A stretch of 32,000 nt of DNA from Thermococcus kodakarensis KOD1 (GTDB lineage: Archaea; Methanobacteriota_B; Thermococci; Thermococcales; Thermococcaceae). This document shows positions 1 through 32,000 of this stretch, one piece after another. The notes beneath the pieces are model-generated. The model searched no databases. It was not told where the DNA came from and was given only the letters and a program-made list of their open reading frames with translations. Location: the NCBI RefSeq assembly GCF_000009965.1, contig NC_006624.1, forward strand, positions 1,890,001-1,922,000. Direction: 5' to 3'. Both the position numbers and the translations under genes were made by a program. How positions within the stretch are numbered: position 1 is the stretch's first letter; the number at the start of each line of letters is the position of its first letter.

Positions 1-7
1 GGTGGCA

Positions 8-3000
8 ATGGCGTGGAACGACTGGATAGCGAAACATCCCAAGATTGTGCTGGCGGCGTGGATAGTCATCATAGTCCTCATGGCGCCGCTCGCAGGAAAA
101 CTGAGTGAGCTTACCGATTACAGTACGGAGCAGATGGTCTCCCACGAAATCGAGTCAATCAAAGTTCAGGATTTAATGGCCCAGGAGTTCACGGGAGCAC
201 AGAACGACAACCTCACGTACCTTCTCATCACGAACATCAACGTGAACGATGAAAACGCGAGGAAGGCCTACTATTCTTTCAAAGACCGGGTTGAGGGCAA
301 GTACGCCTCCAACGTTACATCCTACTACGATGCCCTGGATATGCTCTGGGAAATGGACTACGAGCTCACGCTCAACGTAACAAGGATGACCGCCAACATA
401 ACGGGGCTTCTCTACACGAGCGTCAAAGGCGCCCACGATGGCTATGGTATGGCCCTCAACCAGGTTCTTCTCCTCAAGAACACAACTGATATGGTAAAAA
501 CCAGCCTCGTCGGAACAGCCCGGGGATACGTTGCCCTTAAGAACAACCTTACGTCCCTTTACACCCAGCTCAACGCGACTGCAGGACTGCTTCAGATGGC
601 CGACGGCATCTACGTCCAGCTCTGCGCCCAGAACCCGAACATGACAGCCCAGGAGAGGGCACAGGCACTCCAGAACGAACTGATGGTCAAGGTTCCCGAG
701 AGTCAGCAGGCTATTGTTCCTGCGGTCGTGCAGGCGGTTGTCTCCGCCGACCCCTACTGCACGGGAACGCTCCTCTCCGACGAGGGGCTGCTTGAAAACA
801 CGACGGTTGAACTCGTGTACGGCATGATAACGAATGCTGGAGCTCCCCTTCCATTCGAGATTCCAAAGGAAGTTCTCTTCCAGCTCTACGAGAGCGGTGG
901 TAGCGAGACCGTAATCGACACCATGGCAGGGAACATGCTCAGGGCCCAAATAGCCGAGCAGATGGGGGGCCTCGCTCCAAACCCGGAGGCCCTTGCAGAG
1001 GTCATCTTGAGCGAGGTCGTCAAAGACCCCTATGGAATAATAAGCGGCGAAAAACTCGAAGATGCAACTGTCAGTGTGGTTCTTGCCCTATCCCCGCAGA
1101 AGACTGAGGACACCGAGAAGCTGGTCAGAGCTCTCTACAACGGCGCGGACCCGAAAGAGCTCGCTAGAGAGCTGTTCTTGAAGGGAATGCAGGAACAGAT
1201 GGCAGGCCAGGAAATTCCTGAAGAGTTCGCGGGGGTTATGAACAACCTCATCGAGCAGGTCATCCAGAACTACCCGATGAGCGAGGAAGAGCTCGAAAAA
1301 CTTGTGAAGGACGCCGTTAAGTCCATGGTATCAGAATACGCAAAGAACAACCCCTACGGTGTGGAGTTCAACTTTGACCAGGACCTTCTCGTGGACATCG
1401 CCTTCAAGTTCAAGGACAACCCCCAGGCAATATCGAAAGATGATGTCAAGCCCCTCGCAGAACAGCTCTGGCCAATCGTCAAGGAAAAGGCTGGAACCTA
1501 CCTGAGCATGCTCAAAAGCGACGACAACACTACGCTCCTGATAACCTTCATACCGTTTGGAAGGCCAGGTCCGAGCGGCGATGAATTCAGGTATCTCGCC
1601 CAGAACGCGACGGAAGTCAAGAAGGTGGCCCTCGAGGAGTTCGGAAAGTACTTCCCTGAGGTCAAAGGCGCCCTCGGTGGCACCCCCGTCCAGATGCACG
1701 AGATGACGAAGTACGGCCAGGAAGACAACCAGAAGACGAGCCAGGCGAGCATCATAGGCGCTCTCATCGTGCTCTTCATCCTGATGGGCGGCGCCCTCCT
1801 GGCGACGTTCCTTCCGTTCACGGGTGTTGCAACGTCTGCACTCACGGCCCTCGGAATAGCGTACCTCCTGGCCAAGGGCGGGATACTCAACGTCGGAAGC
1901 TGGGCACAGATGCTGACGATCACCACAGCCCTCGGTCTTGGAATTGACTACTCGACTTACTACGTCCACCGCTTCAAGGAGTACATTGCTGAGGGCTACG
2001 ACCACGAGAAAGCGGTCGCAGAGGCACTTAGGAGGGCTAAGGATGCAGTCCTTGCGAGTGCGTTCACAGACATCATAGCCTTTGCCAGCTTCGTTCTGGC
2101 ATGGGAGTTCCCGATATTCCAGCAGATTGGCATAATCGCGCCGCTTGCCGTTGTTACTGTCCTAGTAGCGAGCCTTACGTTCATCCCGGCAATAACAGCA
2201 CTCATAGGCGATAAGAGCTGGTTCTGGTGGCCGAGGCACATCAAGCACATTGAAACCATGGACGTCCACGAGAGGAGTAGAATAGCCGAGTGGGTCGTTA
2301 AGCATGCCAAGGTAGTGCTCCTCATTGGCCTGCTCATAGCGGTTCCGGCAACGTACACGTTCTTCACGTTTGAGGGAACCCACGACATAAGCCTATTCCT
2401 GCCGGAGGGCAGTGAAACTCTCACCTTCATGGAGCTGAGCCAGGAGAAGCTCGGTGCCTCGATAACTTCGCCGAACTACGTGATCATAGACATTGGACAC
2501 AAGATTACCGACGACGACCTTAAGCTGATCGACGAGATAACGGCCCACATAGCGGGAATGGAGGGAGTTAAGGCTGTCTATTCACCAACTAGACCCTACG
2601 GCGAGCCGGTCAGCAACCTCACGCTTTCAGCAATCAAGGCCCTCGGTGGGGACAGGTTCATCTCAAAGGGCGGTACCATGGTCATGATACAGATCGACCC
2701 GGTCTACGCTCCAACTGACGAGAAGGCGAAGGAGCTCGTCGAGGGCCTCAGGAGTTACATGGCCGAGCTTGAGAAGGAGGGCAAGATAAGGGAGGGCCTC
2801 GTCGGCGGTGGAGCGGCGCTCTCAATGGACCTCACAGACAGAATCAACGATATCTTCTGGCACAGGATAATCCCAGTGGCGCTGGTGCTGATGTTCCTGT
2901 CGCTAATCCCGACGCTCAAGGGACTCCCGGCGGTCGTCTCGACGATGATCACCATCTTCATGGGCGTCATGACGAGCATCTGGGTATCAACGTGGCTCTT

Positions 3001-3391
3001 CGGCAAGGTCTTCAATCAAGAAGTCATGTGGTTCCTGCCGCTGATGGTCTTCGTCGTGCTCATGGGAGTCGGCATTGACTACAACAGCTTCTATCTGGTT
3101 AAGGCCAGGGACGAGTTCGAGCGCAGGAAGCCCGAGGAAGCCCTCATAGTCGCGGCAGGAACGATGGACATGCTCGTCATAGGCCTTGCAGTAGTCCTTG
3201 CAAGCACATATGGCGCCCTGATGCTCAGCTCGACGTGGGGAACGAGGGAGATGGGCTTTGCCCTCTCAGCGGGAATCCTCCTGACAGCTGTTATGGCAGT
3301 GTACTTCATTGGGCCAGCCTTCATGAGCCTCTTTGGGGAGAAGGCCTGGTGGCCGCTGTTCAAGAGCCAGAAAGGTGCAAAGAAGGAGTGA
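8..3391 (+). CDS. MMPL/RND-superfamily membrane transporter (predicted exporter)
   Basis: Track ORF 2..3391 (1129 aa). An N-terminal TM helix and two blocks of multiple hydrophobic helices (about aa 585-745 and 960-1110) are each preceded by a large soluble domain, which is the MMPL/RND exporter layout. ATG at 8 follows GGTG at 1-4, so GTG at 2 is probably part of the SD. Upstream context is cut by the window edge. Confidence 0.8.
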   Translation: MAWNDWIAKHPKIVLAAWIVIIVLMAPLAGKLSELTDYSTEQMVSHEIESIKVQDLMAQEFTGAQNDNLTYLLITNINVNDENARKAYYSFKDRVEGKYASNVTSYYDALDMLWEMDYELTLNVTRMTANITGLLYTSVKGAHDGYGMALNQVLLLKNTTDMVKTSLVGTARGYVALKNNLTSLYTQLNATAGLLQMADGIYVQLCAQNPNMTAQERAQALQNELMVKVPESQQAIVPAVVQAVVSADPYCTGTLLSDEGLLENTTVELVYGMITNAGAPLPFEIPKEVLFQLYESGGSETVIDTMAGNMLRAQIAEQMGGLAPNPEALAEVILSEVVKDPYGIISGEKLEDATVSVVLALSPQKTEDTEKLVRALYNGADPKELARELFLKGMQEQMAGQEIPEEFAGVMNNLIEQVIQNYPMSEEELEKLVKDAVKSMVSEYAKNNPYGVEFNFDQDLLVDIAFKFKDNPQAISKDDVKPLAEQLWPIVKEKAGTYLSMLKSDDNTTLLITFIPFGRPGPSGDEFRYLAQNATEVKKVALEEFGKYFPEVKGALGGTPVQMHEMTKYGQEDNQKTSQASIIGALIVLFILMGGALLATFLPFTGVATSALTALGIAYLLAKGGILNVGSWAQMLTITTALGLGIDYSTYYVHRFKEYIAEGYDHEKAVAEALRRAKDAVLASAFTDIIAFASFVLAWEFPIFQQIGIIAPLAVVTVLVASLTFIPAITALIGDKSWFWWPRHIKHIETMDVHERSRIAEWVVKHAKVVLLIGLLIAVPATYTFFTFEGTHDISLFLPEGSETLTFMELSQEKLGASITSPNYVIIDIGHKITDDDLKLIDEITAHIAGMEGVKAVYSPTRPYGEPVSNLTLSAIKALGGDRFISKGGTMVMIQIDPVYAPTDEKAKELVEGLRSYMAELEKEGKIREGLVGGGAALSMDLTDRINDIFWHRIIPVALVLMFLSLIPTLKGLPAVVSTMITIFMGVMTSIWVSTWLFGKVFNQEVMWFLPLMVFVVLMGVGIDYNSFYLVKARDEFERRKPEEALIVAAGTMDMLVIGLAVVLASTYGALMLSSTWGTREMGFALSAGILLTAVMAVYFIGPAFMSLFGEKAWWPLFKSQKGAKKE

Positions 3392-3413
3392 TTTCCTTCT
3401 TTTCCCATTTTTG
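3392..3413 (+). terminator. Oligo-T tracts downstream of the MMPL gene (archaeal intrinsic termination signal)
   Basis: tttccttcttttcccatttttg lies directly after the TGA at 3389-3391 and includes a T5 run at 3408-3412. Confidence 0.4.
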
Positions 3414-3416
3414 TCC

Positions 3417-3431
3417 CAAAAGGGTTATATT
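3417..3431 (+). promoter_or_regulatory. BRE/TATA-like element (caaaagggttatatt) upstream of ATG 3464
   Basis: An A-rich BRE-like stretch plus GTTATATT sits 33-40 nt upstream of ATG 3464. The expected TSS is near 3453-3456, just before GGAGGGT (SD-like) and ATG 3464. No comparable TATA is visible in the 40 nt before ATG 3683. Confidence 0.4.
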
Positions 3432-3472
3432 CTCTGGACACTGTCCTTTTCTGGAGGGTAAGAATGGAGCGA

Positions 3473-3513
3473 AAAAAGCTCAAAATCTACATTCCCAGAA
3501 TCAACTTCCCCTC
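3473..3513 (+). repeat. Direct repeat copy 1 (41 nt) of the radical SAM gene 5' coding region
   Basis: aaaaagctcaaaatctacattcccagaatcaacttcccctc matches 3698-3738 at 37/41 positions. The first 23 nt are identical. Confidence 0.9.
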
Positions 3514-3518
3514 GCAGG

Positions 3519-3666
3519 ACCGGGGGGTTTCACCCCCCACGTCCTTGCTAACCCCCTCCCCCCGAAAGTGGGGCTTCGCCCCACATAAACCGGAAAACTG
3601 CGTTTCCCAGACCCTTCCTTCTTTTTTGAACGCCAGAGGGGGCTCCGCCCCCTACAACCCCCCGGT
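3519..3666. other. GC-hairpin module (about 148 nt) bounded by 11-nt inverted repeats; MITE-like or structured-leader element
   Basis: accggggggtt (3519-3529) is the reverse complement of aaccccccggt (3656-3666). Internal perfect hairpins are GGGGGG-tttca-CCCCCC (3522-3538), GTGGGGC-ttc-GCCCCAC (3568-3584) and AGGGGGC-tcc-GCCCCCT (3637-3653). Confidence 0.5.
3619..3628 (+). terminator. T6 tract inside the leader (possible attenuator or premature termination site)
   Basis: ttcttttttg with T6 at 3622-3627 lies between hairpins 2 and 3, 55 nt upstream of ATG 3683. Oligo-T runs of 5 or more are known intrinsic terminators for Thermococcus RNA polymerase. Confidence 0.35.
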
Positions 3667-3682
3667 TTTAGAGGTGAGCTAA

Positions 3683-4522
3683 ATGGCAGAACCCAAGAAA
3701 AAGCTCAAAATCTACATTCCAGGAATTAAATTCCCCTCAGTCTCACTCACCGGAAACGCCTGTGCTTTAAACTGCGCCCACTGCGGAAAGCACTACCTCG
3801 AAGGCATGAGAAAGCCCGAACGTGGTGAACTTTTGAGCTACTGCCTCAGGTTAGCGGAGGAGGGTTACAACGGCTGTCTCCTGAGCGGTGGCATGGATGG
3901 ACGCCTGAAGGTTCCCCTTGACTTCTACGCTAACGAGATAAAGGAAATTAAGAAGAGAACGAACCTCAAGCTCAACGCCCACGTGGGTTTTATTGATGAG
4001 AGCGACCTGGAGTGGGTTAAATACGTTGATGTCGTTTCCCTTGACTTCGTTGGTGACAACGACGTGATAAGGCGCGTTTACAAGATAGACAAGACTGTTG
4101 ATGACTATCTGAGGGTTCTTGACATTCTAACTGAAGCCGGTGTGAGAGTCGCACCGCACATAACGATAGGTTTGGATTTCGGAAAGATTCACTGGGAGTA
4201 CAAAGCCATAGACATGCTGGTAAAATATCCGATAGACGTGCTCGTTCTCGACGTTCTAATTCCAACAAAAGGCACAGAAATGGAGAACGTTCCAAAGCCG
4301 AGCGTCGAGGAGAGCCTTGAAGTCGTTAAGTACGCGCGTGAGATGTTCGATGGCGAGCTGAGCATAGGCTGTATGAGACCTCTCGGAAGATGGAGGTTGG
4401 AGTTTGACAGAGGGGCAATCTTAACAGGCGTTGACAGACTGACGAATCCGCCCAGAAAAGTTATCGAATGGGCAAAAGGGATAAGGGACGTTGAGATTAT
4501 CTACGAGTGCTGCGTTATGTAG
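3683..4522 (+). CDS. lipS1: Radical SAM protein, candidate LipS1-type subunit of the archaeal two-component lipoyl synthase
   Basis: 279 aa with C27-x3-C31-x2-C34 (CALNCAHC). SD GAGGTGA lies 5 nt before the ATG. The size and layout resemble biotin/lipoyl synthases. The LipS1 assignment rests on remembered T. kodakarensis TK2109 literature plus gene order and is unverified. Confidence 0.75.
   Translation: MAEPKKKLKIYIPGIKFPSVSLTGNACALNCAHCGKHYLEGMRKPERGELLSYCLRLAEEGYNGCLLSGGMDGRLKVPLDFYANEIKEIKKRTNLKLNAHVGFIDESDLEWVKYVDVVSLDFVGDNDVIRRVYKIDKTVDDYLRVLDILTEAGVRVAPHITIGLDFGKIHWEYKAIDMLVKYPIDVLVLDVLIPTKGTEMENVPKPSVEESLEVVKYAREMFDGELSIGCMRPLGRWRLEFDRGAILTGVDRLTNPPRKVIEWAKGIRDVEIIYECCVM
3698..3738 (+). 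repeat. Direct repeat copy 2 (inside the real radical SAM CDS)
   Basis: aaaaagctcaaaatctacattccaggaattaaattcccctc is the partner of 3473-3513, offset by 225 nt (75 codons). Confidence 0.9.
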
Positions 4523-4585
4523 GGCTCACCAAACCTCGCATCATCACAAATCAGAAAGGAGAACGCCGATCATCGCCCTCTATTT

Positions 4586-5056
4586 TCAAAGTTCTTCCTT
4601 TACGGTAACGAACGAGACCATTGTAACCGTCTGTCCGATTCCCTTTATCTCCCTTAACTTATCAACAACGATTTTACCTACCTCTTCTGCGCTTGGAGCA
4701 CGGACCTTTATCATCATATCCCATTCTCCAGAGATTATGTGGACTTCATAGACACCATCGAGGGCCGCTATTCTCTCGGCAACCTCCCTCTGGGTGAGGC
4801 CTGAATCGGGGTCGTAGCGGGCCAGGATGAAGGCAGTAGTCCCCAGGTCAAGCTTCTTGTAGTTCGGCTTCACCGTGAATTTCTCTATGATGCCCTCGTC
4901 CACGAGGCGCTTTATTCTGTAGTGGACTGTGGTCCTCGGGATCCCGAGCTTCTTGCTGAGGCTGGCTATGTTCTCCCTGGCGTTCTCCTTCAGTTCGTTA
5001 AGCAGCTTAACGTCTATGGCATCCAATCCTCCCGTCATCGCTATCCCCGTTGTCAT
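4586..5056 (-). CDS. Lrp/AsnC-family transcriptional regulator
   Basis: 156 aa. It has an AsnC-type HTH (DVKLLNELKENARENIASLSKKLGIPRTTVHYRIKRLVDEGII) plus a C-terminal RAM-like ligand domain. An alternative ATG is at 5038. Confidence 0.85.
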   Translation of the reverse strand: MTTGIAMTGGLDAIDVKLLNELKENARENIASLSKKLGIPRTTVHYRIKRLVDEGIIEKFTVKPNYKKLDLGTTAFILARYDPDSGLTQREVAERIAALDGVYEVHIISGEWDMMIKVRAPSAEEVGKIVVDKLREIKGIGQTVTMVSFVTVKEEL

Positions 5057-5093
5057 TTGTTCAACAAAAATCTGGACTAATTGAAGTCTCTAC

Positions 5094-5648
5094 TTATTTA
5101 AGGTTTTCCTTCAGCCAGTTGGCAAATTCCCTCAGCGCCCTGCCGCGATGTGATATGCGGTTCTTTTCCTCCGTTGTCATTTCGGCAAACGTCCTGTCGA
5201 AGCCTTCAGGTATGAAAATCGGGTCGAACCCGAAGCCGCCACTTCCCCGGGGTTCCGTTGCTATTTTGCCGTCAACGCGACCGGTAAAGATGTGTAGCTC
5301 GCCGTCCCAGTAGGCTATCACGCTCTTGAAATGGGCTTTTCGGTTCTTCTCACCCTGGAGGAGCTTCAGAATCCCCTGGTATCCAATCGTTTTGTAAACA
5401 TAGGCGGAGTAAACGCCTGGAAATCCTTTTAGAGCTTCAACGAAGAGCCCCGAATCGTCGAGGAAGAAAGGTCCATCTACTCTCTGTGCCAGCCATTTTG
5501 CCCCGTACTCGGCCACTTCCTCGAGGGTGTCCGCCTGTATCTCTGGGTAGCTGACCTTTAGCTGGTAAACTTCGACTCCCAGCGGTTCAAAGTACTTTCT
5601 CGCCTCTTCCACCTTTCCAGGATTAGACGTCACAAAGGCCAGCCTCAT
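5094..5648 (-). CDS. Non-canonical purine NTP pyrophosphatase (ITPase, HAM1/RdgB family)
   Basis: 184 aa with TSNPGKxxE at the N-terminus, the FGFDPIF motif and C-terminal SHRGRAL, all typical of the HAM1 family. Confidence 0.9.
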
Positions 5649-5693
5649 GCAACCACCGAAAAGAGAAGGAGAAACGGCATAAAAGGTTTGATG

Positions 5694-6182
5694 TCAGTGG
5701 ATCGTGTAGCCAATCTTCTCGACGAGCTCCCTGCGCTCCTTTCTCTGCTCTTCCGTCTCGATCTTGTTCGCGGCCTTGCCGTCCACGACGCCCAGGACGC
5801 TTCTTCCGAGGTCTGTCTCGGCCACTATGACCTGGAACGGGTTCTCGCTAGCTCCATAGACCATTGCAACTGCCGGGTGGTTCTTGACGGTGTTGAGAAC
5901 GTTTATCGGGAATGCGTTCCTCATAAGGATGACGAAGACGTGGCCGGCCCCTATCTTCACGGCGTTCTTGGCTGCGAGCTCCTCAAGCTCCTTGTCGTTT
6001 CCTGTGAAGCGGGTGAGCTGGGGCTTTGCCTCGTTCATTGCGATTCCAAACTTTATCCCCGGAACTGCCGTCAGAAGAGCCCTGGCGAGGTCATCAACTG
6101 TGAATATCGAGAAGTTGCCCTGCCCGATTATGACCTCAACCCCCTCGGGCTTTTCTATGTCAACGACCTCTATCCTGACCAT
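5694..6182 (-). CDS. Adenosine-specific-kinase family protein (PF04008 / PAE2307-like)
   Basis: 162 aa. The conserved archaeal pattern IGQGNFSI...GIKFGIAMNEA...GAGHVFVILMRNAFPINVLN was recognised from memory of the family. SD GGTGA lies 6 nt upstream of ATG 6182. Confidence 0.6.
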   Translation of the reverse strand: MVRIEVVDIEKPEGVEVIIGQGNFSIFTVDDLARALLTAVPGIKFGIAMNEAKPQLTRFTGNDKELEELAAKNAVKIGAGHVFVILMRNAFPINVLNTVKNHPAVAMVYGASENPFQVIVAETDLGRSVLGVVDGKAANKIETEEQRKERRELVEKIGYTIH

Positions 6183-6249
6183 CCGACATCACCAGAAGAG
6201 TTTTTAATTGTCGGATAATATAACTTTTCTGGGTCGGTGGTGTTTGAAC

Positions 6250-7170
6250 ATGGGGGAAGTAAAGCTTGAAGAGATCGAGTTTTTGGTGGAGCTGCTGAGC
6301 AAATACCCCCTGGAAAGCCTTAGGAGCATAGCCCGGGAAGAGGGGTTAGATTATTACAAGCTTAAGCGCATCTATGACAAGTACTATGGTAAATACCTAA
6401 CTGTGAGCGCAAGGTACAACATAAGAATTATAGGTCTCAAGAGCTTTGTTGCTTTTCTTGCGGTTTCTCCTGAGAGCCTTCTTGAGACTGCAATACAGCT
6501 AACCAAGAACCCCTTTATTAAATATGTGAATCCGGCTTTTGGCTTTAAGAACGGTTTGTCCTTATATTTCCAGGTTCCGCATGACCAAGTGGATCTTATA
6601 GATGAAATGCTTGGAAAGTACTCAGATGACTTCGAGTACTATGAGGTTAGGGCGTACACTAAGGGTGAACTTCCCGATGAGTGGGGGGACTGGGATCTTG
6701 GCTATGAGTATGCCATCCTGATGGACATCCTCAAGTGGGACGCTCGAACACCTATCACTGAAATTGCAGAAAAACTCGGCAAGTCAAGGCCCACCGTCAG
6801 GTACATGATAAACCGCCTGAAGGAGAAGGGCATACTGATTAATTTTGTTCCTCTCCCCGACATGAATGTCTCGGATCGAGGAATTATCGGAATCGCGAAA
6901 GAGCTTGACGAAGAGGTGCTTAAACGATTCAACGACTATGAGATTACCGTTGGCGTGCTCCCGGGAGAGGGGTATATCTTAGAGTGGTTCTTCTCCTCAA
7001 AGGAGGATATGGGTTCAAAAATCTTGGAGTTCAGCAGGTACGTTGAGAAAATCCTTGTTGAGTACTTTGATCCGACCTTCAAGGAGCTTAACGACAGAAA
7101 TTCCAGGATGGCTTTCCAGAGAATGGTGAAAAAAGACGGGAGCGGCTACAGATCAATACTTGAGTTTTAA
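6250..7170 (+). CDS. Tandem (fused double) Lrp/AsnC-like HTH regulator
   Basis: The track ORF starts at 6208, but ATAATATAA (TATA-like, about 6216-6224) and GGTGGTG (SD) lie inside that extension, so ATG 6250 is preferred (306 aa). The second half carries a clear AsnC-type HTH (ILMDILKWDARTPITEIAEKLGKSRPTVRYMINRLKEKGIL) plus a RAM-like domain. The first half repeats the same HTH+RAM layout in degenerate form. Confidence 0.7.
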   Translation: MGEVKLEEIEFLVELLSKYPLESLRSIAREEGLDYYKLKRIYDKYYGKYLTVSARYNIRIIGLKSFVAFLAVSPESLLETAIQLTKNPFIKYVNPAFGFKNGLSLYFQVPHDQVDLIDEMLGKYSDDFEYYEVRAYTKGELPDEWGDWDLGYEYAILMDILKWDARTPITEIAEKLGKSRPTVRYMINRLKEKGILINFVPLPDMNVSDRGIIGIAKELDEEVLKRFNDYEITVGVLPGEGYILEWFFSSKEDMGSKILEFSRYVEKILVEYFDPTFKELNDRNSRMAFQRMVKKDGSGYRSILEF

Positions 7171-8108
7171 AGCCTCATTAGGATGAGTGGGCAGTACTCA
7201 AGTCCGTCTATTTCACCAGTAGCTTGATACTCAAGTGCTCTACAGTCATGGCAGATGTACTTGAATGGGCAGCTGGAACATGCGGGTATGTTATCCTTGG
7301 TCATTCTCCAGAAGGCCCTGAGGCGTTTTCTGCGGGTTACCTTCCTGAGGCTCTCTTTTTTCAGATCGCCAACGATGTAGTTTCTGAGTAATGGACATGG
7401 CAGTACGTAGCCATCGGCCGTAACCGCGACTGTTCCAGCGAGACAGTCGTGGTACTCCTCCGTGGTCGGGTTCAGTATGCGTCTGACTTCTATGGTGTTA
7501 AAGCTGATTTTTTTAACGGAACCTGGATATAATACGTCCACGTATAGCTCCCCTGGAAAGCTCTCTCTTGTAACATCCTCTAGGTAGTCTGGATCCACAA
7601 CAGCCAGAACTCCGTGAAGCCATGGATAGCCGGACAGTTCCTCTGGTCCGACGTCAGGGTACTTTATCTCGGCTATGAAGCGAATCTCTTCTGCTGGCGT
7701 AATCTTTGGAATGTCTTCGAACCTAACAACCGCATAAACTTCAGGGATTTCTATTTCAGATGCAAAGTTAGCCAGCGCCATCAGAGGTTCAATGCTATCG
7801 TAGTTGGTTAGCCAGAGCTCCTTACCGCCCATTTTCCTGAACTCGAGTATAGCCCTTTTGAATTCCTCCAGGCTCAAAGGCTCCCTTCTGAGGATGAACC
7901 GGTTGTTTCCTATGCACCCAATTGACCTCGGAATTCCGGTAACCTCTGAAAATTTTCCCTTTCCTGCGCCAAGTTGGAGGATGAGCCTCTCTATCTTCCC
8001 CCTGTGCTTCTTATTGCTCCATGGAGGTTTGCCAATGATTACGTTCTTGACTTTATTGGTCATGCTAATTGGGGTGGCAATCGACTCAACCCTCTCCACG
8101 ATTCTCAC
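7167..8108 (-). CDS. SPASM-domain protein with a degenerate radical-SAM core (no CxxxCxxC)
   Basis: 313 aa. The C-terminus has a full SPASM cysteine pattern: C-x15-C with G-x4-C (CLAGTVAVTADGYVLPC), then CSSCPFKYICHDC and a final C (EYCP). The N-terminal two thirds align by eye to a radical-SAM barrel, but the cluster loop reads GAGKGKFSEV and the only other Cys is in SIGCIG. The start is uncertain: GTG 8108 lies within GGTGAG, and alternatives are GTG 8099 or ATG 8063. Confidence 0.7.
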   Translation of the reverse strand: MRIVERVESIATPISMTNKVKNVIIGKPPWSNKKHRGKIERLILQLGAGKGKFSEVTGIPRSIGCIGNNRFILRREPLSLEEFKRAILEFRKMGGKELWLTNYDSIEPLMALANFASEIEIPEVYAVVRFEDIPKITPAEEIRFIAEIKYPDVGPEELSGYPWLHGVLAVVDPDYLEDVTRESFPGELYVDVLYPGSVKKISFNTIEVRRILNPTTEEYHDCLAGTVAVTADGYVLPCPLLRNYIVGDLKKESLRKVTRRKRLRAFWRMTKDNIPACSSCPFKYICHDCRALEYQATGEIDGLEYCPLILMRL

Positions 8109-8193
8109 CGAAAAAAGATTTGCTTCGGAGTATATATACTTTATCTATTCCGATTTTGCAAACTACTAGAAAAAGTAAGCAAAAAATGGAAAA

Positions 8194-8619
8194 TTACTCC
8201 CTAACAGCCTTGTCTCCCTCAAGCCAGAAAGCTCCTTCGGGGGTGACCTCCTTCTTCCACACTGGGACCCTTCGTTTTACCTCGTCAATTGCCCACTCAC
8301 AGGCCCTAAACGCCTCCTTCCTGTGCTTGGCACTCGCCACGATCAGTATTGTGTCCTCGCCGACATCAAGCTCTCCGTATCTGTGCCATATTACCATGTC
8401 CAGAATCGGGAACTTTTTGAGTGCCTCCTCTCTTATCCTCTCCATCTCTGCTTCGGCCATCTCTGGGTAAGCCTCGTATATGAGCTTCTCGACCTTTCTT
8501 CCAAGGTTCTCGTTCCTAACCTGGCCGAGGAACACAACGTAAGCGCCGGACTCTGGAACTCGGAGCAGGGAAATTGCCTCATCAACGCTGAATTTATCTT
8601 TGGTGAGTCTGACTTTCAT
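8194..8619 (-). CDS. moaE: Molybdopterin synthase catalytic subunit MoaE
   Basis: 141 aa with the MoaE pattern GAYVVFLGQVRN...YEAYPEMAE...VASAKHRKEAFRACEWAIDEVKRRVPVWKKE. Confidence 0.85.
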   Translation of the reverse strand: MKVRLTKDKFSVDEAISLLRVPESGAYVVFLGQVRNENLGRKVEKLIYEAYPEMAEAEMERIREEALKKFPILDMVIWHRYGELDVGEDTILIVASAKHRKEAFRACEWAIDEVKRRVPVWKKEVTPEGAFWLEGDKAVRE

Positions 8620-8702
8620 CGGAAATCACCCCGTTATGTCATTGTCCGAAACCCAATTAAACCTACCGATGGATGGAAATCAGAATTCAAGGGGTGAAGA
8701 GC

Positions 8703-9542
8703 ATGAATGGAAAAAGGGTCTTGGGGCTTTTAATAGCCATCCTAATCGTTGCGTCGGCCGGTTGCTTGGGGGGAGAGACAACGACCGATACTAAACCTGA
8801 AACCGCCGACTCAATGCATACCAGTGGCATAAATAGTACAAAAACGAACACTGGCATCGACTCCTCGTCTTCTAATAGAGAAACCGGAGACGTTGACCTT
8901 GAAAGCATAGTCGGGAAAATAGAAACCTACTCATATCATCAGGATGCCCTTATGAAGCTTGATGTGACCACAACCGAAGGCAACATCACAATGAATACCA
9001 ACGTTAGCATGCTGATAATCGAGAATGGATACGTTGATACTGTGGGAAGAAAGGCTCTGGTTAACTCCACGATCACAATTCTCCCAGATAATCTGACTGA
9101 GAATATGCTCCAGATTGTAATAGGGAACAAGACTTACATAAAGACCAGCTTTGGAGTCAATGAGATTAACTTCACGACCCTATGGGATTCCCATCCTCTT
9201 AGACTAGTTGAGGCCATTATCCAGGAAGAACCGCTCGCCAAGTACACAGAGAACGGGACTACTGTTTTCGTGTACTCACTATCGGAGGACGTTATCCTTC
9301 CCTTAGCCGAGGCATATCTTAGTCCGGGCGATTCAAACGTGACGATAACGGATGCAGTCCTTGAGATCCATGTCGCCAACGGTACAATCATCCAGATAAA
9401 GCTAGCTTACTCACTGGTTGCAAAGATGTCTAGTGACGATGCCTTTGGACATATCGAGGTAATTGAAACTGGAACCTGGAAGAGCACGGTCAGAATAACC
9501 TCAATAAACGAGAAAAGGGAAGTGGAACCTCCGACTACTTAA
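8703..9542 (+). CDS. Secreted lipoprotein, N-glycosylation-sequon rich, function unknown
   Basis: ATG 8703 is preceded by GGGGTGA 5 nt upstream (the track start at 8673 is less likely). It has a signal peptide with a lipobox-like VASAGC, followed by a Thr/Ser-rich linker and at least 9 N-x-S/T sequons. It looks AT-richer than its neighbours. Confidence 0.7.
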   Translation: MNGKRVLGLLIAILIVASAGCLGGETTTDTKPETADSMHTSGINSTKTNTGIDSSSSNRETGDVDLESIVGKIETYSYHQDALMKLDVTTTEGNITMNTNVSMLIIENGYVDTVGRKALVNSTITILPDNLTENMLQIVIGNKTYIKTSFGVNEINFTTLWDSHPLRLVEAIIQEEPLAKYTENGTTVFVYSLSEDVILPLAEAYLSPGDSNVTITDAVLEIHVANGTIIQIKLAYSLVAKMSSDDAFGHIEVIETGTWKSTVRITSINEKREVEPPTT

Positions 9543-10233
9543 GTTCCACTACCTCAAAGATGTTCATGGCCAGGTCTATCAGAAGGAGCTTGTTCAACAG
9601 GGGCTCTCCAATGCCCGTCAGCAGTTTGATGACTTCCATTGCCTGTATCGAACCAACTACTCCAGCTGTGGCACCGATTATCGGGAACTTCTCCTCTTTT
9701 TCCCTAACTTTCGGAAAAATCTCCCTGAGGCTCTTTGTGATGCCTGGAACTATCGTAGTCACCTGCCCATGCATGCCTTCCACTGCGCCGTGGACGAGCG
9801 GGATTCGTTTTCTGTGCACGTACTCGTCGAGCAGGTAGCGGGTCTGGAAGTTGTCCAGGCAGTCAACCACGATATCAACGTCCTTAAGGACTTCATCGAT
9901 GTTCTCTGCAGTGAGTCTGCCTGTGTAGGCCTCTATCTTTATGTCGGAGTTGAAGCGTTCGAGCTTCCATTTTGCGGATTCCGGCTTTGACCTCCTTCCA
10001 ACATCTTCCTCCCAGTGAAGTATCTGCCTGTTGAGGTTGCTCAGCTCGGGGGTCTGTTCGTCGATGAGGAGAACGGTGCCTATTCCAGCGGCGGCCAGGT
10101 AATACGCGACGGGACTGCCGAGGCCGCCAACACCGACGACTGCGACTTTTGCGCCCTTCAGTTTTTCCTGCCCTTCCTCTCCGAATATCATTATCTGCCT
10201 GTCATACCTCTCAAGTTCTCTCTCGGTCAGCAT
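9535..10233 (-). CDS. ThiF/MoeB/UbaA-type E1-like adenylyltransferase for the adjacent Ubl/sulfur-carrier protein
   Basis: It has the ERYDRQI start, the Rossmann motif VAVVGVGGLGSPVAYYLAAAGIG and DCLDNFQTRY. ATG 10233 lies 1 nt after the TAA of the upstream Ubl gene. The track start GTG 10245 falls within the Ubl coding sequence and SD. Confidence 0.85.
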   Translation of the reverse strand: MLTERELERYDRQIMIFGEEGQEKLKGAKVAVVGVGGLGSPVAYYLAAAGIGTVLLIDEQTPELSNLNRQILHWEEDVGRRSKPESAKWKLERFNSDIKIEAYTGRLTAENIDEVLKDVDIVVDCLDNFQTRYLLDEYVHRKRIPLVHGAVEGMHGQVTTIVPGITKSLREIFPKVREKEEKFPIIGATAGVVGSIQAMEVIKLLTGIGEPLLNKLLLIDLAMNIFEVVELK

Positions 10234-10234
10234 G

Positions 10235-10501
10235 TTAACCACCACTTACAGGCGGGAATATCGCGATTACATCCCCATCCTTCAACACCTCGTCGAACCT
10301 TACGTAGCGCCCGTTTCTGGAGACGTTGACATCGGCAAGGTCGTCATCTTCGGCAAAAACTTCGTTCTTAAGGACAGGATAGCGCTCCTTCAGGATTTCA
10401 ATGAGGTCCCTCACGGTTATCCCATCGGGAACTTCCAGTTCTTCCTCGCTCTTGCCCACGAGGGAGCGGTAGCGGGCGAAATATCTGACTTTTATTCTCA
10501 C
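10235..10501 (-). CDS. MoaD/ThiS-family beta-grasp protein ending in Gly-Gly (SAMP-like small archaeal modifier or sulfur carrier)
   Basis: 88 aa with C-terminal PPVSGG. It has a GTG start with GGTGA 8 nt upstream and is translationally coupled to the E1-like gene. Confidence 0.85.
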   Translation of the reverse strand: MRIKVRYFARYRSLVGKSEEELEVPDGITVRDLIEILKERYPVLKNEVFAEDDDLADVNVSRNGRYVRFDEVLKDGDVIAIFPPVSGG

Positions 10502-10568
10502 CTTTTCATCACCGGGATAAAATAGAAGGCGGAGTTAAAAAGGGTTGCCAGGATAAAATTGTGAAGCT

Positions 10569-11084
10569 CTACCATGGCACGCTCTTCCAGCCCATCCTGT
10601 AGGCGAAGTAGTTGGCCCCCCAATGAATGAACGGGGACACGACCAGAAGGAAGATTATCTGCCCGCTGGAAAGAGTTTTTACAGGGTAGGCGAATGCCAG
10701 AGCGCTTATGAGGAAGCCGAGCTGATCGAGTCCTATAGCAGGATAGCCCCTCGGGAGGTTTGCTCTCCTCTTAATGAAGCTTCCGACGAGATCACCGATA
10801 AGAGCGCCGAATGAGAGGAGAAATGCGAGCTTTACGGCAGTCTCAAGGCTTCCGTAGAAATCAGGGGTTATGAAGTACTGGACTATTCCGACCAGAGTCC
10901 CTATCAGGACGCCTCCAATGAATCCCCTCCAGGTTTTTCCGTCTCCCAGAAGCCTCCTGCCGTCTCTCCAGACCCTTCCACCGTCTATTGGTCTGCCGCC
11001 TCCAACGAGGACAGGGGATGCGTTGGCGAAGTAAGCGGGAAGTATGTACCAGAACGCCCAGAAGATTGATGAAAGCCAGCCCAT
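10569..11084 (-). CDS. carS: CDP-archaeol synthase (CarS, DUF46 family)
   Basis: 171-aa polytopic membrane protein. The pattern LPAYFANASPVL...GDGKTWRGFIGG...IGDLVGSFIKRR is typical of CarS. SD AGGTGA lies upstream of ATG 11084. Confidence 0.85.
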   Translation of the reverse strand: MGWLSSIFWAFWYILPAYFANASPVLVGGGRPIDGGRVWRDGRRLLGDGKTWRGFIGGVLIGTLVGIVQYFITPDFYGSLETAVKLAFLLSFGALIGDLVGSFIKRRANLPRGYPAIGLDQLGFLISALAFAYPVKTLSSGQIIFLLVVSPFIHWGANYFAYRMGWKSVPW

Positions 11085-11115
11085 TTAATCACCTACTTTA
11101 TGGCGGGTAGAATCG

Positions 11116-11123
11116 CTTATAAG
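11116..11123. promoter_or_regulatory. Palindromic TATA-like box CTTATAAG shared by divergent carS and LEA_2-like genes
   Basis: It lies 32 nt from ATG 11084 (minus strand) and 33 nt from ATG 11156 (plus strand), in the only AT-rich stretch of the 71-nt divergent intergenic region. Confidence 0.4.
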
Positions 11124-11155
11124 GATTAAGGCGGTTGGATTACAAGGTGAAAGTC

Positions 11156-12070
11156 ATGAAGAAAGCCGTCGCGATTGTTATCCTGATAGTTCTGATTCTG
11201 GCCCTGTGGGGAGCTTACGTCGCCTACGCTGTGATGACTATGAACCCCCTCCTTACGGCAGAGTGGGGCAACGTGAGCGAGGAGAAGGTTGAGGTAGTGG
11301 TCGATGCGGGGCTTGGAAAGGCTCTCCTTGTCCCGGCTTCCGTTGAGAGCCTTTCAATGCAGTTCAACGGCGTTGAAGTCGCTTCCCTTGAGGAATTTGA
11401 CTACTCACCCACGAAATCAAACGCAAGAATCGTGATAGGCATCGACCCAAATGAACTAGTAAGGGCACTCGAAAGGTACTTTGAGAGCAACCAGCACGGT
11501 GAGCTCAGCGTCGAAGCCAAGCTGGGGCTTTTCGGTCTGCTTCACTCCACGCTCACTTTCTCCAGGGAATTCCAGCAGGACATCCTCGGCCAGATGGACT
11601 TCAAAGCCGAGAGCAAGCCGATCTTTGGTGGTCTCCTCTACACCCCGTCCGTTGAGGGAACGAAAGTAGTTTGGCTGGGGGCTGAGAACGGCGTCTGGAA
11701 TCTGAAGACCTATGCAACGCTGAAGAATCCGAACTCATTCCCCATTCCAGTCTCAAACCTTGAGTTCGAGGTGTCTGTAAACGGCATAAAAGTAGGTGTT
11801 GGAAACATCAGTCAGGGAGTTACGATACCGGCTGGAGGCGTTGCGACGGTTCCAATTGACACTGAGATATATTCGGAGTACCTTCCGACGGTTCTGGTAG
11901 CCCACATAAAGAACGGAGAGGAGAGCTCGGTTGAGGTAAACTTCTACATAACAGTGAGCTCGGGCGGTAAGAGTGCCAGGATAAATCTTACAAGTGAGAG
12001 GATAGTAATACAGACGGACATAATGGCCAGCATAAACGATGCCCTTTCGGGGGTTTCTCCTAGGGAATGA
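11156..12070 (+). CDS. Membrane-anchored protein with LEA_2/WHy-like (LEA14-type) beta-sandwich repeat(s)
   Basis: ATG 11156 is preceded by AAGGTGA 5 nt upstream (the track start at 11135 is TTG). It has an N-terminal TM helix. The segment LKNPNSFPIPVSNLEFEVSVNGIKVGVG...IPAGG...VPID resembles LEA_2 domains. Confidence 0.55.
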   Translation: MKKAVAIVILIVLILALWGAYVAYAVMTMNPLLTAEWGNVSEEKVEVVVDAGLGKALLVPASVESLSMQFNGVEVASLEEFDYSPTKSNARIVIGIDPNELVRALERYFESNQHGELSVEAKLGLFGLLHSTLTFSREFQQDILGQMDFKAESKPIFGGLLYTPSVEGTKVVWLGAENGVWNLKTYATLKNPNSFPIPVSNLEFEVSVNGIKVGVGNISQGVTIPAGGVATVPIDTEIYSEYLPTVLVAHIKNGEESSVEVNFYITVSSGGKSARINLTSERIVIQTDIMASINDALSGVSPRE

Positions 12071-12109
12071 CTTTTAAACCGCTTTTCTCCCCTTATTTTT
12101 GGTGAGAGC

Positions 12110-12637
12110 ATGAGGGGAAAATTTGACGTGAGAGCCGTTCATGAGTTCCTTAACAAGCTCTGGGAGGATGTATTCACGCTCAACGAGGAGCTCAAGGAGG
12201 AACTCCCAAGGTTCGGCTTTAAGGTGGAAGACGTTGAGGAGGTCTTTGGAGCGTACCTTTTCCTTGACGGCGAGTGGAGGCAGATGCTCTATCCCCACCC
12301 TGCCTTTGAAGTGAAGCCCCAGATTGAAGTTGGCGCAACTCCAGAAAGCTATTACTTCGTCGTTGCGGTTCCAAAAGAGAAGATTAGCGAGGACTTTCTT
12401 GAGGCATTTCTCGAAGCCTTTCCGAAGAGCTTCATCTACGGAAGTGAGGACTTCCTCAACGACGTCTACAACTGCATGAGGGACAGTCCCCTGTCGGAGG
12501 AGATCATCAAGAGAATACATGAAAGCTCCGAAAAGGTCTTCCAGTTCGAGGCCAACTTTGACGATGTTGAAAAGCTTAAAGAGGGACTCTTCAAGGTTAT
12601 AGAACTCGGAAAGCGCTTTGAAATCTTTGACCTTTGA
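12110..12637 (+). CDS. Conserved hypothetical acidic cytosolic protein
   Basis: 175 aa with Glu/Lys-rich thermophile-type composition. It ends 9 nt before the next same-strand gene. It is preferred over the antisense ORF 12074..12520. No recognisable motif. Confidence 0.5.
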   Translation: MRGKFDVRAVHEFLNKLWEDVFTLNEELKEELPRFGFKVEDVEEVFGAYLFLDGEWRQMLYPHPAFEVKPQIEVGATPESYYFVVAVPKEKISEDFLEAFLEAFPKSFIYGSEDFLNDVYNCMRDSPLSEEIIKRIHESSEKVFQFEANFDDVEKLKEGLFKVIELGKRFEIFDL

Positions 12638-12646
12638 GGTGTGTCT

Positions 12647-13798
12647 ATGGGCTACGAGGAGGCTTTTCCGGCCGAGCTCAGGGAATACTACAGAAAGCTC
12701 TTTGGGAGCGAGGCAGAAGAGATCATGGCATCATTGAGAACTCCAGTCGAGAAGTACTACATCAGGGTGAACACCCTAAAGACGAGCAGGAGCGAGCTGA
12801 TGAGGCGGCTGAGGAGAGAAGGTTTGAAGCCCAAGAGGAGTCCTTACCTTGAGGAGGGGATTTACTTCGAAAGAGAAGGACCGAACTTCGATGATGATTA
12901 CGATCCAGGCCTCAAGAAGGTTGTCGCGAACAAGTTTGCCAGCGAGAGTGTCTATCAGGGAGCAATGCTCTACGCCCCGGGAGTTCTGAAGGCTGATAAG
13001 GGTATAAAGCCCGGCGACGAGGTCGAAATTAGGGATCCGAGAGGACTTCTGGTCGGAATCGGTATCGCGAGGATGAGCGGGAAGGAGATGATAACCGCCA
13101 CGAGGGGACTGGCGGTTGAGGTAACCCTGCCGAAGTTCAAGCTCCCAAGTTTGAGCGAGCTGGAGAGTTTCAAAGAGGGTCTCTTTTACGCCCAGAGCCT
13201 GCCCTCGATGGTAGCTTCAAGAGTCCTAGAGCCGAGTGAAGAGGACCTCATCATTGATATGGCCGCGGCCCCCGGAGGAAAGACCTCACACATAGCCCAG
13301 CTCATGCAGAACAGGGGGGAGATAATAGCCATCGACAAGTCCAGAAACAGGCTGAGGAAGATGGAGGAGGAACTTAAGAGGCTCGGCGTGAAGAACGTCA
13401 GGCTCATCCACATGGATGCTAGAAAGCTCCCCGAGCTTGGGATTGAAGCCGATAAGATACTCCTCGATGCCCCCTGCACCGCGCTCGGCATAAGGCCCAA
13501 GCTCTGGGAGACGCGGACGCCAAAGGACATTGAGGCAACCGCGAGATACCAGAGGGCCTTCATCTGGGCCGCTATAAAGTCCCTTCGGAAGGGGGGGACG
13601 CTGGTTTACTCTACCTGTACAATCAGCTACGAGGAAAACGAGGCCAACGTGAAGTACATGCTCCAGAAAGGCCTGAAGCTTGAAGAGCAGAGCGTTTTCA
13701 TAGCATCCCACGGAATTGACATGGAGGGCGTCCAGAGGTTTTATCCGAACAGGCACCTGACTCAGGGCTTCTTTATAGCGAAGCTCAGGAAGGTGTGA
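12647..13798 (+). CDS. PUA-domain RNA (cytosine-C5)-methyltransferase, NOL1/NOP2/Sun family (archaeal NSUN6-like)
   Basis: It has SAM motif DMAAAPGGKT, catalytic Cys motifs DAPCT and YSTCT, and a central PUA-like segment (GIKPGDEVEIRDPRGLLVGIGIA). ATG 12647 is 5 nt after GAGGTG, and the track GTG 12641 is part of the SD. Confidence 0.85.
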   Translation: MGYEEAFPAELREYYRKLFGSEAEEIMASLRTPVEKYYIRVNTLKTSRSELMRRLRREGLKPKRSPYLEEGIYFEREGPNFDDDYDPGLKKVVANKFASESVYQGAMLYAPGVLKADKGIKPGDEVEIRDPRGLLVGIGIARMSGKEMITATRGLAVEVTLPKFKLPSLSELESFKEGLFYAQSLPSMVASRVLEPSEEDLIIDMAAAPGGKTSHIAQLMQNRGEIIAIDKSRNRLRKMEEELKRLGVKNVRLIHMDARKLPELGIEADKILLDAPCTALGIRPKLWETRTPKDIEATARYQRAFIWAAIKSLRKGGTLVYSTCTISYEENEANVKYMLQKGLKLEEQSVFIASHGIDMEGVQRFYPNRHLTQGFFIAKLRKV

Positions 13799-13800
13799 GG

Positions 13801-14826
13801 ATGGACTGGAAAAAGGTTTCACTTTTCGGGGTCGCGATGGGAATCATCGCCGCTCTCCTCTGGTGGGCTGGGGTAGATGAAGTAATTGCCATTCTAAAGG
13901 GAGCCCGTATTAAGTACCTTGTTCTTGCGTTTTTTGTATATATCCTGGGCCTCTTAGCTTGGGCAATGAGATGGAAGGTTCTGATAGATGCCCTCAATAT
14001 GGACGCTCCGTTTTCAAAGGTCTTAATGGCCTTAATGGCCGGCATCTTCGTGAACAACGCAACTCCCGGGGCGCGAGGCGGAGGGGAGCCAGTGAGGACG
14101 TATTTTCTGGCCAAAGAAATTGAGATGCCCTACGGCCCTGTGTTCGCGACGGTGATGATGGACAGAATACTTGACCTCATTCCAGTGGTGGGAATGCTTG
14201 CCGTTGCCACCGCGTACGTCTATTCCCTTGGTTCAAGGTCGCTGGCGATAATCCTGATTTTCCTGGATGTTGTGTTTTTTGGTCTTGTTGCCTTCACCCT
14301 GGGAATCCTTCTAAGCGAGAGGAAGACCAAGGGGGCGCTCCGCTGGTTCTTCAGGCTTGTAGAGCGCTTCCTGCCGTTGGTGGCCGAAAAGTACCGCGAA
14401 AAGTTTGAGAGAGTTGTTGAAGTAGACGTTCCCCGCTTCCAGAACGATTTCAGGTTTCTCATGACCCACAAGAGGGCTTTTTTACTTGCCACTGTGTACT
14501 CCACACTCTCCTGGCTAACCGTCGTTGTTAGGGGCTATTATGCTTTCCTCGCCATAGGGTATTCCATAAAGTTTGCGGACGTTGTCGTCGTTCAGATGGT
14601 CGGGATGGTAGTTGGAATGTTGAGCGTGATTCCTGGAGGGGCAGGTCTCATAGAGACGGTCAATTCAGCAACCTACGTTCTCCTTGGGATTGAGAAAGAG
14701 CACGCCGTCACCGCTACGCTCCTTGACAGGCTCATCTCCTACTGGATACCGACAGCGGTGGGGGCACTGGCGACGACCCACCTCGGGGCAAAAATCCGCA
14801 GGAAAAAGAAAGGTTTAATTAGGTAA
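13801..14826 (+). CDS. UPF0104 / LPG-synthase-TM (flippase-like) family integral membrane protein
   Basis: Polytopic membrane protein with MRWKVL...[20 protein letters not shown], typical of PF03706. ATG 13801 follows GGTG, and its start region overlaps the stop of the upstream gene. Confidence 0.7.
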
Positions 14827-14864
14827 ATCCCCAAGGATTAAGGAGAAGTGCCCTCGGTGGTTCG

Positions 14865-15697
14865 ATGAAGTTCGGTGTCGTTGCCAGGAGAGACAAATTG
14901 GAGGCACTGAAGCTGGCCTACAGGGTTTACGATTTCCTCAAGGTTAGTGGTTTTGATGTCGTGGTGGATGAGGACACCTACAGGTACCTTGGAGAGTTCA
15001 GTGAGGACGACGTTCTCCCCCTGGAGGAGTTTGATGTCGACATCATAGTCGTTATCGGCGGTGACGGTACGATACTCCGTGTGGAGCACAAAACAAAGAA
15101 GGAGATACCGATTTTAGGCATTAATATGGGCACCCTCGGTTTTCTGACGGAGGTTGAACCCCACGAGACCTTTTTTGCCCTGAGCAGGGTTATAGAGGGA
15201 GACTACCACATAGACGAGAGGATAAAGCTGAGAACGTTCCTTGACGGAGAAAACCGAGTTCCCGATGCTCTCAACGAGGTCGCAGTACTTACTGGGATTC
15301 CTGGGAAGATAATTCACCTGAAGTACTACATCGACGGCGGTCTGGCTGACGAGGTTCGCGCCGACGGGCTCATCATCTCCACTCCAACAGGCTCAACAGG
15401 ATACGCGATGAGCGCGGGCGGCCCCTTCGTTGATCCGAGGCTTGACGTTGTCGTGATAGCCCCTCTAGCTCCCATAGCCCTCAGCTCAAGGCCCATGGTA
15501 GTACCGTCCTCCAGCAGGATAGACGTCAGGAACGTTGCCATGACTAGGGAGGTAATCCTTTCAGTGGACGGACAGTTTTACACGTACCTCTCGCCAGAAA
15601 CAGAGATAACGATAGTCAGATCGCCAAGAAAAACTAAGTTCGTGCGCTTCAACAGGGAGATATATCCCAAGTACACTATGAAGATAAAGAGCAGGTT

Positions 15698-15701
<4 letters not shown>
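14865..15701 (+). CDS. nadK: NAD kinase
   Basis: 278 aa with the GGDGT motif ([11 protein letters not shown]), [10 protein letters not shown] and [15 protein letters not shown]. Confidence 0.9.
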
Positions 15702-17490
<1,789 letters not shown>

Positions 17491-18813
17491 CTATCTCATC
17501 GAGAGCCACTTCAGTGCCCTCGCCGCTCTCTCGGGCGTCGGGAAGTTTTTAATGCCGTGCTCATCGAGGAGTTCGACACCTTCCTTAACCAGCTCGCCCG
17601 CCATGAAGTTCACTATCACTGGCTTGTCGCACTCTGCCTCTATAACTGCCCTCGCTATCTCCTCGCTTGGTATGAATATCGGCGGCACGCAGATAACGAG
17701 GAGTGCATCAACGTTCTCATCCTTGCAGACGACCTCGATAGTCTTCCTATAGCGCTCGTAGTCCGCATCTGCTATCAGGTCTATCGGGTTCTTCAATGAG
17801 CACTGAGGGGGAAGGAAGGAGCGGAGCTCCTCGACCGTTTTCTCCTCCAGCTTCGCTATCTCAAGTCCGAGCCTCTCGAGCTTGTCGGTTGCCAGAACAC
17901 CCGGCCCCCCGGAGTTAGTGATAACGGCCACGCGCTTTCCAGCTCTCTGGTACATTTCGAAGGCCTTCGCCGCGTCGAACAGCTCCTCCATCTCCTCGAC
18001 CTCTATCGCTCCCGCCTGCTTGAACGCCGCGCGGTAGATTTCATAACTCCCAGCCAGAGAGCCAGTGTGGGATGCTGCTGCTTTGGCGCCGCTTGCGCTC
18101 TTTCCAGCCTTGAGAACTATGATAGGCTTCTTCGATGAAGCGTAGCGGAGCGCGTTAAGGAAGCGTCTCCCGTCCTTCACTCCCTCGATGTAGAGGGCTA
18201 TCGCCTTGGTATTTTCGTCATCGGCAAAGTACTCTAAAAAATCGCTCTCGTTTAGGTCAGCAGCGTTTCCGTAGGAGACGAAGGCGGAAAAGCCGATCCT
18301 TTCGTCGTTTCCCATTGCCAACGCCGCCCCGCCGAAGGCGCCGCTTTGGCTGATCAATGCCAGTCCACCGGGCTTAACGCGAACCTCGAAGGAGCCGAAG
18401 AACTTCCCGTGAACACCGAAGATGCCCGCGCAGTTCGGCCCTATCAGCCTTACGCCGTGCTTCCTCGCTTTCTTCACAAGCTCCCTCTCCAGCTCCTCGT
18501 TGCCGACCTCAGAAAATCCCGCCGAGATAACCACGGCACCCTTGATGAGCGGCCCTATCTCGTCAATCAACGCAGGGACGATTTTGGCTGGAACCGCTAT
18601 TATGGCCGTATCAACTTGCTCGTCCAGCTTCTCCCTGATTTCGAAGGTTTTACCGCTCACTTCAACGGTTCCACCCTTTGGGTTCACTGGAATTATCTTC
18701 CCCTTAAAGCCCCCTTCGACAATGTTCCTCAGGATTTCGTAGGCTATAGCCCCCTTCTTGAACGAGCCGAAGACCGCGACGCTCTTCGGGTAGAAAAAGA
18801 AGTCTAGGCTCAT
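17491..18813 (-). CDS. ADP-forming acyl/acetyl-CoA synthetase, alpha subunit (no adjacent beta subunit)
   Basis: It has a CoA-binding N-terminus (SVAVFGSF), the ligase-CoA domain and the phosphohistidine loop ASHTGSLAG. ATG 18813 is preferred (440 aa) because the track GTG 18825 lies in the GGTGGTGAGG SD. Confidence 0.85.
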   Translation of the reverse strand: MSLDFFFYPKSVAVFGSFKKGAIAYEILRNIVEGGFKGKIIPVNPKGGTVEVSGKTFEIREKLDEQVDTAIIAVPAKIVPALIDEIGPLIKGAVVISAGFSEVGNEELERELVKKARKHGVRLIGPNCAGIFGVHGKFFGSFEVRVKPGGLALISQSGAFGGAALAMGNDERIGFSAFVSYGNAADLNESDFLEYFADDENTKAIALYIEGVKDGRRFLNALRYASSKKPIIVLKAGKSASGAKAAASHTGSLAGSYEIYRAAFKQAGAIEVEEMEELFDAAKAFEMYQRAGKRVAVITNSGGPGVLATDKLERLGLEIAKLEEKTVEELRSFLPPQCSLKNPIDLIADADYERYRKTIEVVCKDENVDALLVICVPPIFIPSEEIARAVIEAECDKPVIVNFMAGELVKEGVELLDEHGIKNFPTPERAARALKWLSMR

Positions 18814-18880
18814 CCTCACCACCACTTACCGTTTTCAGCGGGACAAAAAAGCTTATTGGTCTGCATGAGTAAGTAGGACC

Positions 18881-20091
<1,211 letters not shown>

Positions 20092-20095
20092 GGCC

Positions 20096-20103
20096 TCTTT
20101 TTC
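20096..20103 (+). terminator. T5 tract after tpiA
   Basis: ctctttttcc with T5 at 20098-20102, 7 nt after the TGA stop. Confidence 0.4.
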
Positions 20104-20130
20104 CAAACTTTTGCACTGTTTTGTAGTCTT

Positions 20131-20142
20131 AAAGTTTATAAG
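20131..20142 (+). promoter_or_regulatory. BRE/TATA (aaagtttataag) for tRNA-Gln
   Basis: The TATA centre is about 31 nt upstream of tRNA position 1 (20169). Confidence 0.55.
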
Positions 20143-20168
20143 CCAAAACTCGGGTCTCTCTATCGGGC

Positions 20169-20244
20169 AGCCCCGTGGTGTAGCGGCCAAGCATGCGGGA
20201 CTTTGGATCCCGCGACCCGGGTTCGAATCCCGGCGGGGCTACCA
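20169..20244 (+). tRNA. tRNA-Gln (anticodon UUG), CCA encoded
   Basis: Hand-folded cloverleaf. Acceptor AGCCCCG/CGGGGCT, anticodon stem CGGGA/TCCCG with loop CTTTGGA (anticodon TTG), T arm CCGGG-TTCGAAT-CCCGG, discriminator A, then CCA at 20242-20244. Confidence 0.9.
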
Positions 20245-20270
20245 GTACAGCCCTTTCTTGCGAAAGCGCT

Positions 20271-20404
20271 GGCGGAAAGTTGGTATGCTCTTTTAAACAG
20301 GCTCGTTTTATGGGGGGTTTTACTTACCAATCTGCTGATTCAAAAGGATTTTATCACCGCATAGTGCCCGAAGGGCACTAAAAAGAAAGTCAAAATCACA
20401 ATTA
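20271..20404. repeat. Conserved core of tandem repeat, copy 1 (134 nt)
   Basis: It matches 20793-20925 with 8 differences by hand alignment (about 94%). It contains TTTTAAAC (20291-20298), a G6 run and the hairpin AGTGCCC-GAA-GGGCACT (20363-20379). Confidence 0.9.
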
Positions 20405-20503
20405 ATAAGAGGTTTTGAGAGTAAAACCCATGCAAAGTTGCTTTCTGGAAAGAGCATACGCTCCTCAATAAGCAAAGTTCGAGAAGAAGGGCACACTTTT
20501 GGT

Positions 20504-20524
20504 CAAGCTTTTTCCAAAAGCTTG
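20504..20524. repeat. Palindromic hairpin CAAGCTTTT-tcc-AAAAGCTTG (copy 1 of 3)
   Basis: Perfect 9-bp inverted repeat preceded by the conserved ACTTTTGGT. Related copies are at 20733-20753 and 21024-21044. Confidence 0.85.
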
Positions 20525-20627
20525 AAGGGCAAAGTTTCATCAAAGAGCGAATGTCCTTTTTAAACTGCTGGGTTTCAGTGATTCTCACCATAAATTGGGC
20601 AATCCTCAAGGGTTTACTCACAATATA

Positions 20628-20645
20628 ACGCCCCGAAGGGCGTTA
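20628..20645. repeat. GC hairpin AACGCCC-cgaa-GGGCGTT of repeat unit 2
   Basis: Perfect 7-bp stem followed by an A-rich run. It is position-equivalent to 20363-20379, 20883-20899 and 21174-21190. Confidence 0.8.
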
Positions 20646-20732
20646 AAAAAGAAAACCCGCATTACTCCGCCCCTCTATCAAGAGAATCTAATCGCATCAA
20701 GCCAACATCAAGAAGACATTCAAACTTTTGGT

Positions 20733-20753
20733 GAAGCTTTTTCTAAAAGCTTC
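20733..20753. repeat. Palindromic hairpin GAAGCTTTT-tct-AAAAGCTTC (copy 2 of 3)
   Basis: Same hairpin as 20504-20524, but the closing pair has switched from C..G to G..C on both arms (a compensatory change). Confidence 0.85.
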
Positions 20754-20792
20754 AGCGCCGCTTTCACTATCGTTCAAGCGTCCTTGACGGAT

Positions 20793-20925
20793 GGCGGAAA
20801 GTTGGTATGCTTTTTTAAACAGGCTCGTTTTATGGGGGGTTTACTTTCAATTGGCTGATTCAAAAGGATTTTATCACCGTATAGTGCCCGAAGGGCACTA
20901 AAAAGAAAGTCAAAAATCACAATTA
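20793..20925. repeat. Conserved core of tandem repeat, copy 2 (133 nt)
   Basis: Partner of 20271-20404, offset by 522 nt. It contains TTTTTTAAAC (20811-20820) and the hairpin at 20883-20899. Confidence 0.9.
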
Positions 20926-21023
20926 GCGGGAAGATTTTGGAATTAAACCCGCGTGAACTTGCTTCCTGGTGGAAGCATGCACTTCCCAACAACAAGTTCA
21001 AGGGGGAAGGAAACATTTTTGGT

Positions 21024-21044
21024 CAAGCTTTTCCTAAAAGCTTG
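21024..21044. repeat. Palindromic hairpin CAAGCTTTT-cct-AAAAGCTTG (copy 3 of 3)
   Basis: Perfect 9-bp inverted repeat preceded by ATTTTTGGT. Confidence 0.85.
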
Positions 21045-21173
21045 CTGGCGAAGTTTGATCAAGGTTCGTAGCTCTTTTTTTAGAATCCTAATCCATCGTG
21101 ATTTTCCAATTCAAATGGCTTTTTGAAAGTGAGAACCCTTAACACCCTGTCAACTCGTGTTTAACTCTAAATC

Positions 21174-21190
21174 GACGCCCTTTGGGCGTC
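21174..21190. repeat. GC hairpin GACGCCC-ttt-GGGCGTC of repeat unit 4
   Basis: Perfect 7-bp stem followed by the A-rich aaagaaaagaaaac, as in units 1-3. Confidence 0.75.
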
Positions 21191-21311
21191 AAAGAAAAGA
21201 AAACACCCTTTTTTCAAGAAGTTTCCTATAAAGGTTCCACTCAAAAATGAGCACTTGCAGTCCAAAATCCTGAATAAAAAGCCACCTCAAAGAAGAGCTA
21301 CAAACTTTGAT

Positions 21312-21333
21312 GAAACTTTGCTTGCAAAGTTTC
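21312..21333. repeat. Palindrome GAAACTTTGC-tt-GCAAAGTTTC just upstream of the cobA-like promoter
   Basis: Perfect 10-bp inverted repeat. 21304-21320 (ctttgatgaaactttgc), which overlaps its left arm, is the reverse complement of gcaaagtttcatcaaag at 20529-20545. Confidence 0.8.
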
Positions 21334-21341
21334 TTGGCAAA

Positions 21342-21350
21342 CATATAAAA
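21342..21350 (+). promoter_or_regulatory. TATA-like box (catataaaa) for the cobA-like gene
   Basis: It lies 33 nt upstream of ATG 21383. Confidence 0.4.
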
Positions 21351-21382
21351 GGAGCTGGAGATTATGTCCAACGGTGAAAACA

Positions 21383-21910
21383 ATGAGCTGGAAGGACAGA
21401 CTTGGTTTGATTCACATCTACACTGGCAACGGAAAGGGAAAGACCACGGCTGCGTTTGGACTCGCTGTAAGGATGCTCGGTTCAGGTGGAAAGGTTGCCA
21501 TAGTGCAATTCATGAAAGCTCCCAAGGTCTATGGAGAGCAGAAGAAGATAGAGGAGTGCGGAGCCCTCATTGAGTCCTTTGGTTTGCCCGGCTTTGTTCA
21601 CGGAAAACCCAGCGAGGATGACATAAAAGCTGCAAAACGGGCACTTGAAAGAGCGAAGGAGCTGGTGTCAAGCGGCGAGTGGGATCTCGTTATTCTCGAT
21701 GAGGTTTGCGTCGCCCTCGGCTTTGGAATGCTCGGTGTTGAGGAAGTTAAGGAAGTGATAAAGAACAAAGCTGAAAACACCGAACTCGTTCTCACTGGGA
21801 GATACTGCCCGGAGGAGCTTTTTGAGCTGGCCGACTACGTGACCGAGATGAGGGAAGTTAAGCACCCGTACCAGAGAGGGATCCTGGCGAGGCGCGGTGT
21901 TGAATATTGA
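21383..21910 (+). CDS. cobO: Cob(I)yrinic acid a,c-diamide / cob(I)alamin adenosyltransferase (CobA/CobO/BtuR family)
   Basis: P-loop YTGNGKGKTTAAFGLAVR plus VQFMK and ILDE motifs. ATG 21383 is 5 nt after GGTGA (21373-21377), and the track GTG 21374 is inside the SD. Confidence 0.85.
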   Translation: MSWKDRLGLIHIYTGNGKGKTTAAFGLAVRMLGSGGKVAIVQFMKAPKVYGEQKKIEECGALIESFGLPGFVHGKPSEDDIKAAKRALERAKELVSSGEWDLVILDEVCVALGFGMLGVEEVKEVIKNKAENTELVLTGRYCPEELFELADYVTEMREVKHPYQRGILARRGVEY

Positions 21911-21928
21911 TTTCGACAATTGACCGAA

Positions 21929-21951
21929 AAGCTTTTTAGTTAGTAAAGCTT
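21929..21951 (+). terminator. AAGCTTT-ttagttagt-AAAGCTT hairpin with T5 run after the cobA-like stop
   Basis: A 7-bp inverted repeat starts 19 nt after TGA 21908-21910, with T5 at 21933-21937. It has the same AAGCTTTT flavour as the three upstream palindromes. Confidence 0.4.
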
Positions 21952-22014
21952 AAGATAAGCCGAGGGAGTTTTAGTTACAATTTTTTATTAAAGAAGCGAA
22001 GGGGGTGAGGAGAG

Positions 22015-22266
22015 ATGAGCGAGCTTATCCAGCAGATTGTGCAGGTTCTCAAGGAGCAGGTCGTTCAGGACACCGTCGTCCCGAGGAACATTAGGAGGGC
22101 CGCCGAGCAGGCCATCGAGGTTCTCCTCGATGAGAGCCGCGACCCGGCCGTTAGGGCCGCCGATGCTATAGCCATCCTTGAAGAAATCAGCGAAGACCCG
22201 AACATGCCGATGCACACGAGGACCATAATCTGGGAAGTTCTCGGTGCCCTTGAGCAGGTCAAGTGA
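22015..22266 (+). CDS. Small conserved helical protein, UPF0147-like
   Basis: 83 aa, acidic and predicted all-helical. It has a strong SD (GGGGGTGAGGAGAG) before ATG 22015. The family name is from memory only. Confidence 0.6.
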
Positions 22267-22284
22267 GCCTTTGATTTTTTCCGC

Positions 22285-22839
22285 TCATTTCCTGCTCAGA
22301 TACCACAGCTTTGCGCTTTCTTCCACGAGTTCAGCCTTGTAGAACGCTTCTCTAAGGCTTCTTCCAACGGTCACAATCCCGTGCCTCTCCATAAGAACCG
22401 CGTCCGCTTCCCTGATTTTTTCAGCCACAACTTCTGCCAGTTCTTCGGTTCCGGCCGGTCTGAAAGGTGCTATCGGAATCTTACCAAGGTATATCTCGGC
22501 CTCTGGAGTGAGTATTGGGAGCTCTCCAGTGAGCAGTGCGGAAGCAACTATCGAGTACGGCGGGTGCAGGTGGGCGATGGCCTTAACGTCGGGTCTTTCC
22601 CGGTAGACTGCAAGGTGCAGGCGGTATTCTGAAGAGGGTTTAACGCCGCTTATCTGTCTTCCGTCGAGGGCAACTACAGCGACCTGCTCCGGAGTCATCT
22701 CGTCCATCACGGAGCCGGTGGCCTTGATGAAGACCAGATCCCCAACTCTTATGCTCAAGTTTCCACCGAATGCCGCAGTCAGGCCCCTCTCGTGGGCTTT
22801 TCTGGAGTACTTCACAAGCTGGGCTTTTGCAGTTCTCAT
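22285..22839 (-). CDS. Class II aldolase/adducin-family protein (FucA / MtnB / ribulose-5-P-epimerase-like)
   Basis: Motifs are GGNLSIR, the SSEYRLH...IAHLHPPY zinc-binding His pattern and MERHGIVTVG. ATG 22839 overlaps the TGA of the upstream gene (ATGA), giving 184 aa. The track extension to 22953 lies inside the upstream CDS. Confidence 0.8.
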   Translation of the reverse strand: MRTAKAQLVKYSRKAHERGLTAAFGGNLSIRVGDLVFIKATGSVMDEMTPEQVAVVALDGRQISGVKPSSEYRLHLAVYRERPDVKAIAHLHPPYSIVASALLTGELPILTPEAEIYLGKIPIAPFRPAGTEELAEVVAEKIREADAVLMERHGIVTVGRSLREAFYKAELVEESAKLWYLSRK

Positions 22840-23414
22840 TCTTCCACCACCTTCACTCCGTAGCCGCAGTCCAGGCAGATGGCCTTCTTCCCTCTCCATG
22901 ATAGTTCGCCACCGCAGATCGGACAAACGTCGAGCTTTCCACTCTCTTTCCACCTCTGGAGGGTGTCCTTGTCGATTACGAGGTAAATCCCATCTTCCTC
23001 TTCTCTGAAGTCCCCGAAGACGGGGGCACTCTCAAGCTCCCCACTCTCGAGGCTGATTATTGCAGGCTCGACTCCAATGTTCCCCTCGTACTCTATGTCG
23101 TTCGCGGGGAGAACTTCGAGAATGAGGGCGTTGAGCTTTCTGTCGTGGTAGGCAATGACCTCAAGAGCGTCGCTGACCTCTCCGGTCGCGGGTATTACAT
23201 CAATCACAAGGCTCTCACGGGGGAATACCAAAACAACAACGTCCTGGTTTCTCAGGAGCGCGAGTCCCTTCCCGGAGTAGAGCTCCTCAAGTCCAAGCTC
23301 TTTCAAGATTGTCTTCACTTCGTCGCCGCTCGGGAGGGACTTCTTCTCCAGCATTATCTTTTCAAGCCTGTAAGCGAGAGGAATGGCAACCGTTACTGGG
23401 TCGTAGGCCCTCAT
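22836..23414 (-). CDS. Conserved hypothetical protein with C-terminal zinc ribbon
   Basis: 192 aa with C-terminal CPICGG-x11-CLDCG (four Cys). SD GGTGA lies 4 nt upstream of ATG 23414. It is translationally coupled to the aldolase-family gene. Confidence 0.6.
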   Translation of the reverse strand: MRAYDPVTVAIPLAYRLEKIMLEKKSLPSGDEVKTILKELGLEELYSGKGLALLRNQDVVVLVFPRESLVIDVIPATGEVSDALEVIAYHDRKLNALILEVLPANDIEYEGNIGVEPAIISLESGELESAPVFGDFREEEDGIYLVIDKDTLQRWKESGKLDVCPICGGELSWRGKKAICLDCGYGVKVVEE

Positions 23415-23444
23415 GTTCTCACCGAGCTGAAAATGAGAGAAAAA

Positions 23445-23452
23445 TTTATAAA
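23445..23452. promoter_or_regulatory. Palindromic TATA box TTTATAAA between the divergent Zn-ribbon gene and tRNA-Tyr
   Basis: It lies 40 nt upstream of tRNA-Tyr position 1 and 31 nt from ATG 23414 on the other strand. It is flanked by A-rich BRE-like sequence on the plus strand. Confidence 0.45.
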
Positions 23453-23491
23453 CCTACTCCAGCGATTATGGAACGGGTTGCCCAGTAGGGT

Positions 23492-23569
23492 CCCGCGGTA
23501 GCCTAGCCTGGGAGTGGCGGCGGACTGTAGATCCGCAGGTCCCCGGTTCAAATCCGGGCCGCGGGACCA
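23492..23569 (+). tRNA. tRNA-Tyr (anticodon GUA), CCA encoded
   Basis: Hand-folded. Acceptor CCCGCGG/CCGCGGG with the archaeal Tyr identity pair C1-G72, anticodon stem GCGGA/TCCGC with loop CTGTAGA, T arm CCCGG-TTCAAAT-CCGGG, discriminator A, then CCA at 23567-23569. Confidence 0.9.
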
Positions 23570-23750
23570 CCAGAATTCTTCTATGGTTCTCAACGTTGCC
23601 AATTCCGTTTTTAAGAAGTCTCCCAAGCTGTTTGGTTCTGTGTGCTTTTAGCAGGATGATTAACCTGCACTGCGGAGTATAAAACACTTAATCATAAGCG
23701 GAATTGGTGAAATTAATGCTGTAGAACGAGAAAAGAGAAAAGAAAGGTTC

Positions 23751-24176
23751 TCACTTCATCTTCTCGAGGATGATCGCCGGGCAGACCTTCGTAACGCCGT
23801 CAATTCTTCCTATCTTCTCTGAGATTATCTCAGAAAGGTGCTCTCCGTCCCTGGCCCATACCTCGGCCATTATCATGTGGTCGCCGCTGGTCAGGTAGAC
23901 ATGCTTGACGAAGTCGAACTCCTTGAGCTTGTTGGCCACCTCGAATATCTTCTCCGGCTTCGTGTCTACTCCAGTAATGCTGACCAGGTTGTAGCCAAGC
24001 TTCGCTGGGTCAACGACGATCGTGTACTGCTTTATTACCCCGGCTTCTTCTAGGGCCTTGACCCTCTTTCTCACGGCCGTTTCGCTTATCCCAAGTACCT
24101 TGGCTATCTCGGCGAATGGTGTTCGGGCATCCTTGGTGAGCATCTCAAGTATAATCTTGTCCCTCTCGTCTAACAT
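23751..24176 (-). CDS. Lrp/AsnC-family transcriptional regulator
   Basis: 141 aa with [46 protein letters not shown] plus a RAM domain. SD AGGTGGTGA lies upstream. Confidence 0.88.
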
Positions 24177-24245
24177 AATCTCACCACCTAAGTTTCAAAT
24201 ACGCACTAATCCTTTATTAAGGTATCGGATTTTTTGGTTTATTAT

Positions 24246-25505
24246 TCAAACTTTTCTGAGTTTGAGGACTGCCTCAACGTGGGGCGTGTGCGGAAACATG
24301 TCGAGGCCAACGGCCTCTTCAATCTTGTAGCCTTCCGAGAGCTCTTTGAGGTTTTGGGAGAGAGTCTTTGGATTGCAGGACACGTAAACGAGGGTCTCAG
24401 GCCTGTCTTTTAAGATTTTCCTAACGAGCTTGGGGTGGAGGCCAGCCCTGGGAGGATCAACTACCACTGTGTCATATTCGGAGAGGCTGTTAACGTCTTT
24501 GTCCTCACCAACGCGGAATTCTGCATCAACTCCGTTAATCTGGGCGTTTTTCTTTGCCATCTCAACCGCGAACGGGTTTATCTCGATGCCCTCAACTTTG
24601 AAACCCCTCTTCGCAAGATAGATTCCGAACGTCCCAACGCCGGAGTAGAGGTCGAGAACCTTCTCACCTTCCACCAGCTCGGCCACTTTTCGGACGAGGT
24701 TAACGGCCTGGTAGCTGTTCGTCTGGAAGAAGCTGTTTGGGTGGATTAGATAAGTGACGTCGTCGAGCTTCTCCCTTATGAAGGGCTCACCCCAGTACCT
24801 CTCTACATCTCCGTAAGAGACGTCGCTCTCGGTCCTGTTCACGCTCCAGTAGATGGAAGTTGCGTACGGGAAGTATTCTGGAAAGCTCTCTGGGAGTTTG
24901 CCCTCCGAAGTTACGAGGTTCACCATGAGTTCGCCCGTGAACTTGCCCTCTCTCATGACGATGTATCTCAGAAAGCCCGCGTTCTTCCTTATCTCGTACA
25001 AAGTCGGCTTTTCGTCTTCTATGAATTCCCTCAGGGACTTCAGAACCTTTCGGCTTGTCTTTCCAAAAACGGGGCATTCCTCAATGTCAACGGCATCCCA
25101 CCATGTTCCGTATCTCCTGAACCCTATTCCCCCTGTGCTTATAACGACGTCTATCCTGTTTCTGTGGCCATAGATTACAGGGGACGGGATTACATCAACG
25201 TCCGTCCCGATATACCTGGAGAGCTTCTCACTCTTGAACTCTATTTGCTTCTCGTAGGGGAGATGCTGAAGAAGACAGCCGCCACATACGCCAAAGTACG
25301 GGCATTTTGGTTCAGTCCTGATCGGGGACTCTTCTATAACCTTAAAATCCGTCGCTATCAGCTTTTTCTTTTTCCTCCTCCAGCGCGCAACTTCCACTAC
25401 ATCGCCCGGAGCGGTGTACGGGACGAGGATCTCCCTTCTACTAGCCCTGATTGTCCCAAGCCCCTCGTCGCTGAGCCTTTCTATTGTTCCCCTTATCACG
25501 CTCAT
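24246..25505 (-). CDS. RNA (uracil-5)-methyltransferase, RumA/TrmA family with TRAM domain and [4Fe-4S] site
   Basis: It has a TRAM-like N-terminus, the cluster motif CPYFGVCGGC, SAM motif VLDLYSGVGTFG and the catalytic VSCNP. The tRNA m5U54 and 23S m5U paralogues cannot be told apart by eye. ATG 25505 lies 22 nt from a TTTATAAA box, so the mRNA is likely leaderless. The track start at 25568 would include that promoter. Confidence 0.85.
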   Translation of the reverse strand: MSVIRGTIERLSDEGLGTIRASRREILVPYTAPGDVVEVARWRRKKKKLIATDFKVIEESPIRTEPKCPYFGVCGGCLLQHLPYEKQIEFKSEKLSRYIGTDVDVIPSPVIYGHRNRIDVVISTGGIGFRRYGTWWDAVDIEECPVFGKTSRKVLKSLREFIEDEKPTLYEIRKNAGFLRYIVMREGKFTGELMVNLVTSEGKLPESFPEYFPYATSIYWSVNRTESDVSYGDVERYWGEPFIREKLDDVTYLIHPNSFFQTNSYQAVNLVRKVAELVEGEKVLDLYSGVGTFGIYLAKRGFKVEGIEINPFAVEMAKKNAQINGVDAEFRVGEDKDVNSLSEYDTVVVDPPRAGLHPKLVRKILKDRPETLVYVSCNPKTLSQNLKELSEGYKIEEAVGLDMFPHTPHVEAVLKLRKV

Positions 25506-25526
25506 GGCCACAATTTTGAGCACCGT

Positions 25527-25534
25527 TTTATAAA
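25527..25534. promoter_or_regulatory. Palindromic TATA box TTTATAAA for the m5U methyltransferase gene
   Basis: It lies 22 nt upstream (minus strand) of ATG 25505. Confidence 0.5.
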
Positions 25535-25615
25535 TCTGCCGAGCTGACGATTCGACAAAAGTGTTCACAGAAGGTTTATTTAGGTCTCCAACGTAGTATT
25601 ATTGGTGCCGGGTTC

Positions 25616-25843
25616 ATGTTCGGCCGCCGCAAGGATATGGTCTATAAGGTTTTGAGCACTAAGAAGAGGGCAGTTGCCCTCCAAAAGCTGAGCGCAGAGC
25701 TTGAAACCCCTGCCCCAGCGCTGCTTAAGACCGTCAAGGAGCTTGAGTCTGAGGGCCTCGTTGAGGTCTTCTACGGCGTTGATAAAGCCTCCATTATGGT
25801 TCGGGCCAAAACACTTGAGGACTACTTCGGCTCTGAAGTGTAA
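25616..25843 (+). CDS. Small winged-helix-like protein upstream of the MinD/ParA-type ATPase
   Basis: 75 aa. The segment AVALQKLSAELETPAPALLKTVKELESEGLVEV looks like a wHTH recognition region. TATA-like GTTTATTTA is at 25574-25582. An alternative ATG is at 25637. Confidence 0.55.
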   Translation: MFGRRKDMVYKVLSTKKRAVALQKLSAELETPAPALLKTVKELESEGLVEVFYGVDKASIMVRAKTLEDYFGSEV

Positions 25844-25884
25844 CTGGTCACAATAAGCAAACGAGAAGAGGAGAGCTGATTAAC

Positions 25885-26715
25885 ATGGTTGCCGTTGTGG
25901 TCACTGGAAGGGGTGGGGCAGGAAAAACAACGATGAGCGCGAACCTCTCAACTTATTTTTCTTTGAACGGCTATAAAACGCTCGTCATTGACGGCGACCT
26001 ATACCTCCCAAAGCTGGCCTTTCATTTTGGTATCTACAACCCCGTCACAAACCTCCATACTCTTCTATCTACTCCTGATGCTAGACTCAAGGACGCTATC
26101 TACCACGACGTCAAGACAGGGGTTGATGTTCTTCCTGGCAGTTCAAAGCTGTTTGATATCCTCACCATGGATGAAAAGCGGCTCAGAGATATTGTGCGTG
26201 ACGCGGCGGAGAATTACGATGTGACGTTCATAGACTCCCCCGTTGGAATTCCCTTTGATACCATCTCTACCTTCAGGCTCGCCCAGTACCAGCTCATCAT
26301 CGTGGAGCTTGGCAGATGTCCAGTTCACTCCTTCAGGAAGATGGTGGAGAACGAGGTGGACAAGCTTAAAGCCCTTGGAGAAGCCTACGGTCTCAAAGTT
26401 GGAGTCATACTGAACAAGGTCCGCGAGGAAAAGCCAATAGTTGATGACATCGTTGAGTACCTTGAGGAGAGCGTTGGCGTTCCCGTTGTGGGCATAGTTT
26501 CCTTTGACCCCGCCGTTCCAGCGAGTCAAAACAGGGGTATTCCTGTTGTTGTGAACGTCCCGCACTCCCATGCAGCCCGGGACATCAGGATGGCCGGCGA
26601 TGTCCTTAGGGAGTGGATCTTTGGTGTAGAAATGAAAAGAAGTTTGCTCGATAGCTTTCTTGATACACTCCGTTCACTCTTTCTGAGGCTCTTTCCTTCT
26701 GGCAAAAAGCTCTGA
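25885..26715 (+). CDS. minD: MinD/ParA-family P-loop ATPase (archaeal MinD homologue)
   Basis: 276 aa with deviant Walker [14 protein letters not shown], Walker B-like VTFIDSP and C-terminal amphipathic [28 protein letters not shown] lies upstream. Confidence 0.85.
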
Positions 26716-27243
26716 GACCCTGACCAGTGGGAGGAAAGTGTATTTTGCACCTATGGTCTCTTCGGCCCCTTCCTCTCTGTCAACGACAACCATTATGGCC
26801 GCTATTTCTGCCCCCTCCCTTTCGAGAACTTCTGCTGCCCTCAAGACGCTTCCACCCGTTGTAGTGACGTCCTCGACAAGAAGAACTTTATCACCTGCTT
26901 TAACCTCACCCTCAAGCTGGCTTCCGGTTCCGTGTCCCTTTGGCTTTTTTCTTACGATGACGAGCGGTTTTTCAGTCTCCAGAGCAAGGGCAGTGGCTAT
27001 CGGGACGGCTCCGAGTTCCGGCCCGGCAACCCTGTCAAAGGTTATCCCTCTTTTCTGTGCTTCCCCTGCCATGAGCTTTGCTATGAGCTTGAGTGCGCGA
27101 GGCTTGGTGCTGAGCTTCTTGACGTTTATGTAGTAGTTGCTCTCCTTCCCCGACGTCAGTATGAAGCGGCCAAATAGTATCGCTTCCTCGTCAAAAAACA
27201 TCCTGATGAGTTCATCTTTTGAGTCACTCATGGTAATCCCCAT
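26674..27243 (-). CDS. pyrE: Orotate phosphoribosyltransferase
   Basis: PRPP-binding motif [13 protein letters not shown] and the [15 protein letters not shown]-terminal pattern. The start is either ATG 27243 (SD only 3 nt away) or ATG 27231. Confidence 0.9.
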
Positions 27244-27262
27244 GATTCACCTTTGGGTTTAA

Positions 27263-27270
27263 GTATAAAA
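27263..27270 (+). promoter_or_regulatory. TATA-like box (gtataaaa) for the PrsW-like gene
   Basis: It lies 30 nt upstream of ATG 27300. The 10-nt palindrome AAAAGCTTTT (27281-27290) lies between the TATA box and the start. Confidence 0.4.
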
Positions 27271-27299
27271 AACTGCCGGGAAAAGCTTTTAATGTAATC

Positions 27300-28073
27300 A
27301 TGGAAAGTGTTAACGGTGATATTATGGTCAGTGTAATCATGCTGATACTTTACTTGATATCCGCCCTGTTGGTGGGGGTAAAGCTGTACGGAAAGGTTGA
27401 TAACTGGCTCTCTACCCTGGACAGGATAACTCCTATAGTGGAAACAGGGAAAGCCCTGAAGTATGGATTTCTGGCTTTTATGTTGGCTGTCGTTCTTGAA
27501 CTCCTTGCGTTGTATTTCATTTTTTCTGATGCGGGCCTTCTGTTCCTGCCGCTCGTAGCCGGTTTTGTAGAGGAAGGAGTGAAGCTCTTTCCATATCTCC
27601 GTGGTGGAGATGAGCTCTACCGCTGGAGGCTGACAGTCAAAGTTGCTTTGATATTCGCGGTTATAGAGGCCGTTCTTTATGGAGTGACTCTTTTCTTCTC
27701 CGGCAACATCCTGGGTGCTCTCCTCAGAGTTGTCGTGGTCATGTATCACGTCTCCTTCACGGCGATCGCCCTCGAAATGGCTCTAAGGGGCTCTCTCCTT
27801 TCGGGCTACCTGAAGGCGGCGTTGCTTCACACCCTCTACGACGCTCCTGTTTTTGTAACATTGGCAGCTTCGGACCTTTCTCTGCTGGCTTCCATTCTGG
27901 GAATCGTCGCGATCGTGTACACCTACTATCGTGTGGACGAAGCCTTTGAATTGGCTCACAGAAAAGCTAGGGAAGCTCTGGAGGAAAGAAAAAGGAAAGC
28001 TCGGGAGTTCTGGGAGGGAAAAGGAATCTCACTCGCCGAGGATGAGGGAGGGGAGTTCACTTCTTCGCCTTGA
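27300..28073 (+). CDS. PrsW-family intramembrane protease-like membrane protein
   Basis: Polytopic membrane protein with EExxK (VEEGVKL) and HxxxD (LHTLYD) motifs. It has a charged C-terminal tail ([13 protein letters not shown]). An alternative start, ATG 27324, is preceded by GGTGA. Confidence 0.65.
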
Positions 28074-29745
28074 ACCTCTCCTGGAGCTCGTAGAGCTCCG
28101 CCACCCTTTCAATTGTGTCGGCCTCTTCTGGGCTTTTGTCTTCCCTAAGGGCGACGTAGCGCGGGAATCTCAGGGCGAAGCCGCTCTTGTACTTCGGGCT
28201 CTTCTGTATCTCCTGGTAGGTGACCTCAATGACGAACTTCGGCTCTATCTCGACGAACTTGCCTTCCTGGCGTACTATGTATGGCTTGAGCATCTTCGTG
28301 AACTCGACCAAGTCCTCGTCTGTGAAGCCGCTCCCGACTTTACCCACAGGCAGGAACTCGCCGCTGTGCGGGTCGTAGGCAGCAACGAGGAACGAACCAA
28401 GCAGATGGGCCCTCCTTCCCTCTCCCCACTCTGCACCGATGATGACGAGATCGAGGTTCTCCATCGTGGGCTTAATCTTGAGCCACTTCTTGCCTCTGTT
28501 CCCCGGTTCGTAGATGGAATCAAGCCTCTTTGCCATAAGCCCCTCATGGCCGAGCTCAAGTGCTCTCCTGTAGAAGGCCTCCGCTTCCTCAACTTTCTTT
28601 GTTATAAGCTGTTCGGCGAGCTTTATCTTCTCGCTCTCCTTCACTATTTCTTCAAGCTTATTCCTCCTGTCGATGAACTTAGTCTCTATCAGGCTCTCGC
28701 CGTCAACGAACATGACGTCGAAGAGATTCAGTTCGAGCGGTATCTTCTCTATCATCTCGTCGATGTTGTACTTCCTCCTGAAGCGCCTAAGCACGTATTG
28801 GAAGGGCCTTGGCCGTCCATTTTCTCCAACTGCGACAAGTTCTCCCTCGACTATGGCTTTCTCTGGCTTCAGGGCCGCTTTTATGGCCTCAATGACTTCT
28901 GGGATTGATCTCGTGACGTTCTCAAGCCTTCTGGAATACACGATGACTTTGTCCCCGTCCTTGTGCACCTGTACTCTCGCGCCATCGTACTTTATCTCGA
29001 AGGCCGCTTCCCCACCCATCTCGATGAGGGCATCTTTAACACTGGCCGCGTTCTGGGCAAGCATCGGCCTGATCGGCTTGCCTATCTGTATCCTGACCTT
29101 TGAGAGCCCCTCGTTGCCCTCGAGCTTGGCTATCTTGGCAACGTATCCGAAGTCGCTCGTCAGCATGTAAGCCCTCTCAACGAGCTCTGGCTTCACCCTG
29201 AAGGCTTCAGCTATTGCATCCCTAAGAATTCCCTCAGCGACTCCAGTGCGCATCGTCCCCAAAACCGTCCTCGCCAGGTACTTGCCTTCCTCCGGTTCAG
29301 CGTCCATGAAGAGGTTGGCGAGGTACTTCATCTTCCTGTCCTGGCTTCCTTCGCCTTGGGCCTCCGCTATCTTGACAAAGGTGTCGTAAACACGCTTTAT
29401 CGTGAGCGGCTGTGAGAAGAAGCTCTTCTGCTTCTTTTTCTTTATGGCCAAAGCAACGCTCTCTCCCAGGTCGCCAGTGTCCCTAACGGAGTCTTCTATC
29501 TCCTTTTCGGGGACTCCCGTTGCCATAGAGACAGCTTTTATTAGGAGCTTCTCTCCCACGCCTAGCTCCCTCTCGTCCCAATCGGGAAAGACCTTTCCGA
29601 GGATTAGGTATGGAACTATCTCAAGGAGCTCGTCTGGAGTCTTTTTTAAAAAATCGGCAACGAACTTTGTCTTCAGGGTCTTGAGCGTGGTCTTTTCGAG
29701 CCGTCTATAGAGATCGGCCAGTTCAGAGTAGCGCATATCGCTCAT
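28057..29745 (-). CDS. lig: ATP-dependent DNA ligase
   Basis: Adenylation motif I FEIKYDG, plus EGLMAK and [15 protein letters not shown] motifs. ATG 29745 gives 562 aa. The track GTG 29754 lies in the SD GGTGGTGAG. Confidence 0.95.
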
Positions 29746-29792
29746 TCTCACCACCGGATAAAATACGGCAAGGAGAATAAAAGGGTAGCGGG

Positions 29793-30695
29793 CTACCCGA
29801 CCCAGCGCCCGACCTTCGGCCTCTCGGTGTATATCTCGGCTATGTCGTAGGGAAGGTTCATATCACTCAGCAACTGCTTTGCCTTTTCAGCTTCTTCGTC
29901 TCTTACGAGTGCAAAAAGCCCCTTTCCGAGCATTATCATTGAGCTCGGGTTCTTCAGGACTTTATCAAGCTCTCTCGCTATCTCGGAGAGTTCTCCCGGG
30001 AGAAGACCTGTCTTTTCTGCAAAGTTTCTGGCCAGAACCATCATTCTCTCTGGCTTCGGCTCCTTTAGGAGTTCTTCAAGCGCCTTTCTGCCCTCGACTT
30101 CGATGGCCTTTACAACGTCCCCGTCGAGCACTTCCCTTGTGGACAGCCTGCCTAGGGGCACAACGAGAACTTTGTAGTCCTCGAAGAACAGGTTGTCAGT
30201 AACCCCGATTCCAGGACCTCCTGGTTTAATTCTCACCTCAATTCCACCAGCGAGCTGTCCGATCACATCTCCAAGGCCACCCTTATGCTTTACCTCTGCC
30301 TCATGGGCAAGCTGAGCCGCTCTAAGCCACGTCCCGCCGAAGGCGTAGCTTAAAGCTAGAGCCGTTCCAAGGGCACCACCGGCGCTGTTTCCGAAGCCGT
30401 AGCCGTTGGGGAAGTCGAAGTACTGCCATACCTCAACCTCTCCAAGGAAGTCCTTGGGTACGAGCTTTTCCGCAACGTAGTATGTGATCTCCGCTTCTTC
30501 CCTTTTCACGGGTTCCCCGTTGAAGGCGACGTGGATGTGCCTCTCCAGCGTCCCAGTCTCGATGCTGGCGAAGACGTTGGTGCCCTTCGAGAGGTTCACA
30601 CCAGCGCCGAGCGAACCTGCCTTCAGCGGCTCTTCGTGGAACACCGGCACGAAGAACGCCGTTATGTGGGCTGGAATAAACGCCCTGATGAGCAT
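29793..30695 (-). CDS. Pantoate kinase (archaeal CoA pathway, GHMP kinase superfamily)
   Basis: 300 aa with GHMP motif [17 protein letters not shown]. The [12 protein letters not shown]-terminus and the adjacency to lig fit what I recall of T. kodakarensis pantoate kinase (TK2141). This is unverified. Confidence 0.75.
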
Positions 30696-30770
30696 GCTTT
30701 CACCCCAGAATTGTTCAGAAGAGGCTCTTAAAAGCCTTTCAGGATATAAAAGGAAAGAAGAGGTTGAAGT

Positions 30771-32000
30771 TCACTCCTCAACGACGTAGATGGGCACCTT
30801 TCCGTGCGGGATGCCGTACTTCTTGCCGTACCACTCGCTGAGGACGTACCAAGCAGCCACGAGGAGCACTATTCCAAGCGGTAGAAGTATTATCCAGCTC
30901 CTGACTCCAAGGCCGAAGAGCAGGTAGAGCACTGCACCTATGCTCGCCACAGTAACAGCGTAGGGTATCTGGGTTGTAACGTGGTCGATGTGGTCCGAGC
31001 CGGAGAACATCGAGCTCATAATCGTTGTGTCGCTTATCGGTGAGCAGTGGTCTCCAAAGATTGCCCCGGTAAAGGTCGCCCCGATCGTGGCAAAGACTAT
31101 TTCGTTCACGTGGCCGCCAGTAAAGGCGAGAGCCAGCTGAACTCCCAGCGGAACCATTACTGAGAATGTTCCCCAGCTCGTTCCCGTTGTGAACGCCACA
31201 AACATTGCCGCCAGGAACATTATCAGCGGCATCCACGGGCCGAGGTCCTGGCCAGAGCTGGTGGCGAGGTTTATCACATAGCTTCCGGTTCCGACGGAGT
31301 CAGCCGCAGTTCCGAGAGTCCACGCAAGCACGAGTATAGTGTTTGCGAAGAGCATCTGCTTCATACCGCGGATGACGGTGTCTTCCCACTGCTCTACGGT
31401 CATCTTCTTCCGGCCGACGAGCATTATGCTCGCAACGAGAACCATGGTGAAGGATCCCCATAGCAAGGCTGTTGCGGCGTCTGCTTCCCTGAATGCGTCA
31501 ACGAACCCATAATCTGTGAAGTGGACCCCAAAGGGATTGTCGAGCTCAGTCCACCAGTCGAGTCCCTGATCGTATGCGTAGAGGTTGGCCGCTCCAGTAT
31601 ACCACAGGCCGAGGAGTGAGACTATCACTAGGGTCAGGATGGGTATCACGAAGTCCCAGGGACTTCCGTTTGGCTGTGGAGCGCCAAGGTCGGTTTCAGT
31701 GGTCATAAGCGGCTTAGCTCCGTCGCGGAGAACCTTTCCCGTAGTCCTTGCGCGGTACTCGGCATGGAGCATCGGACCGTAGTGCCTGTGGGTGTAGGCA
31801 ACGATGAAGACCAGAATTATAGCTAGAATTGAGTAGAACCTGAACGGAAGGCTTGAGAGCCATGCATCGTAGGAGTTGTAAGTAATTCCGACACCGTCAA
31901 ATCCCTTGCCTATCATGGCCAGCTCGTATCCAATCCACGTTGATATCAGCGCAAGGCCCGCAACCGGTGCCGCGGTTGAATCATCTATGTATGCCAGCAT
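30771..32000 (-). CDS. NhaC-family Na+/H+ antiporter-type transporter (5'-truncated by the window end)
   Basis: The ORF is open to position 32000. It is a highly hydrophobic polytopic protein with an NhaC-like C-terminal region (GTSWGTFSVMVP, GDHCSPISDTT). The initial M in the track is an edge artefact. Confidence 0.7.
   Translation of the reverse strand: MLAYIDDSTAAPVAGLALISTWIGYELAMIGKGFDGVGITYNSYDAWLSSLPFRFYSILAIILVFIVAYTHRHYGPMLHAEYRARTTGKVLRDGAKPLMTTETDLGAPQPNGSPWDFVIPILTLVIVSLLGLWYTGAANLYAYDQGLDWWTELDNPFGVHFTDYGFVDAFREADAATALLWGSFTMVLVASIMLVGRKKMTVEQWEDTVIRGMKQMLFANTILVLAWTLGTAADSVGTGSYVINLATSSGQDLGPWMPLIMFLAAMFVAFTTGTSWGTFSVMVPLGVQLALAFTGGHVNEIVFATIGATFTGAIFGDHCSPISDTTIMSSMFSGSDHIDHVTTQIPYAVTVASIGAVLYLLFGLGVRSWIILLPLGIVLLVAAWYVLSEWYGKKYGIPHGKVPIYVVEE

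What the first reader, a model, noticed from the sequence alone, without database searches (positions are those of the whole stretch)
3415..3740. Start of the LipS1-like radical SAM gene is duplicated around a GC-hairpin insert, giving an in-frame upstream ORF and a 219-nt structured leader
Seen directly:
- The 41 nt encoding KKLKIYIP(R/G)I(N/K)FPS occur twice (3473-3513 and 3698-3738), matching at 37/41 with the first 23 nt identical.
- Each copy follows its own ATG and SD-like sequence (GGAGGGT-aaga-ATG 3464; GAGGTGA-gctaa-ATG 3683).
- The only TATA-like element (3424-3431) precedes the first ATG, not the second.
- The two ATGs are in the same frame, 219 nt (73 codons) apart. ORF 3464..3682 stops at TAA directly abutting ATG 3683 (TAAATG).
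- Between the copies lie three perfect GC hairpins and a T6 tract (3622-3627).

Inference: an ancestral short-leader gene acquired an in-frame insertion. The functional CDS (CxxxCxxC at aa 27-34) now sits behind a leader that must be transcribed through hairpins and an oligo-T terminator-like signal. Its translation may be coupled to termination of the decoy ORF. That would be an attenuator or uORF-type control of a cofactor (lipoate) enzyme, which is unusual for Thermococcales, where leaders are mostly short.
Basis: partly seen in the sequence, partly recalled or inferred. Interest (0 to 1): 0.7.

Follow-up and report, generated by a model that had tools for sequence, protein, structure and literature searches.

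The report
Fossil gene start feeding lipoyl synthase
In Thermococcus kodakarensis and many relatives, a conserved hairpin-rich insert has split off the original start of the lipoyl-synthase gene lipS1, and that old start now heads a short reading frame that runs through the insert and stops exactly where the working gene begins, most likely handing ribosomes on to it.

Summary
The 41-nt repeat, both SD+ATG pairs, the 72-codon ORF ending TAA|ATG and the three perfect 7-bp GC hairpins are all at the stated coordinates.

The window is T. kodakarensis KOD1 and the gene is TK2109 (LipS1).

- **Insertion.** An orthologue without the insert (Thermococcus sp. Bubb.Bath) starts directly at the upstream ATG behind the same promoter. 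About 20 other Thermococcus lineages carry the insert at the identical junction, with lengths of 58-439 nt and often stacked.
- **Not a mobile element.** I found no evidence for a multicopy MITE or an integrase-bearing element. No Rfam family matches.
- **Upstream ORF.** The frame from the old ATG is free of stop codons in 19 of 20 lineages. It ends within -14 to +41 nt of the lipS1 start. It shows no amino-acid-level constraint.
- **Conservation.** The first ~50 nt of the insert are 95% identical across lineages whose lipS1 third codon positions are 54% identical.
- **Variable parts.** Hairpin 2 and the T6 tract are often lost.

Best reading: a selectively kept leader whose fossil start drives a relay ORF coupled to lipS1 translation. 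The attenuator idea is not supported. The TSS, the coupling and the role of the conserved stem-loop are untested.

The parts
3404..3431 (+). Conserved promoter block CCCATTTTTGTCCCAAAAGGGTTATAT(TC), with TATA-like TTATATTC at 3424-3431. This is the ancestral lipS1 promoter.
   Evidence: The same block precedes the gene in the insert-free orthologue L004 and in the insert-bearing orthologues L001, L003, L005, L006, L007 and L016. The TSS is not mapped. A TSS near 3453-3456 is inferred from the usual archaeal TATA-to-TSS distance.
3453..3466 (+). Ancestral SD (GGAGGGT, 3453-3459) and ancestral start codon (ATG, 3464-3466).
   Evidence: In L004 the equivalent ATG is the lipS1 start, MERKKLKIYIPGIKFPS....
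3464..3682 (+). Relay upstream ORF: 72 codons plus TAA. It comprises 17 fossil LipS1 codons and 55 codons that read through the insert.
   Evidence: The frame is open in 19 of 20 lineages, and its stop lies -14 to +41 nt from the lipS1 start. The uORF frame has 0 stops against 5-8 in each other frame of the long forms. Substitutions are spread evenly over codon positions. Its only homologues are the same uORFs.
3473..3513 (+). Repeat copy 1: fossil codons 4-17, KKLKIYIPRINFPS.
   Evidence: Within genomes, copy 1 and copy 2 differ at 96 synonymous and 19 non-synonymous codons. Lineage-specific variants are shared by both copies.
3514..3562 (+). Near-invariant left end of the insert, G|CAGGACCGGGGGGTTTCACCCCCCACGTCCTTGCTAACCCCCTCCCCCC. 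It forms an extended stem-loop: lower stem 3516-3520/3542-3546, upper stem 3522-3528/3532-3538. A C-rich tract follows.
   Evidence: Mean pairwise identity is 0.947, against 0.536 for lipS1 third codon positions and 0.58 for copy 1 third positions. It is present in all 20 lineages and is the only insert part kept in the 58-nt minimal form L010. Helix 1 is 98.8% paired but almost invariant, so it cannot be tested by covariation.
3568..3584 (+). Hairpin 2, GTGGGGC-TTC-GCCCCAC. Dispensable.
   Evidence: It is deleted in L007, L009, L010, L017, L023, L026 and L027.
3592..3608 (+). Middle hairpin, GGAAAAC-TGC-GTTTCCC. It carries an A·C mismatch here and is a perfect GGGAAAC/GTTTCCC in most orthologues.
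   Evidence: helix 3, 97% paired.
3617..3629 (+). T-rich tract TTCTTTTTTGAAC, with T6 at 3622-3627. It is neither a conserved terminator nor a clear TATA box.
   Evidence: The tract varies among orthologues: TCTTTTAAAC, TCCCCTAAAC, TTTTCTAAAC. No + strand terminator-like site was called inside the insert.
3637..3653 (+). Hairpin 3, AGGGGGC-TCC-GCCCCCT, followed by ACAACCCCCC (3655-3664).
   Evidence: 92% paired, one compensatory G-C to A-U change in L011. The right ~70 nt of the insert resemble the native lipS1 upstream region of Palaeococcus ferrophilus (L008).
3671..3685 (+). Second SD GAGGTGA (3671-3677), uORF stop TAA (3680-3682) and the working start ATG (3683-3685).
   Evidence: In the common orthologous form cTGAggTGAgcTAAATG, stop codons occur in all three frames within 15 nt of the ATG.
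3683..4522 (+). lipS1 (TK2109), a radical-SAM lipoyl synthase subunit of 279 aa with CxxxCxxC at residues 27-34.
   Evidence: NCBIfam NF053742 E = 4.6e-104. Pfam PF04055. Cys27/31/34 match the characterised T. kodakarensis LipS1 (PMC9585515).
3698..3738 (+). Repeat copy 2: working codons 6-19, KKLKIYIPGIKFPS.
   Evidence: Across lineages, codon positions 1 and 2 are 0.945 and 1.0 identical and position 3 is 0.527 identical.

Best explanation
**What it is.** The 5' end of lipS1 (TK2109 of T. kodakarensis) has been displaced by a ~170-nt hairpin-rich insert. The insert brings its own SD, ATG and a second copy of codons 4-17. The event has a single origin, because the junction is identical in every lineage examined.

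**How it has evolved since.** The structure has been reshaped by recombination between the 41-nt repeats:
- gene conversion between the two copies,
- tandem stacking of units,
- deletions between internal repeats,
- exchange of leader units between lineages.

**How it most likely works** (inferred, except where stated):
1. Transcription still starts at the ancestral promoter (TATA 3424-3431).
2. Ribosomes load at the ancestral SD and ATG (3453-3466).
3. They translate a 72-codon relay ORF whose peptide is irrelevant.
4. They terminate at TAA 3680-3682, inside the SD/start region of lipS1.
5. lipS1 (ATG 3683) is then translated by termination-reinitiation, by direct initiation at the strong SD, or by both. 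Keeping the leader translated may also protect the transcript from premature termination or decay.

**The conserved core.** The invariant ~50-nt stem-loop at the left end of the insert is under nucleotide-level selection. It is probably the functional core of the leader. Its role is unknown.

**Shown here.** The insertion, its distribution, ORF openness without peptide constraint, the position of the uORF stop, and differential conservation along the insert.

**Inferred.** The TSS, translation of the uORF, the coupling itself, and why the leader is kept.
For: **Insertion and its distribution**
- L004 is an empty site with the same promoter.
- The junction TCG|CAGGACCGGGG is identical in 20 distinct loci.

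**ORF openness**
- The uORF is open in 19 of 20 loci, and its stop lies -14 to +41 nt from the lipS1 ATG. In 17 of 20 the gap is at most 11 nt or the genes overlap by 4 nt.
- The long forms (375-439 nt, with an AT-rich palindromic extra segment) have 0 stops in the uORF frame and 5-8 in each of the other five frames. The shuffle probability is about 0.001.
- Distinct stop sites over the alignment number 1, 12 and 13 in frames 0, 1 and 2 (binomial P = 3.7e-4).

**No peptide constraint**
- Substitutions by codon position are flat in the insert: 32/29/26 (L006 vs L017) and 267/310/195 (short forms). In lipS1 they are 34/19/118 and 1036/786/3395.

**Nucleotide-level conservation**
- The left 50 nt are 0.947 identical and the rest of the insert 0.73-0.89. 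lipS1 third positions are 0.536 identical, and third positions of the flanking repeat copies 0.53-0.58.

**Recombination between the copies**
- Copy 1 and copy 2 differ at 96 synonymous and 19 non-synonymous codons, with lineage-specific variants shared by both copies. The T. atlanticus copies are identical.
- Recombination between the repeats would precisely restore a working short-leader gene, yet the insert persists. This is an inference, not a tested result.

**Relay pattern in stacked units**
- Upstream remnant ORFs in L001, L009, L012 and L022 also end 5-12 nt before the next ATG.

**Transcription of the leader**
- 1225 small-RNA-seq reads align over the T. kodakarensis coordinates equivalent to 3497-3721 (PMC9014305 Data S3).

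**Precedent for the mechanism**
- Termination-reinitiation works in archaea only at overlaps or very short gaps (PMC6728339, PMC10666635).
Against: - **No direct expression data.** No TSS, ribosome-profiling or reporter data for TK2109 could be retrieved. The TSS table of PMC4247193 is truncated in the held copy.
- **Independent initiation is possible.** lipS1 has a strong SD of its own, predicted to be largely unpaired at 85 C (P unpaired 0.4-0.8). Coupling is therefore not forced by structure.
- **Weak evidence for ongoing selection against stops.** In the variant-based test, 7.3 stop-creating variants are expected in frame 0 and at most 1 is observed. The other frames are also depleted, with 8.1 expected and 3 observed. 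Much of the signal is therefore the ancestral openness of the frame.
- **Exceptions.** L022 has a premature uORF stop, caused by one extra C in a homopolymer. L010 and L026 have 32-41-nt overlaps.
- **Much of the insert is dispensable.** Most of it can be deleted, and the hairpins show no covariation.
- **A weak internal promoter is not excluded.**
Confidence: 0.5

Rival explanations
1. The insert is a neutral recombination scar. It is junk left by an old duplication or insertion. lipS1 is expressed independently from its own SD, perhaps from a weak internal promoter. The open upstream frame is an inherited accident of a GC-rich sequence.
For: - Short-form inserts stay open in 27-40% of shuffles.
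- Frequent deletions occur, and lengths range from 58 to 439 nt.
- No covariation is seen.
- The SD is accessible.
- The variant-based test is weak.
Against: - The left 50 nt are 0.95 identical where neighbouring synonymous sites are 0.53-0.58 identical.
- The AT-rich long forms are open only in the uORF frame (P about 0.001).
- The insert persists although repeat recombination would excise it precisely, and such recombination is evident from concerted evolution of the copies.
Confidence: 0.2
2. The origin is a scar of a site-specific mobile or integrative element. In this view a small cassette targets codon 17/18 of lipS1 and carries a replacement SD, ATG and N-terminus. The 41-nt repeats would be attL and attR, and stacked units would record repeated integrations.
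For: - The junction is identical everywhere, and the left end is highly conserved.
- Stacked units with divergent right ends occur in L009, L012, L014, L015, L016, L019, L022 and L026.
- Differences between the two copies are mostly synonymous.
- Insert and lipS1 distances are only weakly correlated, with clear discordances (Mantel r = 0.24, p = 0.09).
- An empty site exists.
Against: - No integrase or any gene lies in the insert.
- No larger version than 439 nt was seen.
- The left-end 21-mer occurs once per genome, and only at lipS1 (5 MAGs).
- There are no matches in viral contigs, plasmids or phages.
- Stacking and junction identity are equally explained by unequal homologous recombination of an inherited junction.
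Confidence: 0.12
3. The leader is a transcription attenuator. Hairpins plus the oligo-T tract would terminate transcription prematurely unless uORF translation or another signal prevents it.
For: - Stable hairpins and a T6 tract are present in this genome.
- Archaeal termination uses U-tracts (PMC8716108, listed).
Against: - No hairpin directly precedes the T6 tract, and no + strand terminator-like site is called.
- The T-tract is degraded in most orthologues and hairpin 2 is often deleted.
- No alternative pairings are conserved.
- Read density over the leader (RPKM 32.6, small-RNA-seq) is not lower than the gene's RPKM of 20.7 from total RNA-seq. The two values come from different libraries, so this comparison is weak.
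Confidence: 0.06
4. ORF 3464-3682 encodes a functional small protein.
For: The ORF is called and open in many genomes, at 62-73 aa and 140-159 aa.
Against: - Substitutions are flat over codon positions.
- Frameshifts in the C-terminal half are tolerated (L003, L005, L009).
- There is no Pfam or NCBIfam hit.
- The only homologues among 1.84 billion representatives are the same uORFs, plus one low-complexity hit.
- Its P/S/G/Q/H-rich composition is atypical for a hyperthermophile protein. This point rests on my own knowledge.
Confidence: 0.03

Closest known systems
Translationally coupled overlapping or abutting gene pairs (termination-reinitiation) in archaea and bacteria (Huber et al. 2019, PMC6728339; Huber et al. 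2023, PMC10666635)
   Same: - The upstream ORF stops at, or within a few nt of, the downstream start (TAAATG here; ATGA overlaps in T. atlanticus and T. siculi).
- The SD lies inside the end of the upstream ORF.
- The distances fall in the range where reinitiation works.
   Different: - The upstream ORF is not a gene. It is a fossil N-terminus fused to non-coding sequence with no peptide constraint.
- Coupling has not been measured here.
Bacterial leader-peptide or uORF leaders (trp and his attenuators, ermC and tnaC type)
   Same: A short ORF sits in a structured leader upstream of a biosynthetic gene.
   Different: - There is no conserved terminator.
- There are no conserved alternative hairpins.
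- There are no regulatory codons and no conserved arrest peptide.
Integrative elements that rebuild the gene they interrupt (phage 21 and e14 in E. coli icd; tRNA-gene-targeting elements of Thermococcales such as TKV and pTN3). Cited from my own knowledge.
   Same: A direct repeat of the gene end flanks the inserted DNA, and the gene stays intact thanks to a substitute end brought by the insert.
   Different: - The 5' end, not the 3' end, is duplicated.
- The insert is only 58-439 nt and carries no integrase.
- No free copy was found.
MITEs and foldback elements
   Same: - The insert is small, hairpin-rich and non-coding.
- The extra ~290 nt of the long-form leaders is a long foldback (z = -6.05).
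- The terminal motif of that segment, AAGTTTCATCAAAG, recurs at window 20532 and 21305.
   Different: - The core insert is single-copy.
- Its inverted repeat is not conserved.
- Its flanking repeat is 41 nt of diverged coding sequence, not a short target-site duplication.

Membership tests
LipS1 lipoyl synthase (downstream gene) | Match to the NCBIfam NF053742 equivalog above its cut-off, and a radical-SAM CxxxCxxC motif | tested here: met
   347.8 bits against a cut-off of 230. PF04055. Cys27/31/34 as in characterised TK2109.
Termination-reinitiation coupled ORF pair | The stop of the upstream ORF overlaps the downstream start or lies within a few nt of it | tested here: met
   TAA|ATG in the window. 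In 17 of 20 lineages the gap is at most 11 nt or there is a 4-nt overlap.
Termination-reinitiation coupled ORF pair | Both ORFs lie on one transcript, and the upstream ORF is translated | not testable with these tools
   There is only indirect evidence: 1225 small-RNA reads over the leader. The held TSS table is truncated.
Termination-reinitiation coupled ORF pair | Downstream translation depends on upstream translation | not testable with these tools
   This needs stop-codon or start-codon mutants with a reporter in T. kodakarensis.
Transcription attenuator | A conserved intrinsic terminator in the leader | tested here: not met
   No + strand terminator-like site lies in 3464-3682. The T-tract is not conserved.
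Transcription attenuator | Conserved, mutually exclusive alternative structures | tested here: not met
   The four local hairpins are conserved, but only one compensatory change is seen and the counts do not exceed shuffles. SD pairing partners differ between lineages.
MITE / transposable element | Multiple copies per genome | tested here: not met
   There is no second copy in the 32-kb window. The left-end 21-mer occurs once in each of 5 genomes, always at lipS1. Caveat: those genomes are MAGs, and the named isolates that carry the 21-mer were not returned by the scan.
MITE / transposable element | Conserved terminal inverted repeats and a short target-site duplication | tested here: not met
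   The 11-nt inverted repeat of the window is absent or altered in orthologues. The flanking repeat is 41 nt and differs by synonymous changes.
Integrated element (att duplication) | Flanking direct repeats, plus an empty site in a relative | tested here: met
Integrated element (att duplication) | A recombinase gene or remnant, or a free or other-site copy of the element | tested here: not met
   There are no genes in the insert. Searches of viral contigs, plasmids and phages found nothing. The translated insert has no protein homologues.
Any described RNA family (Rfam 15) | A covariance-model match | tested here: not met
   Only chance-level hits (E >= 0.24) in 3000-4200, and nothing at gathering score.

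The most novel reading that the evidence does not exclude
Two new readings remain open.

1. The invariant ~50-nt stem-loop and the relay ORF form a dedicated, selectively maintained control element of lipoyl-synthase expression. It might, for example, sense translation, Fe-S status or temperature.
2. More radically, the unit [stem-loop ... SD-ATG-17 codons] is a self-propagating '5'-end cassette' that repeatedly installs itself at codon 17/18 of lipS1 and supplies a new start each time. This would be a kind of gene-preserving mini mobile element not described so far.
Probability: 0.15. Interest if true: 0.8.

Novelty: new variant of a known kind. Interest (0 to 1): 0.55.

Why it matters
**Evidence for a used leader.** Leader-based control and functional upstream ORFs are poorly documented in archaea. 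Here a 219-nt translated leader sits in front of a characterised cofactor enzyme in the main genetic model of the Thermococcales. Comparative evidence from about 20 lineages suggests that the leader is kept and that its reading frame is kept open. It is directly testable by markerless mutagenesis in T. kodakarensis.

**Evolutionary route.** A gene's own displaced start appears to be recycled as a ribosome-delivery ORF. 41-nt coding repeats drive concerted evolution, stacking and decay of whole '5'-end units'.

**Annotation.** The 62-159-aa 'hypothetical proteins' called upstream of lipS1 in several Thermococcus genomes are these relay ORFs. They are not protein genes.

Tried and rejected
**MITE hypothesis**
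- A blastn of the region against the window found no second copy.
- The genome-collection scan with the left-end 21-mer gave 5 hits, all at lipS1.
- Scans of viral contigs gave none.
- Distant-mode searches of plasmids and phages with the long-form insert gave no match.

**Known RNA family**
- Three Rfam scans returned only chance hits.

**Insert as the 3' end of a lost upstream gene**
- Searches with the 72-aa uORF, with the 159-aa long-form uORF, and by HMMER over 1.84 billion representatives found only the uORFs themselves.
- Pfam found nothing.

**SD sequestration by the C-rich tract or by the end of copy 1**
- Predicted pairing partners vary between lineages, and the SD is mostly unpaired at 85 C. 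This gave no conclusion.

**Structure by covariation**
- The stems are 95.5% paired but barely vary, and the counts do not exceed shuffles.

**Published TSS for TK2109**
- The term is absent from the held supplements of PMC4247193, whose TSS table is cut.

**Circular RNA 'TK2109' from PMC9014305**
- This is a C/D-box sRNA at the 3' end of the gene. It is unrelated to the leader.
Full report
**1. Observation**

- The 41-nt direct repeat 3473-3513 / 3698-3738 is 90% identical, with the first 23 nt identical.
- Each copy is preceded by an SD-like motif and an ATG: GGAGGGT-aaga-ATG 3464 and GAGGTGA-gctaa-ATG 3683.
- ORF 3464..3682 has 72 codons, and its TAA abuts the ATG of the 279-aa ORF 3683..4522.
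- Three perfect hairpins with a 7-bp stem and 3-nt loop (3522-38, 3568-84, 3637-53) are clustered here. No comparable cluster of GC hairpins was found outside 3522-3653, apart from a looser group at 20.3-21.2 kb. The insert has no second copy in the 32 kb.
- I add a fourth hairpin (3592-3608) and an 11-nt perfect inverted repeat (3519-29 / 3656-66).
- The leader folds better than shuffles (z = -3.2).
- No Rfam family matches.
- The downstream gene is LipS1 (NF053742, 347.8 bits against a cut-off of 230). The upstream gene is an MMPL transporter.

**2. Where the window comes from**

Four independent anchors place the window at T. kodakarensis KOD1, about 1,890,000-1,921,999.
- The RT-PCR primers and coordinates of the 'TK2109' circular RNA (1894519-1894579; PMC9014305) match window 4520-4580 exactly.
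- The TK2108 TSS at 1890013 maps to window position 14.
- The TK2116 TSS at 1898683 maps to position 8684, 11 nt inside an ORF that starts at 8673.
- The radical-SAM cysteines are 27/31/34, as in the characterised enzyme (PMC9585515).

The gene is therefore TK2109. The recombinant protein made from the annotated TK2109 sequence, whose cysteine numbering matches a start at 3683, was characterised as an active LipS1.

**3. It is an insertion into an ancestral short-leader gene**

- In Thermococcus sp. Bubb.Bath (L004) the same promoter block (CCCATTTTTGTCCCAAAAGGGTTATAT) is followed after about 30 nt by ATG GAA AGG AAA AAG CTC... = MERKKLKIYIPGIKFPS, which runs straight into the rest of lipS1. 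The upstream ATG of the window is therefore the ancestral start.
- T. peptonophilus, T. profundus, T. siculi, T. atlanticus, Thermococcus sp. CX2 and many MAG or metagenome lineages carry an insert at exactly the same junction...TTCCCCTCG|CAGGACCGGGGGGTTTCACCCCCCACGTCCTTGC....
- Twenty distinct loci were analysed. Insert lengths are 58-439 nt.
- An independent assembly (L002) is identical to the window, so this is not an assembly artefact.

**4. What the insert is not**

- **Not a multicopy MITE.** The left-end 21-mer is found once per genome, and only at lipS1. One caveat applies. The 5 hits are MAGs, and named isolates that carry the 21-mer were not returned, so that collection evidently lacks them.
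- **No conserved terminal repeats.** The 11-nt inverted repeat is not conserved.
- **No link to known mobile elements.** Nothing related is found in viral contigs, plasmids or phages.
- **No coding origin.** The translated insert has no protein relatives other than the same uORFs.

**5. How the locus evolves**

- Within genomes the two repeat copies differ at 96 synonymous and only 19 non-synonymous codons. In L011, 10 of 13 codons differ and all changes are synonymous.
- Several lineages share a private variant in both copies: V in L012 and L017, YVP in L005. In T. atlanticus the copies and their upstream SD regions are identical. This is the signature of gene conversion between the copies.
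- In L009, L012, L014, L015, L016, L019, L022 and L026 the upstream copy is itself preceded by a right-end-like sequence (hairpin 3, ACAACCCCC, SD, ATG). These are stacked and partly deleted older units.
- L001 and others show deletions from the old ATG to hairpin 3. L007, L017 and L027 show deletions between hairpins 2 and 3.
- Divergence of the insert correlates only weakly with divergence of lipS1 (Mantel r = 0.24, p = 0.09). There are clear discordances, for example L009 vs L014 at 0.06 against 0.22. Leader units are therefore exchanged between lineages.
- A single origin followed by equal and unequal homologous recombination through the 41-nt repeats explains all of this. Repeated site-specific insertion of a cassette is not excluded.
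- The right ~70 nt of the insert resemble the native lipS1 upstream region of Palaeococcus ferrophilus, where lipS1 follows lplA.
- The 'long form' (L006/L013, L017, and the proteins P0131 and P0132) carries an extra ~290-nt AT-rich foldback (z = -6.05). Its terminal motif recurs in a repeat-rich region of this window, so it is probably a nested repeat element.

**6. Evidence that the leader is used**

(a) *The reading frame stays open.*
- The frame from the old ATG is open through the insert in 19 of 20 loci. It ends -14 to +41 nt from the lipS1 start whatever the insert length mod 3. This works because the SD/start region carries stops in all three frames.
- The long forms have 0 stops in that frame and 5-8 in each of the other five frames (shuffle P about 0.001).
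- Over the alignment, distinct stop sites number 1, 12 and 13 in frames 0, 1 and 2 (P = 3.7e-4).

(b) *The peptide does not matter.* Substitutions are evenly spread over codon positions in the insert but concentrated at third positions in lipS1.

(c) *Parts of the insert are conserved at the nucleotide level.*
- The insert is more conserved than neutral sites next to it. The left 50 nt are 0.947 identical and other segments 0.73-0.89.
- By comparison, lipS1 third positions are 0.536 identical and third positions of the two repeat copies 0.53-0.58.
- The minimal 58-nt insert (L010) keeps only this left element plus the SD.

(d) *The insert persists.* Recombination between the repeats would excise it precisely and regenerate a working gene. 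Such recombination clearly occurs, yet the insert remains. This is an inference.

(e) *The leader is transcribed.* The equivalent T. kodakarensis coordinates carry 1225 aligned small-RNA reads.

**7. Limits of that evidence**

- A variant-based test for ongoing selection against stops is weak. In frame 0, 7.3 stop-creating variants are expected and at most 1 is observed. The other frames are also depleted, with 8.1 expected and 3 observed.
- The hairpins are 95.5% paired but almost invariant, so covariation gives no support.
- The lipS1 SD is strong and mostly unpaired at 85 C in predictions.
- L022 has an early uORF stop. In L017 the lipS1 start reads ACG directly after the uORF TAA. Both are MAG or metagenome sequences.
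- No TSS, Term-seq or ribosome-profiling data for TK2109 could be retrieved.

**8. Mechanism proposed**

1. Transcription starts at the ancestral promoter.
2. Ribosomes initiate at the ancestral SD and ATG.
3. They translate a 72-codon relay ORF.
4. They terminate at TAA 3680-3682, within the lipS1 SD/start region.
5. lipS1 is translated by termination-reinitiation, by direct SD-dependent initiation, or by both.

In archaea, termination-reinitiation requires overlaps or gaps well below about 20 nt (PMC10666635). That condition is met in 17 of 20 lineages.

Keeping the leader translated may also shield it from factor-dependent termination or decay. This last point is an inference from what is known about archaeal polarity and rests on my own knowledge.

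The invariant stem-loop (3514-3549) and the C-rich tract (3550-3562) are the likely functional core. Their role is unknown.

**9.

This reading is not supported.
- No terminator-like site lies on the + strand.
- The T6 tract and hairpin 2 are not conserved.
- There are no conserved alternative structures.
- There are no regulatory codons in the leader peptide.

**10. Verdict**

The feature is real and widespread. It is best described as a fossil gene start recycled as a relay uORF inside a conserved structured leader. This is a new variant of known kinds (uORF and translational coupling; gene-end duplication by insertion). It is not a new category. Function and origin both remain open and are directly testable in T. 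kodakarensis.

Noticed in passing
window 4521-4581 (- strand): A C/D-box sRNA lies directly after the lipS1 stop codon: C GCGAUGA, D' CUGA, C' GUGAUGA, D GUGA, with GC-rich terminal stems. It corresponds to the 61-nt Rnl-dependent circular RNA listed as 'TK2109' in PMC9014305. The Rfam gathering scan does not detect it.
   Followed up: partly
whole window: The window is T. kodakarensis KOD1, about 1,890,000-1,921,999 (offset 1,889,999). This follows from exact primer matches and three coordinate anchors taken from published tables.
   Followed up: yes
window 3497-3721 (T. kodakarensis 1893496-1893720): PMC9014305 Data S3 lists one 'circular junction' read of length 225, exactly the copy 1 to copy 2 period. 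It may be a template switch between the repeats or a rare duplicated or excised form. A single read cannot be interpreted.
   Followed up: no
window 20242-21360: About 1.1 kb of non-coding, repeat-rich DNA lies 3' of a tRNA gene (20169-20241). It contains a 520-nt-period duplication (96-98% identical) and three 54-nt repeats with an AAGCTTTTTCCAAAAGCTT hairpin. It also holds an inverted pair of the 14-mer AAGTTTCATCAAAG (20532 +, 21305 -; 0.01 expected by chance). That 14-mer is also the terminal motif of the extra foldback segment in long-form lipS1 leaders of other species.
   Followed up: partly
L006 1573-2350, L007 1821-2596, L017 2531-2994: Small toxin-antitoxin cassettes (PIN_3-containing; HicB-like) are inserted between the MMPL gene and the lipS1 promoter or leader in some lineages. 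The spot appears to be a hotspot for small insertions.
   Followed up: no
L017 3421-3429: In this MAG the lipS1 start position reads ACG directly after the uORF stop (TAA ACG ACG GGA...), and the gene caller starts 40 codons later, past the CxxxCxxC motif. It may be a sequencing error, a pseudogene, or reinitiation at a non-AUG codon.
   Followed up: no
window 3818-3879 (+): A weak Rfam hit to C/D-box sR19 lies inside lipS1 (17 bits, E = 0.24, far below the gathering score). It is probably chance.
   Followed up: no
Genome-contig collection: The exact 21-mer is present in T. peptonophilus, T. profundus, T. siculi, T. atlanticus and Thermococcus sp. CX2 (loci fetched by other routes). The genome scan nevertheless returned only five MAGs, so copy-number conclusions from that scan are limited.
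   Followed up: partly

What the first reader, a model, noticed from the sequence alone, without database searches (positions are those of the whole stretch)
20246..21373. 1.1-kb non-coding region built from four tandem hairpin-rich repeat units: candidate family of structured sRNA genes or a protein-binding array
Between tRNA-Gln (ends 20244) and the cobA-like gene (ATG 21383) there is no credible ORF. The three track ORFs on the minus strand read the repeat in different frames. The DNA is AT-rich: my hand count for 20401-20460 is 37% GC.

Organisation: two super-units (20271-20792 and 20793 to about 21340, offset 522 nt), each made of two related sub-units, giving four units of about 230-290 nt. 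Units 1 and 3 share a 134/133-nt core (20271-20404 vs 20793-20925) with only 8 differences by hand alignment. The sequence just 5' of each core is unrelated, and the 3' parts are much more diverged. Units 2 and 4 are recognisably related to each other (gtgattctcaccataaattggg vs gtgattttccaattcaaatggc, and the A-rich run after the hairpin).

All four units keep the same order of landmarks:
- A T-rich, TATA-like TTTT(T)AAAC at 20291, 20557 and 20811 (TTTTTTTAGAA at 21075).
- 60-100 nt later, a perfect 7-bp GC hairpin at 20363-20379, 20628-20645, 20883-20899 and 21174-21190, followed by an A-rich run.
- Then an AAGCTTTT-type or GCAAAGTTTC-type palindrome.

Position-equivalent extra hairpins differ in sequence between units 1 and 3: GGTTTT/AAAACC (20411-20428) vs GCGGG/CCCGC (20926-20952), and an imperfect stem at 20439-20456 (six pairs, one of them T-G) vs the perfect TGCTTCC/GGAAGCA (20960-20977). 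The T-G pair would be a G-U wobble only in a plus-strand RNA.

Inference: structure, not sequence, is being conserved. This is the hallmark of RNA genes or of symmetric protein-binding sites. I know of no described element with this architecture.
Basis: partly seen in the sequence, partly recalled or inferred. Interest (0 to 1): 0.78.

Follow-up and report, generated by a model that had tools for sequence, protein, structure and literature searches.

The report
Relic integrase-gene stubs beside tRNA-Gln
The 1.1-kb repeat array beside a tRNA gene of Thermococcus kodakarensis is most likely a stack of decayed front ends of mobile-element integrase genes, whose leftover promoters make two already published orphan small RNAs, rather than a new family of structured RNA genes.

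Summary
In detail: 20245-21373 is non-coding, about 40% G+C, and built of four related units with perfect GC hairpins and AT-rich palindromes. The window is T. kodakarensis KOD1 (window coordinate + 1,890,000). Published dRNA-seq lists two orphan sRNA start sites here, 20432(+) and 21009(-), on opposite strands and at non-equivalent positions.

The units are not a locus-specific RNA family. The same sequence lies directly after the CCA end of at least six different tRNA genes in other Thermococcus, in one to four tandem copies. It is variable between close relatives (2, 3 or 4 units) and absent upstream of cobA in most species.

The tRNA-proximal motifs continue, on the minus strand, into the att-encoded part of SSV-type "suicidal" integrases. 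They are in frame with Int(C) in strain JdF3 and T. nautili. They lie inside an intact 400-aa integrase whose attP matches KOD1 tRNA-Gln 48/48. In one metagenome contig they form a 70-codon open Int(N) frame.

Best reading: a stack of solo int(N)-plus-promoter relics left by repeated element integration and loss. The GC hairpin covaries strongly, and that remains unexplained in detail.

Half of KOD1's unnamed orphan sRNA starts lie within 1 kb of tRNA genes.

The parts
20169..20244 (+). tRNA-Gln(TTG), TKt38 of T. kodakarensis KOD1. Its 3' part, 20197-20244, serves as an attB site.
   Evidence: ARAGORN and Rfam. Coordinates match TKt38 1910169-1910244 in PMC4247193 Table S8. The 48 nt at 20197-20244 are 100% identical to the attP inside the 400-aa integrase ORF of L138.
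20245..20283 (-). Type-1 tRNA-proximal motif (GT)ACAGCCCTTTCTTGCGAAAGCGCTGGCGGAAAGTT. On the minus strand it reads NFPPALSQERAV (frame a) or LSASAFARKGC (frame c), running into the antisense of the tRNA.
   Evidence: The same motif follows tRNA-Ala(CGC), His, Val(CAC) and two intron-containing tRNAs, and a partial tRNA-His, in other Thermococcus. It is in frame with att and Int(C) in JdF3. Frame a is open through att in all 7 instances. tblastn of integrase P0126 reaches 62 nt beyond the tRNA, E = 0.001.
20245..20526 (-). Unit 1 (A type): an int(N)-plus-promoter relic and the newest member of the stack. It is absent from the closest relative, L006.
   Evidence: Alignments A1 and A2. L006 has tRNA-Gln followed directly by U2-U3-U4. 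Stops and frameshifts occur in every minus frame.
20527..20792 (-). Unit 2 (related to the A and B types). It starts with a half type-2 motif, GCAAAGTTTCATCAAAG.
   Evidence: In L006 the complete type-2 palindrome lies directly after the tRNA-Gln CCA end and aligns with the att-proximal int(N) of L138 at 86% over 80 nt, including 48 nt of tRNA.
20793..21047 (-). Unit 3 (A type). It lacks the first ~22 nt of the type-1 motif and carries an 80-codon open minus-strand frame (20774-21016).
   Evidence: The ORF's only significant match in 1.84 billion proteins is P0241, a 64-aa ORF that appears to be the translation of another A-type unit (E = 1e-4). A second hit at similar E (P0242, 636 aa, highly repetitive) looks spurious. 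No protein family was found.
21048..21340 (-). Unit 4 (B type). It starts with the type-2 motif GGCGAAGTTTGATCAAGGTTCG and ends with an inverted full type-2 palindrome.
   Evidence: 21048-21068 is 95% identical over 21 nt to codons of Int(N) of the L138 integrase. Homologous B units lie next to att(His)+Int(C) in T. nautili and in T. peptonophilus.
20362..20380 (.). GC hairpin of U1, TAGTGCCC-GAA-GGGCACTA, followed by an A-rich run.
   Evidence: Fold z = -3.2 on + and -2.0 on -. Covariation over 17 units.
20626..20645 (.). GC hairpin of U2, TAACGCCC-CGAA-GGGCGTTA.
20882..20900 (.). GC hairpin of U3, identical to that of U1.
21174..21190 (.). GC hairpin of U4, GACGCCC-TTT-GGGCGTC. The loop reads AAA in the orthologous unit of L006.
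20400..20432 (+). TATA-like AATTAATAAG (20400-20409) and the published + strand start site at 20432. The transcript probably ends at T5, 20508-20512 (inferred).
   Evidence: TTS1910432_+ in PMC4247193 Table S6. Spacing read. Fold z = -0.68.
21009..21043 (-). Palindrome AAGCTTTTCCTAAAAGCTT (21025-21043), read as a TATA box on the minus strand, and the published - strand start site at 21009. The transcript probably ends in the T-tracts at 20917-20897 (inferred).
   Evidence: TTS1911009_- in PMC4247193 Table S6. TATA centre is ~26 nt upstream. Fold z = -2.28.
20505..20523 (.). AT palindrome at the end of U1, AAGCTTTTTCCAAAAGCTT.
   Evidence: It aligns with the int/MazG divergent promoter region of L134 and with the unit end in JdF3, by reading.
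20734..20752 (.). AT palindrome at the end of U2.
21305..21333 (.). Inverted copy of the type-2 motif, CTTTGATGAAACTTTGC-TT-GCAAAGTTTC, abutting the cobA promoter.
   Evidence: (I2). The arms are kept and the spacer varies in T. peptonophilus and L006.
21343..21910 (+). cobA-like gene (ATP:corrinoid adenosyltransferase, ATG 21383) with its TATA-like ACATATAAAA. This is the right border of the array, not part of it.
   Evidence: PF02572.

Best explanation
The array is a graveyard of mobile-element integration scars at a tRNA hot spot.

Thermococcales plasmids and viruses carry SSV-type "suicidal" tyrosine integrases. Their attP lies inside the integrase ORF, antiparallel to the target tRNA. Integration therefore leaves the intact tRNA followed by the integrase promoter and N-terminal stub, int(N). 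Int(C) and a partial tRNA end up at the far end of the element (Badel et al. 2020).

Each 230-290-nt unit here is a decayed copy of that att-proximal module. Reading on the minus strand, it runs from the AT-rich palindrome (the old, probably bidirectional, TATA region) through the int(N) body with its GC hairpin to the motif that used to abut att.

Inferred steps: repeated integration into the tRNA, followed by deletion of the element body together with Int(C) and attR, stacked the stubs, newest next to the tRNA. Exchanges between elements at different tRNA genes swapped the flanking tRNA. The surviving promoters still fire and give the two published orphan sRNAs.

Shown: the homology, the positions and the start sites. 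Inferred: the stacking mechanism, the transcript 3' ends, and the lack of a present function.
For: 1. **Identity and transcription.** The window is KOD1, and two orphan start sites map to 20432(+) and 21009(-).
2. **Position next to tRNAs.** The type-1 motif sits directly after the CCA end of tRNA-Gln (KOD1), Ala-CGC (T. peptonophilus), His, Val-CAC and two intron-containing tRNAs. It also follows a partial tRNA-His next to an integrase gene in JdF3.
3. **Continuity with Int(C) in JdF3.** The motif, att and the 307-aa Int(C) form one open frame...NFPPALSSERAV-LGPGPGFGPGLGDPQPE.... In T. nautili a 90%-identical Int(C) with the same att is joined instead to the type-2 motif and a B-type unit.
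4. **An intact integrase with the matching attP.** L138 carries an intact 400-aa integrase whose attP is 48/48 identical to KOD1 tRNA-Gln. Its Int(N) codons match the starts of U4, of T. peptonophilus unit B and of the first unit in L006.
5. **An open Int(N) frame in L134.** The whole unit is a 70-codon open frame. Its ATG lies ~40 nt from a divergent MazG-like gene, as in L138. Between L134 and JdF3 the codons for DSLKAA differ only synonymously (read).
6. **Rapid turnover.**
   - Unit number is 2, 3 or 4 in close relatives.
   - The array is absent upstream of cobA in five other Thermococcus, where restriction-modification and other nuclease or helicase genes, or an integrase, sit instead.
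   - KOD1 equals L006 plus U1 inserted next to the tRNA.
7. **No sign of present coding or RNA constraint.** There is no codon-position bias, the ORFs have no significant Pfam match, Rfam has no match, and the consensus fold shows hardly any covariation.
Against: - No annotated full-length integrase containing the type-1 motif or an A-type Int(N) was found.
- Protein-level similarity of the unit bodies to Int(N) moieties is not significant beyond the att-encoded part.
- There is no Int(C), no partial tRNA and no att copy between units or anywhere in the 32-kb window. The stacking-by-deletion mechanism is therefore inferred, not shown.
- The regular module, with similar junctions and a hairpin kept with compensatory changes in 17 units, is tidier than random decay would give. 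It suggests a function, at least in the donor elements.
- The archaeal plasmid collections that could show the module in a free element were not available. PLSDB appears to hold no archaeal plasmids (an assumption). IMG/VR scans found nothing.
- My genome-wide pattern scan was wasted.
Confidence: 0.65

Rival explanations
1. The units are genes for a family of trans-acting or antisense small RNAs that the host, or the mobile elements, maintain. The hairpins and palindromes would be RNA structure and terminators.
For: - Two start sites were mapped by dRNA-seq inside the array.
- The GC hairpin shows 21 compensatory cells against 8.3 +/- 3.1 in shuffles, 0 of 500 shuffles as high.
- The - strand sRNA folds somewhat better than shuffled sequence, z = -2.28.
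- Blocks of near-invariant sequence occur in the A-type units.
- The + RNA of U1 and the - RNA of U3 come from homologous segments and would be partly complementary (read).
Against: - The start sites lie at non-equivalent positions and on opposite strands, and their promoters are not conserved between units.
- The covarying hairpin lies outside both inferred transcripts.
- Wobble pairs favour neither strand: 6 on + and 7 on -.
- The hairpin loop flips from TTT to AAA between orthologous units.
- RNAalifold gives a covariation term of -0.32 kcal/mol.
- The + sRNA folds at z = -0.68.
- Rfam has no match.
- The array is absent from most Thermococcus at this locus.
Confidence: 0.12
2. The array is a protein-binding or DNA-structural region. 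The palindromes would be operators for a dimeric regulator, or binding sites for the integrase itself, controlling cobA or recombination at the tRNA.
For: - Perfect palindromes recur at fixed places: AAGCTTTT..AAAAGCTT three times, and GAAACTTTGC..GCAAAGTTTC directly upstream of the cobA TATA element.
- The arms of the cobA-proximal palindrome are kept while its spacer changes in three genomes.
- Loop flips and the lack of strand bias fit a DNA-level element.
- The type-1 motif is almost invariant in 7 genomes although the rest of the unit drifts.
Against: - cobA in five other species has a short upstream region without any of these palindromes, so cobA does not need them.
- The stem sequences differ between units (GTGCCC, GCGCTC, ACGCCC, GGCGTCC), which a single binding protein would not tolerate.
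- No binding data exist.
Confidence: 0.1
3. The units are native chromosomal tRNA-trailer repeats, amplified by unequal crossing-over. The resemblance to integrase N-termini would arise because excising elements pick up whatever lies downstream of the tRNA as their new int(N).
For: - Badel et al. 2020 document hybrid integrases assembled from pseudogenes of different origin.
- The same Int(C)+att(His) is joined to type-1 in JdF3 and to type-2 in T. nautili.
- Unit ends and unit starts share the direct repeat TTTGGTCAAGCTT / TTTGATCAAGGTT, which could drive unequal exchange.
Against: - Many tRNA genes lack the motif: tRNA-Tyr in this window and tRNA-His in L007.
- The motif follows many different tRNAs with near-identical sequence, which fits horizontal spread better than vertical descent.
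- L134 and L138 place the module in an element-like context next to MazG, AbiE and McrB-like genes.
Confidence: 0.1

Closest known systems
int(N) pseudogenes left by SSV-type 'suicidal' integrases of Thermococcales mobile elements (pT26-2, TKV and TGV type; Badel et al. 2020, PMC7253208)
   Same: - The module lies directly downstream of an intact tRNA gene, antiparallel to it.
- Its reading frame runs into the tRNA 3' half, which is translated as a Gly/Pro-rich segment.
- Different N-terminal stubs are combined with the same Int(C).
- The target tRNA is highly variable.
   Different: - Here there is no element body, no Int(C) and no attR.
- Several stubs are stacked head to tail without att copies between them.
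- The stubs are too decayed to show significant protein similarity.
- I could not show that the integrases involved belong to the pT26-2 cluster itself.
Orphan small non-coding RNAs of T. kodakarensis (Jaeger et al. 2014, PMC4247193, Table S6)
   Same: Two of them, TTS1910432_+ and TTS1911009_-, are transcripts of this array. They share the low G+C (0.43 and 0.47), the weak predicted structure and the narrow conservation described in that paper.
   Different: The paper lists them as separate orphans without noting the repeat array, its link to the tRNA or an integrase origin.
tRNA-linked genomic islands and partial tRNA duplications in Thermococcaceae (PMC9897764; PYG1 of Pyrococcus yayanosii, PMC5126054)
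   Same: - Integration occurs into tRNA genes, and a partial tRNA-Gln(TTG) copy of the integration type is listed for P. yayanosii (I did not check that it belongs to PYG1).
- Later rearrangements move the tRNA copies.
- The tRNA-to-cobA interval holds variable cargo in relatives: restriction-modification and other nuclease or helicase genes.
   Different: The KOD1 locus has lost all cargo and all partial tRNA copies. Only non-coding stubs remain.

Membership tests
int(N) relic of an SSV-type suicidal integrase | Lies immediately downstream of an intact tRNA gene whose 3' part is the att site. | tested here: met
   U1 starts at the base after the CCA end of tRNA-Gln. The 48 nt at 20197-20244 equal the attP inside the L138 integrase ORF.
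int(N) relic of an SSV-type suicidal integrase | Reading frame antiparallel to the tRNA, continuous with the translated att site. | tested here: met
   Minus frames a and c are open from the motif through the tRNA antisense in KOD1. Frame a is open in all 7 instances. The frame is continuous with Int(C) in JdF3 and T. nautili.
int(N) relic of an SSV-type suicidal integrase | Homology to the N-terminal moiety of an intact integrase gene. | tested here: inconclusive
   - Type-2 motif: 92-95% identity over 21-26 nt to Int(N) codons of L138, and 86% over 80 nt for L006 including the tRNA.
- Type-1 and A-type body: only tblastn E = 0.001 to P0126, mostly att-encoded.
- phmmer is not significant for the unit bodies.
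- No protein hits otherwise.
int(N) relic of an SSV-type suicidal integrase | A matching int(C) plus partial tRNA (attR) at the other end of an integrated element. | tested here: not met
   No integrase-like sequence and no extra tRNA 3' fragment occur in the 32-kb window. The stubs are therefore solo relics, not the border of a resident element.
   Literature start sites at 20432(+) and 21009(-). There are no data for U2 and U4.
   The strands are opposite and the positions non-equivalent. The TATA of the + start site is lost in U3.
   - Only the GC hairpin covaries, and it lies outside both inferred transcripts.
- The alifold covariation term is -0.32 kcal/mol.
- Fold z-scores are -0.68 and -2.28.
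- The transcript 3' ends are inferred, not measured.
Any Rfam family | Match at or near the gathering score. | tested here: not met
   Only the tRNA passes. The best other match is 18.7 bits against a 57-bit threshold.
Fragment of a sequenced phage or bacterial plasmid | Nucleotide similarity to INPHARED or PLSDB records. | tested here: not met
   No blastn match at E <= 0.01. These collections seem to hold few or no Thermococcales elements, so the test is weak.

The most novel reading that the evidence does not exclude
tRNA-flanking stacks of integrase front-end relics may be a general and functional feature of Thermococcales genomes.

They would supply about half of the "orphan sRNAs" of T. 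kodakarensis. They would be retained because their transcripts are antisense or sense copies of the 5' ends of incoming elements' integrase mRNAs, acting as an RNA-based brake on superinfection. Alternatively, they could serve as a cassette store of N-terminal modules and promoters from which hybrid integrases with new tRNA specificity are rebuilt. The covarying GC hairpin would be the functional core.
Probability: 0.15. Interest if true: 0.7.

Novelty: new variant of a known kind. Interest (0 to 1): 0.4.

Why it matters
It gives a likely origin for two published orphan sRNAs of a model archaeon and suggests the same origin for many others. Of the 53 unnamed orphan start sites, 26 lie within 1 kb of a tRNA gene. 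If these too are leftover integrase promoters, much of the "T. kodakarensis-specific sRNA" repertoire is transcriptional noise from mobile-element scars rather than regulation.

It also shows what suicidal integrases leave behind after the element is gone: stacked, fast-evolving promoter-plus-stub modules. That is the raw material proposed for hybrid integrase formation and target switching.

Practically, it warns against reading hairpin covariation in such relics as proof of a host RNA gene.

Tried and rejected
1. **Wasted genome-wide scan.** The scan with TTTGRTSAARCTTTN{3,7}AAAGYYTS was too unspecific. **Public nucleotide collections.** blastn against PLSDB and INPHARED, tblastn of the JdF3 integrase against PLSDB, and IMG/VR scans with both motifs all found nothing.\n3. 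**Rfam.** Nothing at gathering thresholds or at E <= 10.\n4. **cobA riboswitch or leader.** Rejected: no Rfam hit, and cobA has a ~100-nt upstream region in other species.\n5. **Units currently encode a small protein.**\n - Frames differ between units.\n - Stops occur in every frame.\n - Substitutions show no codon-position bias.\n - The ORFs have no significant Pfam match.\n - The synonymous look of the U1 versus T. peptonophilus hairpin changes (SALRAL in both) is explained by third codon positions pairing with each other in this palindrome.\n6. **Unit bodies versus integrase N-termini at protein level.** Not significant.\n7. **Strand assignment from G-U wobbles in the hairpin.** No bias.\n8. 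**T-rich TTTTAAAC as a TATA box.** No mapped start site follows it. On the minus strand it falls in the stub's reading frame (..LFK..).\n9. **Last contig look-ups.** P0124 starts at a contig end and P0125 is not on record, so neither showed the DNA upstream of an intact integrase.
Full report
**1. Observation**

The region is as described.
- tRNA-Gln(TTG) ends at 20244. The cobA-like gene starts at ATG 21383, as its 175-aa homologues show.
- Between them, ORFs are at most 93 aa and the seven longest have no significant Pfam match.
- G+C falls to 0.38-0.45, against 0.50-0.60 outside.
- U1 and U3 share 96-98% identical blocks at offsets 520 and 522.
- The palindrome AAGCTTTTNNNAAAAGCTT occurs exactly three times, with 0.01 matches expected by chance.
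- Four perfect 7-8-bp GC hairpins sit at 20362-20380, 20626-20645, 20882-20900 and 21174-21190.
- All four units align with one another.

**2. Source and published transcription**

The tRNA coordinates equal TKt38 (1910169-1910244) and TKt39 (1913492-1913569) of Thermococcus kodakarensis KOD1 in Table S8 of Jaeger et al. 2014 (PMC4247193). Window coordinate + 1,890,000 is therefore the genome coordinate.

Their Table S6 of orphan small RNAs lists two entries in the array:

| Start site | Window position | G+C | Conservation as listed |
|---|---|---|---|
| TTS1910432_+ | 20432 (+) | 0.43 | 'Thermococcus' |
| TTS1911009_- | 21009 (-) | 0.47 | 'T. kodakarensis' |

- The + start lies 23-32 nt downstream of AATTAATAAG (20400-20409). 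That element reads AATTAGCGGG in U3.
- The - start lies ~26 nt downstream of the centre of the palindrome at 21025-21043, read as TTTTAGGA on the minus strand.
- Likely 3' ends are the T5 run at 20508-20512 for the + RNA and the T-tracts at 20917-20897 for the - RNA. These are inferred.
- The two RNAs thus come from opposite strands and non-equivalent units.
- Neither is strongly structured: z = -0.68 and -2.28.
- Rfam has nothing.

**3. Relatives**

The DNA upstream of cobA is a synteny break.
- T. gorgonarius, T. thermotolerans, T. camini, a metagenomic Thermococcus and strain JdF3 have ~70-160 nt between cobA and the upstream gene. Their neighbours differ: HsdR/HsdM, a PLD-SNF2 helicase, DUF835 with tRNA-His, and a nuclease-like gene with an integrase ~1.7 kb further upstream.
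- Only three genomes carry the array:

| Genome | Layout |
|---|---|
| KOD1 | tRNA-Gln, 4 units |
| GCA_001316165 (L006) | tRNA-Gln, 3 units |
| T. peptonophilus (L002) | tRNA-Ala(CGC), 2 units |

- KOD1 equals L006 plus U1 inserted between the tRNA and U2.

**4. The units follow tRNA genes in general**

- The ~35 nt after the CCA end (ACAGCCCTTTCTnnCGAAAGCGCTGGCGGAAAGTT, 'type 1') are the same after tRNA-Gln in KOD1 and after tRNA-Ala in T. peptonophilus.
- A metagenome scan for 21 nt of this motif returned four Thermococcus-like contigs. In each, the motif directly follows a tRNA: Val(CAC), His, or one of two intron-containing tRNAs. One or more units follow it.
- L136 has a unit, then tRNA-Gln, then a further array.
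- In JdF3 the motif follows a partial tRNA-His 3' half that lies next to an integrase gene.

**5. Link to integrases**

Badel et al. 2020 (PMC7253208) describe Thermococcales 'suicidal' integrases. The attP lies inside the ORF and the gene is antiparallel to the tRNA. After integration the tRNA is followed by int(N), and int(C) lies at the far end. Four observations tie the units to this layout.

- **JdF3.** On the minus strand the type-1 motif reads NFPPALS(S/Q/L)ERAV. It is in one open frame with the att-encoded LGPGPGFGPGLGDPQPE and the 307-aa Int(C). This frame is open through att in all seven instances.
- **T. nautili.** A 90%-identical Int(C) with the same att is joined instead to AAACTTCGC-GCAG-GCGAAGTTTG ('type 2') and a B-type unit.
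- **L138.**
  - It carries an intact 400-aa integrase (P0127).
  - Its attP is 48/48 identical to window 20197-20244.
  - Its Int(N) codons match the start of U4 (95% over 21 nt), T. peptonophilus unit B (92% over 26 nt) and the sequence right after tRNA-Gln in L006.
- **L134.**
  - The whole unit is a 70-codon open frame.
  - It ends in ...DSLKAARNFPPALSLERAV plus att.
  - Its ATG lies ~40 nt from a divergent MazG-like gene, as in L138.

The AT palindrome at the end of the KOD1 units aligns with that divergent promoter region (reading).

**6. What is not explained**

- The unit bodies show no significant protein similarity to known Int(N) moieties.
- A-type units, at 80% mean identity, show no codon-position bias. 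They are not under coding selection now.
- The GC hairpin is nevertheless kept with different stems in 17 units.
  - 88.9% of cells are paired.
  - 6 of 8 pairs show changes on both sides.
  - There are 21 compensatory cells against 8.3 +/- 3.1 in shuffles (0 of 500 as high).
  - Slid controls give 30-43% paired.
- Wobble pairs favour neither strand.
- The loop flips from TTT to AAA between orthologous units of KOD1 and L006.
- I take the hairpin to be a functional feature of the donor elements, or a self-maintaining DNA palindrome. Its role is unknown.
- Beyond the hairpin, the consensus fold shows almost no covariation.

**7. Conclusion**

The array is best read as stacked solo int(N)-plus-promoter relics of tRNA-integrating elements, with relic promoters producing the two orphan sRNAs. 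Rivals are a maintained sRNA family, a protein-binding array, and a native trailer repeat captured by elements. They are less well supported but not excluded.

**8. Wider pattern**

Of the 53 unnamed orphan start sites in Table S6, 26 lie within 1 kb of a tRNA gene. This compares with 1.7 expected from genome coverage, binomial P about 1e-24. The null ignores that orphan sites can only lie in intergenic DNA. By my own rough estimate (not computed) a fairer expectation would be perhaps 5-8, which is still far below 26. I could not fetch those regions to test homology.

**9. Limits**

- Archaeal plasmids are apparently not in the searchable collections.
- Transcript 3' ends and the stacking mechanism are inferred.

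Noticed in passing
T. kodakarensis genome-wide (Tables S6 and S8 of PMC4247193); in this window 20432 and 21009: 26 of 53 unnamed orphan sRNA start sites lie within 1 kb of a tRNA gene (expected 1.7). They often form clusters, for example 4 next to TKt14, 3 next to TKt16/17 and 2 next to TKt43. This suggests that many orphan sRNAs come from tRNA-flanking non-coding DNA like this array.
   Followed up: partly
window 21181-21183 versus L006 3296-3298: The loop of the otherwise identical U4 hairpin, GACGCCC-nnn-GGGCGTC, is TTT in KOD1 and AAA in the close relative. Loops GAA and TTC likewise alternate between units. This looks like small hairpin inversions at the DNA level.
   Followed up: partly
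L136, reverse strand, oriented positions 1755-1858 (locus 769-872): Directly after tRNA-Gln in this metagenomic Thermococcus lie three further GC-only hairpins in a row (AAGGGGGC-tcc-GCCCCCTT, GTGGGGC-ttc-GCCCCAC, GGGGGC-taac-GCCCCC). They precede the first type-2 motif and have no counterpart in KOD1.
   Followed up: no
L134 2997-6308; L138 1-1322 and 2559-4153; L004 1-3344; L005 1-1319: The interval between the tRNA and cobA holds changing cargo in different Thermococcus.
- L134: a MazG-like gene, an AAA_5 ATPase and a 501-aa protein.
- L004: HsdR and HsdM.
- L005: a PLD-SNF2 helicase.
- The L138 element contig carries AbiEii and AbiEi beside its integrase.
The interval behaves as a variable island in which most recognisable genes look defence-related.
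   Followed up: partly
L140 (T. nautili CP007264) 6001-9807: Three integrase-family genes lie within 4 kb: the 307-aa Int(C), a 388-aa gene on the other strand and a 182-aa fragment. They sit next to TFX_C, LrgB and LrgA. ARAGORN called no tRNA gene in this 12.9-kb locus. It looks like a multiply hit integration site.
   Followed up: no
L015-L017, L025, L030, L034, L036, L037, L041-L043, L047, L049, L051, L060, L063, L071, L072, L076, L077, L081, L085, L087 and others: The unspecific palindrome pattern hit many separate loci in single genomes of Komagataeibacter, Novacetimonas, Acetobacter and Gluconobacter. They share nearly the same ~30-nt hairpin (blastn 93% to window 20725-20755). This is probably an unrelated, REP-like or terminator-like dispersed repeat of acetic acid bacteria.
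   Followed up: no
L002 (T. peptonophilus CP014750) 1440-2300: Between the 2-hydroxyacid dehydrogenase gene and tRNA-Ala lie ~900 nt with no called gene. Part of it reads like a fragment of a coding sequence (...PVCQDTGT...) on the plus strand, possibly a pseudogene. It shows that the left flank of the array is also rearranged in this species.
   Followed up: no
window 20527-20545 and 21305-21321: A perfect 17-nt inverted repeat (GCAAAGTTTCATCAAAG / CTTTGATGAAACTTTGC) brackets U2-U4. The last copy of the type-2 motif therefore faces the opposite way, towards cobA. This may mark an old inversion or a lost tRNA on the cobA side.
   Followed up: partly
window 23657 (-), genome 1913657: Table S8 of PMC4247193 lists a start site at 1913657(-), classed there as antisense to tRNA-Tyr (TKt39). 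It lies in the ~180-nt non-coding stretch downstream of that tRNA, which has no type-1 or type-2 motif.
   Followed up: no
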